This document shows positions 1 through 64,000 of a stretch of DNA of 64,000 bases, in pieces; position 1 is the first letter of the stretch, and the number at the start of each line of letters is the position of its first letter. Position numbers and translations under genes: made by a program. The notes below the pieces were generated by a model. It was not told where the DNA came from. It made no database searches and saw only the letters and a list, made by a program, of their open reading frames with translations. This DNA comes from Isurus oxyrinchus (Eukaryota). The stretch spans positions 86,862,001-86,926,000 of the forward strand of contig JANJGN010000020.1 of NCBI GenBank assembly GCA_026770705.1, in the 5' to 3' direction.

Positions 1-326
1 AACTTAATTTCCCATTGTGAAAATAACTCAAAGTACAAGTCCATTAGCCTGAAGGTTGGGTAGACATTTGATTGATGCTGGTTGGTTTGCTAAATTAAGT
101 TGATTCTTGTTGAGATTAACAGCTTTTTTTAAACATTCATACGATGAGTGAAATACTTCACAACAGAGATATTAAACTGATTCTTCTGCTGAATAAATCT
201 GAGAAGCTAATTGTGAAATAAACTTATTTCAAATATTATAGTCTACATAAAGCAGAAAAATTTTTAGCAATTAAGTTGCCCCTGTAATTTCAAATAAATA
301 TACTAATATTATTGTACTAATTTGGC

Positions 327-1390
327 TTAATTGTAGGAGGCAGAGGGTGATGACAGAAGGATGCTTTAGTGACTGGAAGCCAGTGTCCAGTGGCGTACCA
401 CAGGGTTCTGTGCTGGGTCCTCTATTATTTGTTATTTATATAAACAACATAGATGACTATGTGTGGGGTAGGATTAGTAAGTTTGCGAATGACACAAAGA
501 TTGGCCGGGTGGTTAATGTTGAGTGTCTTAGGCTACAGGAAGATATAGTTGGATGGTCAAATGGGCAGATAAGTGGAAGTTGGAATTTAACCCTGAAAAC
601 TGAGGTGATACACTTTGGAAGGAGTAATTTGACAAGAAAGTATTCAATGAACGGCATGGCACTAAGAAGTTCTGAGGAAAAAAGAGACCTTGACGTGTGT
701 ATCCACAGATCTCTGAAGGCAGAGGGGCATGTTAGCGGGGTGGTGAAAAAGGCATATGGGACACTAGCCTTTATCAAGCGAGGCATAGATAACAAAAGTA
801 GGGAGGTCATGTTGGAGTTGTATAGAACCTTGGTGAGGCCATGGCTGGAGTACTGTGTGCAGTTCTGGTTGCCAAATTATAGGAAGGATGTGATTACACT
901 GGAGGGGGTGCAGAGGAGATTCACCAGGATGTTGCCTGGGATGAAACATTTAAGTTAAGAAGAGAGTTGGATAGACTTGGGTTGTTTTCGTTGGTGCAGA
1001 GAAGACTGAGGGGCGACCTGATCGAGGTGTACAAGATTATGAGGGGCATGGACAGGATGGATAGGGAGCAGCTGTTCCCCTTGGTTGAAGGGTCAGTCAC
1101 AAGAGGCATAAGTTCAAGGTGAGGGGCAAGAGGTTTAGGGAGGATGTGAGGAAAAACTTCTTTACCCAGAGGGTGGTGACAGTCCGAAATGCACTGCCTG
1201 GGAGGGTGGTGGAAGCGGGTTGCCTCACATCCTTTAAAAAGTAGCTGGATGAGCACTTGGCATGTCATAACATTCAAGGCTATGGGCCAAGTGCTGGTAA
1301 ATGGTATTAGGTAGGTAGGTCAGGTGTTTCTCACATGTCGGTGCAGACTCGATGGACCGAAGGGCCTCTTCTGCACTGTGATTCTGTAAA
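327..1390 (+). mobile_element. CR1-clade LINE, 5'-truncated 3' part (RT C-terminus + 3'UTR)
   Basis: SGVPQGSVLGPLLF..ISKFANDTK..LYRTLVRPWLEYCVQFW; CR1-type tail ctgcactgtgattctgta. Confidence 0.93.
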
Positions 1391-1834
1391 TTTATTCTTC
1401 AAACACATTTACCACATTAATCTTAAATTTCATATTGTCACCACTGTAATTTGTCCCAACTCACTTTCAGCCAAGAGACAGAATTACCCTTTCATGCTGA
1501 AAAACCTGAATGTATAATTCAACATACTGTAGTAACCTTCAAATAAAATGGCTCCTTTTTATGAAATTTAAAAAAATCACAGCTTGAATATTTTAAAAGA
1601 AAATAGTGTACACTTTTCTAATACAAATACTTTAAATGCTTCAGAGGTCAGGCTTAATATTCACAGGTCCTTTCTAGGAACACTGCATGTGGGAGTGGGG
1701 TGGCAGTAACAGCCAGGAGGAGTGTGGACAATTTTAGATGCTCCCTACACCCCTAAACCTGACTTGAGTCAGGTTGTAGAGAGATAAAGTCAGATCCTTT
1801 ACTTCACTACTTCATTTGACAGGTCAGCAATATG

Positions 1835-2388
1835 AGGTAGAATCTTGTGCCATCTCCCATAGCGTGTTTGGTGGTGGTAGTGATGGGGGGGTTGGTGGCG
1901 GCAGGGGCAGTTAATCAGACAGGATGGTGGTGGGTGGGGATCTGTCACCTTCCCCCACATCCACCCCAATGAAATCCTTGGTGGGAAGGTTTGTGGATGA
2001 CATTCCAGCCTCGGCAATTTAGGCCCTTAAGTAGGCAGAGGTATTAATTCAGTGGCAGACAAAGAGCTCACCATGCAAGGAGCACGACAAGCACACCTGT
2101 GCGGGGTTGCTTGCGGGCTCCTGTGGGTGGGGAGAAAGTGTGGTGTCCCACTCAAAGGCACTCAAGACACGGATTGAGGGACCCGGCACCAGGAAGGAGG
2201 AGGGGGAGGGCGTGGATGGTGGGGGCCACCGAGAGCCACCCCCCTGCCCTTGCTGCCGATCCACCTAAAGTCCTCCCCGACGTGAGCGGAATAAGTTGCA
2301 GCAGGACTTCCCAAAGAGGTGACCCGGGCCTCTCGCTTGTTCTCCAGCCTGCAGGTGGGACACCCTTCATCTCCACAAGATTTTGCCC
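1835..2388. mobile_element. MITE / non-autonomous DNA transposon, possibly PIF/Harbinger-like
   Basis: Imperfect TIRs ggtagaatcttgtg / cacaagattttgcc (12/14); 3-bp ATG on both flanks; GC-rich non-coding interior. Confidence 0.55.
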
Positions 2389-2639
2389 ATGTTTAACAAT
2401 GTTAGCCAAATTAATTTTACTACTCAAATAGTGAGTAGATAAACTTGAAGACACTTAAATTCACATCCCTTGCAAGCTACTGATAGTTCTACCACATATT
2501 CTACACAAATCACCTGGCCACTTTGCGCCAAGGAGGTTCCCAATTCCTGATGGCAATAGCCATCTGCTTTTACGAATGAAAATGCAATACTCTAAAGTAT
2601 GAAACTAAGGCTTTAGATCGGAACAAAACAAACAAAATG

Positions 2640-3240
2640 AATATCAAGGAAAAGTTGGCTAAGATAGACGGGGTAGCTAGATTGAAATGTATGACAGGAG
2701 ATGGCTAACAAGAAAAGATCAAATTCATAATTAGCAACAATAATACATTCATTCAAGAAATAAAAATCACATTAGAAAAGTGGCCCAATTGTGGCTAAAC
2801 AGAGGATAGTATTAGATTAAAGTGAGAGGTTTCTAACATTGCCAAAAAGGATGATTAAGAAAGTGATGAAACTAGAAAAAAACGGGATGAGTGTAAACTA
2901 GCTGGCGACAAAAAAAAAAGCACACTTAAAAGCTGAGAGTCATAATGGCACAGGAGACAGCCATTCGGCCCATCAAGCTCATGCTGTTCTCCATACAGGA
3001 AACCTGACAATCCCATTCCTCCACTCTATCCCCATGGGATGCAAGTTTATTTCACGAAAGTGTCCACCCAATTTCCTTTTAAAAATCATTGATCCTCTCT
3101 GCTTCCACTACCCTCATAGGCTGCTAGTTCCTGGTCATTAGTATCACATGAGTAAAAAGGTTCTTCTTCACATCACCTCGCTGGCATCTCTTGCCCAAAA
3201 TCTCCCTTGTACCATCAGTTAATGGGAACAGCTTTTCTTT
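2640..3240. mobile_element. Two decayed CR1 fragments (+ 2640-2900; - 3' end 2940-3240)
   Basis: Similar to other CR1 copies in the window (e.g. ggccattcggcccatc 3' tail motif). Confidence 0.6.
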
Positions 3241-3241
3241 T

Positions 3242-6200
3242 ATTATTCATTCACAGGATGTGGGCTTTGCTGGTTGGGCCAGCATTTATTGCCATCTCTA
3301 GTTGCCCTTGAGAAGGTGTTGAGGGCTGTTTTCTTGAACTGCTGCAGCTCCTGTGATGTTGGTACACCCACAGTGCTGTTACGAAGGGAGTAGTTCCAAG
3401 ATTTTGACCCAGCAACAATGAAGGAATGGCGTCATATTTCCAAATCAGGATGCTAAGTGACTTGGAGGGGAACTTCCAGGTGGTGGTGTTCCCATCTATC
3501 TGCTGCTCGTCTTTCCAGATGGTAGTGGTTGTGAGTTTGGAAGGTGCTGTCGAAGGAGCCTTGGTGAATTCTTGCAGTGCATCTTGTAGATGCTACACAC
3601 TGCCGCTACTATGCGTCGGTGGTGGAGGGATTGAATATTTGTGGCTATGGTGCCAATCAAATGGGTTGCTTTGTCCTGGACGATGGTCAAGCTTCTCGAG
3701 TGTTGTGGGAGCTGCACTCGTCCAGGCAAGTGGAGAGTAGTCCATCACACTCCTGACGTGTGCCTTGCAGATGGACAGGCTTTGGGGGGCAGGGGATCAG
3801 GTGGAGAGTTACTCATCGCACGATTCCTAGCCTCTGACCTGCTTTTGTAGCCACAGTATTTATGTGGCCAGTCCACTTCGGTTTCTGGTCAATGTTAACC
3901 TCCGGATATTGATAGTGGGGGATTCAGTGATGGTAATGCCATTGAACATCAAGGGGCAATGGTGAGATTCTCTCTTGTTGGAGATGGTCATTGTGTGACA
4001 CTTGTGTGGCGCGAATGTTACTTGCCACTTGTCAGCCCAAGCCTGGATATTGTCCAGGCTTTGCTGCATTGGGACATGACCTGCTTCAGTATCTGAGGAG
4101 TTGCGAATGGTGATGATTATTGTGCAATGATCAGCAAACATCCCCACTTCTGACCTTATGATGGAAGGAAGGTCATTAATGAAGCAGTTGAAGAAGGTTG
4201 GGCCTAGGACACTACCCTGAGGAACTCCTGCAGTGATGTCCTGGAGCTGAGATGACTGACCTCCAACTGCCACAACCATCTTCCTTTGTGCTAGGTATGA
4301 CTCCAACCAACATAGAGTTTTCCTCCTGATTCCCACTGATTCCAGTTTTGCTTGGGAACCTTGATGCCACACTTGATCAAATGCTGCCTTCATGTCAAGG
4401 GCAGTCACTCTCACCTCACCTGTGGAGTTCAGCTCTTTTGCCCATGTTTGAACCAAGGCTGTAATGAGGTCAGGAGCTGAGTGGCCTCGGCAGAACCCAA
4501 ACTGGGCATCAGTGATCAGGTTACTGCTAAACAAGTGCTGCTTGATAGAACTGTTGATGACCCCTTCCATTATTGATGAACGAGAGTAGACTGATGGGGC
4601 TGTAGTTGGCCCGGTTGGATTTGTCCTACTTTTTGTGTCCTATTTTTTGTATGTCCTACCCACCTGGGCAATTTTCCACATAGCCAGGCAGATGCCAGTG
4701 TTGTAGCTGTACAGAGACAGCTTGGCTAGGGGCATGACAAGTTCTGGAGCACAATTCTTCTGTACTATTGCTGGAATGTTGTGAGGGCCCATAGCCTTTG
4801 AAGTATCCAGTGCCTTCAGCCGTCTTTTGATATCACGTGGAGTGAATCCAATTGGCTGAAGACTGGCACCTGTGATGTTGGGGACCTCCAGAGGAGGCCG
4901 AAATGGATCATCTACTTAGCACTTCTGGCTGAAGATTGTTGCGAATGCTTCAGCCTTATCTTTTGCACTGCTGTGCTGGGCTCCTCCATCATTGAGGATG
5001 GGGATACTTGTGGAGCCTCCTCCACCAGTGAGTTGTTTAATTGTCCACCACCATTCATGACAGTATGTGGCAGGACTGCAGAGCTTAGATCTGAACCGTT
5101 GGTTGTGGAATCGCATAGTTATGTCTATCACTTAACAAAAACAGAATTACCTGGAAAAACTCAGCAGGTCTGGCAGCATCGGTGGAGAAGAAAAGAGCTG
5201 ATGTTTCGAGTCCTCATGACCCTTCAACAGAACTAGGTGAATCCAAACGTTTCAGTACAGCTACAACAACTGCTGAGTTTTTCCAGGTAATTCTGTTTTT
5301 GTTTTGGATTTCCAGCATCCGCAGTTTTTTTGTTTTTATGTCTATCACTTGCTGCTTATGCTGTTTAGCATGCAAGTAGTCCTGTGTTTTTGCTTTACCA
5401 GGTTGATACCTCTTTTTTTTTTAAAAAAGGTATGCCTGGTGCTGCTTCTGGCATGCCTCCCGTATTCTTCATTGAACCAGGGTTGATCCCCTGGCTAGAT
5501 GGTAATGGTAGAGTGGGGGATATGTCGGGCCATGATGTTACAGATTGTATTCGAGTACAATTCTGCTGCTACTGATGGCCCACAGCGCCTCATGGATGCC
5601 TTGAGTTGCTAGATCTGTTCGAAATCTATCCTATTTAATGCGGCGGTAGTGCCACACAACACTATAGAGGGTATCCTCAATGTGAAGGTGGGACTTTGTC
5701 TCCACAATGACTGTACGGTGGTCACCCCTACTGATACTGTCATGGACAGATGTATCTGTGGTAGGCAGGTTGGTGAGGATGAGGTGAAGTATGTTTTTTC
5801 CCCTCTTTTTGGTTCCCTCACCACCTGCCGCAGACCCAGTTTAGCAGCTATGTCATTTAGGATTTGGCCAGCTACCGAGCCACTCTTGGTAATGGTCATT
5901 GAAGTCCCCCACCCAGAGTACATTCTACGCTCTTGCCACACTCAGTGCTTCCTCCAAGTAGTGTTCAACATAGAGGAGCACTACTTCCTCAGCTGAAGGA
6001 GGGCAGTACGTGGTAATCGGCAGGAGGTTTCCTTGCCCATGTTTGACTTGATGCCATGAGACTTCATGTGGTCCGGGGTCGATGTTGAGGACTCCCAAGC
6101 TAACTCTCTCCTGACTGTATCTCACTGTGCCACCACCTTTGCTGGGTCTGTCCTGCCGGTGGGACAGGGCATACCAAGGGATAGTGATGATGGTGTCTGG

Positions 6201-6720
6201 GGCATGATCTGTAAGATATGATTCCATGAGGATGCCTATGTCAGGCTGTTGCTTGACAAGTCTGTGAGACAGCTCTCCCAATTTTGGCACTAGCCCCCAG
6301 AAGTTGGTCAGGAGGACCATTCATGGTCAACAGAGCTGAAACTGCCGTTGTTGTTTCCGGTGCCTAGGTTGACACTGGGTGGTCCGTCAAGTTTCATTCC
6401 TTTTTTTGTGACTTTGTAGTGATTTGATACAACTGAGTGGCTTGCTGGGCCATTTCAGAGGGCAATTAAGAATCAACCACATTGCTGTGGTTCTGGAGTC
6501 ACATGTTGGCCAGACCAGGTAAGGATGACAGATTTCCTTCCCTAAAGGACATTAGCGAACAACAATTGACAATAGTTTCATGGTCATTATTAGACTTTTA
6601 ATTCCAGGTTTTTATTGAATTCAAATTTCACTATCTGCTGTGGCGGATCCCCCAGATCATTATCCTGGGTCTCTGGGTTACTAGTCCAGGAACAATACCA
6701 CTACACCATTGCCTCCCCAT
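3242..6720 (-). mobile_element. Near full-length single-ORF non-LTR retrotransposon (APE endonuclease + RT; CR1/L2-related, 'family B') with tRNA-like 5' head; decayed and interrupted by a Penelope module
   Basis: APE start (GLVPKLGELSHRLVKQQPDI..ESYL..HRQDRPSKGGG); RT (QFGF..ALDMKAAFDQVWHQG..GVPQGSVLGP..FADHCT); 3' end GGCAATAAATGCTGGCC..CCCACATCCTGTGAATGAAT. Confidence 0.9.
5134..5337. mobile_element. Penelope-like terminal module, inverted arrangement, 13-bp TSD
   Basis: TSD atgtctatcactt at 5121-5133 and 5338-5350; arms are reverse-complement copies of the same repeat as 62951-63988. Confidence 0.85.
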
Positions 6721-6729
6721 TGTCTACCT

Positions 6730-7560
6730 CACCTAAAATGATCACAATCTTGTACAACTCTATAACCCATCTTCCAAAAATCTAGTTTGCTCCATGGAGA
6801 ATAACTTCAGCTTCATCAATCTAACCTTGTAACTAAAATTCCTTATCCTTTAAAATCTCCTCTGCACCCTCTCAAGGGTAAAGTGAGGTGACCAGAACTG
6901 AAGGTCCTTAGTTGTGGCCTAACCAGAGCTTTATACAGGTTCAGCATAACTCCCCTGCTTTAGTGCTAAATATATTTATGGGACCCAAGACCCCCTATGC
7001 TTTACTAATTACTTTCTCAATATGTCCTGCCATCTTCAAAGATATATCCACACGAACCCTCAGGTTCCTCTGTTCCTGCACACTCTTTAGAACTGTGCCA
7101 TTTAGTCTATATTGCCTCTCCTTATCCCTTCTGCCAAAATGCATCACCTCACACTACTCTATATTAAATTTCCTCTGCCACTTGGCTGCCCATTCTGCTA
7201 TCCTATCTATGTTCAGTTGCAGTCAACTGTTAACATTCTCACTTTTTGCCACACCTCCAAATTTGGTTCCATCTGTAAATTTTGAAATTTTAATCTGTAT
7301 TCCTGTATCCAAGTCATATGTCAAAAAAGCAGTGGTCCTAGTACTGACCCTTGGGAAACACCACTGTCTACCATCCTCCAGGCTGAAAAATAACTGTTTA
7401 CCATGGCTTGCTGTTTTTCATCCTTAAGCCAATTTTTTATTCAAGCTAACACTTACCCTTCTATTTCATGAGGCCATTTTGTTCACCAGCCTTTTGTGTG
7501 TGTGCTTTGTCGAATGCTTTTTAAAATCCATATAGGTTACATACATTGCTTTCCTTTCAT
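6730..7560 (-). mobile_element. Decayed CR1 RT fragment
   Basis: Reverse complement of the CR1 RT region (ctgccaaaatgcatcacctcacac etc.). Confidence 0.8.
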
Positions 7561-8459
7561 CAGCCTTGTGTTAGTTCATAATCTGCTTTATTTACCATTC
7601 ACTGCATTTAGCAAGCAAATCACATTAGAACAAATATGCCCGCTACAAGCAATGGAGACAGCGTTCATTTTTGAAGTAAGTCTTTGTTTCCAGAATGTCA
7701 AAATTGAAAATGAGAAACACATATCATAAGGTGCTCTAAAGAAATGCTCTTTATGATTGCTATGTTTCAAATAGTCTTATTAACACTAAGATTTGATCTA
7801 CGACAATGTACTGGAGGAACAGCTCAGTCTGCCAAAGCATCTATCCCTTCTTTATAACTTTGATTCCCATTGCACTATGTAAATTATTTGTATTGAACAC
7901 CAGTTTTTAAATTCTATGGAATGTATGTTATAAAGCTCCTGACTGCTCATTAATAAAACAGCCCCTTGTCGCACTAACCATTTATGAGATGCCGATTGTC
8001 AGCAGAAGAGGCAATTAAACGAAGAACAGCTGGATAAACAGTCTAACATGTCATTAATACTCTCAGCCCAAAAGAGTTATCCTGCAAGTACCCACTTCTC
8101 CCCATCTTTCTGACCAGGAAAGCACTGATCACCAACAGGAGAACAGTAACAACAGCTGTGATTGAAACAATACTTTGCAGTTAAGCAAAATCCCTATTTG
8201 TAATTTGAACTGGTGGTCAAGGAGATAGATGAAAGCTGAGACCATGATAAGAAAGAATGGGAAAAATAATGATTTTTCGTCTAGTTCTGTCATCACACCT
8301 CAAATACACATGAACTGTTCTCCTCTAAAAGTGAAGGAGAAATATCGAAAGTTGGACATGAAACATAAGTTGTGAAAAAAATGGCACATGCAAATATTAA
8401 ATATTAACTGCTAAACAAATAAGGAACTATGAAGTAAATTTTATTACAGATGTATCAAA

Positions 8460-8925
8460 TTACTTCAAGAGAGGGTGCAGAAAGATTTATTGAAGTGGTA
8501 TCAGCGATGACAGACTTCAGTCATGTAGGGAGACGAGAGAAGCCAGGATTATTATCCTCACAGCAGAGAGGGTAAAGGGATATTTAATTAAAATTTTCAA
8601 AATTATAATGTGCTTTGATTTCTACTGGGAGGTGGTGTGCAACCAGAGGACTTGAAGTAATTGGCAAAGGATTGGGTGGTAGAAGATGAGAAAAAATTTT
8701 ACACAGTAAATTGTGGTGATCTGGAATACACTGCTTGAAAAGGTAGTGGAAGCAGATTTAAGGTTAACTTTCAAAAGGTAATTGGATATACTCGAAAGGA
8801 AAGCACTGCAAGGCTACTGGAAAAGAGCAGGGGAATGGGATGAATTGACTAGCTCATTCAAATAACCAGCTCAGGCATAATGGGCTGATTGACCTTGCTC
8901 TGTGCTGTAAGCTACTGTAATTCTG
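8460..8925 (+). mobile_element. Decayed CR1 3' end
   Basis: gagagggtgcagaaagattt ... ctctgtgctgtaa tail. Confidence 0.75.
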
Positions 8926-9706
8926 CTCAGGACAGAAAGTTTACAGTGTGATTAAGAAGTTGAATTTACTGCAGTAATGATCTTATTGACAAGATGAAGC
9001 CTTGAGATGATAAAAACATAAAAGTTCTGCTGACATTGGGTTGAGATAATATTCATTTAAAGTGATGCAAAACCAATAGGTTCAAATTATTATGTCAATT
9101 TCACATCACTCATTAGGAATAATGGGTTTCTGGCATGTAGGCAAGAAATTATCCACTGATGCCCAATACTAGCATCCAAATGTCAGTTCAATTATCATGC
9201 TATCAAAGAACTGACAGGATTTTAGTTATTTAAACAATAAGGAGTTAATTTTAAATGCTCCCAAGTAAAATACTGAAACTACATAGTAGCTTTTAAGTTT
9301 AATTATGCACAACTCCAGTTACACGAGTCAGTGAAAAGCTAGAGGTGTAAACAGATTAAGCACTGGTTGGAAATCTCACAACCAAATTATATTAAAAAGC
9401 TTACATTGTTATAAACCTGAAGCTATTCACATGACTCAAAATGCACAGTAAATCTATTTCACAATGTTTAGAGCAATTAACTTTGTACAAATCACAGTTA
9501 AAACCTGGGAACATTTTGGATTGCAAAGCTCAGGTTTACAACAAGAAGCACATATTCAACAATTTAAAATCTTTCACAATAACTAGCCTACCAAAAAATC
9601 CCCCAAGCCATTCAGCAGCCAAAAATTTCAATAATTTGGTGATTTTTCAAAACTTTTTCCAGTTATAAAAGAACATTCAGGTATGAGACCTCTGGCAACA
9701 ATGCTT

Positions 9707-10443
9707 TGTTACAAATAAGAGATTTATTAAATGGTCATGTTTTAAACTGTCTTTTTTTGATTTAAGCTAAAAAAGGATATCCTGAAGAGAGGGATGGTGA
9801 TCATCCTGAACTCTGCCTGGGGGGCAAGCCCCATGTGATTCAGTAGCCATTGTGCCAGAGGCCCAGGTTGGAACCCATAGAAATTAGAGTGTCATTTTTC
9901 ACACCCTGATACAGGAGAGGTGCAGCTGGTCTCTCTAGGCACAGAATCACAGTCTCAGAGATCTGCAGTGGGAGGAAGGAGCAGAATACTGGTCTTCTGT
10001 TTGAAGAGATGGAACTTGTGGACAATTAAGAATCAAAAAGAGTTGCCAGAGGGTCACTTGCCTCTCCAAGTCAATTTGATGAAACTCAGAAGGGACTTCC
10101 AGAAAGGAAAACTAACCCTGACGTGGCAGGGAGAAGGGAGCCTGCTGAAATGCCAGGAGGGATTTGGACTTTATCTACAATGCTACATATCTGCTGAGGT
10201 TGTGGCATAATGTAGAAACATGGCATGGGGTTTTTGGTTATGTTAATTTGTTAATGGGGAAATTGTCTTTTCTACAGTTTAGTGTACTAGTTGCCTACTA
10301 AGTAATGCTGAGTTGATGTTGATTTTAGTTTGTGGCAGTAAAAGTCATAAAACATGAAATATTGTCATGCAATGCTTTCTGTCAGTAGCTGGAAAATTCA
10401 TCTCTCTTTTTAAAAGTTGTTGATCTCTGTGGGGATCATAACA
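9707..10443 (+). mobile_element. Possible solo LTR
   Basis: tgtta...tcataaca termini, same 3' terminus as the 46570-47414 solo LTR; no clean TSD. Confidence 0.35.
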
Positions 10444-10813
10444 GTGTGCTTTTGAGAAATTCAGGATTTTGGTCTTCTGGGATCCTACTGTAACAAATAT
10501 TTAGACTAAGAAACAAATTATAAACGTCCCAATTACACTCTTATTATCTAAAGAAGTCAGCTCTTAATTTGCATCTCCCTCTGGTTGAAACAAATTTTTC
10601 AACCGTTTGCAAATTTTGTGAAGAAATAAAACCCACTACGATCTAATCAGGAAGGCAAGTTGAAGACAAGCTTTGTGAAAGTTCAAAACAATGTCTCATT
10701 ATGTCTCAGATAGCTGATTGCTTGTATTTATAGCTGGGCAAATTTGTTTAATGTTCTTCTACTGTTGTTGCCAAAGACAAAAATGCCTTGAAAATACCGC
10801 TTTCTTCACCTAC

Positions 10814-10875
10814 CTGTAATCGGATGGTCTGTTTCCTGAATGCTCCTCTCTAGGCCATCTGGAATTTTCATCATC
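10814..10875 (-). CDS. PPHLN1: Periphilin-1 coding exon 3 (DDENSRWPREEHSGNRPSDY-R)
   Basis: Acceptor ttcatccag|GAT, donor AG|gtaggt; 62 nt. Resembles human GDESGYRWTRDDHSASRQPEYR (recalled). No further exon found in 1-10800, so the gene probably continues left of the window. Confidence 0.88.
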
Positions 10876-12504
10876 CTGGATGAATTTTATGAAAAGAAAT
10901 AAAGATTGAAAAAATCTAGAACATCATGGCCACAACTTGAAATAAACGTCATAGCATGATACACATTCGGAATATTTTTAACCCAACGAACGGGTAGGGT
11001 TGGATTGAATGGCAAGTTAAAATATAAAAATTTCAAACCCATCTTGAACCCTCCCACTTCAGCCTTTATCAGAGGTGGGGCGGGTTAGGTAAGACATCTT
11101 TCAATCAGAAAGGCGGGTCCCTGACTTAAATGTTTTAATGAAGCTGTATGCCTAAGATTTTCATCTTTTTTCTATCATTTACACAGGCTGGCTGACTTTC
11201 CTAGGCCTCAAGAAGCTTGCATTAAAAGGAAGACGACAACTGCTGGATGAAGCAGACTAACTGCTTTTCTCGTGGGTGTGGAGGAACAGCAACTTTCCCC
11301 GGGCTACAATCATCTCTACAGCCACCCTCTACAAACTTTTCTACAACTATAAAAACAATTATCTGCATATTATCACAGCACAATTAGCTTATGCTTAATT
11401 CCTCAGCATCGCTATTTGCATTTCCTGCATCCTCCCCAGCATCTCAACCCCAATCTTCTCCCCAACCTGCAATCACTCTGGGCATCTCCCACCAAGTACC
11501 TCCCTCCTACACCCTCCCTCTCTGTGGCCTGGTGCCTGGGGTCTACGTGCCTGACAACCTGTCAGCCTCTCAATCTGGTTGGCTGCACCCTAACCTCACA
11601 CCCACCATTTTCTTATTGGTTTGGAGGTCATTATTTAGATTTTATTCTAATCAATTACAATGCCCAGGATAAAATGATAATAAAACATATACAAGATTTA
11701 TTAATGAGAAAATCCAGAGAAATTATACACATTTTCTTCATGTTAAACAAAATCTGAGTTATGTTAAAACTCAACACTCAGAACTAGCAAGTTTCCCCAA
11801 TACCCCAGCAAAAGGCACTTTTACTTAAGCCTGGACAGCAGGGATATTTTGAACCAAGTGAGAAGTCGTCTCGTCATCAGTTACATGCCTGTCCCTTCAG
11901 AGAGTCAGCCTGGTCAGTTAATGATTTGCAATGTCTTAAAATGCTACAGAGAGCTACCTGACTTAATATCTAAATTCTAGGCTTCCTAAATTCTATCCTG
12001 GAGCCAACTTGATACTAAATAGACTTCCTTTACACACAAACTTGCCTACATGAGGATTTTTCACCAGATGATCTTTTGACAATGAGCACAGGTTTTAGCC
12101 CTTGAAAGGTGGAAAAAGCTGACAAAAGTCAAGAAAATTCAGTGTACAAACAGAGAAGAAATTATAAAATCAATGCACATTTTAGGCTTTAAAGGAGTTA
12201 AAGGTACTGTAATTGGCACCAATGCCACATTGAGAAAAAGGTCTGAAGTATGTTTGCATATTCATTTTAGAGCAATAGTTGCAAGTAAACAAGTGATTGT
12301 TTTTTTGCCTCCTCTCTTTAGAAGTTCAGTTTATGATTATTCTTGTAAAACTTGATGTAACTAAGAGCATTACTGAATGAGACTTGACACAGCTCTGTGC
12401 TCAAATGGATAAAGATAATGCGTCTGAAACTATGACATTTCAAACAAGAAAACACAATGGATTAAAAAAACTGCAGAAAACAAAGGACTTTTACAAACAT
12501 TTAT

Positions 12505-13285
12505 TACAGCCTTGGTCCAAACAAGGCCAAAAGAACTGAATATCAGAGGTGAGGTGAGAGTGACTGCCCTCAACATCAAGGCAGTATTTGACCAAGTTTG
12601 GCATCAGTGAGCCCTGGTAAAATGTAAGTCAACAGAAATCATAGGGTAAGGCTTTCCACAGCTAGAACAATACCTAGCACAAGGAAGGCAAATGTGGTTG
12701 TTGAAAACCAACCATCTCAGACCCAGGACACAGCTGCAAGCATTCCTCAGTAACCGAAGAACAACTATCTTCAGCTGCTTCATCAATGGCCTCCCCTCCA
12801 TCATAAAGTCAGAAGAGGGGAAATTCACTGATAATTAACAATGTGCTCAGTTCGATTCACAATTCTCCAGGTAACGAAACAGCCTGTTTCCACATGCCGC
12901 AAGATTTGGATAGCACTTTGGCTTGGACTGAGAAGAGACAAAGCAACATTCACACTACACAAGTGTCAGGCAATGACCATCTCCAAAAAAGAGTGTGTCG
13001 AACTACTTCTCCTTGACATTCAATGGCACTACCATCATTAATTCCAGACGATCAATAGCCTGGGAATCACCATTGACCAGAAACGCAACTGGATCAGCTA
13101 CATAAATACTGCAGTTACAAGAACAGGTTAGAGGCTGGGCATTCTGCATCAAGTGACTCATCTCCTGCCTCCCCAAAGCCTTTCCATCATCTATAAGGCA
13201 CAAATCAGGACAGTAATGGAATACTCCCCATTTGCTTTATAAGTGCAGCTCCAACAACATAAGAAGCTCAACATTATCCAGGACA
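12505..13285 (+). mobile_element. Family B LINE RT fragment
   Basis: gaggtgaggtgagagtgactgccctcaacatcaaggcag etc., homologous to the reverse complement of 3700-4460. Confidence 0.85.
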
Positions 13286-13289
13286 AGAT

Positions 13290-15475
13290 TGAATAAAGAA
13301 AGTTCAGAGTGGAAGTTAGAAAGAAATAAGAAAACCAGAAAGAATATGTGAAAAGACTGGCAGCCAACTTGAAAGGGAATCCTAAACTCTTCTATATATA
13401 TATATATATAGGTGGTAAAAGGAGGGTAAATTAGGGACCAAAAAGCATATTTACACATGGAGGCAGAGAAGGTCATTGATGAAGCAGCTGAAGATAGTTG
13501 GTCTTTGGTTATTGAGGAACTCTTGCACGCATGTCCTTTGTCTGAGATGATGGACCTCCAACAACCACATTTGTCTTCCTTTGTGCTAAGTATTGCTCCA
13601 GCCAGTGGGAAGCCGTCCCCTTGATTTTGGTTGACTTCCGTTTTGCCAGAGCTCATTAATAGCACACTTGGTCAAATGTTGCCTTGACGTCAAGGGCAGT
13701 CATTCTCACTTCACCTCCGACATTCAGTTCTTTTGGCCTTATTTAGACCAAGGTCGTAAAAAATGTTCATAAAGGTCCTTTGCATTAACATACTGCAGAA
13801 AACATTGTGTTTTTTGGTTTGAAATGTCAGTGTCAGACGTTATTTTCTTTAAGCATTTAAGCACAGAGCTGTGCCAAGTTTTCAACTCTCATTCAATAAT
13901 GCTCTTAGTTACAGCGAGTTTTTTAAAATAATCGTAAACTAAATTTTGTATCCGTCTTCAGCAAGGAAGAATGTGCTACCAAAGTTATAGTAAAAGAGGA
14001 GGTAGCTGAATGGGCTAAAAATTGATAGAGGAGTTATTAAAAAGACTGCCTGTAGTTAAAGTTGATAAGTCACCAAGACCAGATGGGAAGCACCTGAGGA
14101 TGCTGAGGGAATGGATGGAAATTGCAGAGGCACTGGCCAAAATCTTAGTCTTCCTTAGATACAGGGGTGACACCAGAGGATTGGAGAATTGCAAAGTTTA
14201 CACCCTTGTTCAAGAACAAGCCCAGCAACTGCTGGCCAGTCAATTTAAACCCAATGTTTGGAAAGTTTTTAGAAATGATGATCCAAGACAAAATTAACTG
14301 TCACTTGGACAAACATGGATTAATGAAGGACAAATTGTGTTTAATTAACTGGCTTTGAGTATTTTGATGAGAAATTTCAGGGCTACAGGGAAAAGAAAAG
14401 GGAATGAGAACAGCTGAGTTGCTCTTACAGAGAGCCAGCACGCACACAAAGGGTGAATGACCTCCTTCTGTGCTGTAACTATTCAACGATTCTAAAATTG
14501 GTTAAGGGACAGAAAACAGAGACTGTTTTCAGACTGAAGGGAGGCATACAGTAGAGTTCCTCTAGTTCAGGACTGGGAACTGCTGTTTTTGATACACATT
14601 AATGATCTGGACATGCCTCTACAGGGCATAATTTCAAAATTCATAAAAGACATGAAACTTGGGAGTGTAGCAAAATGAGAAATTTAATAATGGACTTCAA
14701 GAGGACACTGGTGGAATGGGTGGACATGGCAGATTAAATTGAATACAGAAAAGTGTAAGGTGATGCATACTGGTTGGAGCAATGAGGAAACATTACATGC
14801 TAAATGGTACAATTTTAAGTGGGTACTGAACAGAGATGCCTGGGGGCCCAACAAATCTTTGAACATAGCAGGACAGGTTAACAAAACAGTTAATAAAGCA
14901 CATGGGAACTCTGGGTTTTAAAAAGAGCCATACAGTACAAAAGCCAGTAAGTTGCTAAGCCTATGTAAAATATTAGTTCGGTGACAGCTGAAATTAGTGT
15001 GTTCAATTCTGGGCATCATACTTTAGAAATGAAGTGAATGCTCTGGAGAGGGTACCGAAGAGATTTATTAGAATGATTCTAGGGTTTAAGGACTACAATT
15101 ACATGGATAGGCTGGAGAAGCTGTAATTGATCTGCTTGCAGCAGAAAAGACAGAGGAGATCTGATCAGGATGTTTAGATAAATCAAGAGAAACTGCTTCC
15201 AACAGCTGAAGGGTCAAAAGCCAGAAGAAACAGATTTTGAGAGACTGGCAAAAGAACCAGGAAAACTTTTTAACCCAACAAGTGGTTTGGATTGGGAATG
15301 CGTTTCCTGATAAAGTAATGACTACAAATTCGATAGCAGCCTTCAAAAAGGAGCTGGATAAATACTTGGGAGGAAAAATTACTGGATATGGGGGTAGAGT
15401 GGGGGACTGGGACAAACCAGATTGCTTTTTGACAGGAAAAAAGTCCTCCTTATGTGTTGTGCTATTCTATGATAT
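13290..15475 (+). mobile_element. Decayed CR1 LINE (ORF2 pieces to 3' tail), interrupted at 13470-13942
   Basis: KVDKSPRPDG..PEDWRIAKFTPLFK; 3' tail gtgctattctatga. Confidence 0.85.
13470..13942 (-). repeat. Inverted duplicate of 12325-12792 (non-LINE flank + LINE junction) inserted in a CR1
   Basis: Reverse complement matches across the flank/LINE junction, e.g. gtaactaagagcatta / taatgctcttagttac and caactatcttcagctgcttcatcaatg. Confidence 0.85.
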
Positions 15476-16679
15476 CTGCATAAGGAATAGTTTCTTCAAG
15501 TATGGACTGGGCTAGTTTGATTGATAAGGTACTAGTTAGCTTTGAAACCAGTAATGATCAGGTGTGATTTTTAATTTATTAGCTATTTGACTGGTGTTTA
15601 AAATAACGTTTGTGCTGACAGTACTGTTTGAGTAGATTATAGAAACAAGAGGCAAATGAAGTTGAGGCCAGCTGAGTCATCGAAACAGCTAAAAGAGTTT
15701 AGCAATTGGGCTGCAGTTCAAACCAAAGTGCTGCCGATTTGAAATTATTTTCAGTTATTTGGCATTTCCAAACTCTTGGAGTCTACTTAACAGTGAAAGC
15801 AGCGTTATGCATAACTTCAAGGCATTCACTTCCTTCCTAAAGTATGATGCACTGAATTGAACACACTAATATCAGCTGGGGCTGAACTAATATTTTACAT
15901 AGACTTAGCATTACTTACTGGCTTTTGCACTCTATGGCTCTTTTAAAACCCAGGGTTTCCATATGCTTTGCTAACTGTTTTTCAAAGTGTAGTGTCCAGG
16001 TTAACCACAGGAATAAGGACTGTATGCAGACAAGCTCACCTGACTTTGAGAAACAGTTCAGACATTCTATACTATATAGGAGAAAGAGTTGATAGAACAC
16101 ACGTTGCTTCAGCTAGACAGCAACACTGAGGCAAAGGAAAGGAACTGGATGGTTGTTCAGAGGGATGAGGAGGATTAGAATAGAGGCAATGCAGGAAATT
16201 CCTAGGGCTCTGATTGTTTGGTGGGTGTGCAGTGAAGGATACCTATGATGCAGGTGAAGACCAAGAGACTCAGGAAGTCACAAACAAAATTGTAACACTC
16301 TGCAACCAGTTGCTACAGACAGGGATGAGAAATAGTAGGGGAAGGAAGTCACTGGTGGGAGTGGTTAAAGTAGATTCTATTGTTAGAGGAACGGTGTGCC
16401 ATTTTTACAGGTGGGATAATGAGTCCAAGATGAAATGTTGCCTCCCCGGTGCCAGGGCAAGGAACATAATGGAGCTCATGGAGACAATCTTGAAAGGAAG
16501 GGTTAACTGCCTAAAGTTGTAGTTTACATGGAACCAATTACTTCAGGAAAAATCGAATGAGAATCTTGCAAAAAGTTTGTGTAACACAGTAAAAAGCAAA
16601 ACTTTTCGGGTAGTGATTTTAGAATTACTGCTAGTGTCTTGTAAGTACCCAGTTATAGAGAAGCAGATCAGACGCATTA

Positions 16680-16785
16680 ATAAAAAAAACAGAAAATGCT
16701 GGAAAAACTCAGCAGGTCTAACAGCATCTGTGGAGAGAAAGACAGGGTTAACGTTTTGAGTCTGTATGACTCTTCTTCAGAGCTG
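16680..16785 (-). mobile_element. Penelope-like terminal module (older subfamily) with canonical-core hammerhead remnant
   Basis: Minus strand: ct CTGAAGA A GAGTC ataca GACTC aAAA CGTT AAC. Confidence 0.75.
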
Positions 16786-18102
16786 CGAGTAGTTAAGGAA
16801 AACATCAAACTTAAGGAAAAAGCAGAGAACTACACAAAGATGTAGATCGGATGATTGGTCAGAATAAAAAGAACAGCAGAGATGACTAAAAGGTCAATTA
16901 GAAAAAGGAAAGAGTATAAGAAGAAGCTAGCTAGATGTGTAAAAATGATAGTAAGAGTAGGTAAAGTGAGTTCTGGTCCTCTAGAGAGTGACAATGGGGA
17001 ATTAATAGTAGATAATAAAGAAATGGCGGATGAAATGAACAAATATTTTGCTCCTGTCTTCATTACAGAAGATACAAAAAACATCCTGTAATAGCTGTAA
17101 ATCAAGAGGTGGAAGGGAGAGGGGAACGGTGAAATTGCAATCACCAGGGAAGCAATTCTGAGCAAACTGATGCAGCTGCGGGCTGACAAGTCTCCAGATC
17201 CCGGTGGACTTTATCCTAGGGTCTGAATGAGGTAGTAGATGCGTTGATGTTGATTTTCCAAAATTCACTAGATTCTGGAAAAGTTCTGTCAGACTGAAAA
17301 GTAGTGAATATAACCCCTCAATTCAAGAAGGGACCGGAGCAAAAAAACAGAAAACTATAGGCCAGTTAGCTTGATGTCTGTCATGGGGAAGGTGTTAGAA
17401 TCGATCATTAAGGGCACATAGAAAAACTGAAGGTAATCGGGAAGAGTTTTTTTGAAAGGGAAATCATGTTTAACCAATTTATTGGAGTTCTTTGAAGAAG
17501 TAACATGCACTGTGGTTAAAGGGAGCCTGAAGATGTATTGTGCTTGGATTTCCAAAAGGCATTTAATAAGATGCCACATCAAAGGTTATTGCAGAAAATA
17601 AAAGCTCGTGTTGTAGTGGGTAACGTATAACATTGGTTGGCTTGCAGAAAACAGAGTATGCATAAATGGGTCTTTTTCTGATCAGCAGGATGTGACAAGT
17701 GGAGACCCGCAGGAATCTGTGCTGGGGCCACAAATTTTTACAATTTACATCAATGACTTAGATAAGGGGAGCGAAGGCATGGTAGCTAAATTTGCAATGA
17801 CACAAAGATAGATAGGAAAGTATGTTGTGAAGAGAACATGAGGAAGTTGCAAACAATATAGATAGGTTCAGTGAGGGGCGAGGATCTGGCAGATGGAGTA
17901 TAATGTGGGAGAATGTGAAGTTGTTCACTTTGGCAGGAGAAACAAAATAACAGAACTACTCCAAAATTCTGAGGTGCAGAGGAATCTTAGGAGTTCCAGT
18001 GCATGAATCACAAAAAGTAGTTTGCAGATACAGCAAGTAATTAAGAAAGCAAATGGAATGCCAGCCCTTATTACAAGAAGAATTGAATTGAAAAGTAAGG
18101 AT

Positions 18103-18324
18103 AAAAGCAAAATACGGCGGATGCTGGATATCTGAAACAAAAACAGAAAATGCTGGAAAAGCTCAGCAGGTCTAGCAGCATCTGTGGATAGAGAAACAGA
18201 GTTAATGTTTCGAATCTGTATGACTCTGGAAAATGGCCATACGGACTCAAAACATTAACTCTGTTTCTCTCTCCACAGATGCTGCCAGACCTGCTGAGTT
18301 TTTCCAGTATTTTATGTTTTTGTG
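18103..18324. mobile_element. Penelope-like palindromic module (older subfamily), 14-bp TSD with 1 mismatch
   Basis: tgaaaagtaaggat 18089-18102 / tgaaaaataaggat 18325-18338; inverted arms. Confidence 0.82.
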
Positions 18325-18995
18325 TGAAAAATAAGGATGTTATACTGCAGTTATACAGGACATTGATGAGGCCACATCTCAACTACTGTGTGCAGTTTGG
18401 TCTCCTTATTTAAGGAAGGCTGTGTGTTGGAGGCGGTTCAGAGGAGGTTTACTAGATTGATACCTGGAATGAGCAGGTTATCACGAGGAAAAGTTAGACA
18501 GATTGGGTTTGTTTCCACTGGAGTTTAGAAGAGTGAAGGGTGACTTGATTGAAATATATAAGATCCTGAATGGTCTTGACAAGGTGGGCATGGAAAAGAT
18601 GTTTTCTCTTGTGGGTGAGTCCACAGCTAGGGGACACTGTTTTCAAATTAGGGGTCACCCAACAGAATGTTTTGCTTTCAAAGGGTTATGTGACTTTGGA
18701 GCTCTACCTCAGGAGGTGGTGGAGGCAGGGTAATTGAATATTTTTAAGGCGGAGGTAGATGATTCTTGTTAGGCAAGGGAATCAAATGTTAATCGGGGAA
18801 AGATGGGAATGTTCAAAACACAGAGCATATTGATCATATTGAACGGTGGAGCAGCTCAAGGGGCTGAATAGCCTACTTCTGCTCCTACTTCGTAAGTTTA
18901 TATGTCATAGCAACTATAGATTTACAACAAATCCCAATAATTGCATACTTAATATTCATGAACCTTGTAAAAACGGGGAAGGGGGTTATCTTTAC

Positions 18996-19199
18996 CCAGG
19001 AGCCAGTTTTGGGTGAAGGACCAAACCGTCGGCCATATCCGTAATCCCGATTGTCAGCAGAATAACCTCGATACTCCTCTGAATGGTTGTAATAATTATA
19101 TTCGCGGCTTGTGCTGCCTCCTCTTCCTCCATCACCACCATGGTCATAATCCTGCCTTCTCGGCATCACTTGCACTGCTCTTTGAAATTCTGGCGTGTC
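18996..19199 (-). CDS. PPHLN1: Periphilin-1 coding exon 2 (DTPEFQRAVQVMPRRQDYDHGGDGGRGGSTSREYNYYNHSEEYRGYSADNRDYGYGRRFGPSPKTGSW)
   Basis: Acceptor ccttttctcctag|GAC, donor TGG|gtaaag; 204 nt, phase 0-0, open frame. R/Y/G/D-rich like the periphilin N-terminal disordered region. Confidence 0.82.
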
Positions 19200-19389
19200 C
19201 TAGGAGAAAAGGTTCAAAATATCTGTAGCACAACACCATAATAACATATTGTCATGAGGAGAATTTTTTTTTTAAACCTATGCACACATTGCAGAAGAAT
19301 ATAAATCTAATAATATCCCATTAAAGTAAATTTTGGTAATGATTTAAATTTCTGACTGCTGCTTAAGTAAAAATGTTAACTTAGGGCCT

Positions 19390-21725
19390 TAGAAAAATTA
19401 CGGTGCAGAAAGAGGCCATTCAGCCCATCATGTCTGCACTGGAAAAAAAAGAGTAAAAAAGAAACTCCGCTCATTTTAATCCCACTCTCCAGTTCCTGGT
19501 CCAGAACCTCGCAGATTACAACATTTCAGGTGCAGATCCAGGTACTCTTTAAATAAGTTGTGCGTTTCAGCCTTAACCACCAACTTACGCAGCGAGTTCC
19601 AGATGCCCACCACCTTCTGGGTGAAAACATTTTTCTTCATGTCCCCATTAATCCATCTACCAATCACCTTAAATTTATGCCCCCTGGTAATTGACTCCTC
19701 AGCTAGGGGAAACAGGTCCTTCCTGTCTACTCCATCTAGGCCCCTCAAAATTTTATATAACTTAATTAGGTCATTCCTCCCCCGTTCTAAGGAAAACAGC
19801 CCTAGCCAATCCAATCTTTCCTCATAGCTTGAATTTTCAAGCCCTGGCAACATTCTTGTAAATCTCCTCTGCACTCTCTCCAGTGCAATTATGTCCTTCC
19901 TGTAATGTGTGACCAGAACTTTCTGCAAAATTCCAGCTGTGGCCTAACAAGCGTTTTATACAGTTCCATAATTACATCCCTGCTTTTGTATTCAATACTT
20001 CACCCAATAAAGGAAAGCATTCCATATGCTTTCTTGATCACCTTGTCCACCTGTTCTGGCACCTTCAAAGACCTGTGGACACGCACTCCAAAGACTCTCA
20101 CTTCCTCAATTCTCTGCGATAACCTCCCATTTATTGAGTATTCCCTTGCTTCATTTGTCCTCCCAAAAGCATTACCTCACACTTATCTGGATTCAATTCC
20201 ATTTGCCACTTCTCTACCTGCTCAACCAAACCACTGATATACTGGAGTCGCCAACTACCCTCTTCACTCTCAACTACACGGCCAATTTTTGTGTCATCTG
20301 CAAATTTCCCAATCATGCCTCCCACATTTAAGCCTAAATCATTAATATATACAACAAACACTAAGGGCCCAACACTGAGCCCTGTGGAAACCATTTTCCA
20401 TTCACAAAAACATCCATCAATCATTACCTTTTGTTTCTTGTCACTAAGCCAATTTTGCATTCAATCTGCCACCTTCCCCTGTATCCCATGAGATCTCACT
20501 TTCCTGACCAGTCTGCCACGTGGGACCTCGTCAAATTCCTTACTGAAATCCATGTATCCACGGCGCTACCCTCATCAATCCTCCTTGATACTTCCTCATA
20601 AAAATTCTATTACGTTAGTATGGCATGATCTTCCCCTAACAAAACCATAACTATCCCTGATCAATCTGTGCCTAAGTGACAGTTTATCCTGTGTCTCAAA
20701 ATTGTTTCCAATAATTTGCCCAGCACCAAAGTCCGACTGACAGGCTTATAATTTTCTGGCCTATTCCTCTCACCCTTTTTAAATAATGGTGCACCATTCG
20801 CACACCTCCAATCCTCTGGGACCTAGTCTATATCTAGTGAGGGCTGGAAAATGATCCTAAGAACATCCGCTATTCCTCCCTGGGTTCTTTCAACAGCCTG
20901 GGATACAATCCATCTGGCCCGGGTGATTTATCCACCTTCAAAGAGGCCAGTCCCTCCAGTACTTCTTCTCTCACTATTCTTATTGTATCTAATATTTCAC
21001 ACTCCTCCTCTTTAACTAGAATGTCTGCATCATCCCTCTCCTTAATAAAGACAAAGTACTCATTGAGAACCCTGCCCACATCTTCTGCATCTATCCACAA
21101 GTTATCACGTACATCTCTGTTAAGCCCTACCTTTTCCTTAGTCACTCTCTTGCTCTTAATGCACTGGTAATACATATTAGGATTTTCTTTGATTTTACCT
21201 GCCAATATGTTTTCATATCCTCTCTTTGCTTTCCCAATTTCACTTCACCCCTATACTTTCTATACTCCTCTAGGCTTTCTGCAGTATTAAGTCTTTTGTG
21301 ACTATCATAAACTTTCTTTTTGTGCTTTATCTTGACCTGTATGCTTCTCGATAACCGGGGGGGGGGGGGGGGGGCGCGCTCTAGATTGGGCAGTACCACC
21401 GTTTTTCTTTGTGGGGACATGTCCAAACTGTGCCCTTAGAATCTCAGCTTTGAATGCCTCCCACTGATTTGACACAGTTTTTCCTTCTAAGGCTGTTTCC
21501 AGTCTACTCTTGCCAGCTCACTCCTCAGCTTTGTAAAATTTGTCTTCCTCCAGTTTAGAACTTTTACTCATGCTCTATCTTTGTCCTTTTCCATAATGAT
21601 GCTAAATCTAACCATATTATGGTCACCAACTCCAAAATGGTTCCCCACTGCTACTTCATTCACTTTCCCAGCTTCATTTCCTAAAATTAAATCTAGAATT
21701 GTGGCCCCTCTTGTTGGGTGTAATG
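19390..21725 (-). mobile_element. Decayed CR1 LINE ORF2 + 3' end
   Basis: LKVDKSPGPDGLYPRLLKE; IGKFADDTKIG; LERVQRRFTRMLPGL. Confidence 0.92.
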
Positions 21726-22862
21726 TGCTGACTGATAAAATGTTCTCTTGAACTTATGGGACAATAAGTAATTAACCAGCTTTGCCATATCGGCAGAGAA
21801 CAAATGATTTAATTAAAATTGAGTGCCAGGGGACTATTTAACAGAGGAGGGAAATTTAATCATTTCTGCTCACTCACATTCCTAGCAGTGGTCACCGGAT
21901 TTCAATAAGAAATTAAGACTTTGCTTTATTTTCCCTGCAGTAGACATACTAAAGCCAATTTTTCTGCATTCGCTTTCAGTGAGGATACAAGATTAGTTAT
22001 CAGCACAGACTGTGGAACCATCTGTGTGGGTCAGTTCTCTACCATGCAAAACATTGATATCAGCTCTCACAACCCTGGTTTCTTCAGGCAGCAACTTTCA
22101 GAAAAGGCAGACACTGGTTCATTGTGGCTATAATCTAGTCATATAACAAAATTCTCCACTTACTATCAGTACAATTTGAAGCAAGTCCCTACTAAACTGG
22201 TATGCGGATAAAAGTCTGCAGTTTGCTGTTTGTGATCTCCAGTTTCCATAGCTTTTGATAACATTTATGCCTTGTGTTTCCAAATCATCTTGCATGCCAC
22301 TTCAATTTCTCCCATTCTGCAATCTTCATACAATATTTGCCCTACCTTCTGACATTATTTCTTGGATCAAGCCCTGCCCTCACCTCCACCACAAGAAGCC
22401 AAAAAGAACAGCTGAAGCTTTCTGGAATTGCTACTGGAGATAAGTAAATATCAGGGGTTAATTCAGCCTTTAGTTTTTCTTTCTGAAGCATGAAAAATGT
22501 CTTCTCTACACCAAGGTCATTTGTATGCAAAGCAATTTTTCAAATAATATCAAACTGTCGATGCTGGAACTTACTTTCTAGGTACTCTAGTAATTAAGAA
22601 ATGCATGCTTGTTTAAGTTTGTTACATATCAAGTTTTCTCATTTAACAACAATGTCTGTGGTATTTTAATCCTGTGATACTATATTTCTCATCCTCTAGC
22701 CCTCCTTTATCTTGCAATCCGCATGTTATGCGTGGCCATGGAATTTGCCTTTATCAATTCCACTTCGAGGCAAAGACACATATCCGTGCTCAGCATCCTC
22801 TCACAGCCGATGTCAATAACAGTAGTATCCCCAACAACTTTGTCATGGAGTGACATAACTTA

Positions 22863-24595
22863 CCATAGATTGTGGCGTATAAGACAACCCAATCTTTTCA
22901 GCCAAAAATCATGATTTTGCATTTACTCGGCATTTAAGTCAGCTCCTTTTTCAGCTCTGAAATGCTATACTCACATTAGTAGTCAGCCTCATTTTTCACT
23001 CCAAAAATGTAAGTTTTACTTATACAGTACTGTAAGTCAGCACATGGGATCAAGCAAGGGAGATTACACTTGCACAGAGCAGACCATGCATGATGTGGCA
23101 AATGACGAACAGAAATGGGTCTCCAGCAAAATGAGTGAAGTATGAAGATGCTTTTAAGCTAAAAGTTGCTACATTTGCTAACTTGTCAAGTAACTGCTGT
23201 AGTGAGGGAATACAGTGATTGTGAAAAACTTGCAGGAGGATGAAAGGAAGAGGAGTCCATCCTGAAGAAAGTGCCCAATACCAAAAGCCATTAGAACAGG
23301 CCCAGCCACTGGTCTGATCTTGAAAAGCCTTTATTGTACTGGTCCCTCAAAAATCACCAGAATGGATAGATCACCAGAAATGCAATGCCTATATGCACTT
23401 AAGGGGCCAAATCAAACCCCAAGTCCAGCAAAGATTTCAGACTAGTTAGTGTAGCCACTTCAAGGAACAAAACAATCCAGTGTTGTGAGAGAAGACAAGA
23501 TTGTTCAGAAGCTACCAAAAGCCCACAATGCCTAAATTACCAGTTTCCGGTGATTCATCAGATAGCGGCAAAAACATGAGTATTCATTAAGTTACATTGG
23601 ATAAGTGAAATACTCATGAATTTTGATACTCCCAGCAGCTGAATTGTGGAGTGGAAAGGTTCAAAAACAGTTCTAGCGAAAACGACAGGACATGAGAAGA
23701 CAAAATTCACAGTGGTACTAGCCTACATGGTCGACAGAATGGAATTAAAGTATATGGTAATTTTCAAACATAAAACCATGCTGAACATTAAGATGCCTGC
23801 AGGGGTTTTTTGCATGCCCATGACAATGGTTGGATGGAGTGTACTTATGGATCGATAATATGTGGAATAAGCATCCCAGTGGCCTACAAAAGGAGTGCAG
23901 CTTACTTGTGTGGGATGTGTTCAGGTCCCATATAACAGATGAGATCAAGAGGTGCCTGCAAAGAATAACACCTATATTGCGGCTATAGCAGGGTTTAACA
24001 TCTGTAGTTCAACTTTTGGATGCTTGTCTCAACAAGCCATTTAAGGATCATGTTCATGCTGAATGGAATAAGTGAGTTGCAGAAAAAACCTTCACAAAGA
24101 TTGGAAATATGCATAATGCCCTGCTTTATGTTTATGTGGTTTTATTTTCAAACTGGCTGGGATGCTATTAGTGCACCAAGTTCATCAGATTGTTGAAAAA
24201 AAGTGCAGAATATCCAATCCAGTGGATGGAGAGGAAGATATTTGTTGTGGCCTGGTGATTCTGAAAGTGAAAATGCCACATCTGATCCAGAGTGGGATCC
24301 TTAATTGATGCCATAGCCTAAGTGACTCAGACTGAATTCGATGAACTCTTTGCGTTGGATGCCAAAGACAATGGATTTGGTGGTTTTAAAATTATAGTTA
24401 AAAGGTACCTTTGTACATTTGATGCATTCAATAAACCGTGCCATATTAATTTATTAAAACTGCCTGTGTTTTTTTTCTTCACATTTCAAAATGTCAACCA
24501 CCCACATCGCCGGTTCACATTTTATACTCGGTGTATACGTTTTTGGAAGGATTTTGGGAGGCTTCAAAGGTTGATTTATACGCCACAATCTATGG
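22863..24595 (+). mobile_element. pogo/Tigger-type (Tc1/mariner superfamily) DNA transposon with pseudogenised POGK-like transposase
   Basis: Perfect 20-bp TIRs ccatagattgtggcgtataa (22863-22882) / ttatacgccacaatctatgg (24576-24595); TA at the left flank. Remnants: AFKLKVATFA (Brinker-like DBD), KTTGHEKTKFTVVLA, LLVWDVFRSHITD, QLLDACLNKPFKD (DDE_1). Confidence 0.9.
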
Positions 24596-24889
24596 ATAGT
24601 GTCTTGATCTTAAGCATATTATGATCAAGAGACTTAGAGAATGCCTGCCACTTACTCATCAAGACAGGGCTTGGGAAGAACAACAAAATGGAAACACTTG
24701 GATAATTGATGGCGTCAACATCCACTATGCTGCCTGTACATTTTAATAATGATTATATAAGCCACACAAGTACTATAAAGCTTAATATAAGTTCCCTTAA
24801 TACCACTTTTTAGAAAAATCATTCTCAGGATAGGAATCACTCGTAATTATTGCCCACCTCCAATTGCTCCGAGAAGTTGGTGATCACAG

Positions 24890-25600
24890 AATGCAACACA
24901 GGAGGTGACTGGCCTGTTATAATCACAATGCCTCCCTGTAAGAATTTAGCTGGACTCAGTCCCCCACCCTTTTCCTGTAGCCATGATTTTTTTCTCTATT
25001 CACGTGCTTATCCACTTCTTTAATGAAATCCATGAATCTGCCTCCACCCGGGTTTCAGCAGGGCATTCTAGTTCCTAACCACTCACCGCGTAAAGTTTCT
25101 CTATGTCACTATTGTTTCTTTTGCAATCACATTAAATCAGTGTCTTCTGGTTCTTGATCCTTTCTCCAATGGGAACAGTTTCTATTTACTCTTGTCGAGA
25201 TCCCTCATGATTTTGAGCACCTCAACCAAATCTCCTCTCAAACTTAGAATGGTTACAGCATAGGAGGAGGCTATTCAGCCTATTATGTCCATGCCAGCTC
25301 TCTGTGCAAGTGACTGTTAATTTGACCTGGATCATTGTTTCTAAAAGCTTTCCCACCACCGAAGTTAAACATACTGGTCTGTAGTTGCTGAGTTTATCTG
25401 TACACCCATTTTTTGAACAAGGGTGCAACAATTGGAATTCTCCAGTCCTCTGGCACCACCTGGCTATCTAATGAGGATTGGAAAATTATGGCTAGTGCTG
25501 ACACTGCAATATTCTCCTTAATCAATACTGCCATCCCTCCTCTTTTCCTTCCTTCCACATCTTTCCTGAACACCTTGTGTCCAGAAATATTTAGTACAGA
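24890..25600 (-). mobile_element. Decayed CR1 fragments
   Basis: CR1 3' tail and SNYRPVCLTSVVGKLLE. Confidence 0.7.
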
Positions 25601-26109
25601 GTCCTGCCCTTTTCAGATCTATGCATATACACTGTAAATTAAATTTAGATCCTATGGTATTCCCTCTTTATCTGATCCCACCGAGACATTACTATTTCTT
25701 ACTCTAGTCTATCTGTGGTGGTCCACCTTGTCGATATATCAGCAATTACATTGTCATGGTCCAACTCTGGTTTCTCTTCAGATTGTATAGATCTTTCTCC
25801 CTTTACTAAAGATTTTTGTGGAGAGGAGCACTCAGAGTTTAAATTAAAAAACAAACTTTTTGTTGACTGGCAATTACATTGTTAAGACAACTGCTTGTTG
25901 AAACAGGTGATGGGCATTGGTTCACCTATCAAAATTGAATAAATATGTACAGCTAAATCACTCCAGCGTGGGAGGGACTGAGAAAGTTTGCTGCACCGAA
26001 GAGCTGTCTTGAGGATAAACCAGCTTGAGGTAAAAGACTAGCTTTGGACTCAATCTTCCATTACAAGCACTTATTGTGACTAACACACCTTCAACTGCAG
26101 CATTCCTTT

Positions 26110-26295
26110 ATAGCAGTTTGATACAAATGAGTGGCTTGCTAAGCCACCTCAGAGAGTGGTTAGGAGTCAACTGCTTTAGTGTGGAACTGAAGTAACCTAG
26201 TCCAAACTGGTTAAGGAGGACAGGTTCTCTTCCCTGAAGGACACCAGTGAGCCAATTGGGCTATTAACATAATCCAACAGTTTCATGGTCAATTT
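26110..26295 (-). mobile_element. Family B LINE/SINE 5'-region fragment
   Basis: Homologous to 6420-6590 (gagtggcttgct, ttccctgaaggaca, tttcatggtca). Confidence 0.6.
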
Positions 26296-26562
26296 GAAGA
26301 CGCACAAAATTGCTTACACAGCAAGGTGATCCCACGTTCAATCAAATTAGCTGATATCATCCAAGTGGCACTAACACAAACAACTGTAATATGGAGAAGG
26401 GGATGAGAGAAAAATAAATGTGCATGAACTGAATCAATTGTAGGTGTGATGGAATAAGGTGTCAGCATTGATTATCTAGGACTAGGCATGTTAGAACTTG
26501 ACTAAGGGAGATCAGGAGAAAAATGAGAATCCAATTACAGTTAAAGTTTCAATTAAACATAC

Positions 26563-26640
26563 TGCATGTTGTGTTCTTTCAGGATGTAAGCGGCCCCGTT
26601 GATTTCTTTCGCCACATTGCGATCGTGACTCAGACCACAT
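26563..26640 (-). CDS. PPHLN1: Periphilin-1, first coding exon (MWSESRSQCGERNQRGRLHPERTQHA); exon including 5'UTR part extends to ~26663
   Basis: Minus strand reads ttcacag|CCGAG...ATGTGGTCTGAG...CATGCA|gtatgt. The MWSE start matches vertebrate periphilin as I recall it. In-frame TAA just upstream of the ATG; 78 nt, phase 0; head-to-head with ZCRB1 as in mammals. Confidence 0.88.
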
Positions 26641-27739
26641 TCCCTCTTATATATGCTGCTCGGCTGTGAAAGAAAAACAGGGATTAAGTGACACATACTA
26701 CAAGACTAACAATTGTCCTGTTTTGCATTAAATAAAGTGTTTACAAGCCTATTTCCTTTCACGTCATAGTGAGTCTGCATGGCTGACTTTTGAGCACCAA
26801 AAATGTGCCATCAAATCACCACCTTGCTTTAATGTCCAAGGTAAAGCATTAGGGATTTTTAAAAAAGTTCTACATGTTATTTAGAAGTACAGTATCTGTG
26901 AAAAGACAATTTCATTACAACCAAAATAACAGACATCTTCACATATTTAAACCACAGTTTTATGAATGTTAAATGTAAAGTTTACAAAAGCACATTTAAT
27001 TGCTACAACATTAGCACAAGGCTATGATGTCAACATAATTTATTACACCAAATGTCATGGCATAAATTATAACTGTGACATAATAGGGAGGGAAGAAACA
27101 AATTTAACTTGAAGCATAAATAAAAGAAGAAACATTTATTGGAACTTCCAGCTATATCTGGATGCATCCAGCTGCATTGGATATTGGGAGGTGTACTTTC
27201 TCTTTTTTTGGTAAGCTTTTATTCTTGGGTGGTTTAATGCCAGCTGCTTCCATACAAGGAATCTTCCTTGATAAATTACAGGTATTCTATTTCTTAATTT
27301 TCTTACTTTGCATTTATACAGTATTTTTAATTACATTTTTCTACCTTCATTTTGCACTGTTCCATTACTTCTCCAGAACCAGATTGCAACAAGAGTCAAA
27401 AAGTTCACCATTTTCAATAATCAGGGATTTACATGAAATATAATGTTGACAAAAAATGCAATTATTTACAATTTTAAAACTGAGACAAGAAAAGGCCAGA
27501 AGTTAAAACTTGTTTCTTTACAAACTATGTATTTAATCCCAAGGGAAAATTCAGCATTTCTTCTCCGATACCTAAAAGCACACAAGCTAAACTCAGCAAC
27601 ATGAATCCATCCTCACAGCTCCATCAATGAAACTGGGTGCATTAATAACATCCCCACCTCCCCTAGCAGCACAAGCCTAAATTAATTGTATGGCTATTTG
27701 TGCTTGCAGCTCACCAACCTTATTTCTCACTCTACATGT

Positions 27740-28600
27740 ACTCACATATGTGCACCATAATCTAATTTAAATCTTATTTCATTCCCTTTTAGTTTGACTC
27801 CACTAATACCTGACTATTTCTAACTAATACTATCTGTCTCTCCCAACCCTTTATGCACCTTGTTTCTCCTATCTAATGCTACATTCTGATTTCAATATCC
27901 CTGCCAGTTTAAACATTCTTCAACAGCACTAGCAAACCGCTCTGCAAGGACATTGGTCCTGACCCTTAAAATTACGATCCATTCTGCCTATAAAGGTCCC
28001 ATCTCCCAAGAACCCATCCAAATGTCCTAAAGTGCTCTCTTCCTGCATCAGCTTTCTAGCCAGGCATCCATCTAGTCCATCTTCCTGTTTGTATTCATTA
28101 GGGCGTGACCCTGGGATTAATCCAGAGACTACTACCTTTGAAGTCCAGTTGTTAGCTCCCTAAAATCTTTCCATCTTTCTACCTATGATCTTGGTACTGA
28201 CATGGACCACAGTCTCTGGCTGTTCACCTTCCCTCCTCAGAGTGCTCTGCAGCCTCTCAGTGTCATCCTTCACCCTTGTACCAATGAGGTAACATGCCAA
28301 TCTGAAATCAAACGTGTAGCTGCAGAAACGTCGGTCTGCTCCCCAACTACAGAATCACCCATCCCTATCGCATTCCCAATCGTCTTCTGCTGAGCAACCT
28401 GTGACGTCCTGGACTTGGCTCTGGCTGCACTCCCCACAAGAACAATCACCCTCACCAGTATTCAGAACTAAATATGATTGGAGAGCATGATGTATTAAGG
28501 TGGCACCTGCACTACCTGCCTGATTGTCAAGGAGTTATTTGTTTCCTCTCTGCCTGCTCAACCTTCAGCTGCAGGGTGACCACCTCAAGAAACATGCAAC
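27740..28600 (-). mobile_element. Decayed CR1 ORF1 (esterase) region
   Basis: NAIGMGDSVVG motif; similar to the 16214-16522 ORF1 remnant. Confidence 0.65.
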
Positions 28601-28609
28601 ACACAAATT

Positions 28610-28709
28610 NNNNNNNNNNNNNNNNNNNNNNNNNNNNNNNNNNNNNNNNNNNNNNNNNNNNNNNNNNNNNNNNNNNNNNNNNNNNNNNNNNNNNNNNNNN
28701 NNNNNNNNN
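28610..28709. other. Assembly gap (100 N)
   Basis: Run of N. Confidence 1.
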
Positions 28710-29800
28710 CCAACAGCCAGACCATCTGTCTGTCTGTCCGTCCGTCCGTCTATCTACAGCCCTCGGCCCCACTCATTCGGAAAGCAAGCAAGCAAGCAAC
28801 AACAACGCGGGCCTGTTGCTAGGGAGACGCCCGCCTTACCTGGAAGGGGGAGGGGGTGGTTGGGGGGGGAGGGGGGTGGGTCGCGCGTGACCAACGCCCA
28901 CCCTCACTCGGATCTTTTCAAATGTTTCACTCTCCAACGGTACCGGCCCCGCGAGAGCGCGGCGCGAGACATCACACCGCACGTACGCCCCCCCCCCCCC
29001 ATTAAAATAAGAACCGCCATAACCGTCTCTCACAATGATCCTCCCAGCAAAAAAAAAATACTCACTTCTGTTTCAGTATAAAAAAAATTCACCAATTTAA
29101 TTAACGTTTGAAGAAAGCGGCCTTTTCAATCTTTCCTTCACTCACTCGCTGATGACCTGGGACTGAATAAGCCCCTCCCCCCTCCTCCTCCCTTTATTTT
29201 TCCTCCTTCCCGCCCGCCTCGAATCAGGGAGCGTCAAACACGAAAACAAATGGCCGCCCGCCCCTTGGGGTGAACGGAAGCTGGCTGGGCGAATCGCCTA
29301 CATCACTTCCAAACGCGCGTTACCAACGCGCAGTCGAAATGTAAAACGTTCCCTGCGCGCTTTTGGAAGCGGAGCCCGGAAACGTTTTCCGAGCCAGCCA
29401 GCTTCAAATCTCGCGCGACGTAGTGGGAGGAGAGATCGTCGGCAGCAACATGGCGGCTGGGCTGCTGGCCGGAGATGTTGGTCACAGAGTTACCTAAAAT
29501 GTGAAAGGGAGCGGCATGAGTCCGGTGGGGGACATCTTAAAGCAAGGAGTAAATCCCAGGTAACGAAGCCGGAAGTTTGTGTTTCACGCGATGGTACCTC
29601 GCCGAGTTGTTCCCCCCCCGACACATCCTTGCGTCTTAACGAGGTACAGGCATTGTGGCCAGGTAAATGGGGTGGGCTTGGGTGAAAATAACCCAGTTTT
29701 TGGTGTGTTTCTCCGTGGAAATCAGCCGCACACTGTGACGCCGCGTTGCTCAATCCAAATTGGGGCTTCACCTTAAAGGTAATAAAGTAAGTCAAGTGAC
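28710..29800. promoter_or_regulatory. CpG island / bidirectional promoter of PPHLN1 (-) and ZCRB1 (+), probably including both non-coding first exons
   Basis: The only strongly CpG-rich non-repeat segment. YY1-type motifs CAACATGGCGGC (29446-29457) and AAATGGCCGC (~29248); ETS motifs GCCGGAAGT (29568-29576) and inverted pair CGGAAA-cgt-TTTCCG (29377-29391); TCTCGCGCGA (~29409). Candidate donors on - (exon end 29066 or 28840) and on + (gt at 29560, 29663, 29787). Confidence 0.85.
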
Positions 29801-30469
29801 GGATCTGAATTGAAAAAAAAATATATATATCATGGTTTCGACTGAAAGGCTTGAGGTGGGTTAAGTTGGCCAAAAGTAAATGGTATTGGGTGTGTGTTAC
29901 TTGCACCACTAGGTAGTTTCCTTTAATGAAGTGTCAACCACCCCCCCCCCCCCCCCCCCTTTGCTGTTTGTATACTGTTATTGTCTCTGCAACTGTTGAC
30001 AGTTTAAGATTTAAACATTTGTTTCTGTTTGGCATTTTTTTAAAATACTGACATTGATGTACTGCATTCGGTGCTTGTACCAACTTTTCAACCTTTTTGC
30101 CAAGTTCACAGCTGCGCAGGAATCGCCAGGAAGATTTCTGGCCATGTGCTTGTGACTTGATTTGGATTTGATTTGATTTGATTTCACTGAAGCTGAAAAT
30201 TCATGTTAAAATTTTATGGTTTCCACATAATAAAACAAAAACTTAAGTGGCCACAATACATGAGAGTTTATAAATATGTGCTAATTAGTTTTGCCGCAAA
30301 TGCTGGTAATGGCAGGACTTGCTAATGAATTTTGAGCAACCCAGAAGGGGTGTATGGACAGACCAGCAACTTGCCATTACCTGGTGGCATTAACATAAAA
30401 TGTCCCTTAACCGGGAATAAAAGGAAGGTAGATTGTGTGGTGAACGATAGCAAATATGTAAATTTTAGC

Positions 30470-31465
30470 TGAAGGAGGGTGGTAGGTGGTAATCAGCCTG
30501 ATAACCCAATTATATGGCCTGATGCCATGAGGCATCGGAGTCTGGCATCAATGTTGAAGACTGTCTTGAGAGCCATTCCTCCTTGCTGTAAACCACTGTA
30601 CTGCCACTTCTGGTGGGTCTATGCTGCTGGTGGGACAGGATATCCCAGGGGTAGGTGATAGAGGTATCTGAAACATTAGCTGTAAGGTTTGATTCAATGC
30701 GTATGACTATGTCAGGCTGTTGCTTGAATTGTCTGTAGGGCAGCTCTCCCAATTTTGGCGCACGTCTTCAGATGTTAATAAGGATGACTTTGAATGGTTG
30801 ACTGGGTGTGCATTTGTCGTTTCCAGTGCCGAAGTTGATGCCAGATGGTCTGTCCACTTCTATAATTTTTTTGGCTTTTCTGTAGCAGTTTGATAAAACT
30901 GAGTGCCTTGTTAGCCCAGTTCAGAAGACAGTTAAGAATTGAGCACATTCGTTTAGATAATATCACCAACTTCAACACCTCTGTGTTCTTTTGTCTGTGA
31001 TATCTTTTGATGATCTGCTCCTATCCTAACAACCCCCCCCACCCCCCCCCCCCCCCCCCACTTCTCCCCCCCCACCCCACCTTAAACCACCTTATATTTC
31101 CCTCTCCTTGTAAAGAAAGATCAGTTTCTGTTGAAGGGTCATGAGGACTCGAAACGTCAACTCTTTTCTTCTCCGCCGATGCTGCCAGACCTGCTGAGTT
31201 TGTCCAGGTAATTCTGTTTTTGTTAAGAATTGACATGTTGGTCTGAGTCATATATAAGCCAGACTAAGTAGATTTCTGTCCCTGAAGGACAGATGGATTT
31301 TTATGATTATCCAGTAGTTTCATGTTCGGCATTGCTAATCTTAGCATTTTATTCCAGATTTGTTAATTTGAATTTATATTCCACAAGCTGCGGTGATGGG
31401 ACTTGAACTTGTCCAGATATCTGGATTACTAGCCCAATACCATTATCACTAAGCTACTATCCCAG
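30470..31465 (-). mobile_element. 5' part of family B LINE (tRNA-like head + APE start), interrupted by a Penelope module
   Basis: Homologous to 5990-6720; PKLGELPYRQFKQQPDIVI; B-box-like gttcaagtccc on the minus strand at ~31398-31408. Confidence 0.8.
30943..31221 (+). mobile_element. Penelope-like 3' terminal fragment, 12-bp TSD, hammerhead fold at ~31124-31162
   Basis: TSD gttaagaattga at 30931-30942 / 31222-31233. Confidence 0.85.
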
Positions 31466-32124
31466 TAAACATCTCCAACAAGCAGGGCATCAGGATTTGT
31501 TTGAGAAAGCTGAGAGAGAGAAGAGGGAGGGAGGATAACAGGTGCTGAAGTATGGCATTTTGGGTGAGAGCCAAACGTGATGGCTTCCAGCTTGTTAATA
31601 TTTTGCTGTTTTAAAAACATGATTTGCATGTTAATGAAATTCATTTTCATTTTTGAGGCCTTTTGGGACAGTTATGATTGGGTGCATTTGTCATTTTAAA
31701 TTTGATTCCACCTTGCTAGCCATATTCATAAACCCTGTAGTCTTCATATATTCCAATTTGTTCCTATCCTGTCTCACATTAAATAATATTTTTGCATTGT
31801 TTCTGTATTTTCAGACCAGCATTAGCTGCATGTTCCACAGAGTTTGAAATCTTCATTCCTATCTTCAAATTTCTTTATGATCTCACCCTACCTAGACTAT
31901 CTTTCCAGCATCCTCCACCTTCCCTGTCTTCTTCAGAGCTTTTTGGTGATCAGACTGATATATTGCACAATTTCCCCCTTACCACCATGAACAAAGTCTT
32001 AGTACACTGGCCATACTCTTATTAAATTTTCCCCTTGCAGCTCTTTATTTCTCCGTTTCTTTCACTACCCTTAATCTTCATAAAACCTAGACTTTCAGAA
32101 AACCAATGTTTTCATCAACCTGTA

Positions 32125-32228
32125 ATGTTAACTCTGTTTCTCTCTCTATAGATGCTGACCTGCTGGCCACTTCTATCATTTTCTGTTTCTTTTCAGATTT
32201 CCAGCATATGCAGTATTTTGTTTTTATC
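32125..32228 (+). mobile_element. Old Penelope-like terminal fragment
   Basis: gttaactctgtttctctct..gatgctgacctgctg..gatttccagcat. Confidence 0.6.
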
Positions 32229-33697
32229 TTTTCAGAAGTTTTCTGTTCCCTCTTCTGACCTTCATATCATAGAATCAGTTACTTTTTTTCTGCCCCACAT
32301 GGAAAGTATCATTGGATATTTCTACATTGAAGACACTATATAAATGCTGTTACATGTGATTGCTCCAGTTGATCTGATGATAAATATGTAAGCACAAATG
32401 CTGCTAAGTTAGGCAGACTTGCCTCTGCTCCCTTAGGGAAAAAAGAGGGAAAGGCATCAGACTTGTTCTCTTCTAATTGTTGTTAGAGCATCCTTGTTTG
32501 TGGACCTGAAGTTAGGAACAGTTCATGTTGATCAGTGAAATCCTCTCATGTAAACCGTCAGATAAATGACTTAAAACATATAAGCGGATTTTAAAAATGG
32601 AGAGAAATAATTGATGAGAATTAGCAGCTGATGAAAGCAAAATTTTGCCAAGGTGCCTGTGAATGTGTTCCTTGGGATGCGGTAGGGAAATGAAAGAATA
32701 AAATTCATTGGTAGAACGCGTGTGTGATGGTTGTTAAGGGTTTCATTCTTGGGCTAAGGTTTGTTCATTTTGTTTAGGTGGTTGTTAGTCAACTGTTTAT
32801 AATATGGTGCCATAAATCTTGACATCACATTATTTTCTCTGCTTTTGACTATTTGTCATTCCTTTCAGGTCTTGATATGCACAGTTGCATTATATTGGAT
32901 GTAACCTTCCACGTAGTCTTTTCCCAATTAGAGCTCAACACCTTCATATATAGTAGTCATATCCATCACAATAGTGTCCTTACTGTAGCACAGTTAATTA
33001 CAGCATCAGAATTATTCTTTATATTGCACAATCTTTGAAGTCTTCCACAACGTTGGATGTTGCTAGAGCTTTTTTGTAAATATTTTGTTTTTAATTTTCA
33101 TCATTTTTTGAAATTGTGTTGAGTTCCATTATTGCTTTCATCTAAATCATTAATGAAATGGATGAAGAGCATTGATGTTTTGCCTGTGACCTGGTCCTGT
33201 ACACTTATACACTGTTTCATGATTTTGTCTGCAAAATTGAAGCCATTTGCCTATCCAGCTTAATAGCTGCCCATTAATTCCTAAATATGTAACATTTTCT
33301 AGTAGATGTTTATATGGCACTTTAGCAAAGGCATTTTGGCAATCATTTTACCATCAACCACTGATTTGGTCATCTCTTCCAAGACCCCTGTCAGGATTAT
33401 GAAACAAGACCTCCATTTCCTAAAGCCATACCTGATTTCCCTAATAACCGCTGAACTCTTGAGGTGACCGTAAATCCCATCTTCTGCAGCTGACATCAAA
33501 CCGACAGGCTTAGAATACCCAAAGTCCAGTTTCTTGATTATTGAAACTGTGAGAGTCTACTTGCTGTTCACTGTAAGTAACCTAGATCTCAAAAGAGTGA
33601 CTAAATATATGAGCCAGTGGTGTGCATAAAATACTTTCGTTTCCTTAAACAGGCTTGGGTAGTTGGAATCAGTTCGAACACCATAATCGCTTTTTTT

Positions 33698-34495
33698 ATT
33701 TGTTCATGGGATGTGAGCATCACTGAGTAGGCCAGCATTTATTGTCCAGCCCTTATTGTTCTTGAGAAGGTGCTGGTCTGCCGACTTCTTGAACCACAGC
33801 AGTCCGTGTTGCAGGAACACATGCTGTTAGGAAAGGAGTTCCAGGATTTTGACCCAGTAATAGTGAAGGAACGGTAATATAGTTTCAAGTCAGGATGGTG
33901 TGTGCATTAGAGGGGAACTTACAGGTGATGGTGTTACCGTGCACCTGCTGCCCTTGTCCTAGGTGGTAGAGGTTGCTGGTTTGGAAGATGTTGTCGAAGA
34001 AGCCTTAGTGAGTTGTGGCAGTGCATCTTGTAGATGGTCCACATTGCTGTCACTGTGGGTCGGTGGTGGATGGGGTGCCAATCAAGCTTTCTCCTGGATG
34101 TGTAAAGCTTCTTGTGAAGTTGGAGCTGCACTTATCCAGGCAAGTAGAGAATATTCCATCACACTCTGACTTGCGCCTTGTAGATGGTGGGCAGGCTTTC
34201 GGGAGTCAGAAGGTGAGTTACTCTCCATAGAATTCCCAGCTGCCAGCCTGCTCTTCTAGTCACAATTATTTGGCTGGTCCAGTTCAGTTTGTGGTCGACA
34301 GTAACTCACAGGATGTTGATAGTGGGGCATTCAATGATGATAATGCCATTGAATGTCAAAGAGCGATAGTTAGATTTTCTCTTGTTGGAGAAGGTCATTG
34401 GCCAGCCCTTGTATGGCGCGAATGTTACTTACCACTTACCAGTCCAAGCCTGAATATTGTCCAGGTCTTGCTGCATTTGGACGGTGTGCTTTAAT
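33698..34495 (-). mobile_element. Family B LINE 3' fragment
   Basis: Homologous to 3242-4070. Confidence 0.85.
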
Positions 34496-35209
34496 ATCAA
34501 CTAATACCATTTTTGCAATTATTTCTATCACATCAATTTTAGTGGAACATCAATCAAATATATTTGGTACCTAAGCATCATTCTGAATAGTGAAAAACAA
34601 TGCTAATTGTTTCTTACTTAAGCCATATCTTAATCCTTATAAGCTGTCGTAAGTAAAATTTGATCTACCTTTAAAATTTAGCAGAAAATAGATGTATTCA
34701 CCTGTATTTGAAAGGAACTGGACAATACAGCAGGAGACAAGTTATGTATTAATATGTCTGGAGTTTTAAGATTAGGGAAACCAGGATAAAGTTAGGGAAA
34801 CCAGGATATAGTCCTTGGATGTGTTCAACTGCCCAGTTATATATGGCACAAAGGCCAAGAGGCCTGAATTTGAATAGAAGCTGCTGGATGGTGTTGGCAG
34901 AGCAGTAAAAACCAGTTAAACATGCAACTACCAGTTCACATAGTGCATCTTACTTCCTTTCCCAGCTTTTCCCATGACACATGGGTTGTTACAATACTGC
35001 CTGATTAGCCTTCACATTAACCATTGTGGGGTTTTTTGGTTTAAGCAGGTGGTTTTACAGCCAGCTGCCCTTCCTGTCATTAACTCTCCCCACATATCCA
35101 GGCTGGGGACTGACACTGATACACTGACTTGCCTGCGCCAGTGGCTGTGTTCTTCTGAGAGTTCACAGAATTATTTGCTAGACTGTAGCACTTTATCCTT
35201 TTTTTCTAT

Positions 35210-36500
35210 ATTCATTTATGGGATGTGGGCATTGCTGGCTAGGCCAGCATTTATTGCCTATCCCTTGAGAAGGTGGTGGTGAGCTTCTTTTTGAACCACT
35301 GCAGCCCCTGTGTTGTAGGTACACCCACAGTGCTGCTCGGGAGGGCATTCCAGGATTTTGACCCAGTGACAGTGCGGGAATGGTGATATATTTCCAAGTC
35401 AGAATGGTGAGTGACTTGGAAGGGAATCTGCAGATGGTGTTGTTTCCATGTATTTGCTGCCCTTGTCATTCTAGATGGTAGTGGTCATGGGTTTGGAAGA
35501 TGCAGTCTAAGGACCCTTGGTGAGTTCCTATAATACATCTTGTAGATGGTACAACACTGCTGCCACTGTTCGTCTGTGGTGGAGGGAGTAAATGTTTTTG
35601 GAAGGGGTGCCAATCAAGTGGGTTGCTTTGTCCTGGATGGTGTCAAGCTTTTTGAGTGTTGTTGGATCTGTACTCATCCCGGCAAGTGGAGAGTATTCCA
35701 TCACACTCCTAACCTGTGCCTTGTAGATGGTGGACAGGCTTTGGAGAGTCAGGAGGTGAGTTACTTGCCGCAGGATTTCTAGCTTCTGACCTGCTCTTGT
35801 AGCCACAGTATTTACATGGCTAGTCCAGTTCAGTTTCTGGTCAATGGTAACCCCCCAGGTTGGTAGTGGAGGATTCAGCGATGGTAATATTATTGAATGT
35901 CAAGGGGCGATGATTAGATTCTTGTTGGAGATGGTCATTGCCTGGCACTTGTGTGACGTGATTGTTACTTGCTATTTGTCAGCCCAAGCATGGATATTGT
36001 CCAGGTGTTGCTGCATTTGGGCATGGACTGCTTCAGTATCTGAGGAGTCACAAATGGTGCTGAACATTGTATAATTATCAGCGAACATCCCCACTTCTGA
36101 CCTTATGATGGAAGGATGGTCATTGATGAAGCAGCTGAAGATGGTTGGACTAGGACACTACGCTGAGGAACTCCTGCAGTGCTGTCCTGGAACTGAGATG
36201 ATTGACCTCCAACAGCCACAACCATTTTCCTTCGTGGTAGGTATGACTCCAACCAGCAGAGAATATTCCCTCGATTCTCATTGACTCCAGTTTTGCTAGG
36301 GCTCCTTGATACTACACTCAGTCAAATGCTGCCTTGATGTCAAGGGCAGTCGCTCTCATTTCACCTCTGGCATTCACTCAGCTCTTTTGTCCATGTTTGA
36401 ATCAAGGCTGGAATGAGATCAGAAGCTGAGTGACTTTTGTGGAACTCAAACTGAGCGTCAGTGAGTAGGTTATTCCTAAGCAAGTGTCGCTTGATAGTAC
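35210..36500 (-). mobile_element. Family B LINE 3' fragment (RT to tail)
   Basis: Homologous to 3242-4550; YKAQVRSVMEYSPLA. Confidence 0.9.
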
Positions 36501-36539
36501 TATAGAACAGTAAGCATTGCAAAAATGAATACAAAAAAA

Positions 36540-38030
36540 CCCCGAATGATTAACAGAAGCGGAAGTATTGTTAGGGATAAGTAATGTGGGCCTTTTAAAA
36601 ACATGTAATATTGCAAATAAATATAAGAAAATGGCTGACTTATTAATACTTTGTGTCAGTCTTCACAGTAGAAGAAGTGATACTATGCTTAAAATTCCAG
36701 AGAAACTAATAATGAATTAAGGACTGGAGCTCATTAAAGTTACCAAGCAAAAAAAAACAGTAATAGAGAAAAATAATATCACTAAAGACTGACAAATCCC
36801 TGGGATGGTTCCACCCCAGGCTTTTAAATGAAGTGGTGGGGGAGTACCTTAGTCATAATCTTCCAAAGCTGTCTCAGTTCAGGAATTGTCCCTTCTTAGG
36901 TGGAAGAATGTGAATGTAGCAAACATTTAAGAAAAGTGAGAAACCAGTACTGACTGGTTGGGAAATTGGTGAGGTGGTAGAAGACAGTAGAGATAATGGA
37001 TATGTATTTGAATTAGAAGGACATGACCTTATAGTCAATGAGTTGGATGTACAACTATTATATTATACAAGATTGGTGGTAGAGTATGGAGTGTAGATGG
37101 AAACACAAAATTATAGCTAGAAATTGATAGTTATTCCCACTTAATATTTTGGTGAAATGCCATAGATTAATTACCAGGGCTCCATAAATTATGAGGAGCA
37201 ATTACATAAATTAAACACTTATCCCCGGAATAAAAAAAAGATTGTGGTAATCTGATTGAGATTTTTTTAGGATTTTGAGAGGAGTTCATTGGATAGCTAG
37301 AGAGGGCATTTTCTGCTCTGAGGAGTCTAAAACAAGGAGACATAAATCAGGAGAGAAGTTAGGAAACACTTCTATAAATAAAGGATGGTGGAAGCGTGGA
37401 ATTCTCCCCAAAAAAGCAGTAGATGCTAGATCTGAGATTTATTAGAATTTTGGTAGTTATGTCTATTGAAAAGTATGGAGCCAAAGCTGGTGCATGGAAT
37501 TAGAATGCAGATTTAGCCATGATTTCACTGAATGATGGAACAGGATCGACAGTCTGAAGGGCCTATTCCTGTTCTTATGCTCAGTGGGGGTTAATAAAGC
37601 AAATTAGATCATAATGTATGTATGGGGTGTGATGTGTGGGTGTGTACAGCCAATATTGAGCCAAAATGGTGGGGTAATCCCACCACTTATTAAGTCATTG
37701 GTCTGGGTCCACTTCGAATACTATACACAGTTTTGGTTGCTACGGTACAAAAAGGACATTGCAGCTATTGAAGGGATATGGAAGAGGACAATCAGAATGA
37801 TTCAGGGGATGGAGCGAGTGATCAGATTATGAAGAGGAATTTTATATAAATTGAGAGTGTTCTCATTGAAAAGGCGAAGTTTAAGGATTCCAAAGAAAGA
37901 GATGCTGTAGACTATGATGTGCTGCTTCATTTTGTCTGGAACAATAGAACCAGAGGACATCAATTGTACTTAAAGGGTGATGAATTCAAAACCAATGAGG
38001 AAATATATTTCAGCGAGCAAGCATTAAATC
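36540..38030 (+). mobile_element. Highly decayed CR1 fragments (at least two copies)
   Basis: KTDKSLGW-like and LIKSLVWVHFEYYTQFW remnants; CR1 3' tail near 37560. Confidence 0.6.
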
Positions 38031-39149
38031 TATCAGGAATTAGAAATATCTTCCAGTTGGTGGATTTCTAACATTGGAGTCTCATTTTAAATACTTGTTC
38101 CAACCTCTAGGGTCAAGTTTTAAAAAAAATTGCAATTCTGCTGTCAAGAGTAGGAACTGACTGCAGAGCTGTGATTGGAGGAACAGTGAGCACGGGAGGG
38201 ACAGAACTGTTCCTGTAGTCGTCAATTCTGTCTAGCCCATGTTGGCTGCTCTGTGTCCTCCAATCACAGGTTTCCTCCCTCCTATTCCTGCTGCTCCTCC
38301 AGAGACAGAATCTGTGATCAGTAGAGCAGCGAGGGTGGGAGGGAAGGAACCTGTGATTGGAGGAGCTGTTATTCTGATCAATCCTGCTACTGCCATGCAA
38401 GAAACTTTCAGTTGCAGTGTCATCAATCATTTGACATCCTCCAGGAGACCGAGGAGGAGGGAACCTATGTAAGTAACATGGTCGGGGGAGCAATTACTCA
38501 GCCTTGTGCCAGTGCAGACAGGCTGCCGTCTGCAACTTGAGCCACTCTAGGGGAACTGGAGAGGTCTAATTCTGACCCCCTTCTCTACTATTGGTACTGC
38601 ATTAGCCACCAATGAGTTATCTGTTAACTGGATATGGGGTTGTTGAATGAGAAGAGTGCTATGTCAGTGTGTTGGACAATCACAGCTAAGGTACAGAGTT
38701 GGCCATGCAAACTTTGCGAGGGAGTTGGGTGAGGGAGTGTAATTCGTCAGGAAGGGAGAGGGGTTTTTGTTCCCAACTCTGCTCCGTGTCTACTCCCAAT
38801 GTCCGAAATCTGCCCAGCCCTCCCATGTCAAACTGGAAATGTCGCTCACGAGGAGGCATGCTGTGGTGGTTATACTGTGGTTAACACACAGTAACCACAG
38901 GAAACCTCCTTCTCCCCCCCCACCTCCTCTGGCCCCCCACCCACCTTGGGTATCACTGATACTTTGGAAGAGTTCATATTCAGCTCCTTTATAATGAAGT
39001 AACAGGAAAATTGTCATCCTAATCTGGCCAGGTCAGGTGGCTGTTAGATTCAGAGTCCAAAAATGCTTTCATCTCATGGTACTTTTACAATTCCACCCAT
39101 TTGAAGTGCCCTAGAAACATTTTCATTTCATGACAGATGATACATATGA

Positions 39150-40460
39150 ACATACGAGTTAAGAGCAGGAGTAGTCCACTCAGCCCTTTGGGCCCACTCC
39201 ACCATTCAATAAGATCATGGCTGATTTGACTATAACCTCCCACCTACCCCTGATAACCTTTCGCCCTCAAGTTTATCAAGAATCCATCTACCTTTGCTTT
39301 GAAAATATTCAAAGACTCTGCTTCCATTGCCTTTTGAGAAAGGGCATTCCAAAGACTCACTACCCTCTGAGAGAAAAAAATTCTTCTCATCTCTGTCTTA
39401 AATGGCCATTTGTAAACAGTGCCCCTAAGTTTCAGGTTCTCCCACGAGAGGAAATACCCTTTCCACATCCACCCTGTCAAGACCCCTCAGGTTCTTATAT
39501 GTTCCAATCAAGTTGCCTTTTAATCTTCTAAACTCTAGTGGATACGAGCCTGTACAATCTTTCCTCAGAATACAACCCACCTATTCCTGGTATCAGTTTA
39601 GTAAATCTTCTCTGAACTCCTAATGCATTTACATCCTTCCTTAAATAAGGAGACCGATACTTTGCACAGTACTCCAGATGTGCTCTAACCAGTGTCATAT
39701 ATAAGTGAAACATAACTTCCCTACTTGTATATTCAGTTCCTGTCACAATAAATGATAACATTCTATTAGCTTTCCTAATTACTTGCTGTACCTGCACACT
39801 AGTCTTCTGCGATTCATGCACGAAGGCACCCAGATCCCTCTGAATCTCAGAGCTCTGCGATCTCTCACCATTTAGATAATATGCTTTTTCTTTCATTCTT
39901 CTTGTTAAAATAGACAATTTCACATTTTCCCACGTTATATTCCATTTACCAGGTCTTTGCCCACTAGCTTAACCTATCTATATACACTTGTAGCCTCCTT
40001 GTGTCCTCTTCACAACTTAATTTCCTACCTATATTTGTATCCTCAGCAAATTTAACAGCCATACCTTCGGTTCTTCATCCAAGTCATTTATATAAATTGT
40101 AGAAAGTTGAGGTCCCAGCATTGATCCTTTTGATACGTCACTTGTTGCATCCCGCCAACCAGAAAAAGTCCCATTTATGGCTACCTTGTTTTCCATGCTA
40201 ATATATTATCCCCCACACCATAAGCTTCTATTTTCCACTGTAACCTTAAAGGGGAACCACATTTATTTGCAGCAAATATGACTCCTTCAAAATAACTCCA
40301 GTAAATTGATCAAATATGATTTTCCTGTCAAAACCATGTTGACTCTGCCTGATGCCCTTGAATTCATCTAAATGCCCTGCCAGAACATCTTTGGTAATAG
40401 GTTCCAACATTTTCCCTATGACATATGTTAAGCTAACTGGCCTATAATTTCCTTTCTGTC
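39150..40460 (-). mobile_element. Decayed CR1 LINE 3' part
   Basis: LVRAHLEYCAKY..GVQRRFTKLIPG; NYRPVSLTYVIGKMLE. Confidence 0.9.
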
Positions 40461-40849
40461 TCCTTCCCAGTGCTATAATTTTCTGGCCCCTCATGCTGCC
40501 ATTACTTTGTCGCTTTATGCTATAATGTTTACATGATTCCTTGTCACACAAGTTTTCAGATCTTTTTTTGTCATCGTCACTGACATCCCTGATCTACGGA
40601 ACTGGTGATTTTGCACCCATGACTCCCAAAGCTTTTCTTACTAGTTGAAAAATTGAGAGCCTGTTGTATCCTAATTAATCCTTGCATCAATCATTATCCA
40701 TGAATAACTCCATTCTTGTTGTACCATATGATTATAAGGAGTGTAGATGTGAACTAGATGGAACTAGGTGTTTTTTGGTCTCCTGATTCAATGTTAGTTT
40801 AAATGAATGACCAGGTTTTTCTTTTATTGGGGTTTTTGAGTCGGGGGAT

Positions 40850-41060
40850 TAGAGAATCAGAACATTAGGAAATTTCCCCACTTTTTGAATAGTACGATAT
40901 CTTTCTGGGCAAGCAGATTGAGCTAAGTTTAATATATCACCAAAGGATGGCATCTCCAACAATGCACTTATTTGGCAGCCTAGATTATTTCCATAGTGGG
41001 GCTTGGACCAATGTCCTCTGACTGAAATGAGAGTACTCCCAACTGAGTCAAGCTGACTGT
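40850..41060 (-). mobile_element. DeuSINE-like (tRNA head + Deu domain) decayed copy
   Basis: Reverse complement resembles 56545-56820 (ggagatgccatcctttggtga..ttaaac..aagata..actattcaaaaag). Confidence 0.5.
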
Positions 41061-41554
41061 AATCCAAGATGATTTGGAAGAGCACCTCTTTACCCTACAG
41101 GAGTGTATTTCCTACTCTGTGTTGCTGATGGCTTTTTATTTTATTTAAGCTCGAGCATTTGTTTACAATATGGACAACCTTCAATTTACAGTGGTAGTTG
41201 GGGAAAGTTATATATAGTGTTTTTAAAAAAACTTCAGAAATCTCTTGGAAGCTGTAACTGATTTACCAACATAACTTGTAAATGAAAGTAAAATATTGGT
41301 AATACGTTTCAAAGCATTATTGTTGTTGGAGTATATGGGCAGGAGTCCTCTCCCCTTTCAACGGATCCTTTTACCCACCTCCAATATTCACCCTCCACCT
41401 GGACCCCTCCCTCTGGATTCTTACCTTCTCTTGATCTTTTCATTGAGAGCTTTCGGCGTGACATTGGTCATCTCAATTTCTCTGCTCCTCTCACCCATTC
41501 TAACCTGTCTCTCTCTGAACTTGCTGCACTCTGCTCTCTCAGGTCCAACCTTTT

Positions 41555-41950
41555 AGCGTTTTTTTTAAATTCCTGCTCCCACCCCACCCCCACTAGGGCT
41601 ATCTGTACCTTTCCTGTCCTGCTGTCTTCCCTTAATTAGCACATTCCTTTAGATAATATCACCACCTTCAACACCTCTTTGTCCTTTTGTCTGTGACATC
41701 TTTTGGTTATTTCCACCTATCACTGGCCCTCTACCTAGCTCCTCTTGTCCCAACCAACCATCCTCCACCCCCCCTTAAACCAGGTTATATTTCATCCCTT
41801 TTCTATTTCTACTTAGTTCTGTTGAAGGGTCATGAGGACTTGAAACGTCAACTGTGCTCTTCTCCGCCGATGCTGCCAGATCTGCTGAGTTTTTCCAGGT
41901 ATTTCTGTTTTTGTTTTGGATTTCCAGCATCCACAGTTCTTTGCTTTTAT
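41555..41950 (+). mobile_element. Penelope-like 3'UTR/terminal fragment with hammerhead fold (~41815-41853)
   Basis: Homologous to 63590-63985; agttCTGTTGAAGGGTCATGAGGACTtGAAACGTCaact. Confidence 0.85.
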
Positions 41951-42463
41951 ACCCTTGCCTTGTTTGTGGAAGTTTTCTATTTACAATTGTAAAAGCCTTT
42001 GTAACCCAAGATTATTTGTTAAGTCAGTTGAAAGGTTAAAAAATTAAGATGACAGTTCTATCCATAAAACTCAGTTAATGTTACTCTGTGATCTAAATTT
42101 GATATATACTAATTAGTTCCAATTCAGTGTTCAGTAAAAGTGGGAAAACAGTCTGTCTTACTTGAATAATTCATCAGCCACTGTCCAGAGCTTTGTCTCA
42201 TTACTGTGAAAGCTGTTGCCTGTCCAATTTCCATTTTCAATCCTGTAAGTGCTATTGACCCAAAAAACGCAGCTGAAACTTAATTATCCTTGCTTCAAAG
42301 TGTTATACCTTCACAGATGCATGCACTTAAATATTTATCCTCCCTTGTTGTATAGTTACTGGCATCAGATTAAAAATTAACTGAATTTTCATTTTATTTC
42401 CCCATTGTGATTTTTTTTTTTCTCCCAGTTGTCTGTGAAGGAAGAATTTCGGATTTAAAAAAA

Positions 42464-42547
42464 ATGAGTGGTGGACTGGCGCCAAGCAAAAGCACAGTAT
42501 ATGTATCCAACTTGCCATTTTCACTGACGAACAGTGATCTGCACAAG
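42464..42547 (+). CDS. ZCRB1: ZCRB1 (U11/U12 snRNP 31 kDa) first coding exon [28 protein letters not shown]; exon likely starts 42429
   Basis: Near-identical to the ZCRB1 N-terminus (RRM RNP2 VYVSNL). Polypyrimidine tract + cag at 42426-42428; donor AAG|gtaaga at 42548. Confidence 0.96.
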
Positions 42548-42879
42548 GTAAGACTTATTTTAACAGTCGTATGCATTATAGGTGTGTTGAAACAAATGTT
42601 TAATTCAAAGTATGGTACTGTACTCAACTGTGCGCTTCACACTTAAGGATATTTACTTTTAAAATCACAAAGCTTATGCTTTCTTTAACTTGCACTGTTG
42701 GAACGTGAAGCTAGAGGTTCTCCTAAGCTTTTGCAGTTTAACCAGTAGCAAGGATGATTCCAGGAATGATCCTGGCATTTACTCCAGGAAATCTCAGCTG
42801 GGGTAGCAGTAAAGAAATAATCTGTATTTATTTGCAACTTTTCATGTCCTCAGGATGTACCTCACAGCCAGTTAATTAT

Positions 42880-43120
42880 TGTTATTATGCAACTAAGCAC
42901 AGCAAAGATCCAGAAAAGGAAATCAAATTCATGACTAAGTCTGTATTTAATTGTATTGGTTGGCCAGAGCACCAGGAGCATCTTGTTCCTTTTCAAATAG
43001 TGCCACAAGAGCTAATAGATTTGCCTGTGATGCACTTTCCAATGAGTGGTGACATTGAGATCCATGGGTAAAAGTACTGGGCAGTGAGAGGCCCCTCTGA
43101 TGCTGTACTGCATGAAGGAG
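42880..43120 (-). mobile_element. DeuSINE-like fragment
   Basis: ttggccagagcaccaggag..ttcaaatagtgcca is the reverse complement of a Deu-domain-like sequence. Confidence 0.45.
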
Positions 43121-43149
43121 TCAACCCTTCAGGAGAATAAATAAAGTAA

Positions 43150-43780
43150 CTTAAAAATAATTTCTGCAGATTAGTTTTGAATTTGCCTCCTTCGAGTGTA
43201 GACTGTGTCCTCTGCTTCTACTGTTCTGGATAAACAGAAGCAGCTTGGCCTCGTCTACATTATCTAGTTCCTTTAAAATCCTAAAAGCAAAAACCATATC
43301 ACCTGTTAACTTTCTCTTTTTCATTGAGAACATGACCAATTTATATAATTATTTCTCATAACCCAAACACACAATTTCCTCTATCATTCCAGTTGCTTTT
43401 TGCACCCTCAATAGCTGCCATATCCTTTGTTTACTGCAGTGATCAGAACTGTATGTGGCATTGTAAGTGTGGTCCCATAAATGATTTAATAAAGGTCATT
43501 AATTACTCCATTGTTTCGGTTTAGTATTACCCTTTTTATTATATCCCAGCATTTTATTTGCTTTATTCACTGCCACTGAGTAGTGTTACAATAACTTTAA
43601 TTTATTGTCAATCAAGATCTCCAGATGTGTTTCATTTTTCATACACATTATTTTCTTTCCCCTCAAGTAATAGTCCCTTCCTGGATTTTCTGCCTATTTG
43701 AAGCACTTGTACACGTAATTTCATTTGCCATCTGTCTTCCCAATACTCAAGTACATTCAGATCCTCCTGTAAGTTAAAAC
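43150..43780 (-). mobile_element. Old CR1 fragment
   Basis: FSMKKRKLTGDMVFAFRILK..SRGHSL. Confidence 0.65.
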
Positions 43781-43857
43781 TTTAAAACTATATAGAATAT
43801 CACCTTGATTAACTTTTCAATAGCTTCCCAATTAAAGGAGAACATAAGAAATAGGAA

Positions 43858-44110
43858 ACAAAATCAGAATTACCTGGAAAAACTCAGCAGGTCCGGCAGC
43901 ATCAGCGGAGAAGAAAAGAGTTGACGTTTCGAGTCCTCATGACCCTTCGACAGAACTTGAGTTCGACAGAACTCAAGTTCTGTCGAAGGGTCATGAGGAC
44001 TCGAAACGTCAACTCTTTTCTTCTCCGCTGATGCTGCCGGACCTGCTGAGTTTTTCCAGGTAATTCTGATTTTGTTTTGGATTTCCAGCATCTGCAGTTT
44101 TTTTGTTTTT
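43858..44110. mobile_element. Penelope-like perfect palindromic module, 14-bp TSD
   Basis: TSD ataagaaataggaa at 43844-43857 / 44111-44124; ~109-bp arms (43856-43964, 43969-44077) around loop gaca. Confidence 0.92.
43976..44014 (+). ncRNA. Minimal type-I hammerhead-like ribozyme motif (variant core)
   Basis: AGUU-CUGUCGA-A-GGGUC-AUGAG-GACUC-GAAAC-GUC^AACU: stem I AGUU/AACU, stem II GGGUC/GACUC, palindromic ACGU stem III. Confidence 0.7.
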
Positions 44111-46010
44111 ATAAGAAATAGGAACATGAGTAGACAATTCGGCCCCTTGAGCCTGCACTGCCATTCAATAAGATCATGGCTGATCATCTTGTATTTCAAT
44201 TTCTACATTCCCATCTCTCTCCTATAACCTATGATTCCCTTGCCTAGCAAGAATCTACCTACCTCTGCCTTAAAAATATTCAATGACATCACCTCCAACA
44301 TCTTCTGAGGCAGAGAGTTGCAAAGTCGCACAATCCTCAGAGAAAAAATTTCACCTCGTCTCTGTCTGACCCTAATTTTAAAACAGTGTCCCATAGTTCT
44401 GGACTTCCTCACAAGAGGAAACATCCTTTCAACGTCCACTTTGTCAAGGCTGTTCAGGATCTTGTATATTTCAATCAATTCACCTCTTGCTCTTCTAAAC
44501 TCCAGTGGAAACAAGCCCAGTCTGTCCAGCCTTTCCTCATAAGACAACTCACTCATTCCAGGTATCAATCTGGTAAACCTCCTTTGAACCGCCTCCAATG
44601 CATTTACATCCTTCCTTAAGTAAGGAGACTAAAACTGCACACAGTATTCAAGATGTGGTCTCACCAATGGCCTGTATATCTGAAGCATAACATCCTTACT
44701 TTTATGTTCAATTCCTCTCTTAATAAAGGATAGCATTCCATTAGCTGCCTTAATTTCTTGCTGTACCTATCTTTTTGTGACTCGTACTCGAACACCGTAG
44801 ATTACTGTGCACCTCAGAATTATGCAGCTGTTCTACATTTAAGTAATACTGATTTTTTTGTTCTTCCTGGTAAAGTGAACAACTCCACATTTTCCCACAT
44901 TAAACTCCATCTGCCAGGTTTTTGCCCACTCACTCAACCTATCTATATCCATCTGCAACCTCCTCATGTCTTCTTCACAACCTACTTACCTACCTATTTT
45001 TGTGTCATCTGCAAATTTAGCTGCCATGTCTTCACTCCCCTCATCTAAGTCATTGATGTAAATCATAAAAAGTTAAGGTCCCAGAACAGACCCACGTGGG
45101 ACTCCACTCATCACATCCTGCCAATCTGAAAAAGACCCATTTATGCATAATCTCTGCTTTCTGCCAGCCAACCAATCTTCTATCCATGTTAATATGCTAC
45201 TCCCTATACCATGTGCTTTTACTTTTCATCATAACCTTTGATGTAGCACCTTATTAAATGCTTCCTGGAAATCCAAGTACAGTACGTCTACAGGCTCCCC
45301 TTTATCCACCATGCATGTTACTCCTTCAAAAAACTCCAATAAATTAGTTAAACATGATTTTCCTTTCGCAAAACCATGCTGACTCTTCCCAGTTACCTTC
45401 AGTTTCTCTAAGTGCCCAGCTATAGCCTCCTTAATGATCGATTCTAACAACTTTCCCACGACAGACATCAAGCTAACTGGCCTTTAGTTTCCTGTTTTCT
45501 GCTTCCCTCCCTTCTTGAATAGAGGGGTTATATTTGCTACTTTCCAGTCTGATGGAACCTTTTCAGAATCTAGTGAATTTTGGAAAATTAACACTAGCGC
45601 ATCGACGATCTCATTAGCCACCTCTTTTGAGACCTTAGGATGTAGTCCATTGGACCCGGAGACTTGCCAGCCCGCAGCTCCATCAATTTGCTCAGTACTG
45701 TTTCCCTAGCGATTTGAATTTCATCAAGTTCCCCTCTCCCCGTCACCTCCTGATTTGCAACTATTACTGGAATATTTTTTGTATCCCCAATAGCGAATAC
45801 ATAGGCAAAATATTTGTTCATTTCTTCTGCCATTTCCTTATTATCTTTTATTAACTTCCCACTGTCACTCTCAAGAGGACCAACACTCACTTTACCTACT
45901 CTTTTCCTCTTTAAATACCTGTAAAACTCTTGTTATCCATTTTTTACATTTCTAGCTAACTTCCTCTCCTACTCAAATTTCTTTCTCCTGATTAACCTTT
46001 TAGTCATTCT
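44111..46010 (-). mobile_element. Decayed CR1 LINE ORF2 + 3' end
   Basis: KSCLTNLLEFFE..YLDFQEAF; VQRRFTRLIPGM. Confidence 0.92.
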
Positions 46011-46569
46011 AGTCAAGGAAGAGTACATCAGGGATGTCTAATGTCCCCAAAGTAGTTCAAATTGCACGTATCTTCAGAGATATAGAAGATCCAGCAGGTT
46101 GAAATCTTGATGAGTTGAACATCAATAATTCGAGATATGCAGTTGACACTGCGTTGACTGCAGGACTAGAAGAGGCACTACAGGAAATTGTAATTGTAAA
46201 CAAAGTGAGAAAGCAAGGAGTGTGGAACACAGGGTGACCAAAATTTCAAAATTCAAAACCAGGGCACATTGAAAAGCCTTGGGAAGATGCGGCTCTTTGA
46301 TGATTGACATCTTGGGTGACCAATGGTAGGAGTCTGGGGGAGGCTATGTGATGACATCTCCCAGAATATGTCCAGCCAGAGTTGGGAACCTGATTCCATT
46401 GACCTTGAGTCACCAGGAAGAGCCCAATTAATTTAACCTTAACCTAATATTTCTTCTCCGGAACACATGTCAAACCTTCATGAAACCATACTGCTTCAAT
46501 TTGCTGTAATTTTACACATTGCATGCCTCTAGTTCTATACAAACAACAATATACAATGAAACTATTAAT

Positions 46570-47414
46570 TGTCATGAAAGTATAATAATTCTCAATATTA
46601 TTGTAAAAGTAGGATAATACTGGGGTTTGGATAGTGTTTGTGTGTTTTACTTGAATTGGAGACAGCTGGTCTGGAGGCTTTTATTCATCAAAAGAAGCTG
46701 GGTTTGAAATGTTAAATATGTAAACATGGCTGAAGTTTTAGAATGTGAGGTGAGGAGAATTTTTAGATAAATCAGAATAGTTTGGATTTCAAAGAGATGG
46801 TAGGATGTTACACCTAGCCAGAGAGGCTAGGCCAAGCAGTGTGTTTATTTTTCCCAAAGGTTACTGATAATATTAGTATCATGAAAAAATTTATATTGAA
46901 AAACTTAAAGTTCCAAAGACATATGGGAACAATAGGATATACATTAAAAGGTAGAAACATGGATAAAGGAGAAGAGGCTATGTGTCAGAGAAGGCATTGC
47001 AAAATCTACCAGAAGTGTGAAAAGTGTGCATTATGCTGCTATGTACAGAAACCGAAGCTGGGAAAAGCCACTTTGAACTCTACTCTTCAGGGATTGTGTT
47101 GACTTGCCTAGATCTGTTTAAATCTATTTTTTTTTACTGTTGCCTTAATGGTGGTGTAGCTGGAAGTCAAATTAATTAGGAGTTTTAGGAGTTATTATAG
47201 TAGTAATTTGTAGACTTATGTATGTGCTTGAAATCTTTTCTTTTGTTAATAAATGTTTAATTTAATTTTCTAAAAAATCTTAAGCCTTGGTGGACTTATT
47301 ACTTCTGAACTCAGAGCATGCACCTCGAAATAAATACGAATTGTAAAACCGCGTGATCAAGTTTCCCTCGTGGATTTGATCCACCTGGCACACATCATCT
47401 GCCATGTCATAACA
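46570..47414 (+). mobile_element. Solo LTR of an LTR retrotransposon
   Basis: TGTCATGA...TCATAACA termini; 5-bp flanks ttaat/ctaat (4/5); aataaa in the 3' half. Confidence 0.7.
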
Positions 47415-48184
47415 CTAATTATGAACAAGTAACTAAACAGTTTTGCCAGCAATCCAGTAAGTTGCAGTTGAACACATGAGCAAGTTGTGTTAGCATGCAG
47501 CAGGAGGATTGCATTTGAGTATTTATCAATTATCATTGAATGTCATTTCCACAAATGTAAGCATTTGTACCTGGTGCATCTTGAATATCAGATACTTGGG
47601 TTACAATTTGTACCCCTGCTCCAGCTTTACTGGTGATTTACCTAATTAATCAAATAATTGTAAAGTTTAATAGAAGATTAATTGTGCAATTGAGTCAACT
47701 GCCAAAAACATATCGCTCTAGATGCCAGCCAGTCCGGTGGGATGGGCTCATCCTAACTTGTAAAGTGATTGATAGCTCCTCGCAGCCACACAGATGGTGC
47801 ATCGGCAAGGGTGACTTTTGGAGTGGGAGCTAATGGGAATGTCCAGGAAGAGAGCTGCAGGGCAGAATGGTTATGGAGCATCAGCAGCAGGTTGGGTTGA
47901 GTAATGCCTGGCGAGCTGAACAAGGACATTTAAAATGCATCACAAGCAATGGAGCCGTGAACACCAAAGAAAGTTAGAGATAACCCCCTTGGACTGAGTT
48001 CCTGCTCTTCCTAGCTGCAGAACAACTGTGGTGGCCATTGGTGAACTGCTGATAGTAAATTGAAAACAAATGGCGGGTTAAAGGGGAGGGGCCTCAGTGG
48101 AGCTGACAACCCGAATATTTGATCGATTTGGAGAAAACCATCGGGACACCTAGTGAAAAACTGGGATATCTGGTCACCTGAATG

Positions 48185-48850
48185 GAGCATGAATTTAGGG
48201 ATGGATGTGGAGAAGACCAAGACAATAATGATAAGTAGAGAGCTAACTCCAGAAGTGAAGATTGAAGTAAATGGACAAGTCCTGGAACAAGAAAAAGTTT
48301 TCGTACCTTGGGCAGATTATCACAGACGATTAGAGATGTGATTCTGAGATCCGAAGGAGGATTGAGATAGCCAAAACCAGCTTTGTCAGAATGTAGGATG
48401 TGTTAACATCAAAGAAACTGTACTTGAATCTTAGGAAAAGAATGGTGCTACATTTTGTCATGTGTTATATGCCTCAGAGACATGGACAACAAACAAAGAG
48501 ACTATTGATAAGCTGAATGCATTCAAGATGTGAATATACTGGACGATGTTCCACATGTTCTGCACAGACAGACAGACTAATGAGGAAGTGCTGGAAATGG
48601 CTGGAATAAAGAGGAAATTGATTTATGCAGTCAAGAGCGAAATATGTAATGTTTTGGTCACAGTAGACTGAGAAAATTATTGAAAGGAAAGATGGGTGGA
48701 AACCATAATAGAGGGAAGGAGAAGAGAAAATGGATGACTGATGTATAGGGCTGGATGCATTTGACCTATGTGGAATATGTAAGGGCAGGACAAATGAAGA
48801 TACATTGTAGTCAACCTTCTGGGAAGAAGCTGACACCCATGAACAAATGA
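48185..48850 (+). mobile_element. RTE-clade LINE 3' fragment
   Basis: GMDVEKTKTIMISRE..IEVNGQVLEQ; CDSEIRRRIEIAKTSF; YASETWT. Confidence 0.75.
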
Positions 48851-49279
48851 AAGCATTGCATCATCTGCAAAATTACTAATTTACTTGTGATGCTTCGCTC
48901 CACCCTATTTAGGAAAATATAAGCAAGACCCCTGAGGATCAAATTAGCAAGAAAAAGAATGTGAAAAGGCACCGCATAGTTTTTTTTTGTTACATTACTT
49001 GTCCTCTTTTCCCTTATCCCCCTTTCACACTATCCAGATCTCTCTCATCCAGAAAGATGAAGGTGGCCTATTCTCAGACTCAGCAGGTGATTTGGAAATG
49101 TCAGAGAGTAGCTGGGAATAAAAGACATCTCATATTCTTCCTTCACTCTAGAGGTTGGTTGGTTGGGAGCTCTTTGGAGCTTTAACTTGTGTCCTTCAAC
49201 ATGGTCACACTGCCTTAAAACAAATGATACCAAAGTTGTTTTAAGGAAATAACTTCACGAGTGGACATTTCTGCACCAT

Positions 49280-50235
49280 GAATCACAGAATCTTAACGGC
49301 ACAGAAGGAGGCCATTCGGCCCTGTCTGCACTGGCTCTCCAAATGAGCATTATGACCTAGTGCCATTGCCTTGCCTTTTCCCCATACCCTTGCACATTGT
49401 TTCTATTCAAATAATCATCTAATGTCCTCTTGAATGCCTGAATTGAACCTGCCTCCACCACACATGCGGGAAGTGCATTCCAGACCCGAACCACTCGTTG
49501 TGTGAAAAAGTTTTTTTTCTCACGTTACACTTGCTCCTTTTGCAAATCACTTAAAATCTTTGCCCTCTCGTTCTTGATCCTTCATCCTGATCCTTATACA
49601 AGTAGGAACGTCTTCTCCCTATCTACTCTGTCCAGCCCCCTCATGATTTTGAACATCTGTCAAATCTCCTCTCAGCCGCCTTCTCTCCAAGGAGAACTGT
49701 CCCAACCTCTCCAATCTATCCTTATAGCTGAAGTTTCTCATCCCTGGAACTATTCTTGTAAACATTTTCGGCACTCTCTCCTTCCTCTAGTGTGGTGCCC
49801 AGAACTGTACACAATACCCCAGCTGAGGTCTAATGAGTGCCTTATATAAATTCAGCATAAGCTCCTTGCTCTTGTATTCTCTGCCCCTATTAATAAAGCC
49901 CTGGATACTATATGCTTTATGAACTGCTCCCTCCACTCTGCCACCTTCAATGATCTATGCACATATACACTCAGATCTTCCTGCTCCTGCACCCCCTTCA
50001 AAATTTTACCCCTTTTTTATATTGTCTGTCCATGTTCCTCCTGCCAAAATACATCACTAACTCACACTTCTCCACATTGAACTTCATCTTCCACCTGTAT
50101 GCCCACTCCACCAACTTGTCTATGTCCTCATGAAGTTCCACACCATCCTCCTTGCAGTTCACAACACTCCCAAGCTTCATATAATTCGCAAACTTTGAAA
50201 TTCTCCCCTGCACACCAAGATCTAGATCATTAATA
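49280..50235 (-). mobile_element. Decayed CR1 3' part
   Basis: ISKFANYMKLGSVV..WKMKFNVEKC; tail atcacagaatc. Confidence 0.88.
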
Positions 50236-50639
50236 TGACTCTAATGAATGAAATGATTTTCCCAAGAAAGACCTGTTTGCACTGGCAATATACATTTATC
50301 ATAAGATTGGCAAATACATTTGGTAACAAAAGGATCATTTAGCATTTGACAAATGCATAAATGATGTAGGAATACAGTAAATTTTGATTTAAATTTATGT
50401 TCATATTATAATTGTATCTTTAAAAACAATTTTCAAAGGCGCAGTGATTATAGTATTTTGTAAATTTTGATTTTTGTGACGATACTAAAAATATGAATCC
50501 CTTGGTGGAACACTTTGGTGTTCATGCACTGTACTATTGTTCTTTGCCACAAAGTTATGAAGTATGGATCTATACTCTCAATTCCCTGCATGAAAGTTTC
50601 TAATTGTGTTTGGGACAAAATTTAGTTTTGTTTTTCTTT

Positions 50640-51390
50640 GTTCATGAGATACGAATAATGCTAGAAAAGCTGCATTTATTAACCATTCTTAGTTGCCCTG
50701 AGAAGATGATAGTGAGCCACATCTTTGAATCACTGTCGTCCTCATGGTAGCATTACTCCCACCATGTTATTTGGGGAATTTCAGTATTATGAAGCAGTAA
50801 CGATGAAAAGATTCTAATATTTGTCCTAGTCAGGGTGGTGCTCAACTTAAAAGGGGCACTTGGTTTTTGGTGATGGTTCCTCTATTGACTTTCTTGATAG
50901 TAGAGGTCACAGGGAAAGGAAGTGCCGTTGAAGTAAGCTTTGTGAGTTCCTGCTTTGCATCCTACAAATAGTACTTAACTGGATGCAGAGAGCACTTTGG
51001 TGAAGAGGGGTTAGTGCTGAGTGGCAGGAATATTGATAAAGCAAACAATTTGTTTTGGATGATGACTAGTTAGTTTCTTTTTGCAGCTGTATCCTTCCTT
51101 TCTCCACATCACATAGCCTCGCAGTTGGAGAGACTTTCAACAATGGGGTGCATTTATAAGGTGCTTTTAATGTGTAAAACTTACCACTTAGTCAAATGTC
51201 AAAGCAAGTCTAGATGCTGTCCAGAATCTGGTATTGGGATGCCACGAGCTGTTTAATTTTTAGAGCAGTTGTGAAAGCAGCCGAAAGCTGGATTAGATGG
51301 CAAATGGCTCCACTCTTGATCTTTTAACAGAGAGGAGATCATTACTGAGGATGTTTCAGTTGAGAATATCTCTGCTAGAGATATTGCCCT
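50640..51390 (-). mobile_element. Old family B LINE 3' fragment (probably continues at 53800-54070)
   Basis: gcatttattaaccattcttagttgccctgagaag tail homology. Confidence 0.55.
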
Positions 51391-51399
51391 GATGTACTA

Positions 51400-53797
51400 T
51401 ATATGAATATATGAACTAGGAACAGGAGTGGGCCACACAGCCCCTCAAACCTGCTCCACCATTTAATAAGCTCATGGCTGATCTGATTGTAACTTCAATT
51501 CTACATCCCCACCTGCCCCTGATAACTTTTCACCCCCTTGCTTATCAAGAATCTATCTAGCTCTGCGTTGAAAATATTCAAAGCCTCTGCTTCCACACCT
51601 TTTGAGGAAGAAAGTTCCAAAGACTCATGACCCTCAGAGAAAAAATTTCTCCTCATCTCTGTCATAAATCAGTGACCCCCAATTTTTAAACAGTGACCCC
51701 TAGTTCTAGATTCCCACAACAGGAAACATCCTTTCAACATCAACCCTGTCAAGACACCTCAGGATCTTAGATGTTTCAATCAAGTCACCTCTCACTCTTC
51801 TAAATTCCAGCAGAAACAAGCCTAGCCTGTCCAATCTTTCCTCATATGGCGACCAGCCCATTGCAGGTATTTGTCTAGTAGACATTTTCTGAACTGCTTC
51901 CAGAGCATTTACATCCTTCCTTTAAATAAGGAGACCAAAACTGTACACAGTACTCCCAGATGTGATCTCACCAATGCTCTGTATCACTGAAGCATAACTT
52001 CTCTACCTTTGTATTCAATTCCTGTCACAATAAACAATAACATTCTATTAGCTTTCCTAATTACTAGCTGTACCTGCTTACTAACCTTTTGCGATTCATG
52101 CACTAAGACAGCCAGATCCTTCTGCATCTCAGAGCTGTGCAATCTCTCCATTTAGATAATATGCTTCTTCTTTATTCTTCCTGCCAAAATGGACAACTTC
52201 ACATTTTCCCACATTATACTCCATTTGCCAGATCTTTGCCCACTCACTTAACCTATCGATATTCTTTTGTATCCTCCTTGTGTCTCTTCGGATCTTACTT
52301 TCCGACCTATCTTGTGTCGTCAGCAAATTTAGCAACCATACCTTCTGTCCTTTCATCCAAGTCATTTATGTAAACTCTAAGAAGTTGAGGCCCCAGAACT
52401 GATCCCTATGGCACACTGCTTGTCACATCTTGCCAACCATAAAATGACTCATTTATGCCTACCGTTTCCTGTTGGCTAGCCAATCCTCTATCCATGCCAA
52501 TATGTTATCCCCTCCACTATGAGTTTTTATTTTCTGCTATAACCTTTGATGTGGCACTTTATCAAATGCCTTCTGGAAATCTAATTACAGTACAGCCACC
52601 TGCATCCCTTCATCCACAGCACATGTTACTTCTTCAAAGAACTCCAATAAATTGGTTAAACATGATTTCTTTCTCACAAAACCATGTTGACTTTGCCTGA
52701 TCATCTTGAATTTTTCAAAGTGCCTGGCTGCAACATCTTTAATAATAGTTTCTGACATTTTACCCATGACATATGTTAAGCTGACTGGCCTGTAGTTTTC
52801 TGCTTCCTTTGTCGCTCCCATTTTGAACAAAGAAGTTGCAGTCACTATTCTCCAATCTAATGGAGCCTTCCCTGAATCTAGGGAATTTTGGAAATTAAAA
52901 CCAACGCATTGACTATCTTATGAGGCATTTCATTTCAGACCCTAGGATGAAGTCCATCAAGACCCGTGGATTTGTCAAATCTGCAGCTTTAACAATTTGA
53001 TCAGTATTATTCCTCCCTTCCTTCCATTTCCTGATTTGCAGCTATTTCCGGGATGTTACTTGTATCCTCTATAATGAAACCGATGCAAAATACATGTTTA
53101 ATTCATTTGGCACCTCCTTATTTCCCATTAATTCCCCAGACTCTCTTTCTATAGGCCAACGCTCACTTCGTTAACTCTTTATTAACTATCTATAGAAACT
53201 CTAGCTGTCTGTTCTTATACTTCTAGCTAGCTTTCTCTCAAACTCTTAATTTTTTCCTCCATATTAATCTTTCAGTCATTTTTTGCTGTTTTTATATCCT
53301 GTCCAATCTTTTGACCTGCCATCTATCCTTGTGCAATTATACGCTTTTTCTTTAACTTTGATACTATCTTAAACTTTTTTGGTTAACCACGGATGGTGGG
53401 TCCACCCCTTGGAATTTTTCCTTTCTCGTTTGAGTGTATCTATTCTGTATATTCTGAAATATCTCTTTAAATGTCTGCCACTGCATGTCTATTGACTTAT
53501 CTCTTAACCTAATTTGCCAGCTCACTTTAGCTAGTTCTGCTTTCATATCTTCATAATTGCCCTTATTGAAGTTTAAAATACTAGTCTTTGACCCACTCTT
53601 TCTCTCCCTCCAAACTGAATGTAAAATTCAATCATATTATGATACTGAGGGGTGCCTTCACTATGAAGCCATTAATTAATCCTATCCTGTTGCACAATAC
53701 CAGGTCCAGTATAGTCTACTCTCTGGTTAGCTCCCAATCGTGCTGTTCTAAGAAACTATCCCAAAAACACTCTATGAACTCCTCATCTAGGCTACCT
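51400..53797 (-). mobile_element. Decayed CR1 LINE ORF2 + 3' end
   Basis: NYRPVSLT..QSQHGF..KSCLTNLLEFFE; WQMEYNVGKCEVVHFG. Confidence 0.92.
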
Positions 53798-54724
53798 TTG
53801 AATAAGGCTGTGGTGAGGCCTGAAGCCAAGAGGCTATGATGGAACCTGAGCTGAGGACCTGTGAACAAGTTATTGATGTGTAGATTTCATTTGATCGTAC
53901 AGTCCATGACTCTTTCCATAACTTAATTGAGGATTGAAAGTGGCTGATAGGGTGGTAATTAACTGACAGAATTAGACTTGTCCAACTAGTGTTTTCAATA
54001 GGACACACCTAAGGAGAAATCTGCAGGGTTGACTGGAGTGAGATTGCCCAAGTACTCTGGTATATGTCCTGGCTCATTAAAGGTTGGTCTGCCCCATTTT
54101 CCTTTTTACTGGACTCTGTAGTAGTAGTTTTACAATTGAATGGCTTGGCAAACCATGCTGGAGTTTAACAACAGTCAACTGCATTGTATGGGACAGGAGA
54201 CAGATAGACCAGACAAGGGTAAAAATAGCAAGCTCTCGTCTGGAGAGAAAATAAACAAGTTGAATTTTTGTGTGGAGCACACTTTTTTTCCAGATAAACA
54301 GCAAAAGCTGGAGGGTAGGTCTCCAGCATATTGTATTTCTCCAGTAATGACTGGCAAAGGCGAGGGCAGATCCCTTGCTCATTCTGCAAGGGAAACCCTG
54401 ATTGGAACAGAGGGCATAAAAGAAAATACTTCACAAAATAAGCAGAATATAAGATTAAAATGAAAACCAAACATCCTTCACCAATTTCTGTAAATGTTTA
54501 AAACCATTTCATTGGTATAAGGGTTTTCTGGGTTTCAAAGCTTCTAAGAAGTTAATAGAGAAATAAATATTACACAACTGCTGTGATCAAGCCTCAATGT
54601 GTAGGGATTTTGAGACAAAATTGAATTTCAAGATGTTAAATGACTTGCTTTGAATTTGTTGTTGGAAAAATTGAGTTTATATACTTCTGATGGTTTGTAT
54701 AAAATTATCTTGAGTATTGCTGAA

Positions 54725-55620
54725 AAAAAAGACATGTCTAAGCTTTTCATCTTGCATTCACCTGGACACTTCACAGGAATAACAATATAAAGGGAAAACA
54801 ACAATTTAGACTGTATGTGAAGAAAGTGCTGATTGGTTGGCAAGTGGCATTGCCATGGAGAATGTACCAGTGATGGTGTCTGACAGTCAACTGCCAAGCA
54901 TTGCGTTAAATTTAAATCAGGCAGCTTAACCTTGATTGGTCAAGACATTGTCCTGAGGAATGAGTCAGCAAATGGCTGTCACTTATTTTGTTCAGCTGAA
55001 ACAGGCACAATGTGTGTACATTTTCTTTCTGTCTGCAACGAACAGGGCCCTATGTACTAATATATGTAACTTCCAATACACACAAATGCACCGCATTGTT
55101 AGCCCAATTCACCAAGCCTTCCAAACCCACAACCTACCACCTAGAAGGACAAGGGCAGCAGATAGATGGGAACACCACCTCCTGGAAGTTTCCCTCCAAG
55201 TCACACTCCGTCCTGACTTGGAAATATATCACCATTCCTTCACTGTCGCTGGGTCAAAATCCTGGAACTACCTTCCTAACAACACTGTGGGTGTATCTAC
55301 ACCACATGGACTGCAGCGGTTCAAGAAGGCAGCTCACCACCATCTTCTCAAGGGCAGCTAGGGATGGGCAATAAATGCTGGCCCAGCCAGCGAAGCCCAC
55401 ATCCCATTAATGAATTTTTTTAAAAATTGGTTGTTAGCGTAATTCTTAGCACACTGAGGATAATTTAGCAAATGTTTTCCAATCGCAGAATCACACTTGT
55501 TGGACACTGTTTTGAGTTTTGCAAGCACGGGCTGGTTGGGTACAGCCTGTATCCTGCCCATTGTGGACAGCGGCTGGGATATGCTGTTTGATATGATCTG
55601 CCAGTCTTTACAAGTGATCC
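54725..55620 (-). mobile_element. Second Penelope-like family: GIY-YIG C-terminus + 3'UTR, interrupted by a family B LINE tail
   Basis: KCDSAIGKHLLNYPQCAKNYANNQF (55420-55505), resuming as VHLCVLEVTYIST*GPVRCRQKE (~55020-55095); decayed hammerhead at 54734-54769. Confidence 0.75.
55105..55420 (+). mobile_element. Family B LINE 3' end
   Basis: GLQRFKKAAHHHLLKG + GGGATGGGCAATAAATGCTGGCC..CCCACATCCC tail. Confidence 0.88.
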
Positions 55621-56544
55621 ATCAGATTGCAGAAGGAAATTGACACAGTTGCTATCCTACATTTGCAAGCTTTCTTAACATATTGGTACCAATCTGTCTG
55701 AAGGGTTGATTCATAAAAATGAAATAAGTCTTACGCCAGTGACAGAGATGTAAACCATCAGCAACTCATACTTGCACTACTTGGAATACAGCTCAAAATG
55801 CTCTCTTCGTACACAACCCCACTTTAAAAGGACCAAATCTGCAACTGGACTGCTAGATGTTTTTCACCATTCAAGTGGATATCTAGCCATATTTAAAAAT
55901 CCTGCATGTATTCTTCATCAACATCTTTCCATTAAAGATTCCGATGATAACATTTCTAATGGCAACTTTTTATGATGTCATTCTGTAATCAAACCAGTAG
56001 AGGTGCTCCAGTGCTGTCACAGTCAGGAGATGTAGTTATTTCTGGCTTTTCTCATTGTCCGTATGGACATAGGAATTTATAATAAAATATAAGATGACGA
56101 TGTATGACTATGAATTATGTCGACACTCCCTTGCCTAATTATTTTCTATCCTGTAATTCTTCACCTGAAGACTGCACTTGATCTTGACTTCTGTATGCAG
56201 TGCAATACCACAGATTGACTAATAATTGTAAAATATATCACACAATTCACTGAAACCCTCATGGCAATGGATTTGGCTCATGTTTTCATGATAGTTCCAT
56301 TCTTTTGCAATTTGATTTTTGCAGTGCAATTGTTTTTTTAATCTCATTTCTTTAACTTCTCTGAATACATAGATAAACAGGAGCTACAGCAACCAAAGTA
56401 GAGAATGTCATCCACTAATTGGAGGAAATAATTGTGGCAACATGAATGTCACTTTTTACCCTCCAATTTTCAGTCTTCCATTCCTAAACACTGATTTGTG
56501 ATGGGGGAGGGGTGAGATGGGGTGGATGTTGACTGTAACTTGGT

Positions 56545-56825
56545 CATACTTTTGTTGTTAAGTCAGAAGATTTATGGATTCAAATCCCAAGCCAGCGACT
56601 TGAGCTCAACGCCTAGACTGACACACAAATGCAGCATTGAAGTTCTGCACTGCCGAGTGCCTGATCTTTCAGATGAGGTGTTGCTAAAACCCTGTCTGCC
56701 CCCTTGTGTGGACATAAAAGATACCCTGGCGCACAATTTTAAAGAGCAGGGGAATTGTCCTGGTGTCCTGGCCAATTTTTATCCCTCAGCCAAGATCACT
56801 AAAACAATAGGGAACCAGACAATCC
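56545..56825 (+). mobile_element. DeuSINE-like SINE (tRNA head + Deu domain; SacSINE1/AmnSINE1 type)
   Basis: B-box-like gattcaaatccc, then ctttcagatgag..gtggacataaaagataccctggc..gagcagggg..ggtgtcctggccaa, resembling the Deu domain as I recall it. Confidence 0.7.
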
Positions 56826-56834
56826 TTATCACTG

Positions 56835-56937
56835 ACACAAAAACAGAATTACCTGGAAAAACTCAGCAGGTCTGGCAGCATCGGCGGAGAAGAAAAGAGT
56901 TGACGTTTCGAGTCCTCATGACCCTTCAACAGAACGG
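56835..56937 (-). mobile_element. Penelope-like ~100-bp terminal module, 14-bp TSD with 1 mismatch
   Basis: aatccttatcactg 56821-56834 / aatccttattactg 56938-56951; the copy ends at the hammerhead 5' edge. Confidence 0.85.
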
Positions 56938-56971
56938 AATCCTTATTACTGCATTGTTAAGCTCCAGTAGC

Positions 56972-57149
56972 TGTTAGGCAATAAAGACCAAGACTGATTA
57001 CTTCAGGTAGAGTTTATTTTTAGTCCATAGGACTCTCTACAGACAGAACTAGTATCACCTGTTATCCTTTTTATACAACCAAATGGGTACGTAGGTTGTT
57101 AACTAATAATTAGCAATTGAACTCCTTCAATTGTTTTTTTTCCCTAACA
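56972..57149 (-). repeat. 3' LTR (178 bp) of the copia element, with PPT
   Basis: TGTTAGG...CCTAACA inverted termini; PPT aagaagagggga immediately upstream on the minus strand; TATAAAA and AATAAA on the minus strand. Confidence 0.8.
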
Positions 57150-58302
57150 GATTCCCCTCTTCTTAAAACAAAAGTAATCCTTAAGTTTATATAATCACAA
57201 TCAGTATATATTTTTCATTCAATATATTCACCTTATTCCCCTCAAAAAAAGAACATGTATAGATATGTCCATACAGAATATTTTTTTCTTCTGAAAAAGG
57301 CGTCATCTTGGAGTTCGCTCCTCTTTTGGTGAAGCAGCCAGATGATTGGTAGCTGCTATCAATCCATTTGGATCTTGGCAATCCTCCTTATTCTCAAGCG
57401 TCTGTTTTAAGTTTGCAATGTCAATTCATAATCTCTTCTCCTTAACGCACTTTGTAGAGTGAACATTTTCCCCAAAGTGACTTATTATCTATAAGACACT
57501 TGATAAGTATTGTTCCTGAATACCCTCTTCCATTTAAAATTTCTGCCAGTATCATTGATATAAAGAATGTCATATCTACTGCCTCAACAAGAGTGAGAGT
57601 CTCCGCTGCCCAACGTACTTTTAAAAACTTTTTGTACCTTTTTTAAATTCTCATGCCAGAGGGCAGCATTTGCCTTTTTCCCCTATGAAAAATATTATAA
57701 ATCCTCCTGCACTCGAAAATCTATTACGTAGATTTGCATAACATGCATCACTGAACTCAATCAGTTTCATTTTTCTAACATCACCCAAAGATGGGAATTT
57801 CAAAACACACTGCTCTGTTTTTAATTTTGTCAATATTTTGTTTGCCCAAATGATTTCTTCAATCTTGGGATCATTCATTTTAGTGCTCAATTCCAAAACG
57901 TCAAAACTGAAGTCTGGCCTTGTTCGTTTGCCTAGCCAATTGAGGTGCCCAATTTGACTTCTGAGTTCCTTTTTCTGTTTTAGAAGCCACTGTATCTTTC
58001 TGGGAGGCCATACCATGACTAATTGTAATGGGATTGACGTTCTCTAAGTAGGATTGCTGATGTAAAAGTATGTGTGATTCACTCTGCCTGATTTCCAATC
58101 CAGTATACAATGCACCAGAAGCCTGACCTCCAATTTTAAACTCCGTTCTGAGCCCATTAATGACAACCATTTCAAATTCGCTACTACCACCCCACAAAAA
58201 ATGTAGATTATAAAGATGCCTGCAAGTTTCCCTCCATGGTGCCAATAAAAAATTGCCAGGTCTGCTGCCAACTGAGGACAGCCCAACTTTAACAAAACTG
58301 AG

Positions 58303-58534
58303 GTAAAAGCAAAAAACTGCGGATGCTGGAAATCCAAAACAAAAACAAAAATACCTGGAAAAACTCAGCACATCTGGCAGCATCTGCAGAGAGGAGCACA
58401 GTTAACATTTCAAGTCTGAATGACCCTTCAACAGAACAGTTCTGTTGAAGGTTCATTCGGACTCGAAACGTTAACTGTGCTCCTCTCAGCAGATGTTGCC
58501 AGACCTGCTGAGTTTTTCCAGGTGTTTTTGTTTT
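58303..58534. mobile_element. Penelope-like palindromic module inserted in copia RT, 11-bp TSD
   Basis: TSD acaaaactgag at 58292-58302 / 58535-58545; removing the insert restores VWYFSVSSVLLKLGC; palindrome centre cagaac-a-gttctg. Confidence 0.9.
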
Positions 58535-61500
58535 ACAAAACTGAGCTCACTGAGAAATACCAAACTCGAAGCGCCATTTAAACCATTTACGCACTTATTT
58601 AGCTTCCAGAGAGTGTCTTCTGCGTTTGGCGCCTCTTTCGGTGGACAGAGAAAAACTTCCCTTTGAAGTTAATGTCCCTGCAAAAAGGCATCTTTAATAT
58701 CAGTGGAATAACAGTCCCAAGCATTTGTAGCTAATAGACCCAAAAAAATCTTCAGCATAATCGTTCTGCTGTAAGCGAATGTACTCTTACATCCTCGTCA
58801 GCCATTTTTTCTTCAAACCCTCGTGTCACTAATCTGCCTTCAGCTTTGTAAGCCCCGTTAGGAAGCACCTTTTCCATGCAGAGGCAGAGTTGATTATCCC
58901 CTATTTCGCACCTCTGTGTATACCCCAAATTCTTTCCAACTATGTAGTTCTAGCTTTGGCCTTTATTAATCCTTTATTAATTTATCATCTAATTTGTTTG
59001 GAGCTACTAAGACTTCTCGATCACATGGGCTTCTGCTCCTTGTAGCATTACCAGTCTCAGCCATATTTCTTGACCTTGTTAAGCTACGCCATCTATCCTG
59101 CCTTCTATCACACTCGACTGTTCCTGTTTGATCTCCCGCTCCCATTTATAGATGTTCTTTCAATAGTTCGCGATCTCTTCCTGAAGGCATGTTCACTCCC
59201 AGATCCACTGTTGAACTGATATTATGTTTCCATGCCTTCCATTTTTATACTTCATGTTCCCAATGCATAAGTTCAATCTCCTATCCTTCATTTTGTACAT
59301 TCCAGTGGCCTTCCCTGCTCTACCTACAAATGTTGCATCCTGCTGTTGATTGGTCCCTTCTGGCAAATATGTAACTTTAGTACCAGTTTTCAACAGTTGT
59401 CCTCTGGGACAAATTGCCTTATCTTGGTCATCCGAATTACAGCCTCCATCTTCAGATACCCTGTCAACTTCAGCTACCTGGCCCTCTCAATCATGGCTAT
59501 GATAAGTACATGATTCCTTGTCCCTTCCTACAACAGTCTCCAAATGCAAATTTGTAGTCCACACCAACTAACCTTGATGAGTGTTCCCAAATAGTCTGGT
59601 TCCCATGTTGTAAAAATAATTGTTTTACCATCTTTACCTATAATATTTCTCTGGCCTTTCTACTTGTTAAATCCCTCTCTTTTATAGTATACTCTGTCTC
59701 CCTGATTGAAAATAGATTTTGATGGCGTACATGATGTCTTAGAGCTCGCCGAATTCTTTCTGAAATTTTGGCTTTAAGGAACGTTCTCCTAATTGCGTGT
59801 AGTGCGTTTAAATGCTCAGAAAGGGTGGAGCTAATCATAGTGCCCTCAAGCTGGGGGATGATCAATCAGGTCTGAAGGAATTTTTTGGGTTTCTACCAAA
59901 AAACCAACTGATATGGACTATAGCCTCCAACCATCTGCAATGAATTCTTGGTATGGACAGCTCACACTAGAGCTGATAATTTGCAGTTTGGTCTATCTGC
60001 CAATATTTTACGAAGCATCTCATCTATCACCACGTGATTCCTTTCACACACTCTGTTACTAATAGGGCTCTCTGCTGCTCTATTAATAATGATTATATTC
60101 ACGTTTTTTCATATAACCCAAAACTCATCGTTAGTGAACTCCCACCCCATTACTCGTGAGGAGTTTTGCCACTGGTCCCAATCCGGTCCTTATCCACTTT
60201 TCCATTATCTGATCCACAATTATTTTCTTTTCTTTACTATGTATGATTGTCATCTGGCTAAACCTTGTGGCCAAATCGACGAAATGCAACTGCATTGAAA
60301 TCCCTCGCTAAGGGTCGACTCACTATGGGCTGCGACAGTGTCTTTTTGGATTTCTTATATATATCACATCTATGGCTTATCTCCTCTATAAGTTTAGTGT
60401 GCTCTCCATCCCTTAGCAAATTTTTTAATCTTTGTGAAGAACCTTTGTGGGCAAACTGCTGATGCAATTTTAACACAATTAGCTTTTTGTTTTCTAAATT
60501 CCTATCCCCTGATGCTAATAACACTTCTTTAGTCTCCTTAGTAGAAAAGTTAGGTTTCATTGAAGGAAGACAGTAGTGTTCAGATTGTGTAAATTGCAAA
60601 TCCACAGTTTTTCCAAATACAATAGCTTTGTTATTCCCCATGTCCAGCTTCATTTGCACTTTTTTCATCGATGACCTCAACAGCAACGATATTTCACGGG
60701 ACACTACGTCAGTACTGATGAAATGATTGATTCCAGCTATCTTACAGGGAATTATTACCCTTTTTAAAGATTTTAGGGTATTATCATCTCCAAATCTAAA
60801 GCTGGTGGAACTCTCAAATTCCTTAACCTTATTCCTTGTCATTTAAGGAGTCCAGGTAGTATTTTAACCAGTCTATTCCACAGAATGTAGACGTGCATCC
60901 TCCATCTAGCACCACACAGTTGAAGGATTCTGCAACCAAGACATTCATTACTGGGCTGAAACTTCATATAACCAATACAATGCCCTCTCTTTGGTCAATA
61001 TCTCCATCTTCTTCCGAGTCTTGTCTCATGTTTAATTTTGAACACATTATACCATTTAGGACAGTTCATTGTATAATTTTATTTTGAATTGCATCTAAAA
61101 CACCGATTGACCACACCCTGGGCCTTTCTGGGGCTCATCTTTTGTTGTTATTCCCCAATTCTGTTCTCCTGCCATAATTGTCAAAGGTGTTTCTATCCTC
61201 GTTGTTTCTAGTTACATATCTCCTTTCGTACTGATGCCTGCATCCTGTTTCTAGACAATCTCGCCATCCTGTTCACGTTGTATCCTCCATTTTCTGTCTT
61301 GCCACTGAATGACACATTTGCACCATGAATGCTGCCAAGAAGGAATGTTTTCCGAGAATTTTTTTTTAGATCTTCTGACATCTGTTCTAGCAGTGTATGT
61401 CTTTCTGCAAATTTAACTCCCATCAAAACTAGAAACCTGTCTGTATTCGATGCTCTGGCGCGGTCAGTAACTGAAATGCCAGCACGAATTGCAAAAATTC

Positions 61501-61849
61501 CATCTGGAAATTCCCCAAGTAGACATTAGAGCAAGCTCAAAGTTAATCTTGCCCAATGCCTTTGCATGTTTGCTTTCTAGTGGAGGGAAGGGTTTGGTGG
61601 TCACAGGGTGTTTAATGAGGGGCATGAATGATGTCTGAATGTTTAAACCTTTTCTCCCCACTCCCGATCCCCAACTTGTAGCACTTAGTGCTCATCAGCT
61701 GAAATCTTCCAACTTAGAACTGACTTGTCATGTTATTCATGCTGCTTCTCAGCACATTGGATTTGAATGTTGAACCTTTTCAGTTACTTGAAACTGGTAT
61801 TGGTCTTAGACCAGAAACCGGATTGAACTGAAGTTTTCATCCATAATGA

Positions 61850-62070
61850 ACATAGGAAATAGGAGCTGGAGCAGGCCATTTGGCCTTTCTACCTCAATAC
61901 TACCTTTCCCCTATCATTTAATTCCCTTAGTACAGAAAAATAAATTGACCTGTTTTGAGCATACTCAATGACTGGAAATCCACAACACTCTGGGGTATAG
62001 AATTCAAAAGATTCACCACCCGTTAAATCAAGAAAATTCTTCTCATTTCAGTTCTCAATGGCTGATCCTG
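61850..62070 (-). mobile_element. CR1 3' end fragment
   Basis: aacataggaaataggagctggagcaggccatt tail motif. Confidence 0.7.
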
Positions 62071-62580
62071 TATTCTTTGCAGAATGGATATCAAATGTAT
62101 CTGAGTCAATTTATGTGAATTCTTTGGCTGCTTATAAAGTTATTAAGGTTATTAAACACTTGTTTAATTCTCTCAACTTTACAACAAGCCAAAATATTCA
62201 CATAAGGGAATTGAGGAACTGCCTTCATTTGCTAAAAATTGTCTCCAACAGATGTGAACTTCCATAGATTGTGTGGAGTTGGTTCTCTTAGTTATTCTCA
62301 CCTATGTATAGAACTGACATTTGCAATTGCTTCCCAGTCCAATGCACAGGAATAATGAATAGTTTATAGTTGACAAGCTACTGAGTTGACAGCCACATTA
62401 AAATACAATCAACTGTTCTGTTAGTCAAGTGTAGGTTCCAATCAGGTGGCTTTTGCACCAGCAAACCTTGCTATTAATTTATCTTAATTAACTTTATACT
62501 CACAGCTTTGATTAGTCACATATCTTTTTATTTTTGTTCCACATATATCCAGTTTTCATCTGACAATATTTTTCTTTCAG

Positions 62581-62609
62581 ATTTTTTCGAAGTATGGCAC
62601 AGTGGTCAA
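62581..62609 (+). CDS. ZCRB1: ZCRB1 29-nt coding micro-exon (IFSKYGTVV-K)
   Basis: tttctttcag|ATTTTTTCGAAGTATGGCACAGTGGTCAA|gtaagt continues in frame from the previous exon and matches IFSKYGKVVK. The gene continues right of the window. Confidence 0.93.
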
Positions 62610-62950
62610 GTAAGTGAAACATAATTTATGTTATTGGAAATTCTCCTGTGTAAATGTCAAGTATTGAGGGAATGAAAAAAATTAAAAAATTTTTTTGTTT
62701 TAATAAGAATTGACCTGACAAAAACTTACAGGATCAAATGTTTGTTAAAACGATATGCCAAAACGATGAAAAATAATGAAACAATGTTGATGTATCATGA
62801 GTTAAATATTGTAAACTTGGTCTTGACATTCAGAATCTTGCTCTGGCACTTCTGAAATGAAATAAATCTGCAAGCCCATATTTGCATATTCTGCAAGTCC
62901 TCAGTCTTTTCTACGTGCTCCCTCTGTCCATCATCAGGTGATCTCAGAGA

Positions 62951-63988
62951 TAAAAACAAAAAAACTGCAGATGCTGGAAATCCAAAACAAAAACAGAATT
63001 ACCTGGAAAAACTCAGCAGGTCCGGCAGCATCAGCGGAGAAGAAAAGAGTTGACGTTTCGAGTCCTCATGACCCTTCGACAGAACTTGAGTTTGAATCCA
63101 AGAAAGAGTTGAAATATAAGCTGGTTTAAGGTGTGTGTGTGGGGGGCGGAGAGATAGAGAGAGAGAGAGAAGTGGGGGGGTGGGGGGCGGTGGGTGTGTG
63201 GTTGTGGGGACAAACAAGCAGTGATAGAAGCAGATCATCAAAAGATGTCAACGACAATGGTACAATAGAACACATAGGTGTTAAAGTTGGTGATATTATC
63301 TAAACGAATGTGCTAATTAAGAATGGATGGTAGGGCACTCAAGGTATAGCTCTAGTGGGGGTGTTTTTTTATTATATAATGGAAATAGGTGGGAAAAGGA
63401 AAATCTTTATAATTTATTGGAAAAAAAAGGAAGGGGGAAACAGAAAGGGGGTGGGGATGGGGGAGGGAGCTCACGACCTAAAGTTGTTGAATTCAATATT
63501 TCCCCCTTTTTTTTCCAATAAATTATAAAGATTTTCCTTTTCCCACCTATTTCCATTATATAATAAAAAAAACACCCCCACTAGAGCTATACCTTGAGTG
63601 CCCTACCATCCATTCTTAATTAGCACATTCGTTTAGATAATATCACCAACTTTAACTTTAACACCTATGTGTTCTATTGTACCATTGTCGTTGACATCTT
63701 TTGATGATCTGCTTCTATCACTGCTTGTTTGTCCACACAACCACACACCCACCGCCCCCCCCCCCCACCTCTCTATCTCTCCGCCCCCCACACACACACC
63801 TTAAACCAGCTTATATTTCAACTCTTTCTTGGATTCGAACTCAAGTTCTGTCGAAGGGTCATGAGGACTCGAAACGTCAACTCTTTTCTTCTCCGCCGAT
63901 GCTGCCAGACCTGCTGAGTTTTTCCAGGTAATTCGGTAATTCTGTTTTTGTTTTGGATTTCCAGCAACTGCAGTTTTTTTGTTTTTAT
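62951..63988. mobile_element. Young Penelope-like element: ~490-bp head-to-head inverted 3'UTR/pLTR arms around the ORF C-terminus
   Basis: Arms ~62951-63439 and ~63499-63988 are reverse complements. The spacer encodes NIEFNNFRS* on the minus strand (63471-63500), the type of ending I recall for GIY-YIG Penelope ORFs. Confidence 0.88.
63844..63882 (+). ncRNA. Minimal type-I hammerhead-like ribozyme motif (variant core); mirror copy on the minus strand at ~63047-63087
   Basis: Identical to 43976-44014. Confidence 0.7.
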
Positions 63989-64000
63989 AATTGAGTAAAC

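What the first reader, a model, noticed from the sequence alone, without database searches (positions are those of the whole stretch)
43976..44014. Young Penelope family carries a minimal hammerhead ribozyme with a non-canonical catalytic core (CUGUYGA)
Seen: the 39-nt motif AGUU CUGUCGA A GGGUC AUGAG GACUC GAAAC GUC^AACU folds as a type-I hammerhead, with stem I AGUU/AACU, 5-bp stem II, a GUC triplet and a loop-less palindromic ACGU stem III. It recurs at ~5197-5236(-), ~31124-31162(+), ~41815-41853(+), 43976(+ and mirror), ~56898-56935(-), ~58438-58476(+ and mirror) and 63844(+ and mirror). All these copies have U at the normally invariant A6 position (CUGUCGA/CUGUUGA), whereas the older copy at ~16747-16783 has canonical CUGAAGA. 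Established: Penelope-like elements carry minimal hammerheads thought to cleave as dimers. Inference: the A6U change was fixed in an actively transposing lineage, so it is either a tolerated or compensated core variant, or a ribozyme retained for a non-catalytic role.
Basis: partly seen in the sequence, partly recalled or inferred. Interest (0 to 1): 0.8.

Follow-up and report, generated by a model that had tools for sequence, protein, structure and literature searches.

The report
Shark retrotransposon ribozyme with altered core
A mobile element in what looks like a shark genome kept multiplying after its small self-cutting RNA motif changed a normally fixed catalytic-core letter, which suggests the cutting is weak or unnecessary for jumping while the RNA shape is still preserved.

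Summary
The motif is real. It is the minimal type-I hammerhead of a Penelope-like element (PLE) pseudo-LTR. Evidence: an ORF fragment matching RT + GIY-YIG PLEs, two 3' ends about 35 nt apart, target duplications and inverted arms. U6 occurs in 10 of 11 core-bearing arms (7 insertions, at least three sub-lineages); the one A6 copy belongs to an older clade. A white-shark reference protein also reads out U6 by translation. No arm starts at the predicted cut (0 of 15). Published work shows PLE insertion in vitro needs no hammerhead cleavage, and position-6 changes cripple hammerheads. Lineage-defining changes still avoid stems and core (0/30 vs 4/8 free sites; small sample). Best reading: a crippled ribozyme, copied from uncleaved RNA, with its fold still maintained. 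PLE hammerheads and a natural A6C variant are known. I found no report of A6U, but the key 2017 survey could not be read. Cleavage is untested. New variant of a known kind; interest 0.42.

The parts
43976..44014 (+). Minimal type-I hammerhead-like motif. Stem I 43976-79/44011-14; core C3-A9 43980-86; extra A 43987; stem II 43988-92/43998-44002; G12-A15.1 44003-06; C15.2-G16.2 44007-08; U16.1 44009; C17 44010
   Evidence: matches the Fig S3 consensus of PMC4209133 except at position 6
43983..43983 (+). U6 in place of the consensus A6
43844..44124 (.). Whole inverted insertion: 14-bp target duplication (43844-57, 44111-24), left arm about 43858-43966(-) ending at the first 3' end, right arm 43970-44110(+) ending at the second
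43919..43957 (-). Mirror U6 motif, identical to 43976-44014
44076..44110 (+). Optional 'tail' of about 35 nt between the two discrete 3' ends
   Evidence: compare PMC11167929 and PMC8557442
62950..63989 (.). Long inverted insertion holding the longest pseudo-LTR arms, with U6 motifs at 63048-63086(-) and 63844-63882(+); no target duplication found (11 nt from the window end)
63471..63500 (-). Probable last codons of the PLE ORF (translation ends NIEFNNFRS-stop, about 390 nt upstream of C3); assignment is inference, too short for a homology test
   Evidence: no tblastn hit
41334..41549 (+). PLE ORF fragment (region before the RT domain), contiguous with a U6 pseudo-LTR; internally deleted copy
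   Evidence: 65% to P0001 over 72 aa; 44% over 61 aa to P0067, which has RVT_1 and GIY-YIG
41550..41951 (+). Pseudo-LTR of an intermediate sub-lineage, U6 motif at 41815-41853
30937..31224 (+). 5'-truncated pseudo-LTR, U6 motif 31124-31162, 12-bp target duplication
5134..5337 (.). Inverted insertion, U6 motif 5196-5234(-), short second arm 5270-5337(+), 15-bp target duplication
56837..56936 (-). Solo short copy starting at stem I, U6, 14-bp target duplication (1 mismatch)
58305..58534 (.). Inverted insertion of an older U6 sub-lineage (different loop II, H17 = U); motifs 58400-58438(-) and 58438-58476(+)
16682..16784 (-). Older-clade copy, the only one with A6; decayed at G12 and stem I
18101..18323 (.). 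Older-clade inverted insertion truncated at the core on both arms; position 6 not readable
32124..32227 (+). Highly diverged older-clade remnant without the core

Best explanation
This is the hammerhead homologue in the pseudo-LTR of an endonuclease-bearing, Poseidon/Penelope-type PLE lineage of a shark-like genome (shown: anatomy and homology). A6 changed to U once in a source element and was passed through several successive sub-lineages (shown within the window; direction inferred from outgroups). Self-cleavage is probably much reduced (inferred from published position-6 mutagenesis; not measured). The element spreads anyway because its RT copies uncleaved RNA: it starts at two internal sites about 95 and 130 nt past C3 and usually stops at the 5' edge of the motif, often priming on both target strands to give inverted arms (ends shown; mechanism inferred from the Anolis PLE study). 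The rest of the fold is still kept, most likely as a structural element of the RNA 5' end or RNP, possibly with slow protein-assisted cleavage (inferred).
For: U6 in 7 of 7 insertions of one clade, A6 in the sister clade; a tree built without position 6 separates them at 99/97 (bootstrap rough). Outgroups carry A6: 3 of 3 hammerheads found beside distant PLE ORFs with position 6 free and 56 of 56 in Fig S3 of PMC4209133 (that descriptor required A6). 0 of 15 arms begin at the predicted cut (+31); 9 of 11 short arms begin at -19..+7. PMC11167929: hammerhead mutants do not affect insertion in vitro, unprocessed RNA is the main substrate, and cleavage needs the protein. PMC8557442: Naiad PLEs proliferate without canonical hammerheads. 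PMC9901934: mutants in the CUGA region are low-activity and not rescued by any second mutation except the 3-8 swap. PMC3088659 and PMC7151607: A6C is weak in Mg2+. Lineage-defining changes within the U6 group fall at 4 of 8 free positions and 0 of 30 stem/core positions (Fisher p 0.0009), whereas private post-insertion changes hit stem/core positions 8 times.
Against: No cleavage data. The constraint test is small and post hoc. One shared stem change was set aside as CpG decay; with adverse choices p is 0.004-0.024, and against the downstream tail it is 0.037 as counted and 0.13 at worst. Four of the 8 private changes lie at arm boundaries. No two-sided covariation. Absence of cut-site starts also holds for the older A6 clade and for the cleavage-competent Anolis element, so it does not show that U6 is inactive. 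Only one A6 copy is available. No published A6U rate constant was seen.
Confidence: 0.55

Rival explanations
1. U6 is a tolerated, physiologically active core variant. The PLE protein, dimer geometry or another cation restores useful cleavage, as Mn2+ does for natural A6C.
For: All other core positions, G10.1-C11.1, the 15.2-16.2 palindrome and NUH stay intact across U6 sub-lineages, and changes fall only where the catalytic consensus is free, including H17 C/U. Natural A6C cleaves at about 0.3 per min in Mn2+. The Anolis PLE hammerhead is protein-assisted. In silico, U6 makes the open-core state no less accessible than A6 in the young background (1.6 vs 5.4 kcal/mol for the 39-mer; similar in longer contexts).
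Against: No second-site core change that could compensate. No double mutant rescued CUGA in a type III hammerhead. Minimal PLE hammerheads are already slow with A6. The predicted active dimer lies about 8 kcal/mol above the co-fold MFE for the youngest copies. No head-to-tail tandem in the window.
Confidence: 0.2
2. The motif is a dead relic. The U6 elements (perhaps non-autonomous, mobilised in trans) simply carry it, and its apparent conservation reflects an overlapping promoter, splice or protein-binding sequence, or small numbers.
For: The only ORF-linked U6 copy is internally deleted. The downstream 90 nt are well conserved even in the older clade, so the region may be constrained for other reasons. 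No two-sided covariation. Constrained-vs-tail contrast is weak (p 0.037-0.13).
Against: Changes inside the motif land only on positions the published hammerhead consensus leaves free, which a promoter would not predict. The white-shark copy has U6 with a different but still paired stem II base.
Confidence: 0.2
3. Chance resemblance to a hammerhead, or an assembly/sequence artefact.
For: No Rfam hammerhead hit; fold no more stable than shuffles.
Against: 0 hits in 600 shuffles vs 7. Position in a PLE pseudo-LTR. A model built only from window copies ranks canonical PLE hammerheads of two unrelated loci at E 0.005 and 0.36 (rough E-values; a third was missed). U6 is in 7 separate insertions and in an independent reference record.
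Confidence: 0.03

Closest known systems
Minimal type-I hammerheads of metazoan PLE pseudo-LTRs (Cervera & de la Pena 2014, PMC4209133)
   Same: Short stem I, extra nucleotide after A9, G10.1-C11.1, 5-bp stem II, loop-less palindromic stem III, NUH, location in the pseudo-LTR, mostly solo truncated copies.
   Different: U at position 6; all 56 listed examples have A6 (the descriptor demanded it). Their core variant is U3-A8. No cartilaginous fish is among the 56.
Poseidon element of Anolis carolinensis, PAc (Frangieh et al. 2024, PMC11167929)
   Same: Hammerhead near the RNA 5' end, two internal RT start sites defining a tail, AT-rich targets, both strands primed, uncleaved RNA as template.
   Different: Its hammerhead cleaves when protein is added. 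Its ORF starts at stem II; no open frame from that point was found here.
Natural A6C hammerhead of phage Bcep176 (PMC3088659, PMC7151607)
   Same: Natural substitution at core position 6.
   Different: C not U; a single phage sequence, experimentally weak in Mg2+ and good in Mn2+; not a multi-copy retroelement lineage.
Naiad/Chlamys PLEs (Craig et al. 2021, PMC8557442)
   Same: Successful PLEs without a canonical hammerhead; inverted arms and tail.
   Different: N-terminal endonuclease and no full motif; the element here matches C-terminal-endonuclease PLEs and keeps a complete motif with one core change.
Non-LTR retrozymes (PMC7229834; bioRxiv 10.64898/2026.07.22.740005)
   Same: Non-coding, PLE-related repeats with type-I hammerheads in vertebrates.
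   Different: Retrozymes are head-to-tail tandems; copies here are dispersed or head-to-head.

Membership tests
Penelope-like element (C-terminal endonuclease type) | ORF homologous to PLE RT + GIY-YIG proteins | tested here: met
   Fragment only: 41334-41549 matches P0067 (RVT_1 E 1.2e-9; GIY-YIG E 4.8e-4, below its cut-off) at 44% over 61 aa. The RT and endonuclease domains themselves are not in the window.
Penelope-like element (C-terminal endonuclease type) | Optional 30-40 bp tail (two discrete 3' ends) | tested here: met
   15 arms: 8 end at +129..+132 and 7 near +92..+96 from C3 (two of the 7 overshoot to +103/+105 in BLAST)
Penelope-like element (C-terminal endonuclease type) | 5'-truncated and inverted copies with target duplications | tested here: met
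   5 inverted insertions; duplications of 12-15 bp at 6 of 9 insertions examined
Penelope-like element (C-terminal endonuclease type) | Full-length element with partial-tandem pseudo-LTRs | not testable with these tools
   None in the window; no eukaryotic genome collection available
Penelope-like element (C-terminal endonuclease type) | Clade assignment by RT phylogeny (Poseidon vs Neptune etc.) | not tested
   No RT in the window; the Poseidon label is inferred from domain order of homologues and recalled family features
Minimal type-I PLE hammerhead | Stems I and II, extra nucleotide after A9, G10.1-C11.1 | tested here: met
   92% of cells paired vs 18-49% for slid partners; descriptor test
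Minimal type-I PLE hammerhead | Palindromic 15.2-16.2 and NUH triplet | tested here: met
   Complementary or wobble 15.2-16.2 in 10 of 11 core-bearing arms (one CpG-decayed); NUH in 11 of 11
Minimal type-I PLE hammerhead | Core consensus CUGANGA (A6) | tested here: not met
   U6 in 10 of 11 arms
Minimal type-I PLE hammerhead | Compensatory covariation in stems | tested here: inconclusive
   0 of 11 pairs change on both sides; 5 further pair types, all one-sided; only 8 distinct sequences
Minimal type-I PLE hammerhead | Self-cleavage after NUH as dimer or with protein | not testable with these tools
   Needs an assay
Non-LTR retrozyme | Head-to-tail tandem units each with a hammerhead | tested here: not met
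   Same-strand copies are at least 1.5 kb apart and belong to separate insertions

The most novel reading that the evidence does not exclude
A shark PLE lineage replaced a hammerhead core nucleotide that no second mutation rescues in protein-free assays, yet kept every other catalytic-consensus position through successive bursts. This would be either a ribozyme whose active site is completed by the element's own protein, or a ribozyme fold converted into a non-catalytic signal that marks where reverse transcription ends. Such families are invisible to CUGANGA-based screens.
Probability: 0.25. Interest if true: 0.72.

Novelty: new variant of a known kind. Interest (0 to 1): 0.42.

Why it matters
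What PLE hammerheads do is an open question: published views range from precursor processing to mere parasitism of the element (PMC4209133, PMC8557442), and cleavage is dispensable for insertion in vitro (PMC11167929). A lineage that kept amplifying with a lesion at position 6, beside an A6 sister clade in the same genome, is a natural experiment that separates catalysis from fold. It also shows that screens requiring CUGANGA miss abundant families. The ribozyme class, its PLE setting and natural position-6 variation (A6C) are all already known, which caps the surprise.

Tried and rejected
Rfam scan: no hammerhead family at E<=1; the microRNA hits over the mirror copies are hairpin artefacts below gathering scores. 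DNA pattern scan of prokaryotic genome contigs for stray copies: 0 hits. Word-based protein search with the ORF fragment: none scored. Protein search with one ribozyme-spanning translation at near lengths: none; the profile search at longer lengths gave one record among 8000 scored candidates. PDB search with the full PLE protein: 0. Idea that U6 was selected to lock the core in a hairpin: rejected, since swapping to A6 in silico gives equal or stronger misfolds in the young background (the monomer part had an indexing error and is superseded). Idea that U6 serves a coding overlap: no frame through the core is open in all U6 sub-lineages. Idea that U7 is CpG decay of C7: unlikely, 4 of 4 copies decayed vs 3 of 16 at other CpGs, so C7 is probably derived in the youngest copies. 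Mirror arms as dimer partners: rejected. An intron ending at stem I, as in D. virilis: an AG after a pyrimidine-rich tract is present but no good donor was found; left open. Names and organisms of the PLE protein hits could not be obtained. Lunse et al. 2017 (RNA Biol 14:1499) is not held, so whether it lists position-6 variants is unchecked.

Full report
OBSERVATION. The 39-mer is at 43976-44014(+) as described. A mismatch scan gave 12 hits, 11 with a complete core: ten read CUGUYGA and one, 16746-16784(-), reads CUGAAGA. The ten U6 arms are seven insertions, because three are inverted pairs. A covariance model built from the 11 arms found no further core-bearing copy. A descriptor taken from the published PLE consensus with position 6 freed hits 7 of the 11 arms (the other four fail through decay or boundary mismatches) and nothing else in the window; 600 dinucleotide shuffles gave 0 hits. 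Rfam shows no hammerhead at E<=1. The 39-mer folds no better than shuffles (z 0.06), so the hammerhead reading rests on pattern and context, not on energy. The single A6 copy has lost G12 and has a mismatched stem I.

WHAT THE ELEMENT IS. The motif lies about 95-130 nt from the 3' end of a repeat whose longest arm here is about 550 nt. Four features identify a Penelope-like element. (1) The U6 copy at 41815 is contiguous with an ORF fragment, 41334-41549, that matches 72 proteins at E<=0.001 (a few are spurious). One of them, P0067, is a 924-aa RT + C-terminal GIY-YIG protein (44% over 61 aa). (2) The 15 arms end at two discrete sites: 8 at +129..+132 and 7 near +92..+96 from C3. This is the optional tail that PMC11167929 traced to two internal RT start sites and that PMC8557442 lists as a PLE hallmark. 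(3) Five insertions are inverted, and in 4 of the 5 one arm ends at each site. (4) Target duplications of 12-15 bp flank 6 of 9 insertions examined, including a perfect 14-mer at the focal one. The host looks like a shark: the only record that matched a translation of the repeat is a Carcharodon carcharias gene model. The window's species is not determined.

HISTORY OF U6. Over about 95 nt the young copies differ by 0-7 changes, the 58.4-kb pair by 14-19 from them, and the older clade by 19-25 from the young copies. A tree built from stem II onward, so excluding position 6, separates the three older-clade arms, including the A6 copy, from all ten U6 arms (99/97; bootstrap unsettled; midpoint root only). 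U6 is therefore inherited and predates the youngest family. Direction comes from outgroups. Five PLE loci fetched from prokaryotic assemblies (30-36% identity) were scanned with position 6 free; two loci yielded three hammerheads, all A6, and three loci yielded none. All 56 motifs in Fig S3 of PMC4209133 have A6, but that survey's descriptor required cuganga, so it could not have seen U6. The white-shark protein carries an antisense translation of the repeat reading N-D-S-S-T-E. In that frame window U6 copies read D-P-S-T-E or E-P-S-T-E and the A6 copy reads D-S-S-S-E. The threonine implies U6 and the first serine implies the older A-U pair in stem II. This is one copy, read through a protein, but it places U6 outside this window and before the stem II change.

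IS THE FOLD STILL CONSTRAINED? The structure pairs 92% of cells against 18-49% for slid partners, but no pair changes on both sides and the covariation score does not exceed shuffles. Within the U6 group, alleles shared by two or more arms fall at N7, two loop II positions and H17: 4 of 8 positions that the published consensus leaves free, and 0 of 30 stem or core positions (p 0.0009). One shared stem allele (C11.1 to U in two arms) was set aside as CpG decay. Keeping it, dropping N7, or both gives p 0.004, 0.007, 0.024; against the downstream tail p is 0.037 as counted and 0.13 at worst. Private changes hit stem/core positions 8 times, four at arm boundaries. The signal suggests continued constraint after A6U but is small, post hoc and cannot separate RNA structure from an overlapping promoter or binding site.

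WOULD IT CUT? PMC9901934 reports that all single and double mutants in the CUGA region of a type III hammerhead were low-activity except the 3-8 swap (passage; I did not see the A6U value). Natural A6C is slow in Mg2+ and good in Mn2+. Minimal PLE hammerheads are slow even with A6 and inactive as monomers. No compensating core change exists here. Folding does not discriminate: the double-hammerhead of the youngest copies is -10.1 kcal/mol against a co-fold MFE of -18.2, and A6 in the same background misfolds as much or more. The mirror arms cannot be dimer partners: a read-through RNA of the focal insertion forms one hairpin of about 120 bp at -227.6 kcal/mol, and same-strand copies are at least 1.5 kb apart.

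HOW IT MOST LIKELY WORKS. Of 15 arms, four are long (5' ends at about -232 to -418, one with ORF sequence beyond) and 11 are short. Nine of the 11 begin between -19 and +7 of C3 (the -19 value read by eye), the others at +25 and +63, and none at the predicted cut, +31. The templates of these insertions were therefore uncleaved. This matches the Anolis PLE, where hammerhead mutants insert normally and no RNA-seq reads end at the cut, and it holds for the older clade too, so it shows dispensability rather than U6 inactivity. Inferred cycle: transcription starts in the pseudo-LTR just upstream of the motif; the PLE protein nicks AT-rich DNA, often on both strands; RT starts at the two internal sites and runs to the RNA 5' end or stalls at the motif's 5' edge; two such cDNAs joined head-to-head give the mirror insertions. 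Cleavage is not a required step, so A6U could be fixed. I give 0.55 to a crippled ribozyme with a retained fold, 0.2 to an active protein- or ion-compensated variant, 0.2 to a dead relic and 0.03 to chance.

KNOWN AND NEW. It works like, and descends from, the minimal PLE hammerheads, but fails their A6 criterion, so I file it as a variant and not as a demonstrated ribozyme. Eight library searches returned no paper whose listing, or whose text where I read it, describes an A6U hammerhead or a shark PLE hammerhead in detail; one preprint counts retrozymes in one cartilaginous fish. The library lacks most subscription papers. Lunse et al. 2017, the largest survey of PLE hammerhead variants, was not held; I saw only its title and a review's sentence. 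Papers seen: PMC4209133 main text parts 1-3 of 4 and the whole supplement PDF as text; PMC11167929 parts 1-2 of 4 and supplement 1 (supplements 2-4 unread; they may bear on end mapping); PMC7151607 parts 1-2 of 4; bioRxiv 10.64898/2026.07.22.740005 parts 1-3 of 5 (supplements closed; they may list shark families); PMC3088659 passages and section 8; passages only of PMC9901934, PMC8557442, PMC6765202, PMC2377424, PMC7229834, PMC11014351, PMC6961537 and PMC8906547. The Poseidon label and the reading of 63471-63500 as the ORF end rest partly on recalled family features.

VERDICT. Observation confirmed; interpretation partly supported; new variant of a known kind; interest 0.42. The value lies in a ready-made natural comparison, A6 clade against U6 clade, for the open question of why PLEs keep hammerheads.

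Noticed in passing
window 25762-25884 (+): U5 snRNA match at 54.6 bits (gathering 40), with several mismatches and a degenerate 3' hairpin; probably a pseudogene.
   Followed up: no
window 35080-35156 (-): Weak twister-P1 ribozyme match (32.3 bits, gathering 67.2, E 0.0046) next to an RT-bearing repeat that starts near 35198; may be chance.
   Followed up: no
window 62950-63989: The two arms differ at sub-lineage-diagnostic sites: the left arm shares two alleles with the 43.9-kb pair and the right arm does not, suggesting two templates in one inverted structure or two events.
   Followed up: partly
window 41775-41818, 63804-63847 (+): Pyrimidine-rich tract ending in AG at the first two bases of stem I, like the intron end at helix I reported for D. 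virilis Penelope; no convincing donor upstream.
   Followed up: partly
window 43844-43857 and 44111-46008: The focal insertion landed at the end of a LINE-like repeat; the 18.2-kb and several other copies also abut or interrupt other repeats.
   Followed up: no
window 38256-38364: Imperfect inverted repeat of about 110 bp unrelated to the PLE family, with sub-threshold microRNA-family matches.
   Followed up: no
window 57651-58401 and 60258-60842 (-): Degenerate ORFs that look by eye like LTR-retrotransposon pol fragments, no Pfam hit; the 58.4-kb PLE insertion interrupts this region.
   Followed up: partly
window 28610-28709: 100-N assembly gap.
   Followed up: no
L001:637-3320, L005:1045-4290: Intact-looking PLE ORFs (RT + GIY-YIG) with canonical minimal hammerheads inside assemblies filed as bacterial genomes; probably eukaryotic host contamination.
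   Followed up: partly
P0073 residues 17-53: A white-shark Ig V-set gene model begins with an antisense translation of this repeat: an exonised copy or a gene-model artefact.
   Followed up: partly

What the first reader, a model, noticed from the sequence alone, without database searches (positions are those of the whole stretch)
58303..58534. Penelope truncation and fold-back points cluster at the 5' edge of the hammerhead
Seen: the palindrome at 58303-58534 turns exactly at stem I (cagaac-a-gttctg). The one at 43858-44110 turns ~7 nt upstream of stem I, and the one at 18103-18324 turns inside the ribozyme. The single-arm copies at 56835-56937 and 16680-16785 end within a few nt of stem I, and the long arm at 5134 ends ~15 nt beyond it. 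Inference: the ribozyme fold stalls reverse transcription and triggers template switching, repeatedly generating 100-250 bp hammerhead-containing mini-elements with 11-14 bp TSDs. Alternatively these are a retrozyme-like non-autonomous class.
Basis: partly seen in the sequence, partly recalled or inferred. Interest (0 to 1): 0.7.

Follow-up and report, generated by a model that had tools for sequence, protein, structure and literature searches.

The report
Penelope copies share one fixed start
About a third of the sampled copy ends of a common jumping gene stop within 18 bases of the front edge of its small ribozyme motif, likely because that edge is where the element's RNA begins, not because the RNA fold blocks copying, which gives a testable clue to how this poorly understood class copies itself.

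Summary
The clustering is real. In 1.6 Mb of evenly spaced genome stretches, 66 of 194 arms of this Penelope-like family (Neptune/Nematis type) end within -12..+5 of the hammerhead core. That rate is 6 times the rate on the 3' side and 11 times the rate on the 5' side, and a simulation shows the caller does not create the peak. There is no peak at the cleavage site.

All 37 short palindromes have different junctions, so they form de novo; this is not an amplifying retrozyme family. 38 of 45 palindromes carry the tail on one arm only, and in 17 of those the tail-less arm reaches further 5', so neither arm can be a copy of the other.

Best reading (0.55): the edge is the RNA's 5' end, a transcription start about 30 nt below a conserved TATA-like box. 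Minis would be run-off cDNAs, and palindromes two such cDNAs primed from both target nicks. No RNA 5' end could be measured. Earlier notes of this scan saw the edge on other DNA (another genome and this one). I did not find it in print.

The parts
58303..58437 (-). Tailed arm of the palindromic mini insertion; 5' end at -3; tail at about 58303-58341
58438..58534 (+). Tail-less arm; starts at A(-4), the first base of stem I
58438..58476 (+). Minimal type I hammerhead: stem I 58438-41 pairs with 58473-76; variant core CUGUUGA at 58442-48; predicted cut after 58472
   Evidence: sequence; architecture as in PMC4209133; not detected by Rfam
58292..58302 (+). Left copy of the 11-bp TSD (right copy 58535-58545)
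43858..44110 (.). Palindromic mini of subfamily B2; arms end at -13 and -11; tail on the right arm; 14-bp TSD 43844-57 / 44111-24
18103..18324 (.). Palindromic mini of the old subfamily C; arms end inside the ribozyme; tail on the left arm; 14-bp TSD with 1 mismatch
56835..56937 (-). Single tail-less arm ending at -3 plus 2 filler bases; 14-bp TSD with 1 mismatch
16680..16785 (-). Single tail-less arm of subfamily C ending at -4; no TSD found
5134..5335 (.). Asymmetric palindrome: tail-less arm reaches about -15, tailed arm starts near +58; 15-bp TSD
41786..41792 (+). TATA-like box at -33 in a longer copy (about 41700-41949) that passes the edge
63812..63818 (+). TATA-like box at -36 in the long B2 palindrome 62947-63985
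31075..31224 (+). Longer copy that passes the edge (purine-rich spacer variant)

Best explanation
The short copies of this Penelope-like retrotransposon pile up at the 5' edge of the hammerhead likely because the element's RNA begins there, at a predicted transcription start about 30 nt below a TATA-like box. Shown: the pile-up; two 3' end sites about 34 nt apart (about +98 and +132); one tail per palindrome; unique junctions; TSDs. Inferred step 1: in a full transcript the two RT start sites near the 5' end (pLTR-ORF junction) lie only about 100 and 135 nt from the cap, so RT primed there would run off the RNA end and leave a mini. Inferred step 2: the protein would nick both target strands about 12-14 bp apart and prime one cDNA from each nick, one at each start site. 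Joining the two cDNA 3' ends with microhomology or filler would give a head-to-head palindrome; losing one would give a single arm. Inferred step 3: copies that pass the edge (57 of the 123 arms that reach +5) would come from read-through or tandem templates, or from a jump to the 3' pLTR. The ribozyme would mark the edge only because it sits at the start of the transcript.
For: The edge has a sharp 5' side and a skirt on the 3' side, as a template end would. TATA[AT][AT] starts at -32..-36 in 21 of 28 long copies (2 of these mis-anchored by about 5 nt); the spacer below it varies in sequence but little in length, and the edge lies at T/C-A-G-T-T in most subfamilies. The edge moves with the box. 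Subfamily A (box at -33): 17 of 19 short arms end at -4..0, none at -5..-9. Subfamily B2 (box at -36): 14 of 30 end at -8..-13. Fisher p 0.001; stem I is unchanged. Arms pair short with short (37) or long with long (6), and only 2 are mixed against 11.8 expected (p 6e-6). Exactly one tail in 38 of 45 palindromes against 22.4 expected (p 1.4e-6), while single arms carry a tail in 47 of 104. The tail-less arm reaches 5 nt or more further 5' in 17 of 38. 3 of 17 ORF-linked copies that reach the upstream ribozyme start at -9, -4 and -3 (p 0.022 against local background). PMC11167929 (parts 1-2 of 4 read): a Poseidon protein cleaves and extends both strands, starts RT at two internal sites that flank the tail on an RNA spanning the pLTR-ORF junction, is predicted to be a dimer, and does not need ribozyme cleavage. 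PMC3846280 (passages): TATA plus Inr-like motif in a rotifer pLTR.
Against: No RNA 5' end was measured; all 8 runs laid are contigs, which cannot show starts. The modal end in subfamily A is G(-3), not A(-4), and B2 ends at -8/-9/-11 do not all fit a pyrimidine-purine start. B2 also has its own 12-nt self-complementary stretch at -11..0 that could explain its shift. The box in A and B2 (TATATTT) is an imperfect match to the consensus (consensus recalled). In D. virilis the promoter is internal and TATA-less, with the start at 371 and the intron at 416-491 (PMC2377424, passages), and the intron ends at helix I (PMC4209133), so there the start lies about 120 nt above the ribozyme. The in vitro data come from another clade.
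Confidence: 0.55

Rival explanations
1. The RNA has a fixed 5' end at the fold's edge, made by a 5'-to-3' exonuclease that would be halted by the ribozyme fold or a bound protein after upstream cleavage or decapping. Run-off and twin priming then follow as in the best explanation.
For: An exonuclease would stop at the 5' foot of stem I, which is where the peak is. The extra B2 hairpin at -11..0 could move the stop. Precedent for nuclease resistance of a ribozyme fold at an R2 template's 5' end: PMC11371274 (passage).
Against: The fold is weak, unlike the HDV double pseudoknot. The TATA-like box at canonical distance in 21 of 28 copies would be a coincidence.
Confidence: 0.13
2. One reading: the ribozyme fold, or a protein bound to it, stalls or releases RT and triggers a template switch.
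For: The peak coincides with the ribozyme in old and young subfamilies. There is a weak excess on the second pass (3 of 17). A few palindromes pair an edge arm with one starting at +31..+38, as stem I microhomology would allow (L042, L136, L149, L186).
Against: No peak at the 3' foot of stem I (3 of 101 arms). The fold is weak. Independent stalls would give about 12 mixed short/long pairs, and 2 were seen. 17 of 38 palindromes cannot be fold-back copies. The edge shifts while stem I does not.
Confidence: 0.12
3. The AG at -4/-3 is a splice acceptor, and minis are copies of spliced RNA whose homology to the element ends at the exon junction.
For: In D. virilis the intron ends at the 5' end of helix I (PMC4209133, part 2 read). 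AG preceded by a pyrimidine tract occurs in most subfamilies.
Against: TSDs often abut the edge with 0-2 filler bases, and I saw no common upstream exon among 51 single arms. One subfamily has a purine-rich spacer that contains an AG. B2 ends lie above the AG. Stem I pairing alone explains why AG is kept. No GT..AG joint into the site was among the joints shown (65 joints were not shown).
Confidence: 0.07
4. The minis are a self-amplifying, non-autonomous class (retrozyme-like or SINE-like).
For: They are very numerous (149 insertions in 1.6 Mb) and similar in length.
Against: 37 of 37 junction pairs are distinct. The minis carry the same subfamily sequences as long copies. They lack the TATA-like box. 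The short arms examined were single or head-to-head, not tandem monomers, which define non-LTR retrozymes (10.64898/2026.07.22.740005, part 1 and passages).
Confidence: 0.05
5. Hammerhead self-cleavage sets the RNA end, or the peak is an artefact of detection and alignment.
For: The ribozyme is more conserved than the spacer above it, which could stop alignments there.
Against: Cleavage would put ends at +31, where there is no peak. In the simulation, 2 of 69 longer copies were miscalled into the window. An alignment-free count shows the same edge.
Confidence: 0.03

Closest known systems
EN+ Penelope-like elements, Neptune/Nematis type (PMC8557442, passages)
   Same: RT followed by a C-terminal GIY-YIG domain, CX2-5CxxC linker, partial tandem with pLTR, adjacent inverted 5'-truncated copy, 30-40-bp tail on one end, heavy 5' truncation
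   Different: The passages read describe no preferred 5' endpoint; here a third of arms share one
Poseidon of Anolis carolinensis, PAc (PMC11167929, parts 1-2 of 4)
   Same: Two internal RT start sites that flank the tail; both strands cleaved and extended; ribozyme cleavage not needed in vitro
   Different: Other clade (no linker motif); its ORF starts in stem II; the parts read do not link 5' ends or palindromes to the transcript start
Minimal type I hammerheads of metazoan PLEs (PMC4209133, parts 1-2 of 4)
   Same: Short helix I, no helix III, an extra base before G10.1, pairs on opposite strands 100-700 bp apart already noted
   Different: The young subfamilies here have U at core position 6; the paper proposes cleavage and circles, which would put ends at the cut site, not at the 5' edge
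Non-LTR retrozymes (10.64898/2026.07.22.740005, part 1 and passages)
   Same: Short, non-coding, hammerhead-bearing and derived from a pLTR
   Different: Retrozymes are tandem repeats; these are single or head-to-head ends with unique junctions
L1 twin priming (PMC2837659, search listing only) and retroviral minus-strand strong-stop DNA (recalled)
   Same: Two primers at staggered nicks give an inversion; RT primed near the RNA 5' end runs off
   Different: L1's second primer anneals at variable internal sites; here both cDNAs start at fixed sites and overlap, giving a palindrome. No tRNA primer; the RNase H-dependent transfer of retroviruses has no known counterpart here (recalled)

Membership tests
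EN+ Penelope-like element | RT plus C-terminal GIY-YIG endonuclease with CCHH motif | tested here: met
   L095 ORF has RT motifs (YIDD) and a GIY-YIG-type domain with cysteines inside it; the Pfam GIY-YIG hit is weak, E 4e-4, below the cut-off; this copy is broken by a stop and a frameshift
EN+ Penelope-like element | Partial tandem with pLTRs, inverted truncated copy, 30-40-bp tail | tested here: met
   L095 unit of 3320 nt with an upstream pLTR; 45 inverted pairs; 3' ends near +98 and +132
Neptune/Nematis clade | CX2-5CxxC linker between RT and EN | tested here: met
   C-X4-C-X2-C motif in L095 against the definition in PMC8557442
Neptune clade (as against Nematis) | Placement in the RT phylogeny | not tested
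   no tree built
Minimal type I hammerhead | Stems I and II and the GAAAC-GUH arrangement | tested here: met
   stem I of 4 bp, stem II of 5 bp
Minimal type I hammerhead | Canonical core CUGANGA | tested here: not met
   CUGUUGA or CUGUCGA in subfamilies A and B2; canonical in old subfamily C
Minimal type I hammerhead | Self-cleavage | not testable with these tools
   needs an in vitro assay
Non-LTR retrozyme | Tandem monomers, each with a hammerhead | tested here: not met
   short arms examined in the window and the 1.6 Mb sample were single or head-to-head; no dedicated tandem-array search was run
Non-LTR retrozyme or SINE | Self-amplifying lineage with shared ends and junctions | tested here: not met
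   37 distinct breakpoint pairs in 37 short palindromes
Non-LTR retrozyme | Circular RNA intermediates | not testable with these tools
   only contigs were available

The most novel reading that the evidence does not exclude
Penelope-like elements prime reverse transcription near the 5' end of their RNA, make a short strong-stop cDNA that ends at the transcription start, and must jump to the 3' pLTR to copy the rest. Failed jumps are the minis, twin strong-stop products are the palindromes, and repeated jumps build the partial tandem. This would be a retrovirus-like strand transfer in a telomerase-related RT.
Probability: 0.3. Interest if true: 0.8.

Novelty: new variant of a known kind. Interest (0 to 1): 0.5.

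Why it matters
How Penelope-like elements make pLTRs, inverted copies and tails is still open, and so is the role of their hammerhead. A fixed 5' end in a third of arms, one tail per palindrome and arms that are not copies of each other constrain that cycle. They argue against cleavage-defined ends and against simple fold-back, and they give exact positions for a 5' RACE or in vitro test. The elements themselves are an ordinary member of a known class.

Tried and rejected
Rfam does not detect the minimal hammerhead; the only hit was a U5 copy. Two genome searches with consensus-like B2 3' ends returned nothing because common words are skipped. RNA evidence: 22 runs listed, all contigs. Eight were laid; none shows starts, and no GT..AG joint was among those shown, neither for the suspected intron below the ribozyme nor into -2. 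This is uninformative. One run shows 95 contigs with mixed loose ends at -4, but subfamily differences could add to that, so I do not count it. Shared private variants between palindrome arms: the test was spoiled by a loose subfamily label; 3 shared variants in 16 pairs once one old pair is dropped, so inconclusive on one RNA against two. A cap-derived extra G could not be told from microhomology. A search for a second hammerhead family with different spacing found none (1 hit, same family; strict pattern). Hits needed the whole ribozyme, so they were kept out of the rate test; they were included in the subfamily edge count. Similarity-picked sets hold more long copies: 19 of 29, 18 of 29 and 11 of 20 in the young sets, 3 of 29 in the old one. 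Literature searches found no paper reporting this endpoint; the library lacks most subscription papers, and no supplements were read.

Full report
What was checked. With C3 of the hammerhead core as 0, their 5' ends are -3/-4 (58303), -13/-11 (43858), about +7/+12 (18103), -3 (56835), -4 (16680) and about -15/+58 (5134). TSDs are 11, 14, 14, 14 and 15 bp; none was found for 16680. Four further insertions in the window were not listed: three run past the edge and one old copy ends near +27.

What the element is. A partial tandem in the sample (L095, about 790-4456) has a 3320-nt unit. [quoted passage not shown] By the definitions in PMC8557442 (passages) this is an EN+ Penelope-like element of Neptune/Nematis type. 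The ribozyme is a minimal type I hammerhead as in PMC4209133 (parts 1-2): stem I -4..-1 pairs with +31..+34, stem II +8..+12 pairs with +18..+22, and the predicted cut is after +30. Young subfamilies (A, B, B2) have U at core position 6; the old one (C) is canonical. The host looks like a shark by earlier scan notes and my recall; I did not test this.

Is the cluster real? I took 160 evenly spaced 10-kb stretches from contigs C1-C20 and found arms with queries lying 3' of the core: 206 hits, 194 kept. 5' ends were called against 28 long natural copies. 66 of 194 end in -12..+5. The rate per nt is 0.040 there, 0.0067 at +13..+50 and 0.0035 at -50..-13 (p 2e-19 and 7e-16). The excess holds for single arms, for the 82 arms at identity 0.9 or more, for one arm per insertion, and for A/B/B2 and C separately. 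A simulation of 140 uniform truncations gave 25 true and 24 called ends in that window. The density is 149 insertions in 1.6 Mb.

De novo or amplifying? All 37 short palindromes have different breakpoint pairs, many with filler. The minis carry the same subfamily sequences as long copies.

How palindromes form. 3' ends fall at two sites, near +98 and near +132, which is the known tail. 38 of 45 head-to-head pairs have exactly one tailed arm (22.4 expected; p 1.4e-6), 5 have two and 2 have none; single arms are tailed in 47 of 104. In 17 of the 38 the tail-less arm reaches at least 5 nt further 5', in 8 the tailed arm does, and 13 are within 4 nt (10 against 3 among 22 better-preserved pairs). 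Where each arm holds sequence that the other lacks, neither was copied from the other, so fold-back onto the new cDNA cannot be the general route. PMC11167929 shows that a Poseidon protein cleaves and extends both target strands, starts at two sites flanking the tail, and is predicted to be a dimer. Twin priming from the two nicks is therefore my inference. Short pairs with short (37) and long with long (6); 2 pairs are mixed against 11.8 expected. This means both arms see the same kind of template. PMC3846280 (passages and Discussion) explained such palindromes by self-priming on an antisense template; that model is not excluded by experiment, but it does not predict the fixed edge.

Why this edge? 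Cleavage would give ends at +31, and a stall would give ends at the 3' foot of stem I; 3 of 101 A/B/B2 arms end at +28..+37 against 37 at -12..+5. The fold is weak. The distribution has a cliff on the 5' side and a skirt on the 3' side, as expected for a template end followed by slight trimming. Above the edge, a TATA-like motif starts at -32..-36 in 21 of 28 long copies, and the spacer varies in sequence but little in length. In subfamily A (box at -33), 17 of 19 short arms with a whole core end at -4..0. In B2 (box at -36), 14 of 30 end at -8..-13 (p 0.001, which pools random and similarity-picked loci). Among 20 of the 40 ORF-start hits fetched, 17 reach the upstream ribozyme; 3 begin at -9, -4 and -3, and 14 go on.

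Against this reading. No RNA start was observed. The low second-pass stop rate requires read-through templates or efficient jumps. B2 has a self-complementary 12-mer at -11..0 that could also shift its ends. In D. virilis the promoter is internal and TATA-less and the start lies about 120 nt above the ribozyme, with an intron ending at helix I (PMC2377424, passages; PMC4209133). The splice-acceptor rival is weakened because TSDs often abut the edge and no common exon was seen among 51 single arms. The exonuclease-protection rival has an R2 precedent (PMC11371274, passage) and cannot be excluded from DNA alone.

Verdict. The element and its insertion shapes are known. The fixed endpoint and the arm statistics were not found in nine literature searches. 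Earlier notes of this scan reported the edge in another genome and in this one, and twin priming in this one; I reached these readings before those look-ups, and the notes are not independent proof. They prompted the check that placed the element in the Neptune/Nematis type. Interest 0.5.

Noticed in passing
window:25762-25884: U5 snRNA copy (Rfam RF00020, 54.6 bits), possibly a pseudogene
   Followed up: no
L095:1120-1207: Possible short intron (GT donor below the ribozyme, AG before the ORF's first ATG). In B2 the upstream reading frame that starts inside the pLTR has a stop at this donor; old subfamily C keeps it open. No spliced joint was seen in contigs.
   Followed up: partly
window:58442-58448 and 43980-43986: Young subfamilies have U at hammerhead core position 6 yet are abundant, which suggests that cleavage is not needed
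   Followed up: partly
L095:1008-1037 and other long copies: The same B-type ribozyme and 3' end is joined to at least five different spacers at -5..-25; this may reflect free promoter-spacer evolution or recombination at the edge
   Followed up: no
window:62947-63985: Long head-to-head insertion with arms of about 500 nt that are nearly identical; the tail pattern differs from the minis (both arms appear tailed)
   Followed up: no
window:28610-28709: 100-base run of N (assembly gap or withheld stretch)
   Followed up: no
window:38256-38364: 41-nt inverted repeat unrelated to the Penelope family
   Followed up: no
L069:4543 and L276: Filler of 17-18 nt between the TSD and the element's 5' end; in L069 it repeats the neighbouring target DNA, as templated end-joining would give
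   Followed up: no
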